Assembly (NCBI GenBank): GCA_964621445.1
Contig: CAZUNO010000001.1
Location: forward strand, 40,496 to 104,495
From: Candidatus Hadarchaeota archaeon
GTDB taxonomy: Archaea > CAYQAE01 > CAYVLA01
DNA: 64,000 bases
Direction of reading: 5' to 3'
Translations under genes and position numbers: made by a program
Shown here: in pieces, positions 1 through 64,000 of the stretch
How the letters are laid out: the number at the start of each line of letters is the position of its first letter
Numbering within the stretch: the first letter of the stretch is position 1
The notes under the pieces: generated by a model
What the model saw: the letters and a program-made list of their open reading frames with translations, nothing else
The model's database searches: none
Told to the model about the DNA's origin: nothing

Positions 1-2
1 GA

Positions 3-1172
3 ATTGACGGAGAGGTTCTCTTCTCCACCGAATCGACCCGTTTGGCTTTTCTCGCCTTAGCCCTGATGGGATTCGCCATCGATGCGGCGGTGGTGCCTCT
101 CCATATTTGGCTTCCCGGAGCACTTGCCGAAAGCCCCACGCCGATAAGCGCTCTTCTGTCTGGAATCGTGGAGAAGACGGGGATATATGGGATGATTCGA
201 TGTTTCTACTTCGTGGGGGGGATGCCGGCTAATTGGTCTGAGCCGATCCTTGTCCTTGGTTTTCTCACTGCTTTTGTTGGGGTATTTCTGGCTCTGTTCC
301 AGATGGACGGGAAACGTCTCATCGCGTTCTCCACTATTTCACAGATGGGTCTGATAGTTGCCGGGATAGGCAGTGGCTTGGCCCTGGGGGTGACCGGGGC
401 CTTGTATCATGTCCTTAACCATAGCATTTTCAAGTCCCTCATATTCCTTTCGGCCGGCTGGGTCATGTGGTCGGCAGGGACACGTGATTTGCGAACTATA
501 TATAGATCAAGGTCCTCGAGTCCTCTTCTTCTTACGGCTTTCTATATTATCGGCGTCCTCTCGATTTCAGGGATTCCACCGTTTAATGGGTTCTACAGCA
601 AGTCAGTGATTGCGAAGGCCGTCCATCCCGAGTATCCCTTGCTTGCTGGACTCCTCTCCCTTGTTGGAATGTTTACGATCCTTACCTTCGCCAAGCTGGG
701 TTGGTATCTATTCCGTTCAAGTGCGGGCGATGAAAATATACGAAACCCGTTTCCGCTGGTGATTGCGTGCGGATCGCTGGGGACGATGTGCGTGCTGCTA
801 GGATCCGCCAGTGGCCTGGTAGTGAGAGGGTTCAGCGGTATCATGGAGTCCGAACTGGTGGTAACGCCAAAAATCCTGAGCCTCTCAGCGACGACCTTGA
901 TAGGTTATGCCGGATTCATCGGGGCATTTTTTATTTGGTTGAGGAAAAGCCAGATTTACGGATCGCTGACCGAGGGAAGGCTCGGTTTTGTGGGTCGAGT
1001 GGCTCGGAAAGGTCTTTATTTCAATGATGTTGCGGCGTTGCTTGGCCGGGGATTCACCAAGCTTGCGAGTGTTGTTACCATGAGTGCTTCAGGTCTTCAC
1101 CGAGACTACGGTCTTTATATCGTGATTGTCTGGATGGCTGCCATGGTTTTAGTGGTCGGGGGTGTACTTTAA
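3..1172 (+). CDS. Mrp/Mnh antiporter-like subunit (MrpD/MrpA-N, proton-conducting membrane transporter family), 5'-truncated by window edge
   Basis: Frame is open from base 3. Motifs PLHIWLPGA..ESPTPISALLSG, KRLIAFSTISQMG, HVLNHSIFKS and GIPPFNGFYSK; many TM helices. Confidence 0.9.
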   Translation: MDGEVLFSTESTRLAFLALALMGFAIDAAVVPLHIWLPGALAESPTPISALLSGIVEKTGIYGMIRCFYFVGGMPANWSEPILVLGFLTAFVGVFLALFQMDGKRLIAFSTISQMGLIVAGIGSGLALGVTGALYHVLNHSIFKSLIFLSAGWVMWSAGTRDLRTIYRSRSSSPLLLTAFYIIGVLSISGIPPFNGFYSKSVIAKAVHPEYPLLAGLLSLVGMFTILTFAKLGWYLFRSSAGDENIRNPFPLVIACGSLGTMCVLLGSASGLVVRGFSGIMESELVVTPKILSLSATTLIGYAGFIGAFFIWLRKSQIYGSLTEGRLGFVGRVARKGLYFNDVAALLGRGFTKLASVVTMSASGLHRDYGLYIVIVWMAAMVLVVGGVL

Positions 1173-1701
1173 CTTGCAGGTTATCTGGCTACAGCTGTCT
1201 GGCTTACTGTCGGTTTTGGCCTGCTCAGTTCTGGTCATTCGCTTCAGGGATCTATTATCCTGCGCCATTGCATTGGGGGCGGCAGGTTTTTTTGTGGGGT
1301 TGACCTACTTCACCATGGGGGCCACAAATCTCGGTGTTGTCCAGCTTTTGGTGGAGGTAATCAAAACCTGTATCTTGATTTTAGTCGTATCTAAGACTCA
1401 CAGGGTGGGCTTCTCTGTCGAAAGGACAAGGGTTCGATTATCGATAGCTGCGGTCCTAGCCGTTGTGTTTATCCTTTTCTCCCTGTTTGTCACGCCAGCG
1501 ATATCTTCATACGGAGGAAAGCCCTCCGAACTCTCCGATCGATATTCCAAGGAGGCGGATGAACTGACCGGGGCCAGTAATGTTGTGACCGCTATCCTTC
1601 TGGGATTCAGGGCCTATGATACTGCAGGAGAGGTCTGCGTATTTTTCGTAGCTACCCTCGGTGTTGTCATTGTTCTCACCAAAACAGGAGGCGAGTCTTA
1701 A
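1162..1701 (+). CDS. Mrp subunit matching the MrpA C-terminal part (DUF4040 + MbhE-like)
   Basis: Motifs NVVTAILLGFRAYDTAGE and QLLVE; hydrophobic; overlaps upstream gene. Confidence 0.85.
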   Translation: MYFNLQVIWLQLSGLLSVLACSVLVIRFRDLLSCAIALGAAGFFVGLTYFTMGATNLGVVQLLVEVIKTCILILVVSKTHRVGFSVERTRVRLSIAAVLAVVFILFSLFVTPAISSYGGKPSELSDRYSKEADELTGASNVVTAILLGFRAYDTAGEVCVFFVATLGVVIVLTKTGGES

Positions 1702-1702
1702 C

Positions 1703-2104
1703 TTGTCCTTACCAGTTCGGACCGTGTCCCGATTGCTAGCCCCCCTGTTCGTGGTATATGCGGCCAACCTTATAGTCACGCAGGCGACAGCTCCTGGTGG
1801 TGCCTTCGCCGGAGGTGTGGTCGTGGGAGTGACCGCATTCCTGATCATAGTTGGTGAGGAGATGAGGAATGTGATCACTAGGTTCACTTCCTGGCTTGAG
1901 GCGGGTAGGGCCGCAGGTTTTGGTCTGGTTCTAATAGCCAGTTTGTTGGGGGTTGTATTCGGAGGGACTTTTCTCAGTACGGGGTCGTGGTTGGGATTCG
2001 ATTCCTCGCTGCTTAACCTTTTCGGGTTTGCCGCTGGCATAGTAGTTGGGTGCGAGATAGTTCTGGCCTTCGACAAGATGATCCGGACGGAGGCGACCAA
2101 ATGA
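1703..2104 (+). CDS. mnhB: MrpB/MnhB-domain subunit
   Basis: PGGAFAGG motif. In-frame TTG at 1703 follows GGAGG at 1687-1691, preferred over the ORF-track start at 1661. Confidence 0.8.
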   Translation: MSLPVRTVSRLLAPLFVVYAANLIVTQATAPGGAFAGGVVVGVTAFLIIVGEEMRNVITRFTSWLEAGRAAGFGLVLIASLLGVVFGGTFLSTGSWLGFDSSLLNLFGFAAGIVVGCEIVLAFDKMIRTEATK

Positions 2105-2448
2105 GTATCAATGTGGGCATGGTTGTCTACAATCTATCATTCCTCCTTATGCTCTTGGGGATATACTGTGTGTTATGCCATAGCGATATCATCAAGGTGG
2201 TGTGCGGCCTGTCGATTTCGGGTTATGGCGTTACCCTTTTTGTTATCCAGATTGGATACACCCAGAGTGGATCTACCTCAGCTGCTGGAGTCTTCGTTCC
2301 CTCCATGGACCCCTTAATGGAGGCCCTGGTCCTAACAGCGGTAGTGATCGAGACGGGCTTCATGATGCTCATGCTGGCAATAGGGATCAGAATCTTCCAG
2401 CAAGAAGGCCACACGGATCTTAGCCTCCTAAGGAGGTTACGCGGTTGA
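2101..2448 (+). CDS. mnhC: MrpC/MnhC subunit
   Basis: DPLMEALVLTAVVI motif; C-terminal LRRLRG; ATGA overlap with the previous stop. Confidence 0.9.
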   Translation: MSINVGMVVYNLSFLLMLLGIYCVLCHSDIIKVVCGLSISGYGVTLFVIQIGYTQSGSTSAAGVFVPSMDPLMEALVLTAVVIETGFMMLMLAIGIRIFQQEGHTDLSLLRRLRG

Positions 2449-3911
2449 GCCATCTCTACTATCTAGTGGTCCTGCCATTGATCGGGGCAGTGCTGGCCTT
2501 AGTATTTGGCAGGTGGCGCAGAACGAATATATTGATGGCCTCCTTGGTGCTGGGGGCCATGGTGGTCTCAGTAATCAGGATAGGTTTGGATATTTTAGAT
2601 CAGGGTATTGTGACCGAGAGTGTGGGCGGCTGGCCCCTTGGGATGGGCCTCGGGATGGCACTCGACTTATTGGGGCTAGTAATGATAGCGGTTGTAATAG
2701 GACTCTCGGTGATTTCGTTTATCTACTTCTTTGGGAAATTGGAGAGCGATGAGAGGCAATCGAAATTCTACAGCTTGGTCTTCTTCCTAACGGCTGGCTT
2801 GATGGGAATGACGCTGGTTACGGATGTCTTTAACCTATTTGTATTCCTGGAGCTTTCGTCAGTATCGACGTGCGTTCTGGTATCATTCAATGGGGGTATG
2901 GAGGATTTAGAGGCCGCCTTGAGGTACATAGTGCTGGGAACGATAACGAGCTTTGTATTCTTGGGGGGCATCGTTCTTGTTTATGACCAAGTGGGAAGCC
3001 TGAATATGGGAAGCATCGGGGTTTTCATGCGAAATGGGAATGGCAACATCATGACGGATGTCTCGGTGGTAATGATGGCCATCGGGCTGGGATTTCCAGC
3101 CGCCATCTTTCCTCTTCACACATGGTTACCCGATGCCTTTTCAAGGGCACCGTCGGCCAGTACTGCCTTGCTCGCCGGGGCATCGAAGCAGGTGTGTTTT
3201 TACGCTATCGTGAGACTTTTCAATCAGACCATAGGCCTTAATTCTGTATCGATATTGAGGTTGATCCCCTGGATCGGTCTAATGACCGCACTCTTCGGCG
3301 CGCTTATGGCGTTGGTTCAGGTAGATATCAAGAGACTTCTTGGATACACGACCGTCGCCAGCGGAGGTTTTGCGCTGGCATTAGCGGGAATTGGCACCGC
3401 GAGAGGATTCCAAGGTCTGGTTCTACATATGATTAATAGTGCGCCGGCAAAAGCCGTTTTGTTTCTGTCCGCCGGGTGCCTGATATATGGGCTGTCTGTA
3501 CGGGATTACCGGGATATGAAGGGCGCTTGGAGCACCATGCCGGGAGTTTGCTCGGCCTTCCTGGTCGGATGTTTGGCGGATTTAGGTGGTCCTTCACTTG
3601 GATTCTTCAGCAAGGCCTACATGATGTTTGCGTTCTTGGAAACCAGTCCCCTGATGGGATTGGTTGGTGGGCTGTCAACAATATTGATTGCGGCGTCGTA
3701 CATCAAGGTGATTCAAGCCATGGTTTCATCTCCGGATAACGGAGAGGGGTCTAAAAGTGTACCGAGCCCTATGATGATTGCAATTGGGACCTTGGTGGCC
3801 TCCATTATACTATTGACCCTCCTGTTCTGGCCTTTGATCTCCTTTGCAGAGAATACCTCAATCCAAATAATCGATACCGTGAGATTGATAGAAGCAATGG
3901 TTGGGATATGA
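2445..3911 (+). CDS. mnhD: MrpD/MnhD subunit
   Basis: Motifs VGGWP, DVFNLFVFLE, EAALRY, PLHTWLPDAF and DIKRLLGY; about 14 TM helices. Confidence 0.9.
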   Translation: MSHLYYLVVLPLIGAVLALVFGRWRRTNILMASLVLGAMVVSVIRIGLDILDQGIVTESVGGWPLGMGLGMALDLLGLVMIAVVIGLSVISFIYFFGKLESDERQSKFYSLVFFLTAGLMGMTLVTDVFNLFVFLELSSVSTCVLVSFNGGMEDLEAALRYIVLGTITSFVFLGGIVLVYDQVGSLNMGSIGVFMRNGNGNIMTDVSVVMMAIGLGFPAAIFPLHTWLPDAFSRAPSASTALLAGASKQVCFYAIVRLFNQTIGLNSVSILRLIPWIGLMTALFGALMALVQVDIKRLLGYTTVASGGFALALAGIGTARGFQGLVLHMINSAPAKAVLFLSAGCLIYGLSVRDYRDMKGAWSTMPGVCSAFLVGCLADLGGPSLGFFSKAYMMFAFLETSPLMGLVGGLSTILIAASYIKVIQAMVSSPDNGEGSKSVPSPMMIAIGTLVASIILLTLLFWPLISFAENTSIQIIDTVRLIEAMVGI

Positions 3912-4411
3912 TGAGAAAAGAAGGACTGGCTGTATTCGCGTTATCGTACCTTTTCTGGCTTCTGGTCACCCCGGTCCTCGAGACATGGTACCTGCTGTCC
4001 GGGGTCTTGGTTTGTACTTCTGTTGCCTGGGCATTCTCCACCTATTCTTTTGAGGAGATATCGCTGTCTATCCTGGATCCAAGGAAATGGATTTACTTTG
4101 TCAGGTATATCTTGATCTTGGGCTGGGGCATATTATTGGCGGGAATATCGCTGGCCAAAATCATTCTGAAACCGAATATAGAGATACATCCAGGGGTTGT
4201 GGTCATACCGACCAGTTTGGAAAAGCGCTGGGAAAGGACGCTTCTCGCCAACTCGATAACGTTAACACCGGGCACCTTCTTCCTGGACATGGATGAGGAT
4301 GAGGGCCTTCTCTACATTCACTGGATATCCATGAAATCTGAAAGACTGGAGAAGATCAGAGAGATGATCACTGAGAGGTACGAGAGGATTATCGGAAAGG
4401 TGTTTGAATGA
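3908..4411 (+). CDS. mnhE: MrpE/MnhE subunit
   Basis: LLANSITLTPGT and LYIHWI signatures. Confidence 0.93.
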   Translation: MMRKEGLAVFALSYLFWLLVTPVLETWYLLSGVLVCTSVAWAFSTYSFEEISLSILDPRKWIYFVRYILILGWGILLAGISLAKIILKPNIEIHPGVVVIPTSLEKRWERTLLANSITLTPGTFFLDMDEDEGLLYIHWISMKSERLEKIREMITERYERIIGKVFE

Positions 4412-4668
4412 TCCAGTACTTTGCTTGGCCATCGCTGATGATACTCATAATTTCCCTGTTGTTATGCTTCTATAGGCTGGCTAAGGGTCCATCGGCCGCC
4501 GATCAGCTAACGGCGTACGGAACCCTGAGTTCCATGTCTATAGGGATCTTCATGTTGGCTGGGGTGCTGGTTGATACACTTTTCCTGGAGGCAGTCATAC
4601 CCCTGGCCCTAGTCTCATTTGTGGCCATCCTTCTCATAACCCGTTTCCTGGAGGGTGAGGTGGGATGA
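4408..4668 (+). CDS. mnhF: MrpF/MnhF subunit
   Basis: RLAKGPSAAD motif; three TM helices; lies between mnhE and mnhG. Confidence 0.88.
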   Translation: MIQYFAWPSLMILIISLLLCFYRLAKGPSAADQLTAYGTLSSMSIGIFMLAGVLVDTLFLEAVIPLALVSFVAILLITRFLEGEVG

Positions 4669-5711
4669 ATATTTTGGAGGTGATGGTCCAGATGGTGGCC
4701 GGTTCCTTCATGTTGTTTGGGAGCTTCTTTGCCTTGGTTGGAAGCCTTGGACTTGTGAGGCTGCCGGATCTTTATACCAGACTTCATGCCGGTTCGAAGG
4801 CCGTGACGCTGGGTGTAACTGGCCTCGCCATCGGTTCACTAATAATGGCCCCCAGTATATCGGCAACTACAAAGATATTATTAGCCATGGCTTTCATATT
4901 CTTCACTGCTCCAATAACCTCGCATGCGATCGGTAGAGCGGGGTATTACAGCGGCGAGAGGATGTGTCCAGAAACCGTGAAGGACGATTACGAGGCCTAT
5001 GCAATACTTGATCGTAGGGAGAAGCTGTTGAAGGCTCGGGTCAAGGGCCGGGCTTGGCTGGGTGAGAAGAGACAACGGGAGGTTTTTGACCTGGCAAGAC
5101 AGCACATGGACCAGACCCTGGAAGCGGTCCGGGTAATGAACGAGGCGGTGGCCGATTTCCTGAAGGGTGACCTTGAGAATATGGAGGAGGAGGCCGCAAG
5201 GACGATTTCTCTGGAAAATGAGGCGGATAGACTTGCGGTTGAGGCCTTGGAGGTAATATCCAAGTCCGAGCTCTCCCCTGAGGATCGTGGCGACCTTCTG
5301 AACCTTGTTTACAGGGTGAGAAACGTAGGCACCGCGGCAAAAGCCCTGGCCTACAGGTTGGAGCTTGCCGAGGAGTATCACTTTCCAAGTAGAGTGGTCC
5401 CGGGTCTCCAACGACTAGCGGATGCGGTAATGGAGACCGTCGAGACTCTATCATCGGCGGTAACCGAACTCAACAACGACCTGGTCTTGGCCGAGGAGCT
5501 ATCTGATCTGGTCTCCGAGTTGGAGGATATGGTTGATCGCATGCGCAGGGACCTGGTAAAGGTACTCCTGAAGGAAGCGAGGCTTCTGGACGCTGCTTCG
5601 TTCTTCGTGGTTAACGAAGTGATAATGAGATTAGAGGATCTGGCTGATTCATGCGAGGAAACTGCCGATCATATACGGATAATATCGGTAAAGTACCTGC
5701 GGCTTATCTAG
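4665..5711 (+). CDS. mnhG: MrpG/MnhG subunit fused to a C-terminal DUF47 (PhoU-like helical) domain
   Basis: N-terminal GLVRLPDLYTRLHAGSK and TAPITSHAIGRA (MrpG). C-terminal LENEADRL, DRGDLLNL and EDLADSCEETAD (DUF47). One uninterrupted 348 aa ORF. Confidence 0.88.
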   Translation: MNILEVMVQMVAGSFMLFGSFFALVGSLGLVRLPDLYTRLHAGSKAVTLGVTGLAIGSLIMAPSISATTKILLAMAFIFFTAPITSHAIGRAGYYSGERMCPETVKDDYEAYAILDRREKLLKARVKGRAWLGEKRQREVFDLARQHMDQTLEAVRVMNEAVADFLKGDLENMEEEAARTISLENEADRLAVEALEVISKSELSPEDRGDLLNLVYRVRNVGTAAKALAYRLELAEEYHFPSRVVPGLQRLADAVMETVETLSSAVTELNNDLVLAEELSDLVSELEDMVDRMRRDLVKVLLKEARLLDAASFFVVNEVIMRLEDLADSCEETADHIRIISVKYLRLI

Positions 5712-5782
5712 TTCCAATTTTAGTAAATTTGCGATGCTGTAAGGGATAAACAGGTCTATCCTTTCAATAGAGATACCCATGA

Positions 5783-7027
5783 ATGCTATTTATCGAGGTA
5801 ATTCTCTTCTCCCTGGCAGGGGCCTGTCTCGGTATACTGACAGGGTGTACCCCGGGGATCCATGTGAATATGGTTTCGGTTATGATCATTGGCATATATG
5901 CCACCTCCTCTTTGGATCCCGTTCTGTTTGCGGCCCTGGTGATGTCAATGGCCGTTGTTCAGACCTTTCTGGATATTTTACCCGCTATCTTCCTGGGAGC
6001 ACCCGACCCGGATACGGCGCTATCGGTCCTGCCGGGACATAGAATGCTTCTTGAGGGTAAGGGTTTCGAGGCCGTCAAGCTTTCGACGATTGGAAGCCTG
6101 GGGTCGGTTATCCTCGCGACAAGCCTGGCCCTGCCAATGATCTTCATTCTACCAGCGGCATATCCGGTGATTTCCTATTTTCTTTACCCCCTGCTAGTTG
6201 TCTTGGAAGTAAGCATCGTTATGACCGAGAAAACGGCCAAAAAGATGCTTTACGCGCTGCTAGTTCTGGTTTTGAGCGGGATCCTGGGAATGTTGGTCAC
6301 CAATTCAGGGTTCATGCCCACGGACAAGGCCCTATTCCCGGCGCTATCCGGTCTCTTTGGCGTTTCCACCCTTCTATTAAGTTCTGAGAGCGGGGCAAAA
6401 ATTCCCGATCAGGTCATGGATGTGGAGGTTACCATGAGAAAGCTTACCATGGCTAAATCAATAGTGGTCGGGTTCCTGGCAGGAATGACCACTGGAATCC
6501 TTCCCGCCGTCGGCAGTGCTCAGGCCACCATTCTCGCCCAGAGGGCCAGCGGCGAGAGTGATCATCGGTCATTCATGGTCGCTGTAAGCGGTGTTAACAC
6601 CGGAAACATGATCTTCGGGTTAGTTGCTCTGTATACCATAGGGAAGGCGAGAAATGGAGCCGTGCTTGCGGTGGAGGAGATACTCGGTGGAAATCTGGAT
6701 TTAAGCCTGCTTCTCATGTTTCTAGGGGTGGTCTTGATGTGCGGGGGGTTGGGAGCGATTTTGACCCGGGTCGTCGGGGGCCTATTCGCTTCAAGGATTA
6801 GTAGGGCTCCCTATATACCCCTTACCAGAGGAATTATAGCTCTAATTACCGTCCTGGTATTGATAATAAGCGGGCCAAAGGGAGTATTGGTATTGATTAC
6901 CGCCACTTTTGTTGGATTCCTCCCGCCCATACTGGGGGTCAAGAGAGTCCATAGCATGGGATTTCTCATGATACCCACATTGGTCTACTTTTCTGGTTAT
7001 CAATCATTCTTCCTGGGCCTGCTTTAG
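5783..7027 (+). CDS. TctA/DUF112-family integral membrane protein (archaeal type)
   Basis: Motifs GILTGCTPGIHVN, FLDILPAIFLGAP and LSVLPGHRMLLEGKG. Confidence 0.88.
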   Translation: MLFIEVILFSLAGACLGILTGCTPGIHVNMVSVMIIGIYATSSLDPVLFAALVMSMAVVQTFLDILPAIFLGAPDPDTALSVLPGHRMLLEGKGFEAVKLSTIGSLGSVILATSLALPMIFILPAAYPVISYFLYPLLVVLEVSIVMTEKTAKKMLYALLVLVLSGILGMLVTNSGFMPTDKALFPALSGLFGVSTLLLSSESGAKIPDQVMDVEVTMRKLTMAKSIVVGFLAGMTTGILPAVGSAQATILAQRASGESDHRSFMVAVSGVNTGNMIFGLVALYTIGKARNGAVLAVEEILGGNLDLSLLLMFLGVVLMCGGLGAILTRVVGGLFASRISRAPYIPLTRGIIALITVLVLIISGPKGVLVLITATFVGFLPPILGVKRVHSMGFLMIPTLVYFSGYQSFFLGLL

Positions 7028-7079
7028 ACGGCGTTTCTGGTTATCTATGGCCCTGCATTCATTTCGGAGGGGGAAGGAT

Positions 7080-8327
7080 TTACTTCAGTTTGAGCTTGGT
7101 CAGCTCAACTGCTTTGTATAGACGCCTTTTGATCATTAGCACCCAGAGAATTGATCCCGTAAACATTGCCGTCCCGGTAACCACGCACCACTCGGTGAAG
7201 AAAATCCAAAAGGCCGCTTCGTCACGGATTTCTATTGCCTTTTCCATGGCCTGTTGGCACATTAAGAGGGTCTCATCGAATTCTTCAACCGCCTGGTCAA
7301 GCTCGGCGCTCACGTAGTGATCGAGGGCCTTCCTCTTTTGCCCCTGGATATCCTGTATCATCATGTTTATCTGGTTCCCGCTACCGCCGAATCTCTCAAC
7401 TATGTCGACCATGCTGTAGAGGGTGCTGAGGCCTTCGCTGGATTCCCTTAATCTCCTCCTAACCAGGTACATCAGTTCAAGATCATCGGGAAGCTTCTGA
7501 CCGGCGAGGAAAAGCATCATGTTTATGCAGTAATCCCCGTAATAGCGCCAGGTCATGAACTGGTTCCCGCCCGCGGGCGTCCAATCTGCGGACTGGGCCA
7601 TGGTTCTCCCTTCACCTATATCCCACCACATCAGGAAAGGCAGGGTTCCCATGCTGCCCTTTACCAGCTCGGCTAGATAATTAGCCCTCGATCTTGGTTG
7701 TATATTGTTACTGCTGTGGAAGTACCCAAACGCACCTATTTCTTCAAAGGGAAGGCTATCGATAAATTCATCTTCCCAATCGAGTATCCTTATCCTTCCG
7801 CCAGAGAAGGTTAGTGCGGAGGGAATCATGTCACAGGGCAATATATCGGCCACCGAAGTTGGCCCCCAGGACGGGTAGCCTCCTTTCTGGGCGAAGCTCT
7901 CTGCACCACCTATCATCACAAGGCCCTGGCCGCCCTCTTGAACCCCGTCCTTCATCCAGGTGAAATGATCATGTCTGAAGGAGTTCTTATTGGCATCGCT
8001 GAGGACGACAACGTCCTGCTTCAGGTAATCCTCATATCTCCTGGGCATGTATGCCCTCACGCTTTTCTTTATCTGTTCCAACCTCTGGTGGGCGGTGCAG
8101 GCGTATACAGCGGTGCAGTAGAGAAGGGGGTCCTGTTCCATTATGGGGAAGGGGTTTGGGACACCCATTGCATCCCCGATATAGATTACCCTGACCTTTC
8201 CGGTTTGGGGGTCAACTCTCGGTTCTCGTGCCAGGCAGGTAGGCAGGAGAAATATCCCCACCAATACCAGGGAGAGGATAAGAACATGAATTTCTGGGAT
8301 CTTCAACATAATCGACTGGACGCTCAT
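7080..8327 (-). CDS. Uncharacterised signal-peptide, GATase-like-fold, single-pass membrane protein (paralog 1 of 4)
   Basis: N-terminal signal peptide. DVVVLSD, GLVMIGGAESF and VADILP resemble DUF1355/class-I GATase-like domains. Helical region, C-terminal TM and basic tail shared with three other ORFs. Confidence 0.75.
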   Translation of the reverse strand: MSVQSIMLKIPEIHVLILSLVLVGIFLLPTCLAREPRVDPQTGKVRVIYIGDAMGVPNPFPIMEQDPLLYCTAVYACTAHQRLEQIKKSVRAYMPRRYEDYLKQDVVVLSDANKNSFRHDHFTWMKDGVQEGGQGLVMIGGAESFAQKGGYPSWGPTSVADILPCDMIPSALTFSGGRIRILDWEDEFIDSLPFEEIGAFGYFHSSNNIQPRSRANYLAELVKGSMGTLPFLMWWDIGEGRTMAQSADWTPAGGNQFMTWRYYGDYCINMMLFLAGQKLPDDLELMYLVRRRLRESSEGLSTLYSMVDIVERFGGSGNQINMMIQDIQGQKRKALDHYVSAELDQAVEEFDETLLMCQQAMEKAIEIRDEAAFWIFFTEWCVVTGTAMFTGSILWVLMIKRRLYKAVELTKLKLK

Positions 8328-8412
8328 CGGTAAAAACCTTTTTGGTAACTGTCAATTGAATAGGGGAGTTATGGACTAAACAGATATCTTTGCAGGTGAT
8401 TTAGTTCCACCA

Positions 8413-9471
8413 TTGATGGGTGAACCGGATTTCTCACGATTGGAAAAGGTCCTAAGGATGGAGGGCGAACCGGACAGGGTCCCCTTATATGAACATCTTG
8501 TGGACGATGAGATAGTATCTGCCATCCTGGGCACCAAGGGATTACCAGGCAACTTCGAGGAAATGGCAAGAAGAAGGGCGAAGTTCTATCAAAAGATGGG
8601 CTATGACTATGTTCCAATCGAGATTAGTTGGCCTATATCCCGAACGAATATACTTCAGATTGAAGATACGGCTCCTTTACCGAGGCAGCAGCGGGCTTGG
8701 GTCGATCAGAAGCACGGTACCGTGGAGAGCTGGGAAGATTTCAATTCATATGACTGGCCAGATGATGATTATGATTACTCGAAAACCATAAGGAAAGCCG
8801 CACATCTGGTGCCCCCCGGGATGAAGATCGTTGCTCACGCCTGCGGAGGGGTCCTGGAGAACACCATGTGGCTTATGGGTTCCCGGAATTTCTCTCGCAC
8901 CCTTCACACCGATCCAAAGCTGTTAGAGGCGATATTCGACAGGATTGGAGGAGCACTGGTAAATGCCTTCAGGAAGGCATCCATGGAACCGGGTGTTGGA
9001 GCTATGTGTCTTGGGGATGACATGGGTCTTAGGACGGGAACTATGATATCCCCGCATGATTTAAGGAAATACGTGTTCCCCTGGCAGAGAAGGATATGCA
9101 ATCAGGCTCATAGAAAGGACCTGCCCTTCATCCTTCATGCCTGCGGAAATCTTACCCGGATAATGGATGACCTGATAGATTTCGTGAAGATAGATGCCAA
9201 ACACTCCTTCGAAGATGCGATAATGCCGGTGGCCGAGGTCAAGAGAAGGTGGGGAGACAGGGTGGCCATTCTGGGCGGGGTCGATGTTGACGTACTGTCC
9301 AGGAGGGATGTCCCTGAGGTGGTCGAATACGTGAAGAAGGTCATGTCACAGTGCCTGCCGGGTGGATGTTGGGCCCTGGGATCGGGGAACAGCATACCTA
9401 ACTACGTGAAGGTGGACAACTACATGGCGATGTTAAAGCAGGGCCCAAAATGGGGAAGATACGGGATCTAG
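8413..9471 (+). CDS. Uroporphyrinogen decarboxylase / MtaA-CmuA (MT2 methyltransferase) family protein
   Basis: Motifs EPDRVP, LGDDMG, ILHACGN, ILGGVDVD and GSGNSIP. Confidence 0.85.
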   Translation: MMGEPDFSRLEKVLRMEGEPDRVPLYEHLVDDEIVSAILGTKGLPGNFEEMARRRAKFYQKMGYDYVPIEISWPISRTNILQIEDTAPLPRQQRAWVDQKHGTVESWEDFNSYDWPDDDYDYSKTIRKAAHLVPPGMKIVAHACGGVLENTMWLMGSRNFSRTLHTDPKLLEAIFDRIGGALVNAFRKASMEPGVGAMCLGDDMGLRTGTMISPHDLRKYVFPWQRRICNQAHRKDLPFILHACGNLTRIMDDLIDFVKIDAKHSFEDAIMPVAEVKRRWGDRVAILGGVDVDVLSRRDVPEVVEYVKKVMSQCLPGGCWALGSGNSIPNYVKVDNYMAMLKQGPKWGRYGI

Positions 9472-11330
9472 TCATCATCCAGCAAGGAGGGGAAGGCCTC
9501 CGGGTCCTTATGAGGTAGATAGGTTGCGTCCATATAGTTACCCGTGAAGTTGTTGGTGCAGGTCAATTCCAGATAGGTGATACTTTCGGCAATCTTTTCC
9601 GCCATCTCCCTAAGGGGGCGTGAAAGAAGGGCAAGTTTTGCCCCCACCGCCGCGCCATTCCCGATGAATTTTAGCCGTTTGTTATCGATGTCAGGAATGA
9701 GACCTATTCTCTTTGCGCTGGAGAAGTCTATGTAGTTGCCAAATCCACCGGCGACAAAGAGGGTGGATACATCCTCGATGGTCTTGTCCATGGCTTCTAG
9801 AAGGGACGCCGCCCCGGTGTAGATGGCGGCCTTGGCCAGCTGGACTTCCCGGATGTCCTTCTGGGTCATCACGATATCGCTGTCCAGGCCAGTTTTTTCC
9901 TGGGGGACGAGCACGAATTCCTTTACACCTTCCCTTTCCCTGATTCTAGGATGGTCCTTGAACCTCCCATCCCTGCCTATGATCTCGTTTTTGGCCAGTT
10001 CTCCCACGGTGTCAATTATACCAGCTCCGGCCAGACCCACCGGCGGGGCATCCCCTATGGCCCTGAAATCGATCACCGAGCCCTCTATCCTTACCTTCTG
10101 GATGGCGCCCTTGGCTGCCCTCATACCGAATTTAAGATGCGCACCCTCCAGAGCTGGCCCTGCTGCGCATGAACAGACGGTTAGTCCATCGGAATCTCCC
10201 AGCACTATTTCGCCGTTGGTTCCTATATCAATGGCCATTGAGGTTTCCTCCGCCTCGTATATCCTGGAGGCAAGGATGACCCCAGTGGTGTCAGCACCCA
10301 CGTAACCAGCTAGGATCGGCAGGGCATGGATCGGGGTATCGGGGTGAATGTTTATACCCATCTCACCGGCAGTGGTCTCGACTCCCCTCTGTATCACGGG
10401 AGTGAATGGGGAGACCCCGAGATATTTGGTGGGAAGACCGAGGGAAATGTGATGCATCACGGTGTTCCCCGCGAGGCATACGTCCAGTACGTGGCTGCTA
10501 CATACGCCCACGTAGCTACAGCATCTGGATATTAGCCGGGATATCTCCTCCGCGACGAGAGAGTGAAGCAACTTTCCATTCTTACTGCTACCGCTCTCGA
10601 AGGCTAATCTGGTTACCACGTCCTCTCCATATGGGATCTGGGGGTTTAAGGATGAGTCCGAAGCCAGGGTTTCCCCCGAAAGCAGGTCCACCAGATAACA
10701 GACCAGGGTGGTGGTTCCAATATCTATGGCTGCCCCAACTGACCTGTGGGTGGTGTCTCCGGGCTCGACCCTCACGACCTTGTGGCCGTTCCAGAGGCTT
10801 AGAGTTACGTCCCAGTGGGCATTCCTTAGTATCTTAGGGCCATCCTTGAGGCATTTCCATCCAACCTCCTCCACCGCTATTCCAAGATCATCGGCTTTTC
10901 CTCTCAATCTCTCGAAGTCAGCGATTGGATCATCCAGAGTTGGCTCCTCCAGTTCCAGGTGATGCTTGGTTATCACCGGATCCAGGGCTATCTCGTAGTC
11001 CATGCCCTCGACCAGTATGTCCGGGAACCCCTCCACGCTCTCCGGGGGTATCTCCACGGTAACATCTTGAATGGGGACCGTTAGGCAGGCCAAGCGTACA
11101 TTCTCTTCGACATCAGAACCCAGTATGTCCAATTCGGCGCCACTCGGTTCTCGTACTGAGCCCTGGTCCCTAATCACTACTCTACACTTTCCGCATTTAC
11201 CCCTCCCTCCGCATACCGAGGGTATGAATTCACCGCACCGACGAGCAGCATCAAGTATGGTTTTATTATCCTCTATCTCCGCCCTTTTACCGGAGGGTTG
11301 AAATGTGACCTCAATGCGCCGCTCATCCAT
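9468..11330 (-). CDS. ASKHA-domain ATP-dependent reductive activator of corrinoid proteins (RACo/DUF4445) with N-terminal [2Fe-2S]
   Basis: Motifs CGGRGKCGKC..RLAC, AIDIGTTT, NPQIPYGEDV, IDIGTNGE, CAAGPALEG and QLAKAAI. Confidence 0.93.
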   Translation of the reverse strand: MDERRIEVTFQPSGKRAEIEDNKTILDAARRCGEFIPSVCGGRGKCGKCRVVIRDQGSVREPSGAELDILGSDVEENVRLACLTVPIQDVTVEIPPESVEGFPDILVEGMDYEIALDPVITKHHLELEEPTLDDPIADFERLRGKADDLGIAVEEVGWKCLKDGPKILRNAHWDVTLSLWNGHKVVRVEPGDTTHRSVGAAIDIGTTTLVCYLVDLLSGETLASDSSLNPQIPYGEDVVTRLAFESGSSKNGKLLHSLVAEEISRLISRCCSYVGVCSSHVLDVCLAGNTVMHHISLGLPTKYLGVSPFTPVIQRGVETTAGEMGINIHPDTPIHALPILAGYVGADTTGVILASRIYEAEETSMAIDIGTNGEIVLGDSDGLTVCSCAAGPALEGAHLKFGMRAAKGAIQKVRIEGSVIDFRAIGDAPPVGLAGAGIIDTVGELAKNEIIGRDGRFKDHPRIREREGVKEFVLVPQEKTGLDSDIVMTQKDIREVQLAKAAIYTGAASLLEAMDKTIEDVSTLFVAGGFGNYIDFSSAKRIGLIPDIDNKRLKFIGNGAAVGAKLALLSRPLREMAEKIAESITYLELTCTNNFTGNYMDATYLPHKDPEAFPSLLDDD

Positions 11331-11493
11331 CTTTATAACACCGTGGAAGTGATAGGTGATCCAGGACTGTTCTTAACTGTTCATTTGGTCCAACATAGGA
11401 AAGGGTGTTTCCGATAACAATTGACCGGAAGAGGCAGTCCCAGAGCGCTAAAAAACAACATTTATTCCCCGTATCCAAAACCATATACGGTAA

Positions 11494-12444
11494 ATGTCTC
11501 TATTTGGCCCTACATCGAGGATGGATCAGAAGAGGTACTACACCGAGGAGTGGTCACTTGGAGATGTGCCCGGATTCATTCTTGAGGATATACATTCAAG
11601 GGAATTCGCATTCGATCATGATGGAAGGGGCCCCAGTGATAGATATAACGTACTTGCCGATCCGGGTGCCCTCGAGAGCCAGCTAACCGGTAGACCCCCC
11701 TTCTCGGCCTACTGCAGCGTGGCGTATTACGATGATCCCTCCAAAAGGGAAGGAATATACCGAACGGAGCTGGTATTTGATATAGATGCCAAGGACCTAC
11801 CAGTAAGGAACTGTTCCTGCGACCCTGGCGATGTATGTCCAAAATGCCTCGCTGACTCCAAGCAATTAGCCCTGGAATACATGGCCTGCCTGGAAAAAGA
11901 CCTCGATCTTGATGATATATACATGATATATTCGGGGCGGGGATATCACATCCGGGTATTTGATCGTGGTGTGAGCATGATTACTTCCTCGGATCGTCGC
12001 AAGATCCTGGATTACATATCGGGTGGAATAGTTCCCAAGAATCTATTCATAGAGCACGGTTACAGTTCGATTTTCCGGAGGAGGGCCATATGGATAATAG
12101 AAAGAGCGGAGAAGGGAGACCTGGAAAATATTCCCGATTCAGTTTCAAAAAGGCTATTCGGAAAAAAGGAAGCCATCATCGAGGCTCTGGAGCAAAGAGA
12201 TCGAATGGCTTTAAACAAGCTGATGGGAGAGAGGAGGCTGAGTGCACTTCTGAGCAGCATAGCGAATATGGCCTCATCGCTGACCGATGCTAAGGTTACC
12301 ATGGATGAAAAGAGGATAATCAGGCTGCCCAGCAGCTTACATTCAAAGGTTAGCATGAAGTGCATGTTGATTCCTGACCCTCAGAATTTTGACCCCCTGG
12401 AGGAGGCCGTGCCCCAGTTCGTGAAAGAGAGGGAGGATGGTTAA
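11494..12444 (+). CDS. priS: DNA primase catalytic (small) subunit
   Basis: Motifs REFAFD, ELVFDIDAKD, CxC..CxxC zinc site, YSGRGYH and RIIRLPSSLH. Confidence 0.95.
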   Translation: MSLFGPTSRMDQKRYYTEEWSLGDVPGFILEDIHSREFAFDHDGRGPSDRYNVLADPGALESQLTGRPPFSAYCSVAYYDDPSKREGIYRTELVFDIDAKDLPVRNCSCDPGDVCPKCLADSKQLALEYMACLEKDLDLDDIYMIYSGRGYHIRVFDRGVSMITSSDRRKILDYISGGIVPKNLFIEHGYSSIFRRRAIWIIERAEKGDLENIPDSVSKRLFGKKEAIIEALEQRDRMALNKLMGERRLSALLSSIANMASSLTDAKVTMDEKRIIRLPSSLHSKVSMKCMLIPDPQNFDPLEEAVPQFVKEREDG

Positions 12445-15299
12445 TGTCAGGAACCGAGCCCTCGGTCGCTCCGTCTTCTCCAACCGGGGAGTCCCAGGGG
12501 ATTTTTTCCCAGTTTCACGCCGAGATAAGGGAGGAGTTGAATGGCAAGGGGTTTACAACGCCAACTAGGATACAGGAAAAGGCAATTCCCCTGGTAATGG
12601 AAGGAGATCATGCCTTGGTCATCGCCCCAACCGGAGAGGGCAAGACCGAAGTTGCAGTTCTTCCGATTCTGGACAAGATGGTCAGGGAGGGGAAGCCGGA
12701 ACCGATAAGCGTGCTCTATATCGCTCCTCTGAGGGCCTTGAATAGGGACCTTCTTGACCGCATAGAGTCATGGGGGGCCAAGTTAGGGTTCAGGGTCGAG
12801 GTGCGCCATGGCGATACATCCTCCAGACAGCGGAGAAAGCAGGCCCTTCGCCCTCCTCATGCCCTGATAACCACGCCCGAGACCCTACAGGCCATCCTGC
12901 CAGGAAGCACAATGCGGAAGCACCTTGCCCATGTGAAACACGTAGTCGTTGATGAGGTACATGAGCTTGCTGAGGACAAGAGAGGCATACAGCTCTCGCT
13001 GGCCCTAGAACGGCTTGCGAATATTGCCGGCGAGTTTCAGAGGATAGGACTATCGGCCACGGTGGGCTCTCCGGATAAGGTATCCCATTTTCTGGGCGGC
13101 GACCGGGAGGTCCAGATCTGTAGGGTAGGGTTCCTGGGAGGGGCTTCCCTTTCGGTTCAGATTCCGAACCCTGAGCCGGAGGATGAGATAACCTCCAAGA
13201 AACTCATGATTTCCAGAAAGAGCGCGGCCAGACTGAGGAGGATAAGGGAGCTGGTGGATGAGCATAGGTCTACCTTGATATTCGTCAACACGCGTGATAT
13301 GGCAGAGATACTGTCCTCAAGGTTCAACCAATGGGACAAAGAGATGGGGGTGGATGTTCACCATAGCTCTCTTTCCAGCGGGGTACGAATCGATGCCGAG
13401 AGACGTTTCAAATCCGAGGAGTCAAGGGGCATTATCTGTACATCCTCCATGGAGTTGGGTATAGATGTTGGAAGTGTTGACCTGGTGGTACAGTATGAAT
13501 CCCCCCGTCAACCGGCACGCCTGATCCAGAGGGTTGGTAGATCGGGCCACCGGACGGACATGAGTTCAAAGGGGGTTGTGATAGCCATCAGTGCGGATGA
13601 TGTGCTGGAATCCATGGTTGTCTCCAGGAGGGCCAAATCCGAGGAGATAGAGGAGAGCCTTATACCGGAAAGATGCCTGGACGTCCTTGCCCATCAGGTC
13701 GTGGGTTTCTGCCTGGAGAACCAGGACGTGGAGGCTCCAGATATACTCTCGCTGTTCAGAAGGGCTCAACCTTATAGGAGGCTTTCAGGCGAGGACCTAA
13801 TGAGGGTGATCAGGCAGCTTGAGGACCAGAGGATGCTATGGGTCGATGGTACGAGACTTAGGCGAAGGAGAGCTGCCTGGCAGTACTACTACGAGAACCT
13901 TAGCACCATACCCGATGTCAAGCGATTCAGGATAATCAACATGGTAACCAATCAGCAGATAGGAACCCTGGACGAGGAGTTCGTGGCAACTAAGGCTAAA
14001 CCCGGAGGAACCTTCATCACCAAGGGAGAAACCTGGACCATTCTTGAGATAGAGGAGGATAGGGTGATGGTAGCCCCGGCCGAGAATCAGATGGGGGCAG
14101 TACCCGGTTGGGTTGGAGAGATGATTCCCGTTCCTTATTGCGTTGCCCAGGAAGTGGGAAGACTTCGTCAAATACTTGTATCCGATCCAGAGGGAGAGGG
14201 GATCATGGACCAGTACCCTATCAGCCAAAGGGAGCTTTCTCTGGTGAGTAGATACATCCAATCCCAGAAGGAGAGAAGCGTTGTTCCCACCGATAACAAG
14301 ATAGTGCTGGAGGCTTACAGGAACAAGGTCATTTTGCATGGGTGTTTTGGGACCAAGGCCAACGAAACCATTGCCCGGGTGGTGGCCTCCCTACTCACGG
14401 CAAGACTAGGCTCTGCCGTTGGAGTTAGGATAGACCCCTATAGAATGGTATTCACCTTTCCGGAAGGAAAGGGTGGCCCTGAATTGATCATCGAGACCAT
14501 CAAGGACCTGGATAGCAAGCACGTGATTCCCATCCTGGAGATCGTGATGAAGAGGACCTCCATGTTCAAATGGAGACTTGTCCATGTGGCGAAGCGGTTT
14601 GGGGCGATGAGAAGGGATGTCGATTACCAGTCCATAAGCCTGGACAGGGTGGCAATGGTCTTTGAGGGAACTCCCCTGTACGACGAGACACTGAATGAGT
14701 TGATGAGGGATAAGCTGGATGTGGAGAGAGCATCCGAGGTTCTAAGTAAGATAAAGAATGGTGAGATCGGATATGATATAGTCACCACCAATAAGGTAGC
14801 CCCTCTCTCGGCCCCAATTCTGAAACACGAGGGTTTCTCTGATGTCATCTCTCCCGAGAGCCCGACAGAGGAAATCATGAAAATACTCAAGAGAAGGTTG
14901 ATGAAAAGGAGGGTCAAACTCCTTTGCCTGAACTGTCTCAGTTCCGTGAAGAGAAGGGTGGGAGAGGTTGAGGAGAGCCCAAGGTGTTGGAACTGCGGCT
15001 CTAAGGTGATTGCCTCCCTTAGACCAGCGGATAAGGAGACGGAGAAAGCACTAAGGAAAAGGGAAAAGGGGTTACGACTTACCAAATCCGAGAAGGACCT
15101 GGTGGAGAAGGCCAGTTTGAGCGCCGACCTAGTTTCCGAATATGGTAGGAAGGCAGCCATGACCCTGGCCGCGAGGGGCATAGGGCCCCAGACGGCGGCC
15201 CGCACCCTATCGAAACTTCACCCGAGCGAGAACGAATTGCTCAAGGATATATTTTCCCAAGAGAAACTTTACGTCCGAACCAGAAGGTTCTGGGATTAG
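12444..15299 (+). CDS. lhr: Lhr-like SF2 helicase with C-terminal Cys4 zinc motif
   Basis: Motifs APTGEGKT, PLRALNRD, TTPETL, DEVH, SAT, SSMELGID and QRVGRSGH; CLNC..CWNC near the C-terminus. Confidence 0.93.
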   Translation: MSGTEPSVAPSSPTGESQGIFSQFHAEIREELNGKGFTTPTRIQEKAIPLVMEGDHALVIAPTGEGKTEVAVLPILDKMVREGKPEPISVLYIAPLRALNRDLLDRIESWGAKLGFRVEVRHGDTSSRQRRKQALRPPHALITTPETLQAILPGSTMRKHLAHVKHVVVDEVHELAEDKRGIQLSLALERLANIAGEFQRIGLSATVGSPDKVSHFLGGDREVQICRVGFLGGASLSVQIPNPEPEDEITSKKLMISRKSAARLRRIRELVDEHRSTLIFVNTRDMAEILSSRFNQWDKEMGVDVHHSSLSSGVRIDAERRFKSEESRGIICTSSMELGIDVGSVDLVVQYESPRQPARLIQRVGRSGHRTDMSSKGVVIAISADDVLESMVVSRRAKSEEIEESLIPERCLDVLAHQVVGFCLENQDVEAPDILSLFRRAQPYRRLSGEDLMRVIRQLEDQRMLWVDGTRLRRRRAAWQYYYENLSTIPDVKRFRIINMVTNQQIGTLDEEFVATKAKPGGTFITKGETWTILEIEEDRVMVAPAENQMGAVPGWVGEMIPVPYCVAQEVGRLRQILVSDPEGEGIMDQYPISQRELSLVSRYIQSQKERSVVPTDNKIVLEAYRNKVILHGCFGTKANETIARVVASLLTARLGSAVGVRIDPYRMVFTFPEGKGGPELIIETIKDLDSKHVIPILEIVMKRTSMFKWRLVHVAKRFGAMRRDVDYQSISLDRVAMVFEGTPLYDETLNELMRDKLDVERASEVLSKIKNGEIGYDIVTTNKVAPLSAPILKHEGFSDVISPESPTEEIMKILKRRLMKRRVKLLCLNCLSSVKRRVGEVEESPRCWNCGSKVIASLRPADKETEKALRKREKGLRLTKSEKDLVEKASLSADLVSEYGRKAAMTLAARGIGPQTAARTLSKLHPSENELLKDIFSQEKLYVRTRRFWD

Positions 15300-15302
15300 A
15301 AT

Positions 15303-16175
15303 TCACATCATGTCGAATTCCTTGAGCAGCATGAGTTCATCCAGCTCTACTTTCTGCCCGGCCCTAAGCTTCTCCAAAGCAGCTTCTGCTCGCTCTTTGA
15401 GCTTCTTCTGAGTAGATTGGCTTCTTCTATGTTCCTTGGTGTGTTCGATGACCTTTCCTTTCTTGACCAATTTGGACAGTTTCTTTCGCGTTTCAAGTAA
15501 CTGGGCATGCTTCTTATCGGCCTTCTTTATTACATCCAACATATTATGGTGGTACTCGTCGGCCTGCTTGCGTTTGGGCTTGCTCTTCTCGATGGTCTCG
15601 ATCATCTTCTTGTGATGTTTCTGGGATTCCTTGGAGAGTTCCAGTACCTTCGAGTGAAGCTTGGAAGAGCTCACCCTGAGTGCTTCGACCTTGATACTCT
15701 CATCACCCAGGTCCTTCAGTTTATCCCTTAGTTTCCGAGATTCCTCAAGCTCCTCCCTAATCTTCTCAATCTTATCCACCAGCTTCCGTTCCTTTTGTAT
15801 ACTTAAAACGCTGGTTTGTATCTGCCACTCCAGCCGCTTGATCTCTTCCTTTATTTCCTCTTCGGGCCGGAACTTGGGCAGCTTCTTCCGATCAATGCCC
15901 ATCTCGTCCATCTTGTTCCTGGTTATCTTTGCAGCCTTGGTAGCCTCGTTCCTGCGTTTCTTGTGTACCTTGATCTTTGCGTTTAACTTGTCCCGCTGTG
16001 CTTTGTATTCGTTGGCTTTCTCCATCAATTCTTTGACTTCGGCGTTATACTGGTCCCTCTTCTCCCTCAGTTTTCTTGCCTTTTGGTTGAGGGCGTCTCT
16101 TTCGTTCTTGAGCTTTTTGGCCGTTTCATATAATCCGTCTACCTTGGCCTCAAGCTCCTCCTTGTCATCAGGCAT
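15303..16175 (-). CDS. Archaeal coiled-coil protein (COG1340-like)
   Basis: K/E-rich heptads with KRD.LN repeats, LEWQIQTSVL..KE.KLV and a C-terminal G.K..LDEL motif. Confidence 0.8.
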   Translation of the reverse strand: MPDDKEELEAKVDGLYETAKKLKNERDALNQKARKLREKRDQYNAEVKELMEKANEYKAQRDKLNAKIKVHKKRRNEATKAAKITRNKMDEMGIDRKKLPKFRPEEEIKEEIKRLEWQIQTSVLSIQKERKLVDKIEKIREELEESRKLRDKLKDLGDESIKVEALRVSSSKLHSKVLELSKESQKHHKKMIETIEKSKPKRKQADEYHHNMLDVIKKADKKHAQLLETRKKLSKLVKKGKVIEHTKEHRRSQSTQKKLKERAEAALEKLRAGQKVELDELMLLKEFDMM

Positions 16176-16294
16176 TCGCTACCCTTGTAGATATCCAGCA
16201 TATTTATTGGTTTTCAGGCAGACAACTATATACTGGAGAAAAAATATTATATGAAGCCGTCTGTCCGACATTTCATTCAGCTCGGGGAACTCAT

Positions 16295-17710
16295 ATGTAC
16301 ATGATTCTGGGGTATACGGAGGTTACCGCCAATGTCGCCTCATTCATAGATAGATCTCTTAAAGAGGAAGTTACCATCGTTCAGAAGGACGATGAAAAGG
16401 CAGAGGATCTAAGGGATAGGGGTTACGGAGTGGTGGTGGGCAATCCCAGGAACCTAACCACCTTGACCAGAGCCAGATTGAAGGATGAAGCGGACGTGGT
16501 TCTAGTGATGGGGGAGAGCGGAAGGGAGACACGCAATATTTGCGAGACCGTAAAACGCGAGTTCCCTGAAAAGTTCATGGTGGCCATAGCCTCAAGGACC
16601 CAGGACAAGAAGATACTGGACAAGATATCAATCGATAGAATAATCGTTGATTCGGAAGCAGCTGCCGAATTCATAAACCAACAGCTGGCCAACTTGAGAC
16701 CTCTGAACAAGCTGAACAAGCTTAGATCAATAATGCGTTCCAGCGAAGATCGAATGGCCATACTGATTCACGATAATCCCGATCCGGATGCCGTTTCAAG
16801 TGCAGTAGCCCTGGCTGAGATAGCCAAGCTTGAGGGCCTAAAGGCCGAAATCATGTATGCTGGTGAAATAGGTAGAGATGAAAACAGGGCCCTGGTCAAT
16901 TTGCTGGGGGCCAAAATGACCAAAGTCGATGTGATTACCAAGCACATCTTGAGAACCTACAAAACAGTCGCTCTGGTTGATGTATCCAATCTGAGCTACG
17001 TAAGCGCTCTAACTGCAGATAGAACGCCGGATATAATCATAGATCACCATCTGCATGAAAATGAGCTTAACGCCGATTTCATTGATCTTCGTGAATCAAT
17101 CGGCTCAACTGCCGCGATAATGACCCAGTACCTGCGCCTTGCAGGGATCACTCCGGATTCTAAGTTGGCGTCTGCCCTTCTATATGGCATAATGACCGAT
17201 ACTGCCGAATTTACCAGGGGGATGACCCCAGATGATATTAAGGCCGTGAATTATCTGGTCCCCCATTCAGATCAGGATCTTTTAGAGAAGATAAAATCGC
17301 CGAGCGTCTCCATGGATACCGCGGATGCCTTGGCGGTAGCCATTAATAATAGAGAATTGGTGCGCGACGTGCTTATCTCGACTGCTGGGGCAATTGGAAA
17401 TCGGGATGCGATCCCCCAGGCATGTGAATATCTGCTGAATTTGGAAGGTGTTGCCAGCACCTTCGTTTTTGCCATCGTAAAGGATAAAATTGTGATTAAT
17501 GCTAGAACCAAGGACGTGAGGATGAACGTTGCGGATGTAATGAAGCGCGCTTTTGGTGAGATGGGTTCGTCAGGCGGCCATCCGACCTCCGCGGGAGCTA
17601 CCATACCCCTAGGTGTATTTGCAGGTAGCCAGGACGAGGGCATGCTCACCTCAATGGTAAGGGAAAGCGTGACCAGAAGGCTCCTCGATGCAATGAATAT
17701 CGAGAAATAA
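16295..17710 (+). CDS. TrkA-N (RCK) domain + DHH/DHHA1 phosphoesterase
   Basis: N-terminal Rossmann-like RCK segment; motifs HDNPDPDA, IDHH, GIMTDT and GGH. Confidence 0.88.
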   Translation: MYMILGYTEVTANVASFIDRSLKEEVTIVQKDDEKAEDLRDRGYGVVVGNPRNLTTLTRARLKDEADVVLVMGESGRETRNICETVKREFPEKFMVAIASRTQDKKILDKISIDRIIVDSEAAAEFINQQLANLRPLNKLNKLRSIMRSSEDRMAILIHDNPDPDAVSSAVALAEIAKLEGLKAEIMYAGEIGRDENRALVNLLGAKMTKVDVITKHILRTYKTVALVDVSNLSYVSALTADRTPDIIIDHHLHENELNADFIDLRESIGSTAAIMTQYLRLAGITPDSKLASALLYGIMTDTAEFTRGMTPDDIKAVNYLVPHSDQDLLEKIKSPSVSMDTADALAVAINNRELVRDVLISTAGAIGNRDAIPQACEYLLNLEGVASTFVFAIVKDKIVINARTKDVRMNVADVMKRAFGEMGSSGGHPTSAGATIPLGVFAGSQDEGMLTSMVRESVTRRLLDAMNIEK

Positions 17711-17714
17711 TCGG

Positions 17715-17915
17715 TCAGGCCTTTGCAGACTGGACGATGATCACGTCACCGACAGCAGTCACCTTCTCATAGGGGATACCGGTTTTACCCTTGAGCAGAA
17801 TGGCGGAAATTCTACCTTCTCTGGCCTCAATCATTACATTTTCAATTCTCCCAAGATGGTTTCCCGTACTGCTAAATACTTCTTTGTCGTAAAGGGTGGA
17901 TACACGTATAGTCAA
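17715..17915 (-). CDS. Small PRC-barrel domain protein (CdpB-like)
   Basis: LYDKEVFSSTG.HLG.IENV..IPYEKVTAVGDVIIV pattern; TTG start with GAGGTGA ribosome-binding site. Confidence 0.85.
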   Translation of the reverse strand: MTIRVSTLYDKEVFSSTGNHLGRIENVMIEAREGRISAILLKGKTGIPYEKVTAVGDVIIVQSAKA

Positions 17916-17940
17916 GAGTTCACCTCAACACGGTCGGCTA

Positions 17941-18002
17941 TTTCACCCCGTCGGTCCATGCCATGAAAGTGTATGGCTTCCTCGGTCCAATAGGGCGTGA
18001 AA
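17941..18002 (-). ncRNA. Candidate structured RNA hairpin in the 5' leader of the PRC-barrel gene
   Basis: Nested complementary segments TTTCAC/GTGAAA, CCC/GGG, TGGACCG/TGGACCG (G-U closed) and GCCAT/ATGGC. Begins about 26 nt after a BRE-TATA-like element. Confidence 0.45.
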
Positions 18003-18020
18003 GGATATATCAGCCTTTTA

Positions 18021-18037
18021 GGATAAAAGTCTTTCTT
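18021..18037 (-). promoter_or_regulatory. BRE-TATA-like promoter for the hairpin leader and PRC-barrel gene
   Basis: Minus strand reads AAGAAAGAC-TTTTATCC, a purine-rich BRE followed by a TATA-like box. Confidence 0.4.
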
Positions 18038-18060
18038 GCCGGGAGCATCGGGCTAAGATA

Positions 18061-18648
18061 ATGGGTGATGGCATGTGGCCGCTTGAAAACCAACCCTCGT
18101 TTTTGGAGTCTGAGTCCATTCAGATACTTGTCTCAACGGTTACTCTGGGCTCGGCTTTTACACTCGCCCAGAGAGGGGGTTGGAGGACTTTTGTGATCGC
18201 CTGTGCTACGGTTGGGATTGGTTTTGTTGGCCACGAGCTTGCTCACAAGTATATGGCCATGCGCTTTGGTTATCAGGCACGTTATAGAATCTGGCCCATG
18301 GGGCTGGTTTTAGCCCTGCTATTGGCCTTTGTTGCAGTGATATTTGCGGCCCTGGGAGCTGTGAGGATAAGGGGAGCAGGGATGACCAGGGATGAACGGG
18401 GGATTATTTCATTGGCTGGGCCGACATTCAACATTATTCTTTCCGCCCTGTTTATGGGAATGGCAACCGTGTTTTCAGGGGTGTATTCGCAATTTTTTGA
18501 ATTTGGTGCCTTCATTAACGCGCTCATCGCCCTCTTCAACTGCATTCCTTTTTCAATTCTAGATGGTAAGAAGATCTTCGACTGGGATAAGTCAATGTGG
18601 GTTCTAGCGGTCGTGGTGGCTGGCGTACTATTCATATTAAATCAATGA
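18061..18648 (+). CDS. Site-2 protease family (M50) membrane Zn metalloprotease
   Basis: Motifs HELAH, ISLAGP and FNCIPFSILDG. Confidence 0.92.
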   Translation: MGDGMWPLENQPSFLESESIQILVSTVTLGSAFTLAQRGGWRTFVIACATVGIGFVGHELAHKYMAMRFGYQARYRIWPMGLVLALLLAFVAVIFAALGAVRIRGAGMTRDERGIISLAGPTFNIILSALFMGMATVFSGVYSQFFEFGAFINALIALFNCIPFSILDGKKIFDWDKSMWVLAVVVAGVLFILNQ

Positions 18649-18652
18649 TATG

Positions 18653-18759
18653 TGGAGGGGGTGGGAGTCGAACCCACGAAGGCATGCGCCGCCCCGAAGG
18701 GACATCTGCGCCACGAGATCTTGAGTCTCGCCCGTTTGACCAGACTCCGGAACCCCTCC
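18653..18759 (-). tRNA. tRNA-Leu(CAA) with a 22-nt intron (18684-18705) in the variable arm
   Basis: Acceptor GGAGGGG/CCCCTCC, discriminator A, anticodon arm CGAGA-CTCAAGA-TCTCG, T arm GTGGG-TTCGACT-CCCAC. The 36-nt variable region folds as a BHB-like motif. Confidence 0.92.
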
Positions 18760-18870
18760 GTGTTTGGATACTAGTTGACGGCATAGAAATATGCTTTGCC
18801 GACCTCTACGGACCCCCTGATGGTGGTAGAAACAAACATAAGAGAGTTACGGGTAACCGAAAACGGTCAA

Positions 18871-19551
18871 ATGAGAAGATTTGGCATTGAGTGGCTTTCA
18901 TTGAAGAAGCATCGAAAGGTCTACGAGGATCTTTCCGAGCACGTGGAAAAGACATGTGAGGCGGTTAGCCTTCTCCAGGAAGGGGTCAGATGCGTGTGCG
19001 AGAAGGACTACGAGCCATTGGATGAGATTGTCCAAAAGGTTCTGGCCCTTGAGAGGGAAGCAGACGAGATTTCAAAGCAAACGATGGACGACCTGGCCGT
19101 CTCCGTTCTAACTTCCATAGATAGAGGGGACCTGATGAACCTGGTGTTTCAAGTTGAGAAGATCGCTGCCGAGGCCGAAGGGCTGGCCTATAGATTGGAA
19201 CGGGCTAAGAGCCTGGAGATAGCGGTCCCCGCCAGGATCGGTGAGGGCCTGGAGGAGGTTGGTGGTGATGTTTGCAGGACCTTTGACTCGCTTAGGGAGT
19301 GTATTTTTGAGTTGCCATCCAGCCTGGAGGGGGCGGTCTCCCTGGGTGACAGGGTATCCGATCTCGAGGAAAAGGTGGATATAGAGAGGAGAGAACTGTT
19401 GGAGGAACTTGGTGCCGCATTTAAGGACAGTAATGACTTTCTCTCCTACAGCGTGTTGAAGGAGATCATAGATCAGTTTGAGGCTATCGCCGATGATTCG
19501 GAGGATGCCGCCGATCTGATAAGGATACTCTGCGTTAAACACACCGGTTAA
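18871..19551 (+). CDS. DUF47 (PhoU-like) phosphate transport regulator family protein
   Basis: Motifs LEREADE, IDRGDLMNL, LEEKVD and IADDSEDAAD. ATG at 18871 chosen over the longer ORF-track start. Confidence 0.85.
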   Translation: MRRFGIEWLSLKKHRKVYEDLSEHVEKTCEAVSLLQEGVRCVCEKDYEPLDEIVQKVLALEREADEISKQTMDDLAVSVLTSIDRGDLMNLVFQVEKIAAEAEGLAYRLERAKSLEIAVPARIGEGLEEVGGDVCRTFDSLRECIFELPSSLEGAVSLGDRVSDLEEKVDIERRELLEELGAAFKDSNDFLSYSVLKEIIDQFEAIADDSEDAADLIRILCVKHTG

Positions 19552-19666
19552 AAATTAATTTTCCGTCTCGCAATTTATTATAGGCCATAATGGAAAACTT
19601 TTAAGTCTATGATCCCTAAATTATGCTCAGATAGGGGCCCTTCTTTCCGGGCTTAGGGTGTAGAAA

Positions 19667-20104
19667 TTGGGTTTTCTTACTAGAGATAAGAATGAGGATA
19701 ACGAACCGGCAGGCCTCACCATGCAACAGGTTTTCGATGGGCTGGCGCCGAAGTTCAAGGAGCTTTATGCAAAACTGGATAAACTGGATTCCCGGCTGGA
19801 TAAGCTGGAGAAAAAGGTGAATGACGTTCCAAATGCAAGTGACTTTCGTCTATTGGCATCCGAGTTGGGGCGGCTTGAAGGCGAGATGGAGAGGATGGAG
19901 AGCAAGCATAAGGAGGGCATGCTTGCCCTTTACGCTCAGGTACACAAGGAGCTAAGGTCCATCAGGGGCGACAGAGTTATTGAGATGATAGACCTTGAGC
20001 CAGCTAGTGAGGAGACCCTGGAGGAGGCCTCAGATCAACTCAGCCAACTGGCGAAGACCTGGAGAAAGAGGAGAGCACACCCCGGGCCACCGGAGCCAGA
20101 ATGA
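19667..20104 (+). CDS. Hypothetical coiled-coil protein
   Basis: 145 aa ORF with LDKLDSRLDKLEKKV heptads; AT-rich promoter-like region upstream. Confidence 0.65.
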   Translation: MGFLTRDKNEDNEPAGLTMQQVFDGLAPKFKELYAKLDKLDSRLDKLEKKVNDVPNASDFRLLASELGRLEGEMERMESKHKEGMLALYAQVHKELRSIRGDRVIEMIDLEPASEETLEEASDQLSQLAKTWRKRRAHPGPPEPE

Positions 20105-20130
20105 ATGAATAGATATCGCTTTCTAGAGCC

Positions 20131-21393
20131 CTAGGTTTCGAAGCGGGTGGCGGAAACCTGTCGATAAAGCTTACGTCGTATCATAAGCGTCCAAACGGCA
20201 ACTCCGACCAGTATAAAGGTCCCGGCCACGGTTAGCCATTCGACGATATACACCCATAGTAGAGCACGGTCCTTAGCATCCAGGGCCGATTGCATGACTC
20301 TATTTAATGAGTCCATGGCCTCCTGCATTTCTGGTATGCACTTCTCGTATTCCTCATCTATCCATAGTTCATCGACATTCCTTCGAAGAGAATCGGTCTC
20401 TGAAAGTTCTTCATTTAACTCGTTTATGTTTGCCCCGAACGTATCAGCGAATTCTATAAGGGACAGGACCAGATTTTTGGTTGACTCGTAATCGCTGATT
20501 TCCGACCTTAGCGTGTGGGTTAGGGAGACGTCGCCGGGTATCTTGGCCCTGGCCGGGAAGTAGACCAGGCGGGCAAGAACGTCTTTCCAGTACGCCCATC
20601 TATAAAATTCTACAATTCCATTTCCTCCCCAATCCCATACGAAGGCCAAAGACCGCCCTTGGCCGTAATCCCAGTAGATTATGACCTCGTCGTTCTTGGG
20701 ATCCGTGGATACGGTTTCATCGGTGGTGACTGCTAGTATGGTAGCTCCATCCTTGGGATCCGGTCTATTATGTGACCATATCAAGGGCATTTTCTCCCAC
20801 GGTATGCCCTTGGTGAGTGGGCTGTCAGTCACCGGCTTAATCCTGAAGTTGTGGTCACGGAAGCTTTTGCGACCTGCCTTAACAACGGGAAGTATGTCCC
20901 CGACCGGTGTGGGGTCCCATGGAGGTCCCGTGGTCCACACCGTGTCCGACCCACCGAAGGAGGTAGGGTCATCGGACATCAAGAATCCCATTCCAATATC
21001 CTCCACACCTTCTTTGATCCATTTTTGAACCTCGATTTTGAGGTCACTGGAGCGTATAGCCGTTAGGATTACCATATCGTAGTTTTGAAGGAAGTCAGAT
21101 CGGCTTCTTGGCAGGTAAAGTCGCAGAAACCTCTCCATCTGTTGTTTTCCAAAGGAGGGGTTGGTGGACCCGATTTCGGCTGGTATTCTCATGAGCTCGA
21201 TCTTGGGGTCCTCAATGAAGGCTCTTGTAGGGTATCCTGGTTTAACATAGGGATCTCCTATGAAAAGGGTACGTATCCTGCCGGTATTGGGATCCACCTT
21301 CGGTTCAGCAGTGACAGATGCAGATGCTGCGGCCAGGAAAAGGGCGATGATAATTAACCTAACTCTAGGCATCGGATATAATTTGATCCACAT
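20131..21393 (-). CDS. Uncharacterised signal-peptide, GATase-like-fold, single-pass membrane protein (paralog 2 of 4)
   Basis: PKVDPNTGRIRTLFIGD, RLYLPR, PVGDILP, YGQGRS and the shared C-terminal anchor motif. Confidence 0.75.
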   Translation of the reverse strand: MWIKLYPMPRVRLIIIALFLAAASASVTAEPKVDPNTGRIRTLFIGDPYVKPGYPTRAFIEDPKIELMRIPAEIGSTNPSFGKQQMERFLRLYLPRSRSDFLQNYDMVILTAIRSSDLKIEVQKWIKEGVEDIGMGFLMSDDPTSFGGSDTVWTTGPPWDPTPVGDILPVVKAGRKSFRDHNFRIKPVTDSPLTKGIPWEKMPLIWSHNRPDPKDGATILAVTTDETVSTDPKNDEVIIYWDYGQGRSLAFVWDWGGNGIVEFYRWAYWKDVLARLVYFPARAKIPGDVSLTHTLRSEISDYESTKNLVLSLIEFADTFGANINELNEELSETDSLRRNVDELWIDEEYEKCIPEMQEAMDSLNRVMQSALDAKDRALLWVYIVEWLTVAGTFILVGVAVWTLMIRRKLYRQVSATRFET

Positions 21394-21432
21394 GATATTA
21401 AACTATCAAGTTTACTATTCAATTCTCAATTA

Positions 21433-22614
21433 CTAGAAATGGTCAAAGGCAGGCTGAAAGGGTCTTCTTTTCGAAAATATTTGGTTTGCAAGCTCCAAAC
21501 TACTCCTAGACGAGTATTGGACCTCTTCCCTCACCGCCAACTCCCAAATGGAGACCGTTCCGGGTACCAGCTGGGAAAGTCTGCTCACGTCCAGTCTTAA
21601 CCATTCGTGACTCGAATTCCCAGGACTTGATACCTCGATATCACAGTCATCTCCCTCAATCAGGAATTCCCGGTTGTTTTCCTGTATTATATTATCGGTT
21701 ACTCTCAAGACCAGGCTATCATTAAACCCTCTGTAATCCTCCTTAAGAGCGGTAAGCGTCGAGGATACGTCATTAACTCTGAACATTCCGTTCCAGCTAT
21801 TTTCAATTACCGATCCGGGAAGGGAAAGGGCCAATTGTATGTCATCTCCCGGCCTTGAGGAATATACAAGACTCTCGATGTTCTTCATTCTTGAAAGTTT
21901 GCCTATCATCCCATGGATTACTTGCATGTTGTGGCACGCTATCTCCTCCACCAAAAAGCGTTTGCTTCCATCTTCCTGCTCCTTTATTCGATACCCCATA
22001 TATCCCTTGATGGAACCATCATCATACACCAGGAAGTTCCCTCGCTTCAGAATTCTCTTCTCCCAATGCACCTTGGACCTGAACATTGAACAGGGAATTT
22101 CTCCATATTTGCTTTGGTATAGAACCATCAGGTCCTCCAGATCGTCATATCGAAATTCTCTGACCTTCTCATGGCCCTCATACTCCGGTAAGCCTTTCCG
22201 GTGAATCCTCAGCCTGCTGACGATTGAGCAATTGGCCCAGCCCAATCTACCATAAAATGTGGGGTTTCCATAAAGCATTGATACCGGGAACCCTCTTTTA
22301 GCGAGGAGTTCAATCATATCCTTGAGCAAGGAGGTGGCAATTCCTCTTCTCCGATACCTATGAAGGGTGCAAACCTCTGCTATGCCGCCCATACGGACCC
22401 TTGCTTTTCCTAATGCTACTACCCTGGGAGCACTGCGAAGATATGCGATGAGCTTACCGTCCTTATCGGCGACTCTGGCTAGGTTGAAGTCGTAAAAGGG
22501 GTCAAGTTCATAGATACGCTGAAAGGATTCCTCTGTTGATTCGAAGGCGGTTGAAGTAAGCTTGATCATTTCCCGGAGCTCATTTTCCCGAAGTGCCCTA
22601 ATATCGTAGTCCAT
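21433..22614 (-). CDS. Eis-like GNAT acetyltransferase with C-terminal SCP2-like domain
   Basis: GGIAEVCT..YRRRGIA and FYGRLGW; tandem GNAT length of 393 aa; ..V.D..I..N motif. Confidence 0.85.
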   Translation of the reverse strand: MDYDIRALRENELREMIKLTSTAFESTEESFQRIYELDPFYDFNLARVADKDGKLIAYLRSAPRVVALGKARVRMGGIAEVCTLHRYRRRGIATSLLKDMIELLAKRGFPVSMLYGNPTFYGRLGWANCSIVSRLRIHRKGLPEYEGHEKVREFRYDDLEDLMVLYQSKYGEIPCSMFRSKVHWEKRILKRGNFLVYDDGSIKGYMGYRIKEQEDGSKRFLVEEIACHNMQVIHGMIGKLSRMKNIESLVYSSRPGDDIQLALSLPGSVIENSWNGMFRVNDVSSTLTALKEDYRGFNDSLVLRVTDNIIQENNREFLIEGDDCDIEVSSPGNSSHEWLRLDVSRLSQLVPGTVSIWELAVREEVQYSSRSSLELANQIFSKRRPFQPAFDHF

Positions 22615-22856
22615 TATCCATAATTGGGTTCTATGAGTGAAAAAATGTTGTAGAAACTGGATGAGGAGATCATACTAATATAGAACGAAATCAAGTTTAA
22701 AACGCAACACGGGATGAGGATGATGCAGATATTGATTATGATGAAAAAGTACCAACCAGCCGACCGTGTTGTACTAAAGCTTGACCCAATAAATGGTGAA
22801 AGTACTTACTTGAAACTATTGCTGGGGAATAGCAATCGTCAGCGAGATGCATGATT

Positions 22857-23132
22857 TCATATAGGATGGCAAATTACTCCGTGTATAATCTTTCTTGCCT
22901 CCTCTTTGGAGATTTCGCCCCCCAGGACCTCGGCCACTATATGCCTTACTTTGGTCCTTTCCTTCTCGGAAAGGTTCAGTTTGAATCGTTCTGGAGGCTC
23001 TCTGGACTTGAACCAATCACAGGAACCTCGGCAGAGGAATTTGTGGAGAATTTGCCTTGCCTCCACGCTGTTAACATCCCATTCCTTTGCAATCTTCCTC
23101 TGTATGGTTTCAACCTCTTCCTTGAATGACAT
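22857..23132 (-). CDS. Small hypothetical protein with CxxxC and C-terminal CH
   Basis: ORF with plausible composition; HKFLCRGSCDW..HGVICH could bind a metal. Confidence 0.6.
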   Translation of the reverse strand: MSFKEEVETIQRKIAKEWDVNSVEARQILHKFLCRGSCDWFKSREPPERFKLNLSEKERTKVRHIVAEVLGGEISKEEARKIIHGVICHPI

Positions 23133-23314
23133 TTTCTTCAACTCTCAACAGAAGGTAGTTAGTTTACCTGTATATCTTTCCCGGCAGTATGGGAGATTAA
23201 CGTTTACCGAGCTGGTATAGCTCTCTATATTCTATTTTTTTGCCAAACCTCCTGGAGTTCTTGGTAAAGGGAGTAAGGGAGTGAATATAAAAGGAAGCTA
23301 GGAAAACTTAGGCT

Positions 23315-24247
23315 ATGCAGGATGAAGATCAGGAAAAGAAAAATGAAGAGGACTCGGGACCGGTATCAAAATACAGAGCAGCTGGAAAAGTAGCCGGCAA
23401 GGCACGGGAACATGGGGCGTCTCTAATCGAGCCGGGAGCCAAGCTGATAGACGTATGCGAGGAGATCGAAAGCATGATCAGGAATCTGGGATGTGAACCC
23501 GCTTTTCCTGCTAATATCTCCGTAAATCACATCGCTGCCCACTATACAAGTCCTCCGGGTGACTCGTCGGTGCTTGAGGAGGGCCAGCTGGTAAAGCTGG
23601 ATGTTGGGGCCCAATTGGATGGCTATATCGGGGATACCGCCAAGACGGTTATCGTAGGAGGGGGAGAAAATGAAATAATGAAATCCACCAGGGAAGCGCA
23701 CCAGGCAGTCATCGACATGGCCGGTCCGGGGGTGGAGACCAACGTTATAGGAAAGGAGATAGAGGACGTGATCCGTAGCTATGGTTATGTTCCCATAAAA
23801 CAGCTTTCCGGTCACACGCTTGAGCAATATGTTCAGCACGGAGGAAAGACCATTCCCAATTTCGGGGTACCATCAGGTGAACCTTTGAAGCCCGGGGAGG
23901 CCTATGGCATGGACATATTCGCCAGCGATGGAACCGGAAACGTGACGGAATCGGCTAAAACCCACATATACGGCCTAAATCAGGATAATCCGTTTCCCAG
24001 ACTCAGAATGGGAAAGAAGCTTTACTCATATATCGCTGAAAATTTCAGGACTCTACCTTTCTGCGAGAGATGGTTTTCCGGAAAGGTACCTGGTGCAAAG
24101 ATCGGTCTGCGGGAGATGGTCCAGAAAAAGGCTTTGCGGGAATATTCGGTACTTTCGGAAAGGAAGGATGTCCTTGTGGCCCAGAGTGAGCATACCTTTG
24201 TGGTTAACGAGGATGGAATAGAGGTCACTACCAGGGTTGACCAATAG
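23315..24247 (+). CDS. map: Methionine aminopeptidase type II
   Basis: Motifs AFPANISVNHIAAHYT, KLDVGAQLDGYIGDTA, LSGH, TLPFCERW and AQSEHT. Confidence 0.95.
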   Translation: MQDEDQEKKNEEDSGPVSKYRAAGKVAGKAREHGASLIEPGAKLIDVCEEIESMIRNLGCEPAFPANISVNHIAAHYTSPPGDSSVLEEGQLVKLDVGAQLDGYIGDTAKTVIVGGGENEIMKSTREAHQAVIDMAGPGVETNVIGKEIEDVIRSYGYVPIKQLSGHTLEQYVQHGGKTIPNFGVPSGEPLKPGEAYGMDIFASDGTGNVTESAKTHIYGLNQDNPFPRLRMGKKLYSYIAENFRTLPFCERWFSGKVPGAKIGLREMVQKKALREYSVLSERKDVLVAQSEHTFVVNEDGIEVTTRVDQ

Positions 24248-24251
24248 GTGT

Positions 24252-24881
24252 TCAATTCTTTTCCAGCCTAACCAATATGGCACCGATTGCCAGGGAAGGG
24301 AACAAAACCAATATTCCAAATTCCGATATCTGGGTTTCGGGGGCAAGGGCTATCACCAATGAGCCCGATTTCCCGATGTTGTCCCTCGTCTCCAGCATGG
24401 GGTATCCTTTGTATCGATCGCTTCTGACAAATCCGTATGGATTTGTATGGTCCATGCCCCATTCCATCCAGTACATGTCCCAGGGACCGGTTTCCTGATA
24501 GACGGTGTCATACAGGATAACGTTGACGTATGCTTGTGAATCCACATCCTCGAAATCGATTGCAGCGAAACTATACTTATGACCAGAATAGCTCATGCTC
24601 ATGCTGGATGGGTCTGATGCAGTCCATCCATTGAGTGCATCCGGCAACTGGTCCTCCAGGTCGCCGGGGGGTATCATTTCATCCTCATGCCCCTGGACTA
24701 ATCCATCAATTGCGGCGAGGTCCATGTTACCCGCGTATTGATACAGTATATCATTAGATTGTGTCATACGGCCTCCGACAAGAACCGTTATCCGTGAGTT
24801 GGTGGGATCTTCAGCCAATGCGCTTACGGCAAAAAAGACCAGCGCTGCAAATGTGATTGCAGTAAGTTTAATCGCTCTCAT
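24252..24881 (-). CDS. Secreted/surface protein with PEF-CTERM-like C-terminal anchor
   Basis: Signal peptide ending ALA; C-terminus ISEF + hydrophobic helix + basic residues. Confidence 0.65.
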   Translation of the reverse strand: MRAIKLTAITFAALVFFAVSALAEDPTNSRITVLVGGRMTQSNDILYQYAGNMDLAAIDGLVQGHEDEMIPPGDLEDQLPDALNGWTASDPSSMSMSYSGHKYSFAAIDFEDVDSQAYVNVILYDTVYQETGPWDMYWMEWGMDHTNPYGFVRSDRYKGYPMLETRDNIGKSGSLVIALAPETQISEFGILVLFPSLAIGAILVRLEKN

Positions 24882-25085
24882 GCAATATCTCCAGAGAATG
24901 CCAGAGAGAACCTAGCCGCACATAAATATGATTCCTCCAAAAATTACCGTTACTTGAGAGCAAGAATCTTCTAATTCCGGAAATAAATTCAAATATATTG
25001 AATATGTTGACCTATTGAATTCACTCGGGTCCTTTATCTACTATAGGCTTTAGTCTTCAATGCATCCCGGTATTGAACCAGTCGA

Positions 25086-26075
25086 TCATCTTGATATGCC
25101 TTTATCTACTGCAATCTCGGCTATATCCTGAGAATAGGATATGATTCGATGGAGGCTCTCAGCTATTAGCATCTGGGTGGCCACGTTCTCCGTTTCCTGT
25201 CTGGACACGTTGCTAAAGGTAGATATAGCATAGTCCTCCCTGTGGTTATCAACCCTAGTGAGGACCTCCCTGGCGTCGTCGATTTTATTCCTCAGGAAGG
25301 ATCTTGCGCTCTGATCAAAGATATCATAACATAAACGGGCGAGTTTGATCAGGGAAGGGGGCGTGGAATAGTCCTGGGGCATACTTTCCAGGAGTTCGCA
25401 TACGTTCTCGATGTGATCACATATCCTCTCCACATTCCTGGAAACCGAGAGATGGCAGGTCGCTAGCCTGATATCGAGCTCAACGGTATCGGCGAATCTA
25501 TGGTCCATTATGCCGTAGTTGATTTGCCTGACCAGAAACCAGTGTGTTCTGTCCGCGTGTGGTTCCCTGGCCGCGATATCGCCAAGCAGTTCCTGGTCCT
25601 GGTTTTCCATTGCCTTGGGCAGATCCTGGATCATGGATTTGGCCAGTAATACCAGGCGGGAGAGTGCTGAAGGTAAGGTCAGCTGGGTGGGATCAAGCAT
25701 CTGTCTTATCTCCATGGTTCTGGTATCCTCCCTGACTACCTCAAGTCCCATTAACCCCTCCACTAGCTGAAAGACCTCGTTCCTGCTTTCCTGGTCCATC
25801 TGCTGGGATTTCAATAGAATTGTATCAAAACCCATAATATAGGCTGCAATAACCTCCCGTGTGGTCAGGCTGAGGTCCTGTTGGAGGGAGATCTCCTTGA
25901 CCCTCTGATCGGATTCCCTCTTATTCAAGGGATATAGGGATATACTACCGTCATCGTTCTCGGATATCACGACTCTTGAGCCCTTTTCGATGCCATTTTC
26001 CTGAGCCCAATCTTTTGGTAAGCTTACCGTGAATGTGGATCCTCCCGTCATCTGGATCGATCTAACTTCTTCCAT
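25086..26075 (-). CDS. Archaeal phosphate uptake regulator (AbrB/SpoVT DNA-binding domain + PhoU repeats)
   Basis: R.IQ.TGGSTFTVSLPK.W, AAYIMGFD, GLEVV and VERICDH; divergent from pstS. Confidence 0.92.
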   Translation of the reverse strand: MEEVRSIQMTGGSTFTVSLPKDWAQENGIEKGSRVVISENDDGSISLYPLNKRESDQRVKEISLQQDLSLTTREVIAAYIMGFDTILLKSQQMDQESRNEVFQLVEGLMGLEVVREDTRTMEIRQMLDPTQLTLPSALSRLVLLAKSMIQDLPKAMENQDQELLGDIAAREPHADRTHWFLVRQINYGIMDHRFADTVELDIRLATCHLSVSRNVERICDHIENVCELLESMPQDYSTPPSLIKLARLCYDIFDQSARSFLRNKIDDAREVLTRVDNHREDYAISTFSNVSRQETENVATQMLIAESLHRIISYSQDIAEIAVDKGISR

Positions 26076-26090
26076 AAAGTGAGTTATTGA

Positions 26091-26126
26091 TTCTATGTAT
26101 AAATAATTTCTCTATATATAGTATAG
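26091..26126. promoter_or_regulatory. Candidate operator/promoter between the regulator and pstS
   Basis: Perfect palindrome CTATATATAG at 26112-26121, flanked by related CTATGTAT and TATAG words. Confidence 0.35.
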
Positions 26127-26203
26127 GGTGAAGATTATTGAGGAGCATGAGCAACCAGCGCCCCAACTCCATAAGGAGTTATGAATTAAATGAGGAGGAA
26201 AAA

Positions 26204-27022
26204 ATGAAACGACCAAGCGCTTTGGCACTAGGCGCAGTAACACTATTGATATCTTCGCTATTGCTCGGTTGTATCAGCGACTCGAGCTCAGGAACGATAG
26301 AGATTGCAGGATCAACGACGGTTCTTCCCATTGCTAGCAAATGCGCGGAGGAATACATGGATCAACATGATGATGCCGATATTCAGGTTAGTGGTGGCGG
26401 ATCCAGTGTAGGAATTCAATCAGCTGGTGAGGGCACCGCGGACATAGGCATGGCTTCCAGGCAGATCAAGGATTCTGAGATGGATGAGTATCCTGATCTT
26501 GTCGAGCACGTGGTTGCAAAGGATGGTATCGCGATTATCGTCCATACAAGCAACACGGTAGCTAAACTAACCCCAGCACAGGTGAAGTCGATCTACAAAG
26601 GCGAGGTCACCAACTGGAATGAAGTCGGTGGCCCCGATAAAGTGATCGTTGTGGTCGGTAGGGACACTGCCTCCGGTACCAGGGAGTTCTTCCATGAAGC
26701 CGTCTTGGACGAAGAGGACTTCGTTAGCGGCATGCTTGAGAAGGCTTCCAACGCGGGAGTACTGGAAACCGTGAAGGGTACTGAGGGCGCCATTGGCTTC
26801 GTTGGTCTTGGCTATGTCGATGAGACGATTAAGGCCTTGAAGATCAATGATGCGGTTCCGACCGTTGCCAATGTGATCAGCGGTGATTACCCGATTTCGA
26901 GATCGCTATACATGTACACCAAGGGCCAACCAACAGGACTGGCAAACGACTTCATCAACTTCATCCTGTCGTCTGAGGGCCAAGCAATAGTTGCAGAAGA
27001 GGGTTATGTCCCACTTCAATAA
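26204..27022 (+). CDS. pstS: Phosphate ABC transporter substrate-binding lipoprotein
   Basis: Lipobox LLGC; motifs AGSTTVLP, GGGSSVG, DIGMASR, SGTR and YPISR. ATG follows GAGGAGG. Confidence 0.96.
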   Translation: MKRPSALALGAVTLLISSLLLGCISDSSSGTIEIAGSTTVLPIASKCAEEYMDQHDDADIQVSGGGSSVGIQSAGEGTADIGMASRQIKDSEMDEYPDLVEHVVAKDGIAIIVHTSNTVAKLTPAQVKSIYKGEVTNWNEVGGPDKVIVVVGRDTASGTREFFHEAVLDEEDFVSGMLEKASNAGVLETVKGTEGAIGFVGLGYVDETIKALKINDAVPTVANVISGDYPISRSLYMYTKGQPTGLANDFINFILSSEGQAIVAEEGYVPLQ

Positions 27023-27035
27023 TTAACAAAACACC

Positions 27036-27071
27036 AGGGGGAGTATCTTTTTAATTCCCCCTCTTTCTTTT
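27036..27071 (+). terminator. Stem-loop plus U-rich tract between pstS and pstCA
   Basis: AGGGGGAGT (27036-27044) pairs with ATTCCCCCT (27054-27062), followed by CTTTCTTTT. Confidence 0.6.
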
Positions 27072-27103
27072 GTAAATCATCTTTTGAATGAGGTGTAAAC
27101 GTT

Positions 27104-29014
27104 TTGAGGTTATGGGATCTCAAAGAGAAGGCAATCAAGTCAATTTTCTTCGTTTGCGCCATTTTTGCCACAATAACCGTCATATTCATCATTTCTTTTC
27201 TTTTCGCTGAGGCCTTTCCCGCCTTTAAGGAAATTGGGGTGGGCACGTTGGTCCTCGGCCCGGAATGGGTGCCCACTGGAGTTCCAAAACGTTTTGGGGG
27301 CCTGCCAATGGTGGTGGGTACACTGTTGGTCACCCTTGGTGCAGTAGCCTTTTGTGGTCCCCTTGGGGTGGCCTGCGCCCTATTTCTTTCCCAGGTAGCT
27401 CCGCCCAAAGCCCGGTCGATATTGAAGCCCGCAGTTGAATTATTGGCCGCAATACCTTCCGTGGTCTATGGGTTCTTCGGACTCACGGTCATGGCCAGGT
27501 GGCTAATGAATACCTTTGATCTTCCCACCGGGGAGACATGGCTAAACGGCTCGATCCTGCTAGGTATAATGGCACTGCCGACCGTGGTCAGCGTTTCGGA
27601 GGAGGCCTTGACAGCAGTTCCAAGGGAGTTCGAGGAGGCATCATTGGCCATGGGTGCCAACAAGTGGCAGACGATTCGGAGGGTTATCCTACCATCGGCG
27701 CTTTCCGGAATCACAGCAGCGATCGTTCTAGGGTTGGGGAGGGCAATAGGCGAAACCATGGCCGTAATGATGGCAACGGGCAATGCACCGATAATTCCTG
27801 ATCCGCTTTGGGACGTCTTTACACCGATTAGAACCATTACCGGTTGCCTGGGAACGGAGATGGGAGAGGTGCCCCTGGGGAGCCTCCATTACCATGCGCT
27901 TTTCTCCTTGGCAGTTATACTTTTCGTGGTTGTCATTGCCATCAATTTCGCTGCTATCTGGGTTCTCGGATACATAAGGAAAAAACAGTTTGGAGAAGGA
28001 AAGGGATCTTGGCTTAGCATTCCGATACCTCAGGAGGTCAAACTAGCATTTAGGAAGGGCCTAATTCTAACCATTTCTGCTGCAATTCTGTCCATTATCT
28101 ATCTCTCATTGGGATTGGTAGCGGTCCTCTGCATCATAGGTGCTTATTTAGCCTATAGGTATATTGCACCAAGATTAGGCCCCGATCGCTCACAGAGTTT
28201 GGCGGTGAGCATACTGTGGACCAGCGGGATCGTCACCCTAGTGATTCTTGGCATTCTAGTAGGTTTTATTTTCGTAAAGGGAGCGCCGGCAATAACTTGG
28301 GATTTCCTGACCAAGGCTCCTAGGGACTCCGGGCGGGCCGGAGGAATATTCCCAGCAATTCTAGGTACCATCTACCTAGTCGTAGGTGCTATAGCGTTTA
28401 GTCTCCCCATAGGAATGGGGGCGGCGATATACCTTTCCGAGTACGCCAGGGAGGGTAGAATCACTCGCCTAATCCGAATGGGTGTCGATGCCCTAAACGG
28501 CACCCCATCGGTGGTTTTCGGACTCTTTGGAATGGCATTTTTCGTTCTATATCTTCAATTTGGAAGGAGCATGATCGCGGGCCAGCTGACCTTGGGTCTC
28601 ATGGTATTGCCGGTAATAGTAAGAACCACCGAGGAGAGCCTAAAGTTCGTCCCCATGTCGCTCAGGGAAGGGAGCCTGGCCTTAGGAGCTACCAAGTGGC
28701 AAACCGTTAGAAGAGTAGTCCTCCCACCTTCCCTTCCGGGAATTATTACCGGGGCTATACTGGCCATAGGAAGGGTTGCGGGGGAGACCGCACCAATAAT
28801 CTTTACCTGCGCCGTTTTCATCACCAGGTTCCTGCCCGATAGCCTCTTCGATTCGGTTATGGCTTTGACCTATCACCTTTACACGCTGGCGGTGGGAGTA
28901 CCACGCTCGACCCAGAATGCTTATGGGACAGCGGTGGTGCTGCTAACTCTGGTTTTACTAATTGATTTGGGTGCAATAATCATCAGAAATAGATACTATA
29001 GGGAGAAGTTGTGA
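27104..29014 (+). CDS. pstCA: Fused phosphate ABC permease PstC-PstA
   Basis: Two permease units in one ORF: [21 protein letters not shown] and [18 protein letters not shown]. Confidence 0.94.
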
Positions 29015-29018
29015 TAAC

Positions 29019-29780
29019 ATGATGGGTAGTACAAAGATAAGGGTCCAAGGACTAAACGTATGGTATGTGGATAACCACGCTATCATCGATGTCGACATGG
29101 AGATACCGGCCAACAAGGTAACGGCGCTAATTGGGCCATCAGGATGCGGGAAGTCGACCTTCATAAGATGCCTGAACAGGATGAACGACGTTATTGAAGA
29201 GGCTAGGGTAGAGGGTAAGGTGTTTATGGATGGCCAGGACATCTACCAGAAAGACACTGACGTGGTTGGACTGCGGAAACGCGTGGGCATGGTTTTCCAA
29301 AAACCCAATCCATTTCCAAAATCCATATATGAAAACGTGGCCTACGGGCCACAGGTCCACGGGGAACGTGACCGCTCGAAGCTGGACGAGATCGTGGAAT
29401 CAAGCCTAAAGGCTGCTGCACTATGGGAAGAGGTTAGAGACAGGCTTGAGGATAGTGCCATGGGACTTTCCGGTGGTCAGCAGCAGAGGCTTTGCATCGC
29501 CAGGTGTCTTGCCGTTAATCCGGAAGTTGTACTCATGGATGAGCCCTGCAGTGCACTTGACCCCATTGCCACGGGGCGAATAGAGGATTTGATAGATAAA
29601 CTGAAGCATGATTACACCGTGGTTATAGTAACCCACAATATGCAACAGGCGGCGCGTGTTTCCGATTTAACGGGTTACTTTTATCTTGGCAAGATGATGG
29701 AATTCGGGGAGACTAAGCAGATATTCGAGAACCCGCGCGAGAAAAGCACGGAGAATTACATTACTGGGAGGTTCGGTTAA
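29019..29780 (+). CDS. pstB: Phosphate ABC transporter ATPase
   Basis: Motifs [29 protein letters not shown] and YITGRFG. Confidence 0.97.
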
Positions 29781-30490
29781 TGCGAGAAAAATTCCGGAAA
29801 CAGCTGAGAGAGATAGAGGAGGATTGGCACGAGGTAGCATTGGAGGTTCTGGATAACTGCGTGACAGCCAGTAAAAGCCTTGAGGATCCCATTGAAGAGG
29901 AAATTACCAGGATGATGGAAAGGGACCTGGAAATACTGGAGAAGACCCGGAGCGTTCAGAGACGGTGTCTTGATCTGCTCGCACTTCAACAGCCGATGGC
30001 GGTAGACCTGAGGCAAATAGGAGGGTTTCTAAGAAGTGCTGATGATATCGAACGCATAAACAGGTCATGCATCCACATCGCAGAGGTAGCTAGGGCAAGT
30101 TTATACGATAAATCCATACCCGAATTTTGCAAAATACTGGAACTCTCGAAAAAGGTCACCGCCCAGCTTAGAAACGCCATAGAAGCCTTCAACTCAAGGG
30201 ATGTTGATGAAGCCGAAAAGGTCATGGAGAGGGACGCAGAGATCGATGAAATACATTCTGATGTGTTTGGTTCCCTGCTGGAGAGGGTCAAGAGGGACGA
30301 GGCAAGAGCGTCCCTGTTGATGTTCGTTTCTCGTTGGTTGGAGAGGATAGGAGACCGGTCTGCGGGCCTGGCCTCAAAAGCCATATACATCGTTGAGGGG
30401 AAGGATGTTGAGCTTGAGACTGAGATTGGGGAGTTCAATGTCTTCCCGGCGAGCAAAGAGGTAACGGGTGAAGGAAAGAAGAAGGATTGA
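29780..30490 (+). CDS. phoU: Phosphate transport system regulator PhoU
   Basis: LALQQPMAVDLR and LERIGD; directly after pstB. Confidence 0.9.
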   Translation: MREKFRKQLREIEEDWHEVALEVLDNCVTASKSLEDPIEEEITRMMERDLEILEKTRSVQRRCLDLLALQQPMAVDLRQIGGFLRSADDIERINRSCIHIAEVARASLYDKSIPEFCKILELSKKVTAQLRNAIEAFNSRDVDEAEKVMERDAEIDEIHSDVFGSLLERVKRDEARASLLMFVSRWLERIGDRSAGLASKAIYIVEGKDVELETEIGEFNVFPASKEVTGEGKKKD

Positions 30491-30508
30491 ATCTCCAATA
30501 ACTAGGTT

Positions 30509-30919
30509 CTAGGATCCAAATCTTCTGTCTATCCAATCTATTATCTCATCTCGAACCTGCCTGAACACATCCATGCCGACATCTTCTTCCTTTTCCCGTA
30601 CCGGGTCCCTGAATCCGCGGTGTTCCATTTCCCTGGCACCTCCGAAGAAGGGGCAGGCCTCCCTGGCCTGGTCACAGACCGTAATGGCCAGATCGATTTC
30701 ACGATCCAGGTATTTGTTAATTCCCTTGCTTTCCTGATTGGAAATATCAATACCTATTTCCGACATCGCCTCGATGGCATAGGGATGAATTCTTGTCGGC
30801 TCCATTCCCGCGCTGTATGCGCGGTATACTTGGCCATATCTGGAGTTCACATATCCCTGGGCCATCTGGGACCGAGCCGAGTTGTTTTGACAGATGAATA
30901 GTACCTTCTTCTTTGCCAA
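30509..30919 (-). CDS. arsC: Thioredoxin-coupled arsenate reductase (LMWP family)
   Basis: CQNNSARSQMA P-loop; VCDQAREACP resolving cysteines; F.DP and RQVRDEI. Confidence 0.92.
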   Translation of the reverse strand: MAKKKVLFICQNNSARSQMAQGYVNSRYGQVYRAYSAGMEPTRIHPYAIEAMSEIGIDISNQESKGINKYLDREIDLAITVCDQAREACPFFGGAREMEHRGFRDPVREKEEDVGMDVFRQVRDEIIDWIDRRFGS

Positions 30920-30943
30920 TTTTTGCCCACTTCCAATAGGCCT

Positions 30944-31840
30944 TCAATCTTTGTGTTCCCTGACATATTCAACGGCCGAAAGACCGGCAACACAGCCCTC
31001 GCCGATGGCCTTACAGACCTGGAATGGCGGGCCGGTTATATCTCCACATGCGAATACCCCTTCAAGTTCAGTCTTCTGTTCACGGTCCACTTCTAGAAAG
31101 CCTTCCTCATTGGGCATAAGCCCGAGAGGCATGGCCAGTTCCATAATTCCCCTGGACCCTATCTCAATGAATACGCCATCGATCTCTATCGAGCTTGAAT
31201 CCTCGAATTGTAGGGTTTCAACGGTGTTTTCCCCAGCTACCTTTGATGGGTTCCTGTTTAATATCTTGATTCCCTTCTCCTGCAGATCGCTTCTGTCCCC
31301 GTCCGACATTTCATGCTTGGGATCTATCAGGTATACTTGAGACGCGAAGCCCACGAGGCTCTGGGCTGCAACAAAAGCAGCGCTTTCGCCCCCTACAATG
31401 GCCACTCGCTTGTCTCTGTATAGTGGGCCATCACAATCCGCACAGTAACTTATGCCCTTTCCTACGAAATCTCTCTCGCCATCGATATCCGACTTGTTTC
31501 TGGTTATGCCCGTGGAGAGGATGAGGCCGTCGGCCTTTATGGCCTTTCCGGTTTCGAGTTCACATTCGAAAACTCCGTTCTGCGTTATTCTCACTGCATC
31601 TGATTCAACGAACTCGACACCGAATCTCTTTGCCTGTTTCTTACCCTTTTTAAGCATCTCCTTGCCACTGACCTCCCCTAAGATGCAGAAGAGGTTCTCG
31701 ATCCATGCCCACCCGAGCTTACTCTTAGCGCTTTTTCCCAGAACTATAACGCTGGTGTTCCTCCTTGCAGCATGAATGGCGGCCTGCAATCCGGCCGGAC
31801 CAGCTCCTATGATTAGAATATCACAGCGTTTAGGATTCAT
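30944..31840 (-). CDS. trxB: Thioredoxin reductase-like FAD disulfide oxidoreductase
   Basis: Motifs IIGAGPAG, GISYCADCDG and GVFACGD. Confidence 0.85.
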   Translation of the reverse strand: MNPKRCDILIIGAGPAGLQAAIHAARRNTSVIVLGKSAKSKLGWAWIENLFCILGEVSGKEMLKKGKKQAKRFGVEFVESDAVRITQNGVFECELETGKAIKADGLILSTGITRNKSDIDGERDFVGKGISYCADCDGPLYRDKRVAIVGGESAAFVAAQSLVGFASQVYLIDPKHEMSDGDRSDLQEKGIKILNRNPSKVAGENTVETLQFEDSSSIEIDGVFIEIGSRGIMELAMPLGLMPNEEGFLEVDREQKTELEGVFACGDITGPPFQVCKAIGEGCVAGLSAVEYVREHKD

Positions 31841-31915
31841 CAGCGTATACCATAATCCCAGGGGATAAAAATCATGACTGATTGTGGTATCTAAAACCCG
31901 TATTTGTCAAGCTGA

Positions 31916-33280
31916 TCAGCGTTTTCCACAATCCGGCTCCTTCAATACATATTCGGGTATATGACCCTTCGCATCATCAATCAGGAATTGGTAGAGCTTC
32001 TGGGTTTTTTCTGGATTATCCATGGCTCGATTATCCATTTGAGCCGGGTCGGACCTCAAATCATAGAGCCTTCTTTCGGAGCCGTCCATCTTGCATAGAA
32101 GAACCCATTCCCCATCCGTCACCCACGCATACCGGTTGTAGGCCGATGTTAAATGATCTCTCTGCTTGTGAGGGTTATCTTGGATCGCTGGTTGCAGGTC
32201 GACCCCGTCAAGGCCCTTGCTTTCCTTCAAACCGAGGTAGGATAGTATGGTTTTGGTTGCATCCAGGTTATAGACCATCTCCGATACCCGGCTACCGGGT
32301 TCGGTTATTCCCGGTATATGGATGATCAGTGGTATTTCCATGAGTTCTGGATACATTGCCCTGTCGACCTTACCCGTCGGCCCATGCTCGCCCATCTGCT
32401 GCCCGTGATCGGATAGGAGGAGGATCATGGTCTCGTCCCAAAGTCCATTATCATATATGGTCCGCATGAATTTCCCAAACCAATGGTCTACCAAGCTAAC
32501 CTCGGAGGCATATAGGGTCTTCATGTTATTCAATTCCTCAGGTGTAAGGTAGGTGTCCCAATCCTTGTATAATGGCATTATCAGTTTCTTTCCATGGTAA
32601 TGGGGATCGTACATATCCACGTAGCTACCCGGAGGGTCCCAGGGCTCGTGGGGATCGAAGCAGTCGACGAGCAGGAAGAGGTCCTCTTCGCTGTCCATGT
32701 TCTGCTCCATCCAACGTGAAGCGCTGGAAAAGACCCTGGCCGGAAAATAATCATTCTCAGCACTTCGATCCCCCACATTGGAAAGGTACCTTCTCAATAC
32801 ATTATCATTACCTTTTCCTGATGAGAATCTGTATGCATCGGCCTCGTTGGAGGGGTGGGAGTTGAATGCATCAAATTCCTGCCCCCTAATCCATCGCCAC
32901 TCGTCAAAGCCTCGGTGGAAATTCATGGAGGGTTTGAATTGATGATACGTATCGGTTATGAAACCCGTGCGAAAACCATTTTTTCGGAGAATTTCAGAAA
33001 GGGTTTCCTGCTTTTCCGGTATGGGTTGCCAACCGAGGATATGTATGTAGTCTCCCTTCACCGGGCTGTAATCCCGGAATGGGAAGGTTCTTATCCCGGT
33101 ATGAAGGGCCCTGCGAACGGAAATGGTTGGCAGGGATTCGGGATACGCGGACTCGAATGTGCAGCTCTTTTCGGAGAAACGATCGAAGTTTGAAGTTCTG
33201 ATCCAGCGGTTTCCGTAACAACCAAGATGGTCCTTACGTAGACTATCTATGATTATCAGAAAGATGTTCATTGCCTTCAC
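31916..33280 (-). CDS. Sulfatase / alkaline-phosphatase superfamily hydrolase with Thr at the nucleophile position
   Basis: Motifs IDSLRKDHLGCYG, PTISVRRALHTG, FDPHEPWDPP, SDHG and LYDL..DP. Confidence 0.88.
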   Translation of the reverse strand: MKAMNIFLIIIDSLRKDHLGCYGNRWIRTSNFDRFSEKSCTFESAYPESLPTISVRRALHTGIRTFPFRDYSPVKGDYIHILGWQPIPEKQETLSEILRKNGFRTGFITDTYHQFKPSMNFHRGFDEWRWIRGQEFDAFNSHPSNEADAYRFSSGKGNDNVLRRYLSNVGDRSAENDYFPARVFSSASRWMEQNMDSEEDLFLLVDCFDPHEPWDPPGSYVDMYDPHYHGKKLIMPLYKDWDTYLTPEELNNMKTLYASEVSLVDHWFGKFMRTIYDNGLWDETMILLLSDHGQQMGEHGPTGKVDRAMYPELMEIPLIIHIPGITEPGSRVSEMVYNLDATKTILSYLGLKESKGLDGVDLQPAIQDNPHKQRDHLTSAYNRYAWVTDGEWVLLCKMDGSERRLYDLRSDPAQMDNRAMDNPEKTQKLYQFLIDDAKGHIPEYVLKEPDCGKR

Positions 33281-33338
33281 CGTTACGGGTTTAGTAGGAT
33301 AATATAAGAGCTTTCATATCAATAAACCACTTTACACA

Positions 33339-34178
33339 ATGAAGCCAGTTTCAAGCCCGGATATAGTCGAGGGCCAGGAGATATCGCAGGCAACCCTGAA
33401 GCTGATGAATCTTCTGGGACAAGTGGATGGAGAGGGCCGACTAAGACCCGATGGCAGGGACAAGATCGCCCAGGTTCTAGCCTTTTTGCCATTAATGGAG
33501 AAGGTAATTTCCCGATCTAGCAGAAAAAAACCGATCAGAGTTCTGGAATGCGCCTGTGGCAAGGGCCACCTAGGATTGATACTCAACCAGATTCTATCGG
33601 AAAGGGTGGAGAGGAATATTCAATTTATTGGCGTCGATTCCTGGAAGAGGTTGGTTGATAAGTGCAGGGATATAGCCGAGAATATGGGATACCATAATGT
33701 TGAGTACCATCACTCTGATATAGCCGACTATATCGACGAAAGGGAGGTAATCGTTCTTCTATCGCTTCATGCATGTGACACGGCGACCGATGAGGCGTTA
33801 GTTAAGGGTATAGAATTGGGTTGCCGGTATATATTCCTGGTGCCCTGTTGTCAGAGTGAGATCCTAAAGGACCTCCGTCAAACGGATAATCCGACGCTGC
33901 TTCCCATGACAGGAAATTACACACACAGGAAGATACTGGGTTCCCTTCTTACTGACTCCCTTAGAAGGTTGGTGCTCGAGTCGTTTGGTTACAAGACCGA
34001 TGTTTTCGAGTACGTATCCGTGAGAAGAACGGAGAAGAACGTCATGATTAGGGGAACTTCTGGCGCACATCCTAGCGAGAATTCCTGGTCCTTGTATCGG
34101 AGAACCTTGAAGGATCTTGATTTGGATATAGAGCTGGACCGGATGCTTAGGGAGGAAGGTCTCCAGCCATCATTTTAG
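33339..34178 (+). CDS. SAM-dependent methyltransferase
   Basis: Motifs LECACGKGHL, SLHACDTATD and VPCCQ. Confidence 0.88.
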   Translation: MKPVSSPDIVEGQEISQATLKLMNLLGQVDGEGRLRPDGRDKIAQVLAFLPLMEKVISRSSRKKPIRVLECACGKGHLGLILNQILSERVERNIQFIGVDSWKRLVDKCRDIAENMGYHNVEYHHSDIADYIDEREVIVLLSLHACDTATDEALVKGIELGCRYIFLVPCCQSEILKDLRQTDNPTLLPMTGNYTHRKILGSLLTDSLRRLVLESFGYKTDVFEYVSVRRTEKNVMIRGTSGAHPSENSWSLYRRTLKDLDLDIELDRMLREEGLQPSF

Positions 34179-34607
34179 TCGGATTCGCTTAGCAGACGCT
34201 TCTCACATTCAAGTTTCAAATCCTGGTTATATCCTGGGTTACCTCGATGCAGCCCTTGTACTTGCCTCCTGGTCGAGGACTGGAAAATACCTTATGTAGA
34301 TTTATCTGCCCTTCATATCTATCCAGAACTCTGCCTTCTCCAAGGAACCGGCCTTGAATCCCTGGAGGATCTCTTCCACCCGCCCCAGGCTTTTCTTAGG
34401 ATGGCAATTCTGGACCTTTCTTCAAATAATTCCCTTCGGGAGAGGAAATATCCGATCCCCGTTCTTGTTGAAGTACTATACCCGGTCCTCCGTGTCGACG
34501 AATGACAACCCGATGGGTAATAATTCCATTATTTCCTCAAGATCTTTGGCTTCTAGATTTCCCGCCAAACAATTCCTCCCAGCAAGTAGATTGGCTTCAC
34601 TCTCCAT
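34175..34607 (-). pseudogene. Degraded PAS-domain gene (PAS_10 / DUF438 C-terminal type)
   Basis: Manual translation gives LPIGLSFVDTEDRV*YFNKNGDRIFP..II*RKVQNCHPKKS..AEFWIDMKGR*IYIRYFPV, then after frameshifts KYKGCIEVTQDIT and EKRLL. Stops at 34476-78, 34422-24 and 34302-04. Confidence 0.88.
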
Positions 34608-34660
34608 CCGGTAATCGGCAAAGCCCGAGATTACGACGATATTACCTAGATCGGTTCAAT

Positions 34661-35062
34661 TCATTCAGCTTCGATTTCCTTGGCGGACTGCCACAGACCG
34701 TGAATGTTGCAGTAGGACATCGCATGGAGGGTCCCTGATTCACTCGTCTTCATAGATGCAGTTGCCTGGTGATGGGTGTACACGGGCCCCTCGTTGGCCC
34801 CCTTCACCGATTCACCATGGGCCTTGAATTCAAAGGTACCTACATGATGGGTGAACTTTCCCTGTTCTGGATGGAAGTAAAGGGATATCCAGGAAATGTG
34901 GTGTTCGGTGGTGTTTGGGTGAGCTATTTCCTTTCCTATGGTCACCTTGACATCAAATATATCGTCCGCCTTTACCTTTTCAGGGCACTCTATCACCGGT
35001 ACATGCTTTTCGGTCTTCCAGTCCGCCTCTTGGACACGTTCGGTAAGATTCTTGGTAGCCAT
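34661..35062 (-). CDS. Class II SORL / superoxide reductase-like (desulfoferrodoxin family) protein
   Basis: Motifs EKHVPVI, HPNTTEHHI and SYCNIHGLW. Confidence 0.92.
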   Translation of the reverse strand: MATKNLTERVQEADWKTEKHVPVIECPEKVKADDIFDVKVTIGKEIAHPNTTEHHISWISLYFHPEQGKFTHHVGTFEFKAHGESVKGANEGPVYTHHQATASMKTSESGTLHAMSYCNIHGLWQSAKEIEAE

Positions 35063-35201
35063 CTTTACAACCTCTACCCCGGGATGAGGGTTATCCCCTT
35101 ATTAGGTTTGCTGTGTATCAATGGGACTGCCCGGATCGGTCATTCAAGGGATAGGCGGGGTTAGAAAACATAAAAGAAAGCCTTTTCAAAATTCAGGGAG
35201 T

Positions 35202-35816
35202 TTGAATACACAGGATTTCGTAAGAGATTTCATCCACCAGGGAAAAGGGAGGTATGTTGATCTCGGCAATCATGATTGCGCTTCCTCCGAGGGTGTAATT
35301 TACATTAGAAATAAGATCGAGAACAGGGTGGATGAGTTCGGAAAGAAAAAGCTGAGGATAGATTATCGTGAAAGGATGAATCCCCTCTACTATCTAGCCT
35401 CCGCCAGTTTGATGGTAATGGCTTTCTACTTCGCCGCCCTCTTTATGGGAGATAGTCTCCGTGGGGATATCTGGCTATTAGTTCTGGCGGTCTTATTCAT
35501 CAGCCCCTTCGTAATTAGGAGGTTTATCAGTGGATTCCAGGTTATAGGGATTTACTTCACTATCTGTATTCTTTTTTCAGTGACCGTCGGTTCCTGGCAG
35601 GAGAACGAGCTGGGGTCGGGAGTGCTAATTTTCTTCGTTGTGGGATTATCACCTTATGTTGCCTCAAGATTATTCGCTAGGATATGGAGGGAGGCCTACG
35701 TGGAACTCTCCGGCAATGGATCCTTATCATTCACCTGCCCACAGGAGAAACTGGGGGCCTTGCTTCGGCTGGTCGGGAATGACGCCAGCTATGATAGGTT
35801 CAGTAGCCGATCTTGA
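35202..35816 (+). CDS. Hypothetical membrane protein (about 4 TM helices)
   Basis: Long ORF with four hydrophobic segments. Start uncertain; TTG at 35202 follows GGGAG. Confidence 0.55.
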   Translation: MNTQDFVRDFIHQGKGRYVDLGNHDCASSEGVIYIRNKIENRVDEFGKKKLRIDYRERMNPLYYLASASLMVMAFYFAALFMGDSLRGDIWLLVLAVLFISPFVIRRFISGFQVIGIYFTICILFSVTVGSWQENELGSGVLIFFVVGLSPYVASRLFARIWREAYVELSGNGSLSFTCPQEKLGALLRLVGNDASYDRFSSRS

Positions 35817-37005
35817 TCTTTTTTTCCGCTTCAGCCGACTCGAGCATGGCGTCGCATACGACTGCACACCTGTATCCATCCTCGAAGGTTGCCGCCTGGG
35901 GTCCGACATCCTTATCATTTGCAATTGCATCCATTATGTGGTTGGCCTTGTTTACGAAGGTGTCGGCCCATCCGATTATATGTCCCTGGGGCCACCAGAC
36001 ATCAAAGTGGGGATGAGAGCTCTCGGTTACCAGGATATCGTGGAATCCCTCAACATCATCCTCGGTATCCTCAACTAGATTAACCTTCAATCGATTCAGA
36101 TCCTCCAGATTGAAGAAGATACTCCCTTTCTCTCCGTTGACTTCTATGGTCTGGTAATTCTTACGCCCGGAACATAGCCGGGATGCCTCGAGGGTACCGA
36201 CCGCCCCGTTCTCAAATTCAATAACCGATTCAATGGCATCATCAACGGTGACTTCACCCATCTTGTTTGGGTCATCGGGTAACGGCCTTTCCTTTATCGC
36301 GGTCTTCGTCGTCGCCATTACCGAATCAAACTCTCCGACCAGGAACCTACCGATATCTATCACATGGGCCCCCAGATCTCCCAGTGCACCGCTTCCAGCT
36401 TTTTCCCTGTCCATTCTCCAGGCGAGAGGGGTATTGTGGTGTGGTAGCAGCCATTCCTGCAGATATTTTGCCCTGAAATGGTATATTTCCCCTAAAGTAC
36501 CATCCTCAATGAGCTGTCTGGCTAAGGCGATTGCGGGTACAAAACGGTAGTTGAAGCTAACCATGTGCTTGACCCCAGCCTTTTCCGCGGCTTTGAGCAT
36601 TTCCGATGCCTCGTCCGCATTTCGGGCCAGAGGTTTCTCACACCAAAGGTGTTTTCCCTTCTCGGCAGCTTCAATACACGGTTCCTTGTGCATGTTATTT
36701 GGCCCGCCGTTGTCGAATAGATCAATGGAATCATCATCAAGCATCTTGTGCCAATCGGTGTAGTACTTCTCATAACCGAATCTCTTGGCCGCCTGAGATA
36801 CCTTCTCTTCGGTTCTTCCGCACATTGCCACCAGTTTAGGGACGGCCGGAGGGGGCCAGTACATATAGGACATGGTTCTGTATGCATTTGAATGAGCCTT
36901 TCCCATGAAGGCGTACCCCAGCATTCCTACACCTATTTCCGGTATATCCCCGGTTTCGGAACTCACATCACCCATAGTTAGAAAACCAACTTTCTTTTCA
37001 GACAT
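35800..37005 (-). CDS. Gfo/Idh/MocA family oxidoreductase
   Basis: Motifs GYAFMGKAH, CEKPLA, FNYRF and GALGDLGAH. Confidence 0.93.
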   Translation of the reverse strand: MSEKKVGFLTMGDVSSETGDIPEIGVGMLGYAFMGKAHSNAYRTMSYMYWPPPAVPKLVAMCGRTEEKVSQAAKRFGYEKYYTDWHKMLDDDSIDLFDNGGPNNMHKEPCIEAAEKGKHLWCEKPLARNADEASEMLKAAEKAGVKHMVSFNYRFVPAIALARQLIEDGTLGEIYHFRAKYLQEWLLPHHNTPLAWRMDREKAGSGALGDLGAHVIDIGRFLVGEFDSVMATTKTAIKERPLPDDPNKMGEVTVDDAIESVIEFENGAVGTLEASRLCSGRKNYQTIEVNGEKGSIFFNLEDLNRLKVNLVEDTEDDVEGFHDILVTESSHPHFDVWWPQGHIIGWADTFVNKANHIMDAIANDKDVGPQAATFEDGYRCAVVCDAMLESAEAEKKIKIGY

Positions 37006-37072
37006 TCATAACACCTATCCAGGCCTTCATATGGTAAGCGGCTGACCATTGATAAAAAATTTTCGGAATAAA

Positions 37073-38071
37073 TTATTCTTGAGACTTCCAATCTCTCATT
37101 GAATAGGATAGATCGTTTTTGTCTATAAACTCGATTATTTTCTCCTTATCGGGTACACCCTTGGTTGCACCTGCTTTGGAAACGCAGAAACCCCCTGTTG
37201 CATTGGCAAATCTCGTCGTTCGACCTATATCCCAGTTCTGTCCGAGGCCAAATAGAAAACCAGCAACAAAGGCATCCCCTGCCCCCGTTCCATCCACAGC
37301 ACGAAATTGTGGATCGGCGGGCATATCTATCCGTATCCTGGAGGTTCTAACGTGACAACCGCTTTTCCCCATCTTGATTACTACAATTCGTGGTCCCATT
37401 CTCATTATGGCGGCTGAGAGCTCCTCGGCCGTTGCCGATTGATCGTTGATGACCATTCTTGCCTCGCCTATGTTGGAGAAATAATAGTCAATTTGGTTCA
37501 TGCTGGTCTTTAGATCTGACCATTGTACCCGGTCGCTCCATGCCAGGTCTATGGAGGTTGAAGCACCTTTTTTGTGAGCGATTGAGAATATCTTTCGGAG
37601 GTCAGATGGTGTTATTGATGGGACCAGATTATAACCCCCCATGTGAAAGACCCTGCAATCATAGCTTTCGTCCGGGATATCATTGATGGAGAAATTGGCA
37701 TTTGCCCCTACATAATGATAGAAGGTGCGTTCCCCGGTCTTAACTTCCACCTCGATGTCGGTGGTGGCCGTCTCTTCACCGGCCGATAGGGAAACACCTT
37801 CGACATCAATTCCGGGGTAGCTCTCCAGGGTTTCCATGACGAATCTACCCCAGTAATCATCCCCTATCCTACCAACGATCTTTACATTTGATCCCATTTT
37901 GGCCAAGCATATTCCCGTATTGGCTGCACATCCACCTACATGAAGCTCAATGGGGTCCTGTAGCGTTACCAGCCTCCCGGGTTCGGCTCTTTCCTTAAAG
38001 CGACGGATTATATCGGCGACCAATATGCCAGCGCAGGTGATTTCCATGCTCTCCACTTTCAAGAAGTTCAA
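37073..38071 (-). CDS. PfkB family carbohydrate kinase
   Basis: Motifs GGCAANT, G.IGDD..G and DGTGAGDAF. Confidence 0.92.
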   Translation of the reverse strand: MNFLKVESMEITCAGILVADIIRRFKERAEPGRLVTLQDPIELHVGGCAANTGICLAKMGSNVKIVGRIGDDYWGRFVMETLESYPGIDVEGVSLSAGEETATTDIEVEVKTGERTFYHYVGANANFSINDIPDESYDCRVFHMGGYNLVPSITPSDLRKIFSIAHKKGASTSIDLAWSDRVQWSDLKTSMNQIDYYFSNIGEARMVINDQSATAEELSAAIMRMGPRIVVIKMGKSGCHVRTSRIRIDMPADPQFRAVDGTGAGDAFVAGFLFGLGQNWDIGRTTRFANATGGFCVSKAGATKGVPDKEKIIEFIDKNDLSYSMRDWKSQE

Positions 38072-38775
38072 ATATTGATTCCTGATATGTGTTCATCCTC
38101 GGCCACATGGGATTTGGTTATCTTTTGAATCATTAAGGGTAGTTCCTCCAGATTGTCGAGTATGGCTAAGGGGTCAAGATCCATTAAATCTTCGTTTGAA
38201 GATGAGCCGTAACTCACGGCCACGAACTTGGCCCCGGCCATCCTGGCACACTGACCGTCCATGGCGTGATCTCCAACCATCAGTATCTCCTGTACAGGAA
38301 TTTTCAGCGCCTGGGATAGCAGATGAAGTGCTTTGGGCTCCGGCTTTGAAGGTCGGTTCATGCAACGAAAACCCAGGGCATCAAAAAATTCCGTGCACTT
38401 GTTTCTATCCATAATCTCCTTAGCATATCTCCCGCATGATCTGGTAAGCAGGCCGATCCTTAGTCCCATTTCCTTGAGTTCAGTTAGGAGATCTCTAATT
38501 TCACAAAGAGGGTTCGCCTCCCCAATGGCCTCCATCTCGGTATTATCCATTATCCTGTGTATTTCGGCAATGTCATCCTCCCTGGAGAGATGGCTGTGAT
38601 CATTTTTCTCGAGCCAACATATGATGTCCCGAGTGGTGGAGAAGCCTCCGGATTTTTTTAGATGTGGATACCTGGATATTAAATAATCAAGGATACGGCT
38701 TCTCATCTTTTTGAAGTCGACCGCGGAGCTGACCAGGGTATTGTCCAGATCAAAGACAACGGCTGAAATGTCCAT
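38068..38775 (-). CDS. HAD-superfamily hydrolase
   Basis: Motifs FDLDNTL, LLTR, KPEP and MVGDH..D. Confidence 0.92.
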   Translation of the reverse strand: MDISAVVFDLDNTLVSSAVDFKKMRSRILDYLISRYPHLKKSGGFSTTRDIICWLEKNDHSHLSREDDIAEIHRIMDNTEMEAIGEANPLCEIRDLLTELKEMGLRIGLLTRSCGRYAKEIMDRNKCTEFFDALGFRCMNRPSKPEPKALHLLSQALKIPVQEILMVGDHAMDGQCARMAGAKFVAVSYGSSSNEDLMDLDPLAILDNLEELPLMIQKITKSHVAEDEHISGINI

Positions 38776-38889
38776 GTTTACAAGGTCTCGAAAAGCTTGC
38801 TATCTCAAATATTCTTTCGAATTCATGAAATATCCGAACAATCATGGTACCCTCTGGACAACGGCATAGGTTGGATAATTCAATGAGCT

Positions 38890-40569
38890 TCACAAGGAAT
38901 CGGATAATCTCGATATTCCCATGATAATGTGGGGAGGGGTTATCAATCCAAATACCCTTTTGTATTTTGCCTTTGAGATGTCCTTAAACGTCTGTATATC
39001 TCCCGAATTTTCGTAACCCCGCACGAAGGCCTCTACAATAGGTTTCATCTTGCTCCATCTCAGCGTATAATGACCGGAATAGTAGAGAAACTCCGCCAGA
39101 TCCCAGCTTGGATTTCCTTCTCGGATTGCCTGCTCCAGGTCAACGAACCATATATGGTCATTGGCGTCGATTATCATATTATCTGGCTTAGAATCTCCCA
39201 GGGAGGCACCAAGTGAATGTATATCTCCAATTTTCTCACCAAGTTTTTCGACATCCATCAAGGATGCTTGTCTCCCTTTTGATAGGAATTCCTTAACCAC
39301 CTCATCAAATCCTCTGCCTTCAATGTACTGTTCGATTATGGTCAATTTGGGCATGCTGATGTGGTAAATGGCGGGAACGTTAATTCCCTTGGACCCCAAA
39401 TAGCGGTTCATCTTGTATTCGTTGGCAAGGCGACGTTTGCCGGAAACATCAAAGTTCTGGGCTCCGATCGTCCACAAGGTAACTGGAACCCATTTTAGGC
39501 CGTACCAGTTCTGGTAGGACTTTGCCACAAGCTTCTTCGAAAGTTTATCGTTTTCAAGCTCCACCAGATAAACGTAGTTCAATGCTCCACCTATCCGTCT
39601 CATTGAACCCTCCCCCTCATGCCCGACTTCTGAGGAGATTATCTCCTTGACCCCTCTCTCGTCATCCATTGAAACCATGCCCCTCTCGGTCTTTAAGTAG
39701 AGAAAAGATTTTGGATCTGGCATTTCCAAGTGCAAGTCTTCAGGGGATTTCAAAGTCTCTGAGAAATCATTGAGAATCGAGCGATCGAGCAGGTCAACCG
39801 CAGTCCCATAGGCGGCCAGTCTCCTGACTGCATGTTCAACCTCTCGAAAGGGGACCAGTGCTTTTGAATTCTCACCCGGTAGATCTTGGACTAGTTTTTC
39901 AGTGGCCCGTGCATAATGGTTCAAATCAATTAACCCTGATGAATCAAGTTCCTTGAGAGCTGGAAGAAATCCGAAACTCCGGTCTTCGTTAGGATAGCCG
40001 TTCGATGAGAGATAGTTCCTTCCCGATAGCTGGCGTATCTTTATCCTCCGCTGTACTCTCTGATGGAAGAAGAAGGGGGGATCAATCAATAACTCCGTGA
40101 ATAGGCTGCCAAATCTCAAACTGAGATTATTCAATTCCTCCCTAACAACTCTCTTCTTGAACTCGGTCTCATTTCTTTGTAGGTATTCCGGGTTGCGGAG
40201 TGCCTTGTGTGGAAGAAGGAGGAAAGAGGCGACGAAATCCCCCAAGAATCCGTTTGTCACATCCTTCTCAAATAGATCTCTGGACACAATTGTGATCACA
40301 AAGTTGAGACCCTGCTTTTCAACTATCCTTCTATTGAGATGATCCTGAGGTTTCTTCAGGACCAACAGGATTTCCACAGAGTTTTGGGTTTCGGTGAAAG
40401 AAGTAAGGAAACATGAGGCTTCAGGGACCTCAAAATTTGTGGAAATGATTTGTGATATTATTTCTTTGACCCTGGTAGGAGACAACGACCCACTTTCGAC
40501 ATGAAGACTTATTTCTCTTCCCTTAAGATCAAGAAAGATTATAAAAGCCGCCCTTGTCTGAGCCTTCAA
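38890..40569 (-). CDS. Protein with C-terminal atypical kinase domain (Kdo/RIO/Bud32-like) and uncharacterised N-terminal region
   Basis: VAK lysine, RLANE, EQYIEG hinge, LGDSKPDN catalytic loop, FVDLE and WDLAEF. The true start may be later (TTG at 40485). Confidence 0.75.
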   Translation of the reverse strand: MKAQTRAAFIIFLDLKGREISLHVESGSLSPTRVKEIISQIISTNFEVPEASCFLTSFTETQNSVEILLVLKKPQDHLNRRIVEKQGLNFVITIVSRDLFEKDVTNGFLGDFVASFLLLPHKALRNPEYLQRNETEFKKRVVREELNNLSLRFGSLFTELLIDPPFFFHQRVQRRIKIRQLSGRNYLSSNGYPNEDRSFGFLPALKELDSSGLIDLNHYARATEKLVQDLPGENSKALVPFREVEHAVRRLAAYGTAVDLLDRSILNDFSETLKSPEDLHLEMPDPKSFLYLKTERGMVSMDDERGVKEIISSEVGHEGEGSMRRIGGALNYVYLVELENDKLSKKLVAKSYQNWYGLKWVPVTLWTIGAQNFDVSGKRRLANEYKMNRYLGSKGINVPAIYHISMPKLTIIEQYIEGRGFDEVVKEFLSKGRQASLMDVEKLGEKIGDIHSLGASLGDSKPDNMIIDANDHIWFVDLEQAIREGNPSWDLAEFLYYSGHYTLRWSKMKPIVEAFVRGYENSGDIQTFKDISKAKYKRVFGLITPPHIIMGISRLSDSL

Positions 40570-40593
40570 GCAGGCAAACGAAGTTGGAAAAGA

Positions 40594-41382
40594 ATGGATC
40601 TAATCGCTCTAGGAGTAGTGGCCGCAGCGGTAGGGACTCTAGCAGCCATGGTTGGAGTTGGCGGCGGCTTTCTAATCGTGCCAATGTTGGTGCTGATATG
40701 GGGTCTCTCAATGCAGGATGCGGCCGGCACCAGCTTAATAATGATAATATTCACCTCGCTTTCATCCACTCTTGCTTTTTGGAGGCAAAAGAGAATAGAT
40801 TATAGAACGGGTGGAATCCTGGCCATCGCCAACGTGCCCGGTGCTCTTTTCGGGGCCTACGTAACGAGTATGGTGGAATCCCTTATTCTTGAGGCTTTTC
40901 TGGGTATACTGCTAATGGGCCTGGGGATAAGAATGGTGGTTTGCACCGAACTCCCGGAAAAGAGTTCGGATGAATGCACGGTAAGGATGGTTGGGTCGGA
41001 GGGACAGGTTTTCGAGTATGCCCCAAAGTTGAAATGGGGGGTGCCTGGCACCTTCCTGGCCGGCGTTACCTCCGGCTTATTTGGAATCGGGGGAGGGATA
41101 CTGGATGTACCCCTCCTTAGGCTTGGTGTGGGCATACCTATGCATATAGCTTGTGCCACCTCCATGTTCATAATGATATTAACATCCCTCTCAGCGGGCC
41201 TGACCCATGCCATGCTGGGTCATGCAAGACTGGATTACGCCATACCACTTGTCATCGGAATTATTATCGGGACCCAGATAGGAGCTTTGCTGGCCCGCAG
41301 AACCAAGGCCAAGATCTTGGAGAATATATTGGGCATCTGCCTCCTCGTAGTGGGTGCGAGGATGATCTATAGCCTTATCTGA
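40594..41382 (+). CDS. TauE/SafE (TSUP) family permease
   Basis: Duplicated GVGGGFLIVP / GIGGGILDVP motifs with A.GTSL and A.ATS. Confidence 0.92.
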   Translation: MDLIALGVVAAAVGTLAAMVGVGGGFLIVPMLVLIWGLSMQDAAGTSLIMIIFTSLSSTLAFWRQKRIDYRTGGILAIANVPGALFGAYVTSMVESLILEAFLGILLMGLGIRMVVCTELPEKSSDECTVRMVGSEGQVFEYAPKLKWGVPGTFLAGVTSGLFGIGGGILDVPLLRLGVGIPMHIACATSMFIMILTSLSAGLTHAMLGHARLDYAIPLVIGIIIGTQIGALLARRTKAKILENILGICLLVVGARMIYSLI

Positions 41383-41451
41383 TGATCTGACTTGCTCAGT
41401 CTCCATAAAAAAAGATTTAATGACCAAATTCTGGAATGGATCAGTGATCAA

Positions 41452-43395
41452 ATGTTAAAAATGTACAAATCCTTACTACTAATCCTGCCGCTGATCATGG
41501 CAATCCCTGGAATTCAGGCTTTTAGCGAGGTTAGGGTCATGGCGCCCGCCGTGGCCCAGACCTCACAGGGATGGGTGGGAGTTCCTTCCTACATCACGAT
41601 ATGGACCGAGGAAGGAGAAGGGGGGGTTTTCGTTGATACCTATCCCTTTACTCAGGTGGATACCCAAGGTTCCGCCCGACTAGCGGCAGATGTGGCAGCA
41701 TCCATTGCCAACGTCGACCTTTCCGATGTTGATATCTACGTTAAAATTAGATCGGATTCCCCTGTAATAGGAGGCCCGTCTGCAGGAGGAACCCTTGCAG
41801 TGGCTATCCTGGCATCTCTTCTTAATCGTAGCGTGGATCCCGCAGTTGTTATGACCGGGACGGTAAATCCTGATGGCAGTATTGGCCCCATAGGGGGAGT
41901 TGTTCAGAAGGCCGAGGCGGCACACTCAATAGGTGCTCGTGCATTCTTAGTGCCCATGGGACAAACCCAGGCCAGAGAGAACCCAAACAGCATGAATGTG
42001 GTTGATGTCGAGGAGTATGCAAGGGAACACTGGAATCTAACCGTCCACGAAATCGAGGACGTGAGGGAGGCAGCGAAGTATATGCTGGGGATTGAGATCA
42101 AAAGGCCCGGCGGAGGCGAGGATATAAACCTTGAGAAGTACAACGAGATAATGAATGAAGCATCACAGGATATGCTTGATTCGGCACGTGACCTGGCTGA
42201 TCGTGCCAAGAACCAATTGGATGATGCAGGTCTGGGATATTCACAAGAACAGCATCTCAGGCTATATTCAGACGATTCGCTGACCAAGATCGAGGATGCG
42301 GAAAGCGCTAGAGACGAGGAAGAATTCTATCGGAGTGCTAGCCTGGCTTTCCAGTCGAAGATAAACGCTACCTATGTGATCAATACTCTGGATTATCTTG
42401 GCAGTCGGAGAAAGATCGAGATAAAGAATATCATAGATTCCGTCGAAGAGAGAGTTCAACAAATACTAAGCGCAGTGAATTCAACCTCCTATACCAGCGT
42501 GACTGCTTTCGAATGCTATGCAGCCGGGGAGAAAAGAATCCAGGACGCATATCAACAATTGGACAACGCCTACGAGCATTACTATCAGGGATATTATGAG
42601 GAGGCACTTCATAGAATCTCATACATAGAACAAAGGGCCGAAAGCGCTCTTTGGTGGACGAGTTTATGTCAGGAATTTGAGGGAGATGCCGATTTTAACA
42701 GGACGGTTTTACGCGATGTAGCTCAACAATATATAGCCGATGTGGAATATCTGATAGCCTACGCCGAGTCCATGGGGACTAGCCTTCAGGGAGGGCTACT
42801 CTCGACTGGAGCCAACATCCTGGATGACGTACGGCGTGAATTTGAGGACGGAGCCTACGCAGCGGCGATATTGGGCAGTCTAGATGCCCGTTCGTACGTA
42901 AACGCCCATCTCGAATTGGCGGCTTTTTCCACCTCGGAAAACAAGCTGGCCGAGGTTCTTGCTCAGAAGGTGGAGAGAGAACGTGAGATGGCTCGTTCAT
43001 CCATTTCTAATAGCAGGGAATTCGGAGTCAACCCCATTCTAGCATTGAGTCACCTAGAATTTGGTGAGTCCTTTGCGGATCAGGTCGATCCTGACGCTGG
43101 TCCTGGTAACAGGATAAGTGGCCTGCTGGAGGCACTGCTTGAGTTGCGTTATGCAAGGCTCATAGCCGAGATGTCACCGATAATCTCGGATAGACTGGGA
43201 AGGGAAGAGGGAGACCAGGAGAAACCGGTGATCGAGCCCTATGATGGTGAAACCAAGACGGTGTACAAGACCAGGATTGGGCACCTGGCAGCGGCTGCCG
43301 TGGTCTTCCTGGCCATTGGTCTTATCATTGGGTCCATTGCTGGAAGGCACGGTGGGTCTAGAGGTGGAAATGAGAGCAGGTTTGATCGGGAGTGA
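41452..43395 (+). CDS. Archaeal secreted, membrane-anchored S16 (Lon-type protease domain) serine protease
   Basis: Signal peptide; DTQGSAR, GGPSAG (catalytic Ser) and MTGTVNPDGSIGPIGG..QK (catalytic Lys); C-terminal TM. Confidence 0.88.
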   Translation: MLKMYKSLLLILPLIMAIPGIQAFSEVRVMAPAVAQTSQGWVGVPSYITIWTEEGEGGVFVDTYPFTQVDTQGSARLAADVAASIANVDLSDVDIYVKIRSDSPVIGGPSAGGTLAVAILASLLNRSVDPAVVMTGTVNPDGSIGPIGGVVQKAEAAHSIGARAFLVPMGQTQARENPNSMNVVDVEEYAREHWNLTVHEIEDVREAAKYMLGIEIKRPGGGEDINLEKYNEIMNEASQDMLDSARDLADRAKNQLDDAGLGYSQEQHLRLYSDDSLTKIEDAESARDEEEFYRSASLAFQSKINATYVINTLDYLGSRRKIEIKNIIDSVEERVQQILSAVNSTSYTSVTAFECYAAGEKRIQDAYQQLDNAYEHYYQGYYEEALHRISYIEQRAESALWWTSLCQEFEGDADFNRTVLRDVAQQYIADVEYLIAYAESMGTSLQGGLLSTGANILDDVRREFEDGAYAAAILGSLDARSYVNAHLELAAFSTSENKLAEVLAQKVEREREMARSSISNSREFGVNPILALSHLEFGESFADQVDPDAGPGNRISGLLEALLELRYARLIAEMSPIISDRLGREEGDQEKPVIEPYDGETKTVYKTRIGHLAAAAVVFLAIGLIIGSIAGRHGGSRGGNESRFDRE

Positions 43396-43964
43396 CACCG
43401 ATTAAGATCATTTACGTGGTGGGACGATCAAATGTCGGAAAATCCCAGCTTCTGAGGGCACTCACCGGCGAGAGCGTACCGGTGGGAAAAAGACCGGGGG
43501 TCACTACAAGCCCCGTTGAGGTGATATCGGGACCCCTTAGGTACGTGGATATGGCCGGTTTCGGTTTCATGAAGGGCACTCCCCGGCGGAAAAGGGAGAG
43601 AATCAAGGCAGATATAGTGCGGGAAATCGAGGAGGAGAGCGAGAACATCGATCTTGCCCTACTGGTTTTGGATGCAAAGGTTTTCTCGGATATATTCGAC
43701 AGGTGGGAGTCCCGCGGAGAGATACCCATCGGTGTTGAATTACATGATTTCTTATTGGAGCTCGATATTCCCTTGATAATAGTGGCCAATAAGATGGACA
43801 AGGTGTCGGACCCTGATTGGAAGCTTGATGGGATTTGCGACAGGCTTGGCTATCTCCCGCCCTGGAGACAATGGGGCGATGTCATTGTGCCAGTTTCCGC
43901 GAAAGGCGGGGAAGGCATAAGTTGTCTGAAGCAGCTAATTGCCAAAAAGTTAGGTCTGAGCTAA
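43392..43964 (+). CDS. engB: GTP-binding protein EngB
   Basis: Motifs GRSNVGKS, RPGVT, DMAGFG, NKMD and PPWRQW. Confidence 0.92.
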   Translation: MTPIKIIYVVGRSNVGKSQLLRALTGESVPVGKRPGVTTSPVEVISGPLRYVDMAGFGFMKGTPRRKRERIKADIVREIEEESENIDLALLVLDAKVFSDIFDRWESRGEIPIGVELHDFLLELDIPLIIVANKMDKVSDPDWKLDGICDRLGYLPPWRQWGDVIVPVSAKGGEGISCLKQLIAKKLGLS

Positions 43965-44272
43965 CCCACTCGGGGGGCCTTGATGTAATCATCTTCCTTC
44001 TCCGGAGCGTTTTCAAGAACTTCCTCCTGGGGCAGGGACTCCTTTTCCTCATCCTTACGGAAGACGTTGTATACGTCCATCACGTGGGTGGTGGGCTCCA
44101 CATCTTCCAGTTCAAGTTCATCAATTTTCTTGAAATACTCCAGTATCCTGTCCAGTTGGTCACTGAAGGTATTCTTTTGGTCCTCGGTAAGCTCTATCTT
44201 GGCCAGTTCCGCGATGTGCTCGACCTCTTCCTTAGTTATGAGATGACGGTCTTGGCTGGCTTCCTGGGTCAT
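43961..44272 (-). CDS. gatC: Asp/Glu-tRNA amidotransferase subunit C
   Basis: ITKEEVEHIAELA..ILEYF..VEPT..NVFRKD..NAP..APR pattern. Confidence 0.93.
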   Translation of the reverse strand: MTQEASQDRHLITKEEVEHIAELAKIELTEDQKNTFSDQLDRILEYFKKIDELELEDVEPTTHVMDVYNVFRKDEEKESLPQEEVLENAPEKEDDYIKAPRVG

Positions 44273-44369
44273 AATCTGCACTTGGTGGGGTTAAACAAAT
44301 ATATTTTGCTACATTGGCAACCCGGGAAACCATTATTAGAACTAAGAGGGATGGGAGATCGGTGCTAAA

Positions 44370-44600
44370 ATGGTCGAGGCCTTCGTCCTTATCACGGCTA
44401 AACCCGGAGCAGAATCGGGGTTAGTGAAGCGATTGGTGACTCTGGATAGGGTGCAAGATGCTTGGGCGGTTTATGGGGAGTATGACGTCATCGCACTGGT
44501 TAGCGTACAGGACCTGGAAAATCTAGACTCCTTTGTAACCGCGGAGATTAGAACCATGAAGGACGTTCAGTTCACGTCGACCATGATTTGCGTTCGTTAA
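44370..44600 (+). CDS. Stand-alone Lrp/AsnC ligand-binding (RAM) domain protein
   Basis: Motifs AFVLI, VYGEYDVIA and TSTMI; no HTH. Confidence 0.88.
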   Translation: MVEAFVLITAKPGAESGLVKRLVTLDRVQDAWAVYGEYDVIALVSVQDLENLDSFVTAEIRTMKDVQFTSTMICVR

Positions 44601-44601
44601 T

Positions 44602-44823
44602 TCATACCATTTCGCTTTTCTTGGCGTAATACTGAGCAGCTCCGATAAGGGCTAAACCCACAATCATGACAAGTATGCTGAAAATCCAACTTACCTCTTC
44701 GGGCTTGTACATGTTGAGGAGTTTTCCCTCAAAACTCACCAGCTTTAGAACCACGGTTAGTATGCCAAAGCCAGCGAGGAATATACCGAAAAGCCCGAGA
44801 AAATTGACGATGATTTCTATCAA
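44602..44823 (-). CDS. Small hypothetical membrane protein (2 TM helices)
   Basis: Two hydrophobic helices; GGTGG ribosome-binding site before TTG. Confidence 0.55.
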   Translation of the reverse strand: MIEIIVNFLGLFGIFLAGFGILTVVLKLVSFEGKLLNMYKPEEVSWIFSILVMIVGLALIGAAQYYAKKSEMV

Positions 44824-44879
44824 GCTAGGGCACCACCTAGCGGACTCAATGTATTGTACTTAAATATTTTGAGTAGAAA

Positions 44880-46367
44880 TCATGAATAGAGTTTAAAGGC
44901 CCGGGGCACGGCCTCAGAAACATCGGTTGGGATGATACGGCATCCCTTTTCCTCCGAGGCAAGTTCACCCGCTTTGCCCGTAATAAAGCATGCGGCAGCG
45001 GCTGATCTAAATGGTGAATTTCCCTTGGCCAGCAGAGCTCCGGCAACCCCAGTCAGACAGTCCCCTGTTCCGCCCACGGTCATGCAGGCGTTCCCGGTCT
45101 TGTTGATCTTAATCAGGTCCTTCCTGGCGATCAGGTCCTGATGACCCTTTACCACCCACGTGCAGTTGGTTCTTGAGGACCATTTCATAACAACTTTCTT
45201 CCTCTTTTTAAGCTCCTTCGGCAGAGGATCATCCGTAATGGTCTTAAACTCACCGCTGTGGGGAGTTATTATGGTGGAAGCCCTGAGATCTTCAACCGTG
45301 TTCCGAATTGCTTTCAGGCCATCGGCATCTATGACCAGTGGTGTGGAGCCTAGCTCACGGACTATTTGCCTGGCGGCCTGGGCTGTCTCCCCATCGATTC
45401 CAAGACCAGGGCCTATGCACACGGCATCAGCCCTGGCGGCCATATCCAGTATCATGTCGACTGATTCCATGTCAAGGTTACCTCCTGGATAGGACCTGCA
45501 TATCAGTGAAGGTGAGTAACTGGCCACGATATTCCTAATGGATTCCGGAACGGCCAGGTAAACGAGATCAATCCCGGCTCTAAGTGCCGAGATCGCGGAT
45601 ATGGCTGGAGCGCCATGATAGTATTGGCTCCCCCCTACGACCAGAAGGGTGCCGTTTTCTCCCTTGTGGGAATCATCAGCCCGGTTGTTCTGGACGAAAA
45701 ATAGGTCGCCGGGCCCGACAACGGTTTCCGCCTCCTCAGGGATGCCGATATCGGCGACGACCAATTCACCTATATTTCCCGGTTCCTTACCGTGGCCGTG
45801 TTTGGGTCGGTGAAAGGTAATGGTTAAACTGGATTTGAAGAATTCGCCCTCTGGAATTCCGTTTTCGGAATCCACTCCGGTAGGAAGGTCTACTGCAACC
45901 TTGAACGCAGATGTCCGGGATGCTATCTGGACCAGGGATGAAATTGGTTCACGTGGAGATCCCTTGGCACCCGTTCCCAGCAGGGCGTCCACTATCACAT
46001 CATGCCCTCCAATCCATTTCTGGAAGTCATCCCGTAATAATAGGGAGGAATCATGGAGGGAACGCAGTTCGATATTCATTTCCCGGGTGATCTTGGAGTT
46101 ACGTTTTGCCTCACCCCGTTTGGGCTCTCCAGCCTGAATTATTGATACCCGCAATCCGGCATTTCGCAGATGCCTCGCTGCAACGTACCCGTCCCCGCCG
46201 TTATTTCCGGGTCCACAGAGAACAAGAGCAGAGGAGGCATCCGTCCTTTTCAATATCTCTTGGGCGACCTGTGTGCCCGCATTTTCCATTAGGCATATGG
46301 GTTCAATTCCCAGACTCCGGGAGTTCCTGTCGATCGCGGACATCTCCAGGGCCGATATCGTCCTCAA
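44880..46367 (-). CDS. nnr: Bifunctional NAD(P)HX epimerase/dehydratase
   Basis: Motifs LMENAG, GPGNNGGDG, VDALLGTG, SHKGENG, IDADG, TPHSGEF and GGTGD. Confidence 0.95.
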   Translation of the reverse strand: MRTISALEMSAIDRNSRSLGIEPICLMENAGTQVAQEILKRTDASSALVLCGPGNNGGDGYVAARHLRNAGLRVSIIQAGEPKRGEAKRNSKITREMNIELRSLHDSSLLLRDDFQKWIGGHDVIVDALLGTGAKGSPREPISSLVQIASRTSAFKVAVDLPTGVDSENGIPEGEFFKSSLTITFHRPKHGHGKEPGNIGELVVADIGIPEEAETVVGPGDLFFVQNNRADDSHKGENGTLLVVGGSQYYHGAPAISAISALRAGIDLVYLAVPESIRNIVASYSPSLICRSYPGGNLDMESVDMILDMAARADAVCIGPGLGIDGETAQAARQIVRELGSTPLVIDADGLKAIRNTVEDLRASTIITPHSGEFKTITDDPLPKELKKRKKVVMKWSSRTNCTWVVKGHQDLIARKDLIKINKTGNACMTVGGTGDCLTGVAGALLAKGNSPFRSAAAACFITGKAGELASEEKGCRIIPTDVSEAVPRAFKLYS

Positions 46368-46483
46368 GATTATCCCATCACTGATTAAGAATTATCGGTT
46401 AAATGTGTCACCGACTGAAGGGCCGAAATGGGTAGCTACTTTTATGTTTGTTAGAACGATAATTCGACGTAAGAGGAAGGAGA

Positions 46484-47533
46484 ATGAAAGATACTGTCTA
46501 TGGTCCCATGGTGCTTGGTTATCTGGAAAGGCTTTACGGAGAGGGAAAAAGGCGGTATTCCTGCCGGGCCAAGAACAGCGATGAATTTTCCGACTGGCAG
46601 TTTGAGGCAAGGGAGGAATTGAGAAGGCTACTTGGCCTGACTAGGATAGAACGGGAAAACATCAAGCATGAGGTCAAGGTGGAACTGGAGGAGCCTGAGG
46701 AGCTGGATGGATATACCAAACAAAGGGGGTCAATAGTTACCGAGCCCTACGTAACCATACGCTTCTGGCTGCTTCGTCCCGATGGTAGAGGTCCCCATCC
46801 GTTGGGAATCTTCCCTCATGGGCATGCGGATTTTGGCATGAATTCATATGCAGGCGTGTTCAGGGACCGGGAGCACCGTGAACACGTCAACAGACAGGAT
46901 CGCGATGTTGCTGTCCAGGCGGTAAAACGGGGATATCTGGCAATAGCTCCCAATACCAGGGGTTTCCGCCCGGCCGCCGTCCCTGACATAAGTAAGCGGC
47001 ATGGGGGGAGGGACTGTCGTAGCCAGTTGATCCACTGTATTCTTGGGGGCCGGACCCCGGTTGGGGAGAGAGTCTGGGATGTCCAGAATTTAATTAACTG
47101 GGCAACCGGAATGGAAGATGTTGACCCGGAAAGGATACTGGTTATGGGCAACTCGGGAGGGGGTGTGGTTACAATATATACCGCGGCATGTGACCAAAGG
47201 GTGAAGGTAGCGGTTCCCAGCTGTTCTTTCTGCACGATAGTTGGGAGAAACGGAATGGTCCACCATTGCGACTGCAATTCGGTTCCCGGGATAATGACTT
47301 TTGGTGAGCTCTACGATGTAGCGGGTCTAATAGCTCCTCGTCATCTGTGCGTGGTTAATGGAAAAAAGGATTCATTATTTCCCGTATCCGAGGTTGATAG
47401 AGCGGTGAAAGAGCTACGCAGGATCTACGATGTGGCCGGGGTGCCGGATAGATTTCGGCATTCATATGGAGAGGGTGGCCATAGGTTCTATTCGGACCTA
47501 ATGTGGCCTTTTATTGAGGATGCCCGGTGTTGA
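46484..47533 (+). CDS. Alpha/beta hydrolase (dienelactone hydrolase / acetyl esterase-like)
   Basis: HGH, GNSGGG nucleophile elbow, LIAPR, G.KD.LFP and GGH. Confidence 0.85.
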   Translation: MKDTVYGPMVLGYLERLYGEGKRRYSCRAKNSDEFSDWQFEAREELRRLLGLTRIERENIKHEVKVELEEPEELDGYTKQRGSIVTEPYVTIRFWLLRPDGRGPHPLGIFPHGHADFGMNSYAGVFRDREHREHVNRQDRDVAVQAVKRGYLAIAPNTRGFRPAAVPDISKRHGGRDCRSQLIHCILGGRTPVGERVWDVQNLINWATGMEDVDPERILVMGNSGGGVVTIYTAACDQRVKVAVPSCSFCTIVGRNGMVHHCDCNSVPGIMTFGELYDVAGLIAPRHLCVVNGKKDSLFPVSEVDRAVKELRRIYDVAGVPDRFRHSYGEGGHRFYSDLMWPFIEDARC

Positions 47534-47539
47534 ATAATA

Positions 47540-48064
47540 ATGGAATTGAAGCACGGAAGCCAGTTCAATCTTCTTGTATCAACTGGGAGGAATCTGGAGG
47601 ATAGATGCATATTTACCATTAAAGTCCTTCTATCCGATTCCTTCCCGGATCTAGAGGCAGAGGCGACCCCCTTCAGCGGCTTAGTAGCTGTCTGGGTTAA
47701 AGGGGAAAATAGAGAGGCAATCAGGGATCTAGCCAGGAGGATGGAGATTGAGCCCTGGCATAATGATGTAATTAAGAGAATGGTTCCCGTGGATGAAGTG
47801 GTCGATAGCGATCCATCGCTAATTGTAGCTGCCTGTTCAAGATTGAGTAGTAGATTCCAGCCCCAACAAGAGGAAAAATTCAGGGTCAGGATAAGGAGGA
47901 GGGGTTCCAATATTGAGCGTATGGAACTCATCGATTCGATCGCGGACCTGTTCGATAACTCTGTTGACCTAGAACATCCTGATTTTGAGGTCAGAGTGGA
48001 AATCATTCGGGATGTAGCCGGGGTGTGTTTTATAAGGAAGGGCGAGATGTTCCCGAATCTTTAG
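47540..48064 (+). CDS. THUMP-domain RNA-binding protein
   Basis: KFRVRIRRRG and VDLEHPD..V.VEI motifs. Confidence 0.85.
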   Translation: MELKHGSQFNLLVSTGRNLEDRCIFTIKVLLSDSFPDLEAEATPFSGLVAVWVKGENREAIRDLARRMEIEPWHNDVIKRMVPVDEVVDSDPSLIVAACSRLSSRFQPQQEEKFRVRIRRRGSNIERMELIDSIADLFDNSVDLEHPDFEVRVEIIRDVAGVCFIRKGEMFPNL

Positions 48065-48996
48065 GTCTCTTTCTTCTCCTTGATAATGCCTGAGAGGTCT
48101 CTTTTCCCGTCCATTTCATCCAATTCTTCCTTACAAAGTATTGGAACTCCTTTCAGGCTTTTTTCGCACCTCTCGTCATTGCTGACCATGAAGCTTGCTA
48201 TGTCTACGGTATGGGAGAGCTTGGAGATTAGATTTACGTGTCTTCGAAGGCTGCTGTATTGGTCGAAAACGGCGGCCAAAAGCTGGCTATCGGATTCCCG
48301 GGCAACGGCGTCAAATGGGGTTCTTGGGGTGGTGTATACACCGAAACCCAGGCGGGTTAATTGGGAGAGGACTAGGTTCAGAAGATCATTGTCAACGGCT
48401 CTATCCGGCTCCAGGTCCATGTTTACTCTTTTTAACACCTGGACGGGCCGGACGAGGTCAACCCCCAGCTCGTCGACTAGCGCCATAGCAGTGTCCACGG
48501 TGGCGTTACCCCCATGTTCGTAGCTATACACTGATTCCCTGCTTACGCCGATTCTTTCCGCTACTTGACGGAGTGAGAGTCCTTTCCGTTTTCTTTCCCG
48601 ACGAAGAGCCTCGCCGTCAATCTGAACATAGTATCCTCCCTTGGTCCCAAAAATAAGAGGCATGGAGGAATTTTCAACCAGCATTCTCAAGGTATCAATG
48701 TTGAGAGCGGGCAGGTCGTATCTTTCGTGGACCACATCATCCTCGATCTTTTCTGTTCTCGTGCGATCCCCGATTATCAGGGGATAGGCAGATATGAGAT
48801 GACAGAGGCGTTTTAGCTGCTCGGCCTGGGCAGGATACATACTGTCCACATTTATGAGTATTTTCAACATCAATACAAGTTTCCTGCTGGCGGCTATGTC
48901 GAAGCAGTATGAGCCATATGGCACGACTCTGGATATATTGAAGTCCGCTTCCTTCAATGTTTCAATGACCTGGGAGACGAGTTCCTGCTTCCTCAC
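48061..48996 (-). CDS. Archaeal HTH transcriptional regulator (COG1395-like)
   Basis: CFDIAA, KIL.NVD, GGYYVQIDG, XRE-type HTH GVSRESVYSYE and TPFDA; divergent from tiaS, as in many archaea. Confidence 0.88.
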   Translation of the reverse strand: MRKQELVSQVIETLKEADFNISRVVPYGSYCFDIAASRKLVLMLKILINVDSMYPAQAEQLKRLCHLISAYPLIIGDRTRTEKIEDDVVHERYDLPALNIDTLRMLVENSSMPLIFGTKGGYYVQIDGEALRRERKRKGLSLRQVAERIGVSRESVYSYEHGGNATVDTAMALVDELGVDLVRPVQVLKRVNMDLEPDRAVDNDLLNLVLSQLTRLGFGVYTTPRTPFDAVARESDSQLLAAVFDQYSSLRRHVNLISKLSHTVDIASFMVSNDERCEKSLKGVPILCKEELDEMDGKRDLSGIIKEKKET

Positions 48997-49150
48997 GGAC
49001 TAATGGACTCAGGAGAAATATTTAAAGTTTTTTACGAGCAAGGAGAAATTCCAGACCTCGAAGTGCAAAAATATGTTTCCAGAGCTCTCTAATGGGCAAT
49101 ATACGGGCCAGGAATTCTATTTTCGATCCGGAAAGCCATTTTTGGCTGTT

Positions 49151-50455
49151 ATGAGGCCTCCTGAGGATTCAGAGGTGTTTTCCATAGGCTTCGATGACAC
49201 CGATTCCGCCACTCTGGGAATGTGCACCACCTATCTATCCACCATGATGATTGAAAGGCTTATTGATGATGGGGTAATATTTGGTCTATGGGATCTTCCA
49301 AATCTGGTTCGGCTAAATCCGCAGGTCCCTAATAAGACACGCGGTAATGGCGCCTTGGTGCTACGCCTATTCACAGATCAAGGCCAAAGCAAATTGGTAT
49401 TCGATATTGCCAAGGACCTGGTTCGGAATAGTGCCGCTCTGGAAGATGACAAAACTAATCCCGGGATAGCCCTAATGATTGGAAGAGCCATACCAAGAAA
49501 TGTTCGCGCTCTGTACAACCTAGCTCTTCATAGACTGGTTTCCATGGAGGAGGTCAGGAATACTGCTGAATCGGAGGGAATTGAATGCTGGGGAATGAAG
49601 AAGGGTTTGGGTATCATCGGTGCCACTGCAGCTTTGGGGGTGGATTTCTCCTCCGATCAGACGTTTGAGATGATAGCATATCGGGACCCCACGATAAAGG
49701 ACAGGAAAAGGGATATCGATACCTCGCTGGTTCTAGAGGTTGATGAAAAGGTGGATGGCGCCTTCTTCAATTATGATTATGAAAATGAGAAGGTCTGCAT
49801 CACGCCCAATTCGCCCTGTCCAGTGAAGTTTGGAGCGAGGGGGGAGACGCCCGAAGCTGTTAGGGATGCATATGAGACCATCGACTCTGGGGCCCCTCGA
49901 GCGGTTTTGTTCCGAACCAATCAACATACGGATTTCCACATCGAAAGGGAAAAATCAATATCCAATATTCAGCCATTTTCATCGGTTAGGACGGTGGGAA
50001 AGGTCTCATCTTCCCCAAGTCCAATTAAGGGAGGCCATGTCATCCTCTCCATTAAGGATTCCACCGGGAAGATAGATTGTGCGGCCTACGAGCCCACCAA
50101 GGGGTTTAGAAATGAGGTGAGGAAACTGGTGGAGGGAGATGTCATAGAGGTATGGGGTTCAGTTAGACCCTCGGATTCCGATCATGGCCCGACCATAAAT
50201 ATGGAAAAAATGAGGGTATTATCACTGGTTGATTCCAGGAGGGAGAATCCCCATTGCCCACTATGTGGTTCCAGGTTGACCTCCATGGGCAGTAGCGGGG
50301 GTTTCAAGTGTAAGAGAAGTGGATGCAAATTCCGCGATCCAAACATGGTAAAAGTGAAGGTACCCCAGAGGCGAGAGCTCGAGAAAGGTAGGATGTATGA
50401 GGTTCCTCCAATAGCTTGGAGGCATCTTTATAAACCGTTGAGAAGGATTAAATGA
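49151..50455 (+). CDS. tiaS: tRNA(Ile2) 2-agmatinylcytidine synthetase
   Basis: Motifs IGFDDTDS..GMCTTYL, LVRLNP..KTRGNGA, TNQHTD, CAAYEPT and a C-terminal zinc ribbon. Confidence 0.95.
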   Translation: MRPPEDSEVFSIGFDDTDSATLGMCTTYLSTMMIERLIDDGVIFGLWDLPNLVRLNPQVPNKTRGNGALVLRLFTDQGQSKLVFDIAKDLVRNSAALEDDKTNPGIALMIGRAIPRNVRALYNLALHRLVSMEEVRNTAESEGIECWGMKKGLGIIGATAALGVDFSSDQTFEMIAYRDPTIKDRKRDIDTSLVLEVDEKVDGAFFNYDYENEKVCITPNSPCPVKFGARGETPEAVRDAYETIDSGAPRAVLFRTNQHTDFHIEREKSISNIQPFSSVRTVGKVSSSPSPIKGGHVILSIKDSTGKIDCAAYEPTKGFRNEVRKLVEGDVIEVWGSVRPSDSDHGPTINMEKMRVLSLVDSRRENPHCPLCGSRLTSMGSSGGFKCKRSGCKFRDPNMVKVKVPQRRELEKGRMYEVPPIAWRHLYKPLRRIK

Positions 50456-50462
50456 GAACCGA

Positions 50463-51146
50463 TCAGGCAGGCGCTTCAGCTTCGGGGGTCTCAACCGGTT
50501 CCTCGGTCTCCAGTTCCTCAGGTGCCTCCTCTTCAGAGGGTTCCTCTGCCTCGACCTCGGCCTCTTCCTCCTCACTTGGCACTTCTAGTATCTTGCTCTT
50601 CATTATTTCTATCTTCTTTACCGGATAAATGAGCTTTACCTGTTTATGAATATCTGCGGATAGCTTTCCCAATATCATTTCATGTATAAATCCTGAGTAG
50701 CTGCTGCGGTCAGCGGCCTCCCTGATTACCTCTCTCATGGCATCCCTTATTGCCTTGTGCTGTGATGCGGCCACCCTCTGAACCGTGAAGGCCAGAGCTC
50801 TTATTCGGGCTTTGCATCCATCTGAGGTCTCCACATCCGTTATGATGTCTACCCGGGTTGTTCCACGCCTCACGTGCATCCTGATATAGTCCCTGGTAAG
50901 ATCATGACCGGTGAATCTGGTATAGGCTTTTTCTCCCTTAACATCATTAATCTGAAAATATAGCTTGACATGCTGCTGTGTAAAGTCCCCGGTAACGTCT
51001 CTAAGGGTGGTTTCAACCGTCCGGTCTATGAGATCTTCGGGTTTGAGGGCTATGGTTTCACCTATCTCGCAGTTCCCGAAAAGGGCTGGGGCATATACCG
51101 TGTACCATTTCTTATCTTTCCATAGGGTCCTTGTTTTCTTTGGCAA
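50463..51146 (-). CDS. rps3ae: 30S ribosomal protein S3Ae (eS1)
   Basis: WKDKKWYTVYAP..FG, R.VETTL..VTGD, DYIR..VRR and IYP..K.EI.KS; acidic tail. Confidence 0.96.
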   Translation of the reverse strand: MPKKTRTLWKDKKWYTVYAPALFGNCEIGETIALKPEDLIDRTVETTLRDVTGDFTQQHVKLYFQINDVKGEKAYTRFTGHDLTRDYIRMHVRRGTTRVDIITDVETSDGCKARIRALAFTVQRVAASQHKAIRDAMREVIREAADRSSYSGFIHEMILGKLSADIHKQVKLIYPVKKIEIMKSKILEVPSEEEEAEVEAEEPSEEEAPEELETEEPVETPEAEAPA

Positions 51147-51277
51147 AGCTGCACCTCTTAACGGTGAATACTAGATTAGTTTTACGTTTAAGATAAGGAA
51201 GCTGATGGGCTGATAAATATTATCAGTAAACGCTTCGGATGCAGTAGTGATATAAACATCCGGAATAATCATCGTTC

Positions 51278-51832
51278 ATGCTCCAGCTGATTACCACTAA
51301 CAGGAATAAATTTGAGGAATTCAAGGAAAAAGCCCAAGGGTTTGGCCTGGAAATCGAAATGACCAGGATTGATTACATTGAAATTCAGCATGAGGACCTG
51401 GAGACCATCGCCTTGGATAGCGCAAGACGGATTCTGAAGCAGATAAGGGATCCCTTCTTTCTTGAGGATTCAGGCCTTTTCGTTGATGATTTAGGAGGGT
51501 TCCCGGGGCCATACTCCTCCTATGTGTTTTCCACCCTAGGAAATCAGGGGATTCTGGATCTTCTTGGAGATGACAAGAAAAGAGCGGCTGCTTTTCTTTC
51601 GATTATCTGTTATCATGATGGTAAGGATCTGCACACCTTTAGAGGCGAGGCCCGAGGACATATCTCGGATCGGAAAAGGGGGAAAGCTGGTTTTGGTTTC
51701 GACCCGATTTTTATGCCCCAGGGACAGGAACTCACCTTTGCCGAGTTGGGTTCAAGGAAGAACGAATTTTCTCATCGAGCGCTCAGTGCGGAAATATTTT
51801 TCAGAAGCGTCTCAAATTCCTTTAAACAGTGA
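51278..51832 (+). CDS. rdgB: XTP/dITP diphosphatase (Ham1/RdgB)
   Basis: Motifs T.N..KF.E, EDSGL, GFPGPYS, GFGFDPIF and KN.FSHR. Confidence 0.94.
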   Translation: MLQLITTNRNKFEEFKEKAQGFGLEIEMTRIDYIEIQHEDLETIALDSARRILKQIRDPFFLEDSGLFVDDLGGFPGPYSSYVFSTLGNQGILDLLGDDKKRAAAFLSIICYHDGKDLHTFRGEARGHISDRKRGKAGFGFDPIFMPQGQELTFAELGSRKNEFSHRALSAEIFFRSVSNSFKQ

Positions 51833-51844
51833 AAAGGTGCTAGC

Positions 51845-52300
51845 TTGGCTAGAATTCATACAAGACGAAGAGGATCATCACGTTCCAAGCCACCCGTTCG
51901 GAATTCAGCCCCCAATTGGGTTCCCTATTCATCCGAAGAGATTAAGGAGATAATACTTCGATTATATGATGAAGGAATGACCAAGAGCGAGATTGGCTTG
52001 AAATTAAGGGATCAGTATGGCGTTCCCGATGTTCGTCTTCTTACCGGAAAAAAATTGACTCGGATATTGGAAGAAAACGGGATCGAGGAGGACTTCCCGG
52101 AGGACCTGCTTCAACTTATGAGAAAGGCAGTGAATCTAAGGGACCATATGGAGAAAAATCCAAGTGACACTGAATCGAAGATGGATCTCAACCTCGTGGA
52201 GTCCAAGATAAGAAGACTTCAGAAGTACTACCGGAAGAAGGGAGACCTGCCGAAGGATTGGAGGTATGACCCAGAGAAGGCGGCTCTTCTGGTCGGATAG
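51845..52300 (+). CDS. rps15: 30S ribosomal protein S15 (uS15)
   Basis: MARIHTRRRGSSRS, IGLKLRDQYGVP, PEDL..L and ESKIRRL.KYY. Confidence 0.97.
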   Translation: MARIHTRRRGSSRSKPPVRNSAPNWVPYSSEEIKEIILRLYDEGMTKSEIGLKLRDQYGVPDVRLLTGKKLTRILEENGIEEDFPEDLLQLMRKAVNLRDHMEKNPSDTESKMDLNLVESKIRRLQKYYRKKGDLPKDWRYDPEKAALLVG

Positions 52301-52301
52301 A

Positions 52302-53654
52302 ATGGATAAATTTACCGAGCTCAGGGACGAGGCTTCAAAAGCTGCCGCTACGCTTGGATCGGTCATTGCCTCCGGAGATCATGTAAGGATAATCAGTCAT
52401 AACGATGTTGACGGCATTTGCTCCGGTGCCCTGGCTCTACTAATGGTAAGAAGAAAGGGGGGTTCGGCTCATCTAAGTTTCTCTGGCCACGTTTATGCCG
52501 AGGAACTTTCGGATATACTGGATGCCGATCCAGGATTCCTTCTTTTCTGTGATATGGGAAGCGACCTTATAAAATTACTCCGGAATTCCGGTACCCCTTT
52601 TCTAGTACTTGACCATCATTATACAGAGGAGGAGGACGAGAACCTGGTTAATCCCTGGGAATTTCAACTTGATGGAACTAATGAAGTTAGTGGTTCGGGA
52701 GTAACATATTTGGTTGCCAGGGAGATGGATCCCGAAAATTGCGACCTGGCTCCCATCGCTCTCTGTGGGGCATTTGGAGATATGCAACCCCTGGACGGGG
52801 TAAATGGCAAGATAGCCGACGAGGCGGAAGCAAGAAGTCTTGTCAAACGGAGAGATGAAATTAGACTTATTGGCAGGGTAGATCGACCAGTTGAGTATTC
52901 AATATGCTATTCCACCCTACCTTTCATAAGGGGATTAAGTGGCAATCAGTTGGCAGCATCGGACTTCTTGAAGGAAATAGGAATTGAAGCGGGATCGGAT
53001 ACTAGCATCATGCAGCTTGAGGACGATAAGAGGGATTTACTCTTGCGGGAGTTGTCCGAAAGGATGGTTAAACAGGGCGCTTCAACATCCGAGGCGGAAA
53101 GACTATTCGGTGCCACCTTGCGTATCAAGAATTTGCTCTCGCCCACCGTGGAAGATGTAGTTGATTACCTGGAGTCTAGCTGTTCTTTGGGTCGGTACTC
53201 TACCGCCCTGTCATTTCTCGTAGGAGATGAAAAGGCAAGGGATGATGTTGAGAGAAGCAGGCTTAAGTACAAGCAAATGATTTTCGAAGGCTCAGGTCTT
53301 TTTGAATCTGCCGAGAAGATGGATAATCTGGAGTATTTAGTGATGGATGAATGGGCTGAATACTCCGGAAAGCTTTGTGGGATATATGCCAATGCAGGAT
53401 TTGGCGATGGTGAAAAGCCGGTTTTTGGCCTGAGCTCCCAGGACGGTTCAATTAAGGTCTCGGGCAGAATGGATAAAAAGCTTCTAAAGAAGGGTATTGA
53501 TCTGGGTAAGGCGCTTGGATCTGCTGCCCAAAGGGTTGGAGGCCAGGGTGGTGGCCACAGTGTTGCGGCTGGGGCTAAGATAGCCTCCGAAGCCAGGTCA
53601 GAATTCCTGGAAGCTCTGGATGAAGAACTTGATAAACAGATTTCGGGAGAGTAA
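52302..53654 (+). CDS. RecJ-like DHH family phosphoesterase
   Basis: Motifs SHNDVDG, DMGS, LDHH, GAFGD and GGGHSVAAGA; conserved position after rps15. Confidence 0.9.
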   Translation: MDKFTELRDEASKAAATLGSVIASGDHVRIISHNDVDGICSGALALLMVRRKGGSAHLSFSGHVYAEELSDILDADPGFLLFCDMGSDLIKLLRNSGTPFLVLDHHYTEEEDENLVNPWEFQLDGTNEVSGSGVTYLVAREMDPENCDLAPIALCGAFGDMQPLDGVNGKIADEAEARSLVKRRDEIRLIGRVDRPVEYSICYSTLPFIRGLSGNQLAASDFLKEIGIEAGSDTSIMQLEDDKRDLLLRELSERMVKQGASTSEAERLFGATLRIKNLLSPTVEDVVDYLESSCSLGRYSTALSFLVGDEKARDDVERSRLKYKQMIFEGSGLFESAEKMDNLEYLVMDEWAEYSGKLCGIYANAGFGDGEKPVFGLSSQDGSIKVSGRMDKKLLKKGIDLGKALGSAAQRVGGQGGGHSVAAGAKIASEARSEFLEALDEELDKQISGE

Positions 53655-53917
53655 TGCGCATGGAGTCAGTCAAAATCATGTTGTTAAGTTCCTACGGAAA
53701 GGAGGCTGCAAAAAGCATTGGGGGGGCGCTACAGGTTGATAATAGGTCCACGAAACGGGTTAAATTGTTGACTTCAGTTGGAGAGGGCAAGGTTGAAACG
53801 GTTCTAGAGGCGGGAAGCTTGGAGAAAGCCCTTCCCGTATTGGATGATTTGCTTTTCTGCCAGTCAATATGCGAGAGAGTACTGTCCGTTGTTGATCAGG
53901 ACCTAGGACAGCTTTGA
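53654..53917 (+). CDS. pcc1: KEOPS complex subunit Pcc1
   Basis: 87 aa with AL.VDN and LDDLL motifs; conserved rps15-DHH-pcc1 synteny. Confidence 0.75.
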   Translation: MRMESVKIMLLSSYGKEAAKSIGGALQVDNRSTKRVKLLTSVGEGKVETVLEAGSLEKALPVLDDLLFCQSICERVLSVVDQDLGQL

Positions 53918-53930
53918 AACCAAAGGGGAA

Positions 53931-54314
53931 TCAGAAAAGCTTGGGAATATCAAATTTTATCCTACCTCTAGGTAGGGGTGGACCAAATAGCACTCTTTCC
54001 ATTACGGCAATTATCTTCCTCTGGGTCTCGGTCCGCCTCTCATAGAGACCAGGGAAATCTTCCTCCACTTGGGGAAGCATCTCCAATATATCGTCCATAT
54101 CGAAATTTCTAAGTATTGTGCGAGAGTTGCGTACCACGGCGAGGGTCCTTGAGTAAAGGGATTTGGTTTTTTCATCCTCGATCTGGGAAATTTGGCTTAG
54201 CAATTTCTTCTCCAGGAGATCGAGGGTTTTGTTGATATCCTCAGAGTTTTTCTTCAGGTATTTTAGTACCGTACCATACTGATAGGCATAGGTTCTGAGG
54301 ACCTCTTCTGACAT
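53931..54314 (-). CDS. Hypothetical helical protein
   Basis: ORF with normal composition; ATG at 54314 follows an AT-rich spacer. Confidence 0.6.
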   Translation of the reverse strand: MSEEVLRTYAYQYGTVLKYLKKNSEDINKTLDLLEKKLLSQISQIEDEKTKSLYSRTLAVVRNSRTILRNFDMDDILEMLPQVEEDFPGLYERRTETQRKIIAVMERVLFGPPLPRGRIKFDIPKLF

Positions 54315-54387
54315 AACAAACGAAAAGTTAATTAAGCTTATTATTTGTTTTGCAGCATCCGAGGTCAAGTCAGCTTTTTCTTCGAAC

Positions 54388-55575
54388 TCAACGGGAGGTC
54401 AATATCTCGATGACATCCCCGTTTTGTAATTCATGGTCCTCGCCGACCTTTCTCTTGGTCCTGGCATCCACAGCCCCAATGAAACTTTCTCCTATATCTG
54501 TATGTACTCTAAACGCCAATTCCTTAGCGGTGGTGCCTTGTGGCACCACATGGGCGTCGGGAAGAACTCTGTCTTTATTGTCGGTCAGCCGGGTATGGTT
54601 AGCAACAGGATATACGACTATCATGTTAAGGAATTCATAGACAGTCCGATCAATTATTTCCTGGACCCCGGTCGATCCATATTTGGATAGTATCTTTTGT
54701 CTTATGGTCTCGAGGGCCTTCCTCTGCCTTTGTTTGAGTTCTCCCGTGATCTTGAAGTCCGAGTCCCCGGGGGTGTATTGAATGAGTCCTTTTTCATTAG
54801 CTTTTCGAAGTGCGAGATCGGCCTCAGCGCATACCGGCAAAACCAGGGTGTCCGATAGGCCTTGACGAAGACGATCCAAGTTTTCGTGGGCACATGGCAA
54901 GTCCATTTTGTTTGCCGCGATGGAGATGGGTTTGGCAGCCCTCCTTACCTGGCTGATGAATTCCAGTAGCCTGGAGTCATCATCCTCAAATTCAATTGGA
55001 TGCCTATTCAGTATATGTCGGAGTTGGTCCTCGTTAACTCCGAGAACATTGAGTTGACCATGGATAAGCTCGGTTTTCTCGGCATCGGTTGGCTTGGGGG
55101 CCCTACCTGAACGTTTAAGTCCTCGCTTCAATATTCCAAGTAGCCAGTAATCCAGCTCTGTTTCAAAAAACCTGACGTCTTTCAGGGGGTCTCTTGTGCC
55201 AGGCGAGGTGGGGTTACCTTGTTCGTCCGTGGCTCCTGCAGCATCGACAACATGAATCAAGGCATCGGCCCGGATGAGGTCATCTAGGAATTGGTTTCCC
55301 AACCCCTTTCCTAGGTGTGCTCCAGGTACGAGGCCGGCAACGTCCAGCACATCTATGGGTATTAGTCTCAGACCGTTGTTGCAGGTTGATTCCCTTGGTT
55401 GACAAGTGACTCCGAATTCCTTGCACGGACACTCAGCTCTCAGATAGGCAAGACCCCGATTTGGTTCGATGGTCACGAAAGGCCTGCCGTCGATCTTGGC
55501 ATCTGTCAAGGTGGCAGCGCTAAAGAAGGTGGACTTGCCAGAATTGGTCTTTCCTACGGCAGCGATCTGAAACAT
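54388..55575 (-). CDS. ychF: Obg-family ATPase YchF (archaeal)
   Basis: Motifs [32 protein letters not shown] and NKMD; C-terminal TGS domain. Confidence 0.94.
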
Positions 55576-55614
55576 CCTTTGATTATTTACATTTTAACTC
55601 AAATTTGTTATTCC

Positions 55615-56463
55615 CTAGAAGCTCTTAACCCGTTGGTGAAGTACATCGTGAACGACATGCCATTTCTTTGGACCGATGGATCTTACCACTCGAGAATTTT
55701 GTATTCTTAACCGGCTGCCTCCGTATGTGCTAAAGATTTTTTTAACTTCTCTTTTGGAGGCTTTCAGGCATTCCTTTCTGTCACCCATGCTCTCTCTATA
55801 TAGGTGGATTATCGATTTATCGCTGCTAATTCTGATGGCTAGATCCAGGAAATCATCCGCTATTGCCGGGAGGGCCAATATTACCCTGTCTATTCCGGAC
55901 ATCCTCTTGCATACCTCCCTAGCATCCCCTAGCAAGGGAATAACCTCGCCCATGAGGTTGTTAATCTCAATGGACTTTTTCATATACTCAATAGCAAAGG
56001 GGTTCTTATCGACTGAGAATACCGTGGAATTTCTGAATCTGGCTATCAGTAGGCTATAACAGCCGACTCCAGCGAACATATTGACGATTCTTTCGCAGTT
56101 CTTCACTTGTTGGGTAATTCTCCATCTTTCATAGGATAATCTTGGAGTAAAAAACACCCTAGTTGGATCCACAAAGTAAGTAGTGGCATATTCTCGGTGC
56201 TGGGTTACAGTTGGACCCTTGCCAGCGATTCTGCGCATCTTTCTGGTTCTAATTTCGGAGGATGTCTCCCCCACAACCTGGAGGACCAGTCTGGTCGAGG
56301 GATTTGCCTCCAAGATGGATTCTCCGATCTGGCAGCGAAGATGGTCTAGATTCCTCGGTATCTTCGTTACTATGATATCTCCTATGATATCATAGCTATT
56401 GTACATCCCCTTCAGGTCTTTTCTGGTCTCTGCATCTAGAGCGTCCTTCCAAGAACCGGTCAA
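55615..56463 (-). CDS. Trm5/Taw2 (Met-10+) family tRNA-modifying SAM-dependent enzyme
   Basis: Motifs YDIIGDI, FFTPRLSYER, NMFAGVG and DKNP.A. Confidence 0.88.
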   Translation of the reverse strand: MTGSWKDALDAETRKDLKGMYNSYDIIGDIIVTKIPRNLDHLRCQIGESILEANPSTRLVLQVVGETSSEIRTRKMRRIAGKGPTVTQHREYATTYFVDPTRVFFTPRLSYERWRITQQVKNCERIVNMFAGVGCYSLLIARFRNSTVFSVDKNPFAIEYMKKSIEINNLMGEVIPLLGDAREVCKRMSGIDRVILALPAIADDFLDLAIRISSDKSIIHLYRESMGDRKECLKASKREVKKIFSTYGGSRLRIQNSRVVRSIGPKKWHVVHDVLHQRVKSF

Positions 56464-56573
56464 GGTGATTAGTGATTGATATCAGTTGCCAATTAGAAGC
56501 ACAACTATGGAGGTAACCATTATCCCAACTACAAAAAGTGCAAAAAGACGATTGAGAACATCTCTTCTCACCC

Positions 56574-57404
56574 TTAATCATCTCCTTCATCTATAAGTTC
56601 TATGTATACTTCTCCTACCCTCTCTCCTGTCCCGGTTAGTTCATATTTGTTCTCCCCAGGTATGGGGAGTATGAGGTATTTTCTCACCAGGGACTGGACT
56701 ATGTGGCCAAAATAGCGTATCTTCTTACCCACACCCTCCTCAATTTCCGGTCGGGAAAGAGGTTTTCCTTCCTTGGTGATATAGGCCAATACTCTTCTCT
56801 TCAGAAAGCTCCTGCCCCCATATTCTAGTTTGGGAGAAATCAGTTCGATGCTCCATTCATTTCTGTTGGTGCCTACTGTGAAGAGGCTTTTTACCCTTAT
56901 GCGTGATGTTGAGACCTCGATGGTCACGTTTTCGTATTCATATTCCTTTATCCGTTCCACCATTTCCTCAACGCTCTCGCTGAGCCCTCTGACTTCCTTC
57001 TTGCTTATGTCATCCTCTCTACTGGACTCCATTACCAATGATCTTAACCTCTTTATATAAGAAGAAGGATATCGCGCGAAATGGTTTTTCTCAAAGCTCT
57101 TTTCGATCTCTTCGAAATTTTCCTCGATTTCCTTCTTGATCGTTTGGTAGTCCCTTTCGCTGAGTTTCTGGGCGAGAACCGTTAATATCCTGAAGTAATC
57201 CGGGGTATAGTATGAGGGCCGATAAATACGTATATCGGACCGCATTCTTTCTACCTTGTCCCTCAAACTCTTTCTCTGTTTGGAGTCGAGCTTCTTAACC
57301 TGCTTCATTATGTCCTTTTGGGTTTCGAGGAACTTGGGTGTCCCCGGGGGTATCCTCTGGAGCTTTTTCAGGTTCCCGAGAATTACCTCCGCTGCGTCCG
57401 GCAT
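56574..57404 (-). CDS. Hypothetical protein with possible C-terminal winged helix
   Basis: 276 aa ORF; C-terminal LSRPEIEE..VQSLVRKYLI..YELT..G resembles a wHTH. Confidence 0.6.
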   Translation of the reverse strand: MPDAAEVILGNLKKLQRIPPGTPKFLETQKDIMKQVKKLDSKQRKSLRDKVERMRSDIRIYRPSYYTPDYFRILTVLAQKLSERDYQTIKKEIEENFEEIEKSFEKNHFARYPSSYIKRLRSLVMESSREDDISKKEVRGLSESVEEMVERIKEYEYENVTIEVSTSRIRVKSLFTVGTNRNEWSIELISPKLEYGGRSFLKRRVLAYITKEGKPLSRPEIEEGVGKKIRYFGHIVQSLVRKYLILPIPGENKYELTGTGERVGEVYIELIDEGDD

Positions 57405-57521
57405 GCGTTTAATTTGTAGCGTCCACTTATTAACTTGCCGAAAATGGGCATCGATATTGTGCCATTTATGTCTACTGGGTTAGGTGATATTTTTTAGCAA
57501 AACCACGAACCCGGCTATTGA

Positions 57522-57604
57522 GCGGGGGTGCCCGAGTGGACAAAGAGGGCAGGCTCAGGACCTGCTGGTGCAGGCCTTCGCGGGTTCGAATCCCGTCCCC
57601 CGCA
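57522..57604 (+). tRNA. tRNA-Leu(CAG), intronless
   Basis: Acceptor GCGGGGG/CCCCCGC, anticodon arm GCAGG-CTCAGGA-CCTGC, 14-nt variable arm, T arm GCGGG-TTCGAAT-CCCGT; T-run downstream. Confidence 0.93.
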
Positions 57605-57658
57605 CTTTTTGAGTTAGGCGGGTTGTCCGAGTCCGTTTTTTGATTTAGAATATTTTGA

Positions 57659-57685
57659 TTCCGGTTTAACCGTAAAATTTTTATG
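57659..57685 (+). promoter_or_regulatory. Palindrome abutting a TATA-like box upstream of hsp20
   Basis: TT-c-CGGTT-T-AACCG-t-AA (57659-57675) followed by TTTTTATG. Confidence 0.4.
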
Positions 57686-57738
57686 GACTACTAGCATAGG
57701 TAAACAACGACCTGTTGTATAGGTTGGGTGTGTTAGGT

Positions 57739-58275
57739 ATGGTAGAAAACGAGGAATCTAAGCAATCGGACAAAGGCAAAAAGGAGGTCGTGGAAGCTCC
57801 TTCCGAAAGGGAGGTTTCCAGGCCCTCGAGAAGAATGCTTCGGGATATTGATGATATGTTTGAGGACTTCCGAAGGTCCTTTGATAGCTTAATGGCTCCT
57901 TTCCTGCCCATGCGGACCTTTTGGAAGGAGGAGAGACTTCCCGTCCGATGTCCATTGCTAGATCTTGTTGACGAGGGAGACCACTATCTGGTCAAGGCAG
58001 AACTCCCGGGATTTAGCAAGGACATGGTTGATATCCAGGTAAATAAGGATACCCTGGTCTTGAACGCTGAAATGAAAGAAGAGGAGGAAAGGGAAAGAGA
58101 TGATTACCTCCATAGAGAAAGGTCCTATTCCAGTTGCAGGCGAAGGGTAAATTTCCCTGAGGAGGTTGATCCTTCAAATGTTGAGGGAACCATGAAAAAC
58201 GGAGTCCTGACCCTCGAGGTCTACAAGAAGGAGCCCAAGCCCGAGGAAAAAATGAGGAAGGTTGATCTCAAATAG
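57739..58275 (+). CDS. hsp20: Small heat-shock protein (Hsp20/alpha-crystallin)
   Basis: Motifs DLVDEGD, AELPG..K, RERSY and NGVL. Confidence 0.94.
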   Translation: MVENEESKQSDKGKKEVVEAPSEREVSRPSRRMLRDIDDMFEDFRRSFDSLMAPFLPMRTFWKEERLPVRCPLLDLVDEGDHYLVKAELPGFSKDMVDIQVNKDTLVLNAEMKEEEERERDDYLHRERSYSSCRRRVNFPEEVDPSNVEGTMKNGVLTLEVYKKEPKPEEKMRKVDLK

Positions 58276-58301
58276 GGGATCTTGCCAGTTGTTGATGCCG
58301 G

Positions 58302-58988
58302 TTGGAATCGGAGGAAGAGAGGGTTGATCTGGACGCACTGTTGAGGGTCCTAGGAAATCCGGTTAGAAGGGAGTTGATAAGAAAACTGAGCCAGGAGCCC
58401 AATTACTCCTTTAAATTATCCCGGGATCTGGGATTGGCCCAGCAGCAGGTGTCCAGACATCTTACCCTCATGGGAGATCTGGGTGTCGTTTCCTCATATA
58501 CTGAAGAGAGTTCGATTGGACCTGAAAGAAAGATCTACTCCCTGGATCGCAGTCTTTCAGTAATTATTGACATCGGTCCTAACCTGTACAGGGAGAACGT
58601 TGTTCTCTTTGACCAGGAGCCCGGTGAAAAGGAGATCTCAAAGGGACCCATGTCACTTATGAAGAGAATGAGCGATGTTGTGGATTCCTCAGGTGATCAG
58701 GATAAGCTTTCTGCTTTAGGTGAAATCATTGGAGAAATCGATACCGAGATTGAAAATTTGGAGAACCGTAGGGGTGTGCTCCTACATCTGAGGGACTCGG
58801 TTATGAGGGAGGCATCCAGAATCTTCCAGCAGATGGAAGAGTCCTTGGCTAGAGAGATAATCCATTTTGCCTTTGATGAACAGGAGAGAAATGTCAGTGA
58901 AATCTCAAAAAGCCTTGATATGAGAGAGGATACGGTATCCAGTATGATTAGAAAGATCAGGAAAAAGCTGTCAACTGAATACGTCTGA
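58302..58988 (+). CDS. ArsR-type wHTH regulator, Phr/HSR1-like heat-shock repressor
   Basis: LGNPVRR.LI..L..EP.Y, VSRHL and GPERKIY, followed by a coiled coil; directly after hsp20. Confidence 0.8.
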   Translation: MESEEERVDLDALLRVLGNPVRRELIRKLSQEPNYSFKLSRDLGLAQQQVSRHLTLMGDLGVVSSYTEESSIGPERKIYSLDRSLSVIIDIGPNLYRENVVLFDQEPGEKEISKGPMSLMKRMSDVVDSSGDQDKLSALGEIIGEIDTEIENLENRRGVLLHLRDSVMREASRIFQQMEESLAREIIHFAFDEQERNVSEISKSLDMREDTVSSMIRKIRKKLSTEYV

Positions 58989-59029
58989 ATGGGGATACGC
59001 CTTAGGTATAAGTCTAAGCAGGGGAAGCT

Positions 59030-60239
59030 CTAAATCTCCATCTTAAGGTAGGAGGTTTCGACTTCCTTGTAATACCTTTTCTTAACCATCAATGACCATA
59101 ATGCATAACTGGATATCATTAAGGTTCCCAGCAAAGCACACCATTCTGTTACGTATATCCAAAACAGCGCCTCATCTTTGGCCTCCATGGCCTCGTTCCT
59201 CAGTAGATTTTGCTTGGTTTTTCCTTCATCCAACGTGTCCTGGGCACGTCCATAATCGCCTTCCAGACAGAGTTCCTCAGCCGTAACTCCCAGATCGGTA
59301 ATTGATCTACGCCTTTCCCTTAACTTGTCAGTCTTTCCACCGAACTTTTCCACCCATACTATCATCGAATCGAGAAGAGAGTTTGTGGCGCTGAACTCGA
59401 TTAAGGAGTTAGTAACCCGTATGAATAGATACGGGTCGGCGGGAAGGGCTTTGTCTGCAGTTCTGTAGACAAGGTAGATCATGGCCTGCGGAAAAAGGGC
59501 CCAGTTCTCGTGCCAGACCTCTACGCCTTTTGGAAACTTGCTCGCAAAACTGAGAACAGATCCTTCTCCGTTCTTCCAGTAGGTCATCAATGGCTTTTCG
59601 ACGGAGGCCTCCTTGGCGGTTGCCCAGAGTTGGGACCCTTCCTTACGGATTTGGTTGTCAAGATTCACTAAGATAGGTGATTCCTCCCATGGAAGAGCCT
59701 TCATTAGAGCCTCATCCTTGTCCTTAATCCTTAGACGGAACATGCCCCAAAGGGTGTATTTTCCCACAACCTGTTCCACGGGGGCAATTTCGGCGAGGGT
59801 TGATCCAGTCCATCCCGGATAACCCGCTTCCTCAATGCTGCCAAGCCACAGGAAACCCAGTCCTCCATTAGTTACCGAATCAACCATCCAGCCTACCCAC
59901 TGGGTGGTGAATACAAGTGGGTCTGCATCGCTGAGCAACATCTGATCGTAATCAGTGGTCAGCTTCGAATATGTACGGGGCATGTACATTCTCATACTTC
60001 TGTAGGCATTATCATACCCTCCTACATAATCCGGCCTGCAAGGGATGAAGGTCGTCTCTATCGCGGGATCATAGTGAATAACCGTGAAGCTATTGTAGGT
60101 ACCAACCCCCAAGGATGACATCCCCAAGACATAGTACTCTGATTCTGCCCTCGGGACCTACCCTGGAGTGGACAGGAGTTACTAGAATGAGGATAATGCC
60201 CAAGAAAACCAAGGTACTTTGACAGCTTCTCAATACCAC
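59030..60239 (-). pseudogene. Frameshifted copy of the single-pass GATase-like-fold family (paralog 3 of 4)
   Basis: The signal peptide and RVGPEGRIRVLCLGD are in one frame (GTG 60239, stop 60090-92). The remainder, with RMYMPR and the anchor motif, is in another (59030-60127). The junction covers a G5 run at 60106-60110. Confidence 0.75.
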
Positions 60240-60444
60240 ATATCCCCTTTTGGAATTAATATCAAAGTGCATATACCCCATCAGAGGAATCTTCGCCTAT
60301 TGACTCCAAATATAGAACAGCGAATGACCTCTAAGGAGCGGCCTTTCTTTTAGCATAAATCTATTGCCCATTATCTTTAGGAGGGACTTACCTCCATTAA
60401 CTCCCTTGGCGGAACCCGAAACCAACATCCCGGAGTAAGAGCTT

Positions 60445-61668
60445 CTATTTTAACCCAAAATCCCTTCCCTCTCTGAAAGAGGATTCATACTTTCTGTCAG
60501 TGCAGAAAACCTTTGCCTGGTATGGTTTCATTCTGGTGACAATTTCACCTCGGGTTACCAAGACCTCTTCATCTCCATAAAGCAGTTCAAGCTTACAGCC
60601 ATCCAACAGATCCAGACCGCCAATCTGGACACCGCTGTGGAACATGTCTCGGTCGTTAACCAAAAGGATTAACCATTCATTACCCAGTCGATAACATCTA
60701 GCCGTCAATCCTATCCAGCTTGAAGATGTCGGGCGTTTTTGAGGTCGATCCATCAATTTCAATGATAAACCGGTAGCTGGTGACCGTTTCAAAAAGGGCT
60801 GAAGCGAGGACAACTCACTGATAAGGGTATAGAGAGACTGGCGGTACTGGGCAGATATTGCCGATCTGAGGTGATGTGTGCCCCAATAGAGTATTCCCGA
60901 GGCACCATGCGCCAGGGCATCGTAGGCCATAAATCGAGATTGTTGGAATGTGGGGTAGGTAATTTGTTCCTCGTCAAAGTCATCATTCCACTCTCCTCTG
61001 GCACAGCCCTGGAGTACCATCCAAACCGGCTTTCCTCTGCCTATGGCCTTCCACCTCTCTACGCTTGCACCAACTTCCGCGGGGGGTCTTTTGGGGACAG
61101 GGTAGCAGTCGCAACCGGTGATATCGATATAGTCCATATACATGCGGGAGAACTTGGCATCACTGCTTGCCGCCTCATTGAACCATATCTGATGGTTTTC
61201 CCTATCGTTTTCCCGGAGGAATTGAATGGATTTTCTTAGCTTGGGCATTATCTTTTGGCCCTGTTCTCTTGCGTATTCAAGGGCCCTCTGTCTCTGGTTC
61301 CACCAGTCAGACCTGTCGATACCAGCTTTCTTCTTAAGCTTGCTTGATGCGGTGAAACGCCAGACTATTTCATCAGGTCCCTCCCATACAGCGAGAGCAG
61401 GATGGTCCTTGACGGTTTCTATACTATTCCCTAGGTCACTACTCAGACCCTCATGGAGTGGGAGGGGAACCCAGCCTACGAGTCCGTATTTCTGGGCTCT
61501 ATCCAAATCGCCCGTGTCGTGACAGCGAATGAGATTAATGCCTGCCTTGGATATTTCCTTTAGATCCGAATCGGCTTCAGGTAGCTCGTATATACCGATG
61601 GGGAATTCACGCTTTTTCCCCCTGACGATGAAACCATCCCCGCCTGGTTTTGTCTTTTCCATTAACAT
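60445..61668 (-). CDS. Putative glycoside-hydrolase-like TIM-barrel protein
   Basis: HPALAVWEGPDE, DITGCDCYP, KPVWMVLQG and GASGILYW resemble clan GH-A barrels; no signal peptide. Confidence 0.6.
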   Translation of the reverse strand: MLMEKTKPGGDGFIVRGKKREFPIGIYELPEADSDLKEISKAGINLIRCHDTGDLDRAQKYGLVGWVPLPLHEGLSSDLGNSIETVKDHPALAVWEGPDEIVWRFTASSKLKKKAGIDRSDWWNQRQRALEYAREQGQKIMPKLRKSIQFLRENDRENHQIWFNEAASSDAKFSRMYMDYIDITGCDCYPVPKRPPAEVGASVERWKAIGRGKPVWMVLQGCARGEWNDDFDEEQITYPTFQQSRFMAYDALAHGASGILYWGTHHLRSAISAQYRQSLYTLISELSSLQPFLKRSPATGLSLKLMDRPQKRPTSSSWIGLTARCYRLGNEWLILLVNDRDMFHSGVQIGGLDLLDGCKLELLYGDEEVLVTRGEIVTRMKPYQAKVFCTDRKYESSFREGRDFGLK

Positions 61669-61815
61669 AATATCTCCCTAAATAATCTCCTGGAACTTCA
61701 ATCCTCCATTGGAATTTGAAGGGAGTAAATGTTCTCAAATAGGAGTTTATGACACTTGTGCCCTATATCCCTAATAATTTAATCGTGTCCCCTGAAAACA
61801 CTGATCTGAATCTGG

Positions 61816-63054
61816 ATGCCCCCCGGAAAACTCTTTATGTTCTTCATTTTATGCATCATTCTCTTTTTCGGAGCTGTAAACTGCCAAGAAAATACAGAGA
61901 GGATAAAGGTTCTAGCCCTATCCAAGGCTCAGGATATCCAGACATTGGCTTCTTGGTTCAAGATTGAGCCTTCCGTGGATTCGAAGATAGTTCCAACCCG
62001 GATATATGGGGACGTTACCAGGGAAGATATCAGGAGATATATGAGAATATACTATCCTCGTAATTACAAGGAGCTTTCGTCCTTTGAATTCTTCTACCTG
62101 GCTCAGACGGATATGAAATTCTTTACCCCGACCCAGGAAGCCTGGCTTTACAAAGCATTGAGTAACGGAAAAAGGGGTGGTGTAAACACCAGGTCAGTTA
62201 TGAGTAAAAATCAGCGGTTCAAGATTCCCTGGGCCCAAAGTACTGTATCCGAGGCCTTTCCAAATAACGCGGATGCAGTTGTAGCATCTGAGGGAGATAT
62301 CATGGGAGCACCCGGTCTCTTGGTGATCAAGAATGATCCTGAGCTTCCAGGTATCATGAAGCCCTTCAAGAAGGAGCTTGAGATTCTATTCCCGGTCTTA
62401 CACGAATTGAACACCGTCCCCAAGCCCGGATCGGTCATCTTGTCCTACACCCGGAATAACCAAGGTCTTGGACACCCAATACCAGGCCAGATGGCGCACG
62501 TATTCTACTGGAGGTGGAATGAGTCAGTTACCTTTACCTTTCAGGATACGCCACACCACGAATTTTGGAATCCGCGCCAGTCGAAACCCAATCCGTATGC
62601 AGTTGATATCACCGTCAATATAATCTGGTTCTCCACGGGCAGGAAACTGCCTGAAGACCCTCTGAAGGTCCATGCTTTCAGATCGGATGCATCCAGATTG
62701 AATGTGGAAAAGATGCTACTTGAAGGCATCCTTGATTTCGCTGAGAGCTTCGGCGCCGATTCCTCGGGGGTTTATGAAAAGATGGATCGGGTTGAGGATA
62801 TGGCCAAAGAGGCCAAGCAGTTTTACTTAAATAGGGATTTTGAGTTAGCCTATGAGATCATGGAGGAGGCCAAGGAAGAGATGAGGGTACTTCAGGAGGA
62901 TGCTGCAAAGCTCAAGGAGAATGCACTAACTTGGGTATACATGGTGGAGTGGCTGGTAACAACCGGTGCATTTCTCATTTCCGGTTTTGTTCTGTGGACC
63001 CTCATGGTGAGGAGATCCCTGTATAGAGAGATCGGGGAAACACGGTACCAATAG
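61816..63054 (+). CDS. Uncharacterised signal-peptide, single-pass membrane protein (paralog 4 of 4)
   Basis: Signal peptide, ERIKVL, RRYMRIYYPR, LPEDP, FAESFG and the shared anchor motif. Confidence 0.75.
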   Translation: MPPGKLFMFFILCIILFFGAVNCQENTERIKVLALSKAQDIQTLASWFKIEPSVDSKIVPTRIYGDVTREDIRRYMRIYYPRNYKELSSFEFFYLAQTDMKFFTPTQEAWLYKALSNGKRGGVNTRSVMSKNQRFKIPWAQSTVSEAFPNNADAVVASEGDIMGAPGLLVIKNDPELPGIMKPFKKELEILFPVLHELNTVPKPGSVILSYTRNNQGLGHPIPGQMAHVFYWRWNESVTFTFQDTPHHEFWNPRQSKPNPYAVDITVNIIWFSTGRKLPEDPLKVHAFRSDASRLNVEKMLLEGILDFAESFGADSSGVYEKMDRVEDMAKEAKQFYLNRDFELAYEIMEEAKEEMRVLQEDAAKLKENALTWVYMVEWLVTTGAFLISGFVLWTLMVRRSLYREIGETRYQ

Positions 63055-63190
63055 TTGACAGTAATACGATTAACAGTCGCTAATGATATTCAATCAGCTG
63101 TTTTTCCAGAGGGAAAAATCACTCCAGGTATCCCGGGGGCTATGATATATTTTAAAATTTAAACAATATCCGAGAATTGGTTTTTGAGTT

Positions 63191-64000
63191 ATGGGTTATA
63201 GTGAATTGTTCGAATTTCCAGCTGTGAATAATCTGCCGACGGTGGAGAATCTACCGGATCCTTTCCTCATGCCTGATGGATCCAGGGTATCTGGGGAAGC
63301 GGATTGGGAGAATCAACGTAGATATATCACCGAAATGCTACTTCACTACCAGTATGGACATATGCCACCGTTTTCGGGCAAAATAAGGTCTGAAGAGATC
63401 TCTCGAAAGAAAATACTTGGTGGAAAGGCGGTCGAAGCCATCGAGGAGTTGAGAATTGGGCCCGATAATCCCCTGGTGGTGAGAATATCCTACGTTAAAC
63501 CAAAGGGCTCAGGTCCTTTTCCGGTGATAATCAAGAATGACAGGCAACTGGGGCAGGTCCCGGTCAGGAGTGAAATAGTTGATAGGGGTTACATGGTCGT
63601 TGAATACATACGCCACGACCTGGATGAGGATGATGGCGACAGGAGTGACGGAGTTCATCCATTATACCCGGATTATGATTGGGGCACTCTAGCAGCTTGG
63701 GCCTGGGGAGCCATGAGGGTTATTGATTACCTTGCACCCCTTGATTTTATTGATGAGGATAGGATTGTTTTTACCGGTCATTCCCGAGGTGGCAAGACTG
63801 CTCTGCTCGCTGGCGCGTTGGATGAGAGAATTGCTTTGACGGTGCCCAATGGTTCGGGGACTGGTGGCGCTGGGGGTTATCGAATACAGGGCGAAGGAGC
63901 GGAGAGCCTTGAAGATATAGTTGACCGATTTTCGTATTGGTTTCACCCGAGGCTCGGGCAATTTATTGGAAAAGAGGATAAATTGCCCTTTGATCAGCAC
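63191..64000 (+). CDS. CE15 glucuronoyl-esterase-like alpha/beta hydrolase, 3'-truncated by window edge
   Basis: Manual translation from ATG 63191 gives LPDPFLMPDGSRV..DW..QR..YQYGHMP, WGTLAAWAWG, GHSRGGKTALLAGALDERI and SGTGG. Absent from the ORF track because no stop occurs in the window. Confidence 0.88.
   Translation, partial: MGYSELFEFPAVNNLPTVENLPDPFLMPDGSRVSGEADWENQRRYITEMLLHYQYGHMPPFSGKIRSEEISRKKILGGKAVEAIEELRIGPDNPLVVRISYVKPKGSGPFPVIIKNDRQLGQVPVRSEIVDRGYMVVEYIRHDLDEDDGDRSDGVHPLYPDYDWGTLAAWAWGAMRVIDYLAPLDFIDEDRIVFTGHSRGGKTALLAGALDERIALTVPNGSGTGGAGGYRIQGEGAESLEDIVDRFSYWFHPRLGQFIGKEDKLPFDQH

Follow-up and report, generated by a model that had tools for sequence, protein, structure and literature searches.

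An eight-gene Mrp-type operon

The window (the whole 64,000-nucleotide stretch of DNA analysed) opens with an Mrp-type (CPA3) operon that stands alone and comprises eight genes, in the order A-B-C-D-E-F-G (Table 1); it belongs to a Hadarchaeota-type archaeon. Its assignment to Mrp/CPA3 follows from the clustering of mrpA-G homologues in one operon of overlapping or abutting genes. The NCBIfam equivalog cut-offs are passed by MrpG only (NF009314, 112.2 against 102; TIGR01300, 97.9 against 63.1), with the other subunits far below theirs, e.g. 233.8 bits against 662 for MrpD. Four-base start/stop overlaps are found at the B/C, C/D, D/E, E/F and F/G junctions, and the seven genes lying wholly within the window show no frame breaks. 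An earlier sequence-only reading had described all reading frames as intact and coupled; this stands for these genes and junctions, but the first frame is cut by a 100-N scaffold gap immediately preceding the window, which costs subunit A about its first 195 residues, with the orthologue of genome G001 as yardstick.

Gene order and subunit families are those of the solved Group 1 Mrp (CPA3) complexes of Bacillus pseudofirmus (7QRU), Anoxybacillus flavithermus (6Z16) and Dietzia (7D3U). Unlike in these, two proteins take the place of MrpA, an N-terminal subunit (subunit A) and an MbhD+MbhE protein (MrpA-C), and MrpG carries a fused DUF47 domain. The fused protein, found in 16 clusters, is the most conserved of the operon, with 66-78% identity across the family.

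Table 1. Genes of the operon, with profile matches and dN/dS relative to the L114 operon.
Product	Position	Strand	Profile match	dN/dS
MrpA-like (NuoL/MbsH'-like) antiporter subunit A, C-terminal 389 aa only	3..1172	+	PF00361, E 9e-42	0.20
MrpA C-terminal module (MrpA-C), separate protein, MbhD + MbhE domains	1162..1701	+	PF13244, PF20501	0.08
MrpB, start codon uncertain	1661..2104	+	PF04039	0.10
MrpC (NuoK-like)	2101..2448	+	PF00420	0.11
MrpD-like antiporter subunit	2445..3911	+	PF00361, E 2e-51	0.17
MrpE	3908..4411	+	PF01899, E 3e-37	0.11
MrpF	4408..4668	+	PF04066, 23.1 bits (cut-off 23.3); NF009300, E 3e-14	0.075
MrpG fused to DUF47 (PhoU_div) domain	4665..5711	+	PF03334, PF01865; passes NF009314, TIGR01300	0.04

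Replaced and retained residues

Canonical positions were set by HMMER alignment to solved Mrp, MBH and MBS chains. The sequence-only reading had listed a TM7 Lys replaced by Asp in the first antiporter-like subunit and by Pro in MrpD, an MrpD TM8 Lys displaced by one, NSAPAK for NH..K in MrpD, ATN for APD and GFRAYDT for DFR..DT in MrpA-C, an MrpB without GH before PGG, DPLME for DPLPQ in MrpC and DQLTAYG for DR..ALD in MrpF. All of these are present and are upheld by the alignments.

In subunit A, whose best solved match is MbsH' (6u8y_X), codon 81-83 (GAT) encodes Asp27 in GFAIDAAVVPLH at the TM7 Lys position, opposite the Lys of MbsH' and 7qru_D and the Leu of HycC. TM8 Lys58 (174-176), TM12 His140 (420-422) and Lys144 (432-434) are kept. 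TM5 falls in the scaffold gap and is unreadable in this genome; its Glu is present in the orthologues of G001, G002, L116 and L040. In MrpD, aligned to 6cfw_H, 7qru_D, 6u8y_H and 6z16_D, codon 3096-3098 (CCA) encodes Pro218 in GLGFPAAIFPLH, opposite the Lys of MbhH, 7qru_D and 6z16_D and the Glu of MbsH. The TM8 Lys comes one place early (Lys248/Gln249, 3186-3191, in AGASKQVCFYA, 3174-3206), 25 residues past the conserved Pro against the usual 26. Within MINSAPAKA (3429-3455) only the His is changed, to Ser332 (3438-3440), and TM12 Lys336 (3450-3452) is retained, as is TM5 Glu136 (2850-2852). Both large subunits hence lack the TM7 Lys of the Glu(TM5)/Lys(TM7) ion pair that PMC9568556, where it treats MrpA and MrpD, calls strictly conserved, while TM5 Glu and TM12 Lys are, where readable, those of the solved complexes.

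The known precedents at TM7 are MbsH and HycC. MbsH of the Pyrococcus furiosus MBS (6U8Y) combines, according to PMC7684303, an acidic residue at the TM7 kink, E219, with the Glu of TM5 and the Lys residues of TM8 and TM12, which is the pattern of the MrpA-like subunit here. However, MBS is part of a redox complex and carries the acidic residue in its MrpD-equivalent, beside the small-subunit module, whereas this stand-alone operon has it in the MrpA-equivalent, with a neutral residue in the MrpD-equivalent. HycC of Escherichia coli formate hydrogenlyase (7Z0S) resembles the MrpD-like subunit, with a neutral Leu208 for the TM7 Lys and the TM5 Glu kept in the account of PMC9474812, but HycC is a single terminal subunit with this pair at its membrane-exposed end, whereas the MrpD pair of Mrp faces the cation-coupling cavity.

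Among the smaller subunits, MrpA-C (aligned to 7d3u_A, 6z16_A and 7qru_A) has Asn56 (1327-1329, in ATN, 1321-1329) opposite the Asp of APD/AVD, Asp678, which is invariant in the background (77/77) and is placed by PMC9568556, with Thr682 and Asn766, along a putative Na+ exit tunnel. Gly148 (1603-1605, in GFRAYDT, 1603-1623) stands opposite the Asp of DFR/DYR, Asp771, a position that is Asn in MbsE and Ser in 13 of 99 recognisable background matches. The acidic residues Glu687, Asp776 and Glu780 and Arg773 are kept as Glu65 (1354-1356), Asp153, Glu157 and Arg150. MrpB (aligned to 6u8y_E, 6z16_B and 7qru_B) reads TQATAPGGAF, with Ala42 (1784-1786) at the position of His34, a His that is variable in other sequences, with GH in 86 of 120 pattern matches; Pro45 and Phe49, equivalent to Pro37 and Phe41, are kept.

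In MrpC (DPLMEALVLTAVVIE; aligned to 6u8y_G, 6cfw_G, 7qru_C and 6z16_C), Glu74 (2320-2322) is opposite Gln70 of DPLPQ, invariant in the background (87/87). A further replacement, missed by the sequence-only reading, is Glu84 (2350-2352) at the cation-coordinating Ser80 position, where none of 87 background sequences but 10 of 10 clade rows have Glu; Thr79 (Thr75) is kept. Section 8 of PMC7419157 describes S80c as coordinating cations with H37c and H40c, beside E137d and E706a. MrpF, aligned to five solved MrpF/MbhB/MbsB chains, keeps Asp32 (4501-4503) at the head of DQLTAYG (4501-4521), with Gln33 (4504-4506) and Gly38 (4519-4521) opposite the Arg and the second Asp; Asp-Arg is present in 113/113 recognisable background matches. 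The MrpE TLTPGT motif (Thr120, Pro121) and the MrpG Pro83 break and LYTRLH motif are intact.

Distribution and selection of the substitutions

The substitutions form three nested layers of different age, unlike the single package of the sequence-only reading. Those extending across the clade, i.e. Hadarchaeota-type genomes and a Thermoplasmata-type MAG, are the MrpD TM7 Lys to Pro, Ala, Thr or Val, MrpC Ser80 to Glu and the MrpA-like TM7 to Asp or Glu. The second layer, family-wide, comprises MrpF Arg to Gln and ALD to AYG, the loss of MrpB His34 and MrpA-C Asp771 to Gly. The third is confined to this genome and an 89% relative: APD to ATN, MrpC Gln70 to Glu, NH to NS in MrpD and its TM8 Lys one place early.

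The MrpA-like TM7 residue is acidic in 13/13 clusters at 41-100% identity (Asp in 12, Glu in one), with Glu also in L116, and Lys is replaced by Asp or Glu in every MrpG-DUF47-fusion operon showing that position. Among the substitutions that the sequence-only reading set beside this fusion, this one alone co-occurs with it completely. The MrpA-like subunit keeps TM8 Lys, TM11/12 His and TM12 Lys. The MrpD TM7 position is Pro in seven, Ala in one and Thr in one of the nine family protein clusters (own included) and Val in both sister-branch clusters. It also lacks Lys at the loci of G001, G002, G003, L114, L115, L116 and L040, the last being a relative whose operon lacks the fusion. Of the 163 domains in the best 150 MrpD representatives, 139 have Lys, 11 Glu, 6 Arg, 3 Pro and one each Val and Gln, with two undetermined, and all their Pro and Val belong to the window's clade. 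In the tree, the Lys-less MrpD proteins form one clade (support 0.92), with five Lys-bearing proteins as sister group.

The MrpD TM8 Lys is gone in 6/9 family clusters. The TM5 Glu is kept in the whole clade and the TM12 Lys everywhere except the L040/L118 branch (Thr), so that L040 MrpD lacks this Lys as well (Val/Asn/Thr). TM5 Glu, TM11/12 His, TM12 Lys and the other charged MrpD positions conserved in the background are kept in the family, and MrpD shows no conserved, clade-specific basic residue as a replacement.

Relative to L114, whose genes are 82-94% identical, dN/dS is 0.04-0.20 over all genes compared. All operon genes are thus under purifying selection and the operon is not decaying, as the sequence-only reading had argued; that the TM7 changes are common to a monophyletic clade agrees with this. 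Within the operon, dN/dS is highest for subunits A and D, which are among its least conserved proteins across the family (about 35-50% identity). The operon is truly without lysines thought essential in the antiporter family, a loss that dates far back and has been maintained by selection in a small archaeal group.

Coupling site and possible modes of transport

The reading we prefer, with about an even chance of being right, is that of a working Mrp-type cation/proton antiporter of a small, old clade, in which the charged axis has been rebuilt, the coupling site is more acidic and MrpD is poor in lysine. The coupling site is remodelled by MrpC Ser80 to Glu (clade), Gln70 to Glu and Asp678 to Asn (genus), MrpF Arg to Gln (family) and an MrpD Glu136 without its Lys partner. 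Such a complex would still exchange a cation for protons, the cation entering past the retained MrpE, MrpG and MrpF residues to MrpA-C Glu65 and then being held in the MrpC/MrpD cavity. Relative to Bacillus, this cavity would gain two uncompensated negative charges, those of the unpaired MrpD Glu136 and of MrpC Glu84, to which MrpC Glu74 would add a third in this genome. Protons would pass mainly via the MrpA-like subunit, and MrpD, instead of forming a second canonical proton channel, may serve in coupling or on the cation side. An altered proton-to-cation ratio, an altered cation preference or both would be expected, with the cytoplasmic DUF47 domain on MrpG as a probable gate.

The sequence-only reading had proposed an altered ion specificity, possibly not Na+. 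The cation-coupling site is indeed remodelled, but most residues assigned to the Na+ path by structure papers are kept (equivalents of MrpA-C Glu687, Arg773, Asp776 and Glu780, MrpF Asp32, MrpB Pro37 and Phe41, MrpC Thr75, MrpE Thr/Pro and MrpG Pro), so that ordinary Na+/H+ exchange is also compatible, and ion specificity is not readable from sequence. PMC5703873 mentions Mrp complexes that transport K+ or Ca2+, and the Thermomicrobium roseum Mrp (Ca2+/H+) and Sinorhizobium Pha1 (K+/H+), likened here by description only, indicate that non-Na+ cations can be used. Counting against our preferred reading, the Bacillus pseudofirmus mutants MrpA-K223A and MrpD-K219A are described there as keeping the complex and abolishing Na+/H+ antiport; by that standard, the clade complex would be expected to be inactive as an antiporter. 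Moreover, the variable MrpD TM7 residue and the TM8 Lys that comes and goes, together with the high dN/dS and low identity of A and D, look like a relaxed constraint on MrpD and not like a new specific role.

Lys-Glu ion pairs are held indispensable for coupling throughout the complex I superfamily. A bolder and unlikely version of an active complex would be a distinct class of Mrp machine with carboxylate-only sites in place of these pairs, yet active in transport, its cargo perhaps being two Na+ per cycle or else a divalent cation, with only one proton channel and state-sensing control by the PhoU-like DUF47 domain. If true, nature would have selected in this clade a functioning 'K219/K223 knock-out'.

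There is a modest chance that the operon encodes an ordinary Na+/H+ Mrp, in which the substitutions are lineage-specific drift, tolerated by the robustness of a water-filled network of charges, and transport is about that of Bacillus or Methanosarcina. Consistent with this are the gene order, the presence of all seven Pfam families, the kept core residues (those of the Na+ path above, including the whole TLTPGT motif) and a superfamily TM7 that is not always Lys, given the Glu and Arg domains counted above, MbsH E219 and HycC Leu208; the MrpC His pair, too, is a Bacillus peculiarity, with Asn at the H40 position in 81 of 87 background sequences. However, both Lys-to-Ala mutations abolish antiport in the sole system tested as far as PMC5703873 describes it, and the changes at Gln70, Asp678, the MrpF Asp-Arg pair and Ser80 contravene the background without exception. 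The conservation of the acidic MrpA-like TM7 in every cluster itself argues for selection for the new residue and not drift.

Rather improbable is that the MrpD-like subunit, perhaps with both large subunits affected, no longer moves ions and is kept as a scaffold, the real job being done by the small subunits and DUF47, possibly by leaking cations under regulation, by sensing or by working together with the neighbouring TctA-like permease. Conservation is highest in the MrpG-DUF47 protein and, among the large proteins, lowest in A and D, the MrpD TM7 Lys is lost in all clade members and the TM8 Lys in most family clusters, and L040 has lost the TM12 Lys in addition. A TctA-like gene follows the fusion in the genome under study and in G002, G003, L113, L114 and L115, but does not adjoin it in L116. 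The dN/dS of A and D still reflects strong purifying selection, and the MrpD charged positions kept in the family likewise speak against a mere scaffold.

A membrane module of an unrecognised MBH/MBS/FHL-type respiratory complex, where a non-Lys TM7 is known from MbsH and HycC, is very improbable. The best solved matches are MBS/MBH chains (MbsH' for A, MbhH for D, MbsG for C, MbhB for F, MbsA for E), but neither a hydrogenase gene nor the redox module that defines Mrp-derived respiratory complexes (NuoB/C/D/I-like subunits and NuoH-like anchor) was found in or beside the operon in G000 (this genome), G001, G003, L114 and L116, and the Mbh-type cluster of the same genome, on another contig (C3), comes with a complete set of Mrp-like subunits of its own. 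That the operon is dying, or that the metagenome-assembled sequence is chimeric, is hardly credible: the scaffold gap within gene A, the low coverage (in the best-holding runs, a mean word depth of about 2-10x per bin) and the presence of a second strain would allow it, but it is contradicted by the low dN/dS, the seven unbroken genes and the same substitutions in the independent assemblies G001, G002, G003, L113-L116 and L038.

Residues replaced and retained across the Mrp operon

Pfam annotation of positions 3-5711 of the window (G000:C1:40496-104495) revealed one translationally coupled operon, in which the C-terminal module of MrpA (MrpA-C) is a separate protein and MrpG is joined to a DUF47/PhoU_div domain. 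NCBIfam assigns the operon genes to the same families, only MrpG reaching the curated cut-off (the MrpD score is 233.8 bits, versus a cut-off of 662). Subunit A, the MrpA-like antiporter subunit, begins at C1:40348 and, as gauged by the orthologue from genome G001, is without about 195 N-terminal residues next to a run of 100 N; a tblastn search of the whole assembly with the N-termini of G001 and of the metagenome contig L116 found no such piece elsewhere. Assembly breaks also fall within the N-terminal half of this gene in genome G003 (contig start) and in the metagenome contig L114 (contig end). The contigs at the gap have low depth, with a second strain showing 47 differences over window 1-346, and strain mixture is the likely cause of the breaks.

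Features of the Mrp operon and other loci mentioned, with dN/dS (Nei-Gojobori) of window genes against L114
Feature	Position	Pfam	dN/dS
Run of 100 N adjoining the window start	C1:40396-40495		
Subunit A (antiporter-like)	window 3-1172	PF00361	0.20
MrpA-C (separate MbhD+MbhE protein)	window 1162-1701	Pfam match	0.08
MrpB	window 1661-2104	Pfam match	0.10
MrpC	window 2101-2448	Pfam match	0.11
MrpD	window 2445-3911	PF00361	0.17
MrpE	window 3908-4411	Pfam match	0.11
MrpF	window 4408-4668	Pfam match	0.075
MrpG-DUF47/PhoU_div fusion	window 4665-5711	Pfam match	0.04
TctA-like permease	window 5783-7027	PF01970	
GATase1-like protein	window 7080-8327 (-)		
URO-D-family protein	window 8413-9471 (+)	PF01208	
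192-aa ORF directly upstream of gene A	G000:C1:39727-40305 (= L201 3728-4306)	no match	
Conserved counterpart of this ORF upstream of G002 operon	L034 1626-2192		
Mbh-type group 4 hydrogenase cluster	G000:C3:59400-68900 (-)		
MrpA-like subunit of L040	L040 4641-6440		
MrpD-like subunit of L040	L040 7752-9230		

Every codon and peptide quoted in the sequence-only reading is present where it was placed, and HMMER alignments to solved Mrp, MBH and MBS chains confirm its claim that canonical residues are replaced across several Mrp subunits. The alignment is unambiguous at the TM7 site because this is flanked by the P-L-H-x-W-L-P-D-A motif. In MrpD, Pro218 aligns with the TM7 Lys in MbhH (6cfw_H) and in the 7qru and 6z16 MrpD chains, and with a Glu in MbsH; the TM8 Lys lies one residue early, while TM5 Glu136 and TM12 Lys336 are retained, with Ser in place of His four residues ahead of Lys336. 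Asp27 of subunit A aligns with a Lys in MbsH' and 7qru_D and with a Leu in HycC, and TM8 Lys58 and the TM12 His/Lys are retained. In MrpA-C, Asn56 takes the place of the APD Asp (Asp678 in B. pseudofirmus numbering) and Gly148 that of Asp771, with the equivalents of Glu687, Arg773, Asp776 and Glu780 kept. MrpC has Glu at the Gln70 position (Glu74) and, absent from the earlier list, Glu at the Ser80 position (Glu84, window 2350-2352). MrpB has lost His34 and retains Pro37 and Phe41; in MrpF the Asp of the motif is retained, the Arg has become Gln and the second Asp has become Gly. The MrpE TLTPGT motif and the MrpG Pro break are retained.

Frequency of the replacements in related complexes

The TM7 and TM8 Lys were read by rules checked on solved chains, which place the TM7 residue 5 residues before, and the TM8 residue 26 residues after, the Pro of P-[LF]-H-x-W. 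Among 163 MrpD domains from the best 150 of 1.84 billion cluster representatives, TM7 is Lys in 139, Glu in 11, Arg in 6, Pro in 3, Val in 1 and Gln in 1, with 2 unreadable by the rule; the three Pro belong to the window's MrpD and two close relatives, and the Val to the sister branch. In the loci around MrpG homologues (L035-L192), 218 of 248 domains have Lys, 7 have it one place nearer, 7 are unreadable and 16 are non-Lys. Twelve of these 16 belong to the present clade, several of them being one lineage fetched twice; the others have Glu (L062, L094) or Asn (L075, L085). The seven rows with the nearer Lys (L064, L098, L044, L048, L090, L103, L092) read Val or Ile by the rule and were counted as Lys because of their different spacing, and an apparent TM7 Thr/Ser in nine bacterial MrpA of about 800 aa, obtained by reading HMM columns, was rejected as the Lys is present in an insert column.

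In the loci of archaeal relatives, 35 domains show Lys (27), Gly (3), Thr (2), Glu (1, MbsH-like), Asp (1) or Leu (1), with 3 further domains unreadable; non-Lys TM7 therefore does occur in archaeal multi-subunit complexes. Of two solved systems, MbsH has E219 at the TM7 kink (PMC7684303) and HycC has Leu208 instead of the TM7 Lys (PMC9474812). Together with the other archaeal subunits these are precedents, and loss of the Lys as such is not without parallel.

For the small subunits, the background was 148 loci without the fusion. There, MrpC Gln70 and Thr75 are found in 87/87 sequences each, the MrpF Asp-Arg in 113/113 recognisable hits and MrpA-C Asp678 in 77/77; the Asp771 position is Asp in 86 and Ser in 13, and the MrpB Gly-His is present in 86 of 120 pattern hits. 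The MrpC Ser80 position is Gly in 47, Ser in 40 and never Glu in this background, and Glu in 10/10 rows of the clade. The MrpC His37/His40 pair, cation-binding in Anoxybacillus, is a Bacillus trait and the His40 position is Asn in 81/87 background sequences, so that Tyr and Thr at these positions of the window's MrpC are unremarkable.

Three layers of replacement and their constraint

The operon was compared with its orthologues in genomes G001, G002 and G003 of the same family (MrpD 38-47% identical), with the closer metagenome contigs L114 (MrpD 82%) and L115, with the contig pair L116/L038, labelled Thermoplasmata UBA9212 (fusion 46-48% identical), and with L040/L118, a Hadarchaeota-labelled operon without the fusion. 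The replacements fall into three layers. Throughout the clade, the MrpD TM7 residue is Pro, Ala or Thr (family) or Val (L116 and L040), and the Ser80 position of MrpC is occupied by Glu in every operon compared. Family-wide features are ADQLxAYG in MrpF, the lack of MrpB His34 and GFRAYDT in MrpA-C; L116 and L040 retain ADR..ALN, GH..PGG, APD, LLDYRAYDT and DPL(P/L)Q. Limited to the window's genome and L114 are ATN, DPLME, NS for NH and the TM8 Lys one place early; across nine family clusters this Lys is canonical in one, displaced in two and absent from six.

The sequence-only reading had asked whether the substitutions co-occur with the MrpG-DUF47 fusion, and they do so in part. The subunit A TM7 residue is acidic in every readable fusion operon (Asp in the window's genome, L114 and G001; Glu in G002 and L116; in G003 the contig starts beyond this site) and in 13/13 protein clusters of 41-100% identity, but the fusion-less L040 also lacks the MrpD Lys. 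L040 and two similar clusters have a TM7 Lys and a TM8 Gly in their MrpA-like subunit; in the MrpD-like subunit of L040 no lysine is left at any of the three sites (Val at TM7, Asn at TM8 and Thr at TM12).

In a midpoint-rooted FastTree phylogeny of 130 MrpD-type proteins, comprising 7 clade members and 123 representatives with lengths of 440-560 aa (sequences outside this range and P0018-P0022 were excluded), the seven Lys-less MrpD form one clade with a support of 0.92, whose sister is a group of five Lys-bearing proteins. A single old loss of the MrpD TM7 Lys is the simplest reading. The second MrpD-like genes of genomes G042 and G043 were rejected as clade members, being part of Mbh-type clusters and carrying the Lys; the Methanolliviera-labelled genome G041, in which a DUF47 fragment shares 50% identity with the fusion but the MrpD query from L116 had no hit, was not used as a data point.

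Relaxed constraint on MrpD, with Na+/H+ exchange unchanged, fits the data almost as well as an altered exchanger. The two large subunits are the least constrained, with family identities of about 35-50% versus 66-78% for MrpG-DUF47, and a column comparison with the background found no clade-specific conserved basic residue in MrpD. The charged columns of MrpD conserved in the background are all retained in the family except TM7 and TM8, with His332 (this genus) and Lys336 (L040) as further exceptions, and subunit A has family-specific conserved charges of its own, a His near the TM5 end and an Arg that precedes the conserved Lys of TM6. Decay is excluded by dN/dS values of 0.04-0.20 across the operon against L114, in agreement with the argument first drawn from the intact, coupled frames.

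Ion coupling, the fusion and neighbouring loci

Published work places several of the replaced residues on the ion path. The MrpA-K223A and MrpD-K219A mutants of B. pseudofirmus still have the complex but no antiport; in MrpF-R33A activity drops by about 70%, and MrpC-Q70A and MrpA-P677G keep activity with a destabilised complex. K+ or Ca2+ is transported by some members of the Mrp group (PMC5703873). The Glu/Lys pairs are termed strictly conserved, and a putative Na+ exit tunnel, with Asp678, Thr682 and Asn766 on it, is bordered by MrpA 676-688 and 763-780, MrpB 33-45 and MrpC 66-82 (PMC9568556). In A. flavithermus, H37c and H40c coordinate cations, completed by S36c, S80c and N702a; both E137d and E706a interact with these cations, and coupling is proposed to take place at this "double cavity" (PMC7419157).

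For an altered exchanger, the likeliest reading, the retained residue ladder (MrpE/G/F entry, MrpA-C Glu65, MrpC Thr79, exit Asp153 and Glu157) suggests that cations would still pass via the small-subunit module. The charge balance of the coupling cavity would be changed, with MrpD Glu136 lacking its Lys partner and MrpC carrying Glu84, and in this genus the gain of Glu74 while Asp678 became Asn could represent one charge relocated in the same tunnel wall. Where A meets D, the normal set of Lys and Glu (A) and TM12 Lys (D) would become Asp, Glu and Lys. The MrpA-like subunit would have a full proton relay but for TM7, and MrpD only its TM5 and TM12 ends. With the ladder retained, the cavity charge changed and the relay reduced to subunit A, the sequence would predict an exchanger that works, with a single canonical proton path and a cation site that is more anionic, and hence a different stoichiometry, cation preference or both, probably with the DUF47 domain in control.

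To our knowledge, all current coupling models of Mrp, MBH and respiratory complex I centre on the TM5 Glu/TM7 Lys pair. The clade, represented in MAGs that bear the labels of two archaeal phyla, persists without both Lys under purifying selection and has an extra carboxylate where the Anoxybacillus structure showed cations; it is thus a natural test of whether coupling requires the pair, or whether just a particular stoichiometry or cation does. The MrpG-DUF47 fusion also gains a defined molecular context. In the limited literature searched, we found no published account of a Lys-less Hadarchaeota Mrp variant or of this fusion.

The fusion, seen in 16 protein clusters, is the operon's most conserved protein by both identity and dN/dS. 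The TctA-family permease follows it in the window's genome, G002, G003, L113, L114 and L115, with no TctB/TctC seen, and is missing after it in the Thermoplasmata-labelled MAG. In the comparison with L114 (window 4900-7000), nucleotide identity is about 76-90% for mrpA-G and drops to 65-75% in the DUF47 part and the TctA-like gene; the DUF47 protein is still about 89% identical, with a dS of 1.6 there versus 0.5-0.7 in the mrp genes, and the drop may mark a recombination boundary or separate histories of the two halves. The 192-aa ORF upstream of gene A is also conserved upstream of the G002 operon. Further downstream, the GATase1-like protein has a predicted membrane anchor and the URO-D-family protein is possibly a methyltransferase. 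The hydrogenase cluster has its own MbhA-H-like membrane subunits, and apart from its antiporter-like subunit the genome has no PF00361 gene beyond the operon.

No RNA runs were listed as containing the operon. DNA runs labelled microbial mat metagenome, which may include the sample of origin, contain 90%, 82% and 29% of its sampled words, and a run from another study, with the label hypersaline lake metagenome, contains a relative with all 30 bins covered.

What the first reader, a model, noticed from the sequence alone, without database searches (positions are those of the whole stretch)
4665..5711. MrpG subunit fused to a DUF47/PhoU-like domain: possible phosphate-linked Mrp complex
Seen: the last gene of the Mrp operon is one 348 aa ORF, with about 110 aa of MrpG followed by a full DUF47 domain. 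Known: MrpG is normally a ~110-120 aa three-helix subunit, and DUF47 proteins are PhoU-fold regulators usually encoded beside PiT phosphate transporters. I do not know of a described MrpG-DUF47 fusion. Inference: a soluble PhoU-like module is built into the Mrp complex. It could gate the complex by phosphate or metal status, or the complex could move a phosphate-type substrate.
Basis: partly seen in the sequence, partly recalled or inferred. Interest (0 to 1): 0.85.

Follow-up and report, generated by a model that had tools for sequence, protein, structure and literature searches.

The report
Mrp antiporter subunit with PhoU-like tail
The last subunit of a sodium/proton antiporter in a rare uncultured archaeal lineage carries a permanently attached PhoU-like domain of the kind that normally accompanies phosphate transporters, which probably acts as a built-in regulator, although its signal is unknown.

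Summary
ORF 4665-5711 (+) encodes 348 aa. Residues 15-94 match Pfam PhaG_MnhG_YufB (E 2.3e-25) and residues 137-342 match PhoU_div/DUF47 (E 1.9e-23). It is the last gene of a tightly overlapping mrpA-G operon.

It is not an assembly artefact. Sixteen intact fused homologues at 47-96% identity exist. Contigs from a second sample and from a second study bridge the junction with no indel. dN/dS is 0.05-0.17 where it could be measured.

The fusion is rare. Among the best 150 of 1.84 billion representatives, only one other protein spans both domains. It is present in 4 of 5 species genomes of the host's small phylum and turns up sporadically elsewhere. It arose once.

The AlphaFold2 model (pLDDT 94.7) shows three membrane helices, a conserved linker helix and a six-helix PhoU fold.

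The phosphate link is weak. The genome has a separate PiT-DUF47 pair, and the fused domain belongs to a different DUF47 subgroup.

Best reading: a cytoplasmic regulatory module attached to MrpG that acts on its own complex, with the ligand unknown. This is a new variant of known kinds and of moderate interest.

The parts
3..1172 (+). mrpA, 5' end missing (run of N just left of the window)
   Evidence: Pfam Proton_antipo_M, E 9.2e-42. N run seen. Relatives have about 600 aa.
1162..1701 (+). separate gene for the MrpA C-terminal part (MbhD/MbhE-like)
   Evidence: Pfam MbhD E 6.6e-11 and MbhE E 8.4e-08
1661..2104 (+). mrpB
   Evidence: Pfam MnhB, E 4.8e-11
2098..2448 (+). mrpC (start uncertain; the ORF is open from 2050)
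   Evidence: Pfam Oxidored_q2, E 7.6e-15
2445..3911 (+). mrpD
   Evidence: Pfam Proton_antipo_M, E 2e-51
3908..4411 (+). mrpE
   Evidence: Pfam MNHE, E 3.2e-37. The TLTPGT motif is invariant in 93 homologues.
4408..4668 (+). mrpF
   Evidence: Pfam MrpF_PhaF 23.1 bits, just under the 23.3 cut-off. NCBIfam subunit F models reach E 3.4e-14 but stay below their cut-offs.
4665..5711 (+). mrpG-DUF47 fusion gene, 348 aa
4665..4949 (+). MrpG membrane part, residues 1-95: three helices (3-32, 36-61, 65-95), invariant P83
   Evidence: Foldseek 7qru_G, target TM-score 0.83.
4950..5072 (+). conserved linker, residues 96-136: native MrpG tail up to about residue 119, with a helix at 108-130
   Evidence: Alignment to 6u8y_C runs to residue 119. 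Helix and pLDDT 81-90. Twelve invariant residues. 77-92% identity within the host family and 54% to the distant clade.
5073..5690 (+). DUF47 / PhoU_div domain, residues 137-342: six helices forming two three-helix bundles
   Evidence: Foldseek 2iiu, 3l39 and 2olt, target TM-score 0.81-0.85. Family-wide acidic residues kept.
5783..7027 (+). TctA-family permease gene, 72 bases downstream; a neighbour, probably not a functional part
   Evidence: Pfam TctA, E 1.3e-51. It follows the fusion in 5 of 8 distinct loci with downstream sequence, and all 5 lie in one syntenic block.

Best explanation
This is a genuine MrpG subunit of a stand-alone Mrp (CPA3) cation/proton antiporter. Its cytoplasmic C-terminus continues, through a short and conserved helical linker, into a complete PhoU-fold DUF47 (PitR-type) domain. 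The domain therefore sits at the cytoplasmic face of the MrpE/F/G small-subunit module. That is where published Mrp structures place the proposed Na+ gate and the dimer interface. It most likely works as a built-in accessory regulator that senses a cytoplasmic ligand and modulates antiport. The ligand may be phosphate or a divalent metal, by analogy with the PhoU family. [quoted passage not shown] Shown: the fusion, its conservation, its fold, its operon position and its single origin. Inferred: the cytoplasmic location, the regulatory role and the ligand.
For: Both domains clear the curated Pfam cut-offs. Sixteen of the 17 hits in the 5.8-billion-protein search are full-length fusions at 47-96% identity that carry both Pfam families. 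The linker has 12 invariant residues. The gene is always the last mrp gene of a full operon in the 12 fused loci examined, wherever upstream sequence exists. dN/dS is 0.05-0.17 wherever dS was not saturated, and the linker is at least as conserved as the membrane part. The AF2 model has pLDDT 94.7 and pTM 0.83: three membrane helices, a helix at 108-130 and six helices at 135-346. Foldseek matches the DUF47 crystal structures 2iiu, 3l39 and 2olt (target TM-score 0.81-0.85), PhoU 1t8b, 1t72 and 4q25, and MrpG chains 7qru_G, 6z16_G, 6u8y_C and 7d3u_G. Family-wide conserved residues are kept in the fused domain: W131, H147, E184, E186, D188, R208, E287, D291, E324, D328, E331 and D335. For topology, loop 1 and the C-tail are rich in K+R (3 and 11), while the N-terminus and loop 2 have 0 and 1. 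[quoted passage not shown] There are precedents. The PhoU domain fused to the NptA transporter affects its behaviour (PMC13170248, passages). MrpG-Usp C-terminal fusions exist in 3 of the 8 long MrpG homologues I scanned.
Against: There is no functional data of any kind. No RNA run was listed, so expression is unknown. The ligand is unknown. The fused domain is not in the same DUF47 subgroup as the PiT-adjacent paralogue, which weakens the phosphate analogy. TIGR00153 is below its cut-off. A helical bundle could serve a purely structural role. I could not model the domain on the whole complex.
Confidence: 0.55

Rival explanations
1. Structural role only. The six-helix bundle stabilises the thin MrpE/F/G end of the complex or the Mrp dimer, for example at high salt, and senses nothing.
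For: MrpE and MrpG lie at the dimer interface (PMC7419157 passages). The linker is rigid-looking and conserved, and pTM is high. The holders of the sequence are labelled microbial mat and hypersaline lake metagenomes.
Against: The family's conserved acidic residues, which are not needed for a scaffold, are retained and invariant. The closest unfused relative (L027) has the same operon and no such domain.
Confidence: 0.2
2. A tethered regulator for another target. MrpG serves only as a membrane anchor, and the DUF47 domain acts on a different transporter such as the adjacent TctA-family permease or PiT. The fusion would then record a functional link between Mrp and that transporter.
For: A TctA-family gene follows the fusion on the same strand in the window and in L022, L023, L101/L102 and L103. 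Free DUF47/PitR proteins act together with a neighbouring transporter (PMC13170248 passages).
Against: TctA is missing downstream in L024/L104, L026 and L107. The five loci that have it also share further synteny (the GATase1-like gene and RACo in all five, URO-D in four), so they count as one observation. PiT lies on another contig with its own DUF47.
Confidence: 0.15
3. The Mrp complex has changed substrate and moves phosphate or a metal-phosphate.
For: Only the family name of the fused domain.
Against: All seven Mrp subunit families are present with conserved motifs. No known PhoU-family domain is itself a transport pathway (my knowledge of the family, not a call).
Confidence: 0.03
4. An artefact: two adjacent genes joined by an assembly or frameshift error.
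For: None found.
Against: There are 16 independent intact homologues, 4 genomes, 8 metagenome loci and contigs from two studies without indels. The linker is conserved.
Confidence: 0.01

Closest known systems
Canonical MrpG / MnhG / PhaG (for example Bacillus pseudofirmus 7QRU chain G, Anoxybacillus flavithermus 6Z16 chain G; MbhC/MbsC in 6CFW and 6U8Y)
   Same: Three membrane helices, the RxPDxYxRxHA motif, the TMH3 proline (P83 here) and the last position in an mrpA-G operon. Sequence E 1.2e-17 to 4.7e-07 and target TM-score 0.65-0.84.
   Different: Those subunits are 113-133 aa and end shortly after TMH3. This one continues for a further 230 aa or so into a soluble domain.
DUF47 / PhoU_div proteins (PitR of Staphylococcus aureus; crystal structures 3L39, 2IIU, 2OLT)
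   Same: A full-length match to PF01865, the six-helix fold and the conserved acidic residues.
   Different: Those are free proteins of about 205-230 aa, described as partners of PitA phosphate transporters (PMC13170248 passages). This one is covalently joined to a Na+/H+ antiporter subunit, is not beside PiT, and lies in a different subgroup from the genome's PiT-adjacent copy.
NptA Na+/phosphate transporter with a C-terminal PhoU domain (S. aureus)
   Same: A PhoU-family domain fused to the cytoplasmic C-terminus of a membrane transport protein and acting on its own carrier (PMC13170248 passages).
   Different: A different PhoU clade, a single-chain phosphate importer and a much shorter PhoU part (residues 450-534 in that paper). 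Here a whole DUF47 domain sits on a small subunit of a multi-subunit cation/proton antiporter.
MrpG with a C-terminal universal stress protein domain
   Same: The same attachment point, the MrpG C-terminus, carrying a cytoplasmic sensor-type domain.
   Different: A Usp alpha/beta fold instead of a PhoU helical bundle. Those proteins are unrelated to the DUF47 clade. I did not look at their hosts or operons.

Membership tests
MrpG / PhaG_MnhG_YufB (PF03334, TIGR01300) | Match to the family models above the curated cut-offs | tested here: met
   PF03334 89.1 bits (cut-off 23.4). TIGR01300 97.9 (63.1) and NF009314 112.2 (102).
MrpG / PhaG_MnhG_YufB (PF03334, TIGR01300) | Three transmembrane helices, with a conserved proline breaking TMH3 | tested here: met
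   AF2 helices 3-32, 36-61 and 65-95. P83 is invariant in 17 fusions and nearly invariant in 146 sequences. The role of the proline comes from PMC7419157 and PMC5703873 passages.
MrpG / PhaG_MnhG_YufB (PF03334, TIGR01300) | Encoded as the last gene of an operon with mrpA-F | tested here: met
MrpG / PhaG_MnhG_YufB (PF03334, TIGR01300) | Required for cation/proton antiport by the complex | not testable with these tools
   Needs expression and vesicle assays.
DUF47 / PhoU_div (PF01865; PitR type) | Full-length match to PF01865 above the cut-off | tested here: met
   83.4 bits (cut-off 24.4), profile positions 6-213 of 214
DUF47 / PhoU_div (PF01865; PitR type) | Six-helix PhoU-like fold (two three-helix bundles) | tested here: met
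DUF47 / PhoU_div (PF01865; PitR type) | Family-wide conserved acidic residues | tested here: met
   D291, E324 and D328 are in all 43 representatives and all 17 fusions. E184, D188, E287, E331 and D335 are mostly kept.
DUF47 / PhoU_div (PF01865; PitR type) | Encoded beside a PiT (PHO4) phosphate transporter | tested here: not met
   The only PHO4 match in the genome is on contig C5, followed there by another DUF47 gene.
DUF47 / PhoU_div (PF01865; PitR type) | Controls phosphate homeostasis | not testable with these tools
   Genetics is available only for bacterial PitR (PMC13170248 passages).
TIGR00153 (NCBIfam hypothetical equivalog of DUF47) | Score above the curated cut-off | tested here: not met
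   55.6 bits against a cut-off of 104.3
PhoU proper (PF01895) | Match to PF01895 | tested here: not met
   No PF01895 hit at E <= 0.01 for the window protein. There is only a sub-threshold hit (E 0.0054, 17.5 bits against 23.5) in the G002 homologue.

The most novel reading that the evidence does not exclude
A PitR-type PhoU-family domain has been recruited to a transporter that does not carry phosphate. It would gate Na+/H+ antiport according to cytoplasmic phosphate or metal status. That would link sodium and proton homeostasis to phosphate economy in a salt-adapted archaeon. It would also show that DUF47 domains act by directly docking on and gating membrane transporters, not only through two-component signalling. 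Because the domain is covalently fixed to a complex that has already yielded to cryo-EM, it would offer the first structural view of how a PhoU-family domain engages a transporter.
Probability: 0.3. Interest if true: 0.75.

Novelty: new variant of a known kind. Interest (0 to 1): 0.55.

Why it matters
How PhoU-family accessory proteins act on their transporters remains unclear, and no regulatory subunit of Mrp antiporters is known (both from my knowledge of the field; only the paper passages were read). This fusion fixes a full DUF47 domain to the Mrp small-subunit module, next to the proposed Na+ gate. It therefore offers a natural, stoichiometric complex for cryo-EM and vesicle assays. It also shows that DUF47 domains are used outside the PiT context. 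Together with the MrpG-Usp fusions, it marks the MrpG C-terminus as a recurring attachment point for cytoplasmic sensor domains. If the domain proves to be only structural, the finding remains a lineage-specific curiosity.

Tried and rejected
Assembly artefact: rejected.

TctA as a functional partner: the adjacency holds in only one syntenic block, 5 of 8 distinct loci with downstream sequence. I treat it as a neighbour, not a partner.

Split ancestor: the closest unfused MrpG (L027, 41-42% identity, same operon) is followed by an ORF with no Pfam hit and by an M29 peptidase gene on the other strand, not by DUF47. The fusion therefore did not arise from adjacent genes that can still be seen there.

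Attachment to a respiratory module: upstream of the operon lie aromatic amino-acid biosynthesis genes and no hydrogenase or Nuo genes.

Internal start at M100 giving a free DUF47: only a weak GAGAGG lies directly against the ATG. This is neither supported nor excluded.

Complex prediction of MrpE with residues 100-348 of the fusion returned 'no answer' (score 0.00). It is evidence for nothing.

Expression: no RNA holder was listed.

The careful IQ-TREE search did not finish and its re-run was killed. An IQ-TREE bootstrap run of my own was also killed. I used the quick IQ-TREE tree and FastTree instead.

Supplementary files of papers are closed. Data S1 of PMC13170248 may list domain architectures that I could not see.

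L106 (a 1.2 kb locus) was found but was not included in the context script.

In one search my slice of L022 started 21 bases before the match and so began with a stop codon. This did not affect the aligned codons.

Full report
OBSERVATION. The ORF at 4665-5711 (+) is real. It has an ATG start, encodes 348 aa and has no internal stop. Pfam finds PhaG_MnhG_YufB at residues 15-94, covering the whole 80-position profile (E 2.3e-25). It also finds PhoU_div/DUF47 at residues 137-342, covering profile positions 6-213 of 214 (E 1.9e-23). Both are far above their curated cut-offs. NCBIfam agrees for subunit G: NF009314 scores 112.2 bits against a cut-off of 102, and TIGR01300 scores 97.9 against 63.1. 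The DUF47 equivalog TIGR00153 is below its cut-off (55.6 against 104.3).

The eight upstream-to-fusion reading frames overlap by a few bases each. They match mrpA, a separate MbhD/E-like mrpA C-terminal part, mrpB, mrpC, mrpD, mrpE and mrpF. The mrpF stop overlaps the fusion's ATG, and a GGAGG-type motif lies just upstream. Upstream of mrpA are aromatic amino-acid biosynthesis genes and no hydrogenase or Nuo module, so this is a stand-alone Mrp. A run of N immediately left of the window removes the 5' end of mrpA in this assembly. Relatives have an mrpA of about 600 aa.

IS THE FUSION REAL? Yes.

- A search of 5.8 billion proteins gave 17 hits at E <= 1e-5. Sixteen are full-length (341-348 aa, 47-96% identity, at least 97% coverage) and carry both Pfam families. 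The 17th is a free DUF47.
- In their alignment the stretch between the two domains is among the best conserved. Twelve residues are invariant: M100, P102, D107, Y109, K120, L121, A124, R125, R129, W131, L132 and G133.
- Public contigs bridge the junction. One from a second sample is identical over 4839-5481. One from a different study has 139 substitutions and no gap over 4301-6000.
- Codon comparison with six relatives gives dN/dS of 0.05-0.17 wherever dS could be estimated, and saturated dS elsewhere. The linker (residues 96-134) is 77-92% identical within the host family, against 56-88% for the membrane part.

HOW COMMON IS IT? Rare.

- HMMER against 1.84 billion cluster representatives gave 3,628 hits. 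In the best 150 only one protein, P0015 (49% identity), spans both domains. All the others match either the MrpG part or the DUF47 part.
- In the species-level genome collection, the host's phylum holds only 5 genomes. All 4 genomes of the host's family have the fusion. The single genome of the other family does not, and neither did 36 other archaeal genomes.
- Named records with the fusion carry inconsistent labels: two 'Candidatus Hadarchaeota', one 'uncultured Thermococci', one 'Thermoplasmata archaeon UBA9212' and one 'Candidatus Methanolliviera'.
- The last two belong to the 46-51% identity clade. They are the only carriers among 151 and 5 genomes sampled from their classes. That points to lateral transfer or mis-binned short contigs.
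- A metagenome scan added 8 loci.
- The holders listed for the window's sequence are labelled microbial mat and hypersaline lake metagenomes.

CONTEXT. In the 12 fused loci examined, the fusion always directly follows mrpF and mrpE and, where the contig is long enough, the whole operon. A TctA-family permease gene lies 72 bases downstream in the window. It also follows the fusion in L022, L023, L101/L102 and L103. It does not in L024/L104, L026 (a peptidase S9 gene follows instead) or L107. The loci that have it also share a GATase1-like gene and RACo, and four of the five share the URO-D-type gene. They therefore amount to one syntenic block, not independent support.

The closest unfused MrpG (L027, 130 aa, 41-42% identity, same operon order) is not followed by a DUF47 gene.

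WHERE DID THE DUF47 DOMAIN COME FROM? The genome has four full stand-alone DUF47 genes besides the fusion, plus one partial match below the cut-off.

- One, the best match to the Pfam model (133 bits), lies directly after the genome's only PiT/PHO4 gene on contig C5. This is the classical pair.
- The others lie beside an M50-like peptidase (window 18796-19551, 37% identical to the fused domain), a Lon-like protease and a purple-acid-phosphatase-like gene.

I built a tree of 76 DUF47 sequences: 17 fused, 4 own paralogues, 12 from relatives and 43 representatives. The fused domains fall on the side of a well-supported split that does not contain the PiT-adjacent paralogue. Support for that split is SH-aLRT 95 on both sides in the quick IQ-TREE tree and 0.969 in FastTree. 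The 17 fused domains form one clade in FastTree (0.996). In the quick IQ-TREE tree a single origin needs one change, with support of 67. The fusion therefore arose once, from a DUF47 lineage that is not the PiT partner in this genome.

STRUCTURE AND TOPOLOGY. AlphaFold2, run on a 146-row alignment, gives pLDDT 94.7 and pTM 0.83. The model has helices at 3-32, 36-61 and 65-95, a loop, a helix at 108-130, and then six helices from 135 to 346. Foldseek matches the C-terminal part to the DUF47 crystal structures 2IIU, 3L39 and 2OLT (target TM-score 0.81-0.85) and to PhoU (1T8B, 1T72, 4Q25). It matches the N-terminal part to MrpG chains of 7QRU, 6Z16, 6U8Y and 7D3U.

Sequence similarity to solved MrpG subunits runs to about residue 119. 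The native MrpG tail is therefore retained, and the DUF47 domain begins about ten residues later.

Basic residues cluster in loop 1 and in the tail after helix 3. Passages of Steiner and Sazanov (PMC7419157) state four relevant points:

- Parts of the MrpG helices and the MrpE ferredoxin-fold domain are exposed to the cytoplasm.
- The essential proline of MrpG TMH3 bends the helix where it touches that MrpE domain, opposite MrpF D35 on the proposed Na+ path.
- MrpE and MrpG make contacts between monomers.

From this I infer that the DUF47 domain is cytoplasmic and sits beside the MrpE domain, close to the proposed Na+ gate and the dimer interface.

The fused domain keeps the residues conserved across free DUF47 proteins. 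These include D291, E324 and D328, which are present in all 43 representatives and all 17 fusions.

MECHANISM. The best-supported reading is a cytoplasmic PhoU-fold accessory module attached to the antiporter itself, which modulates antiport in response to a ligand still to be identified (confidence 0.55).

The analogy rests on passages of PMC13170248. PhoU, PitR (DUF47) and the PhoU domain fused to NptA each work with their own phosphate importer, and removing the fused PhoU domain of NptA changes growth in a way that suggests control of import. A further parallel was found here: three of the eight long MrpG homologues I scanned carry a universal stress protein domain at the same C-terminal position.

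The rivals are a purely structural or dimer-stabilising role (0.2), a membrane-tethered regulator of another transporter such as the neighbouring TctA-family permease (0.15), a change of substrate to phosphate (0.03) and an artefact (0.01).

COMPARISON AND NOVELTY. The protein is a member of the MrpG family and its C-terminal domain is a member of Pfam DUF47. It does not meet the contextual hallmark of PitR-type proteins, adjacency to PiT. It also fails the TIGR00153 and PF01895 thresholds.

I found no description of this architecture in the paper library. The searches were MrpG+PhoU (the one hit was the string 'pHout'), DUF47+antiporter (listing only), PhoU_div and Mrp antiporter/Usp/MrpG. 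In the passages shown, the Mrp review PMC5703873 mentions only the mrpA-mrpB fusion. Database annotators have seen these proteins without comment: JGI names them either 'predicted phosphate transport protein (TIGR00153 family)' or 'antiporter subunit G'.

I rate it a new variant of known kinds. It is real, conserved, rare and mechanistically suggestive, but it has no functional evidence and only a weak tie to phosphate. Interest 0.55.

Noticed in passing
L100 about 9895-10000 (G000:C1 about 40390-40495), just left of window position 1: A run of N interrupts mrpA, so the window's mrpA lacks its 5' end. The 192-aa ORF upstream is a soluble protein with no Pfam hit and is not part of mrpA.
   Followed up: partly
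window 18796-19551 (+), with 18061-18648 (+) upstream: A stand-alone DUF47 paralogue, 37% identical to the fused domain and among its closest relatives in the trees. It is encoded after a small M50-like membrane peptidase gene. An orthologue lies at a similar distance from the fusion in G003.
   Followed up: partly
window 8413-9471 (+) and 9468-11330 (-): A URO-D-type methyltransferase gene and a RACo corrinoid-activation gene. RACo is kept in synteny with the mrp operon in L022, L023, L101/L102 and L103, and the URO-D gene in all of those except L023. No MCR_alpha match was found in the 96%-complete genome.
   Followed up: partly
G000:C3 about 66468-69680 (L020): A second Mrp-like small-subunit cluster: an MNHE-like gene of 129 aa, an unfused G-like gene of 96 aa and a NuoK-like gene of 142 aa. 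It resembles the membrane arm of an Mbh/Mbx-type complex.
   Followed up: partly
P0127, P0039, P0049 (hits): MrpG homologues from other organisms with a universal stress protein domain fused to the C-terminus. This is a second kind of sensor domain at the same attachment point.
   Followed up: partly
L025 (G041) and L026 (G042): The 46-51% identity fused clade occurs in bins of two other archaeal classes, where it is the only carrier among 151 and 5 sampled genomes. Both contigs are short (8.9 kb and 3.2 kb). This suggests lateral transfer or mis-binning.
   Followed up: partly
window 7080-8327 (-) and 20131-21393 (-): Two paralogous genes of about 415-420 aa with weak to moderate GATase1_like matches. 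The first is conserved in synteny next to the TctA-family gene.
   Followed up: no
G000:C10 72293-75913 (L016): Another DUF47 paralogue lies next to a purple-acid-phosphatase-like metallophosphoesterase gene. This is a possible phosphate link for the non-PiT subgroup.
   Followed up: no
window 4408-4668, MrpF residue 33: MrpF reads GPSAADQ. If the numbering matches Bacillus pseudofirmus (assumed from position only, no alignment was made), D32 is kept but Q replaces R33, which was mutated as MrpF-R33A in that species (review passage). Conservation among relatives was not checked.
   Followed up: no
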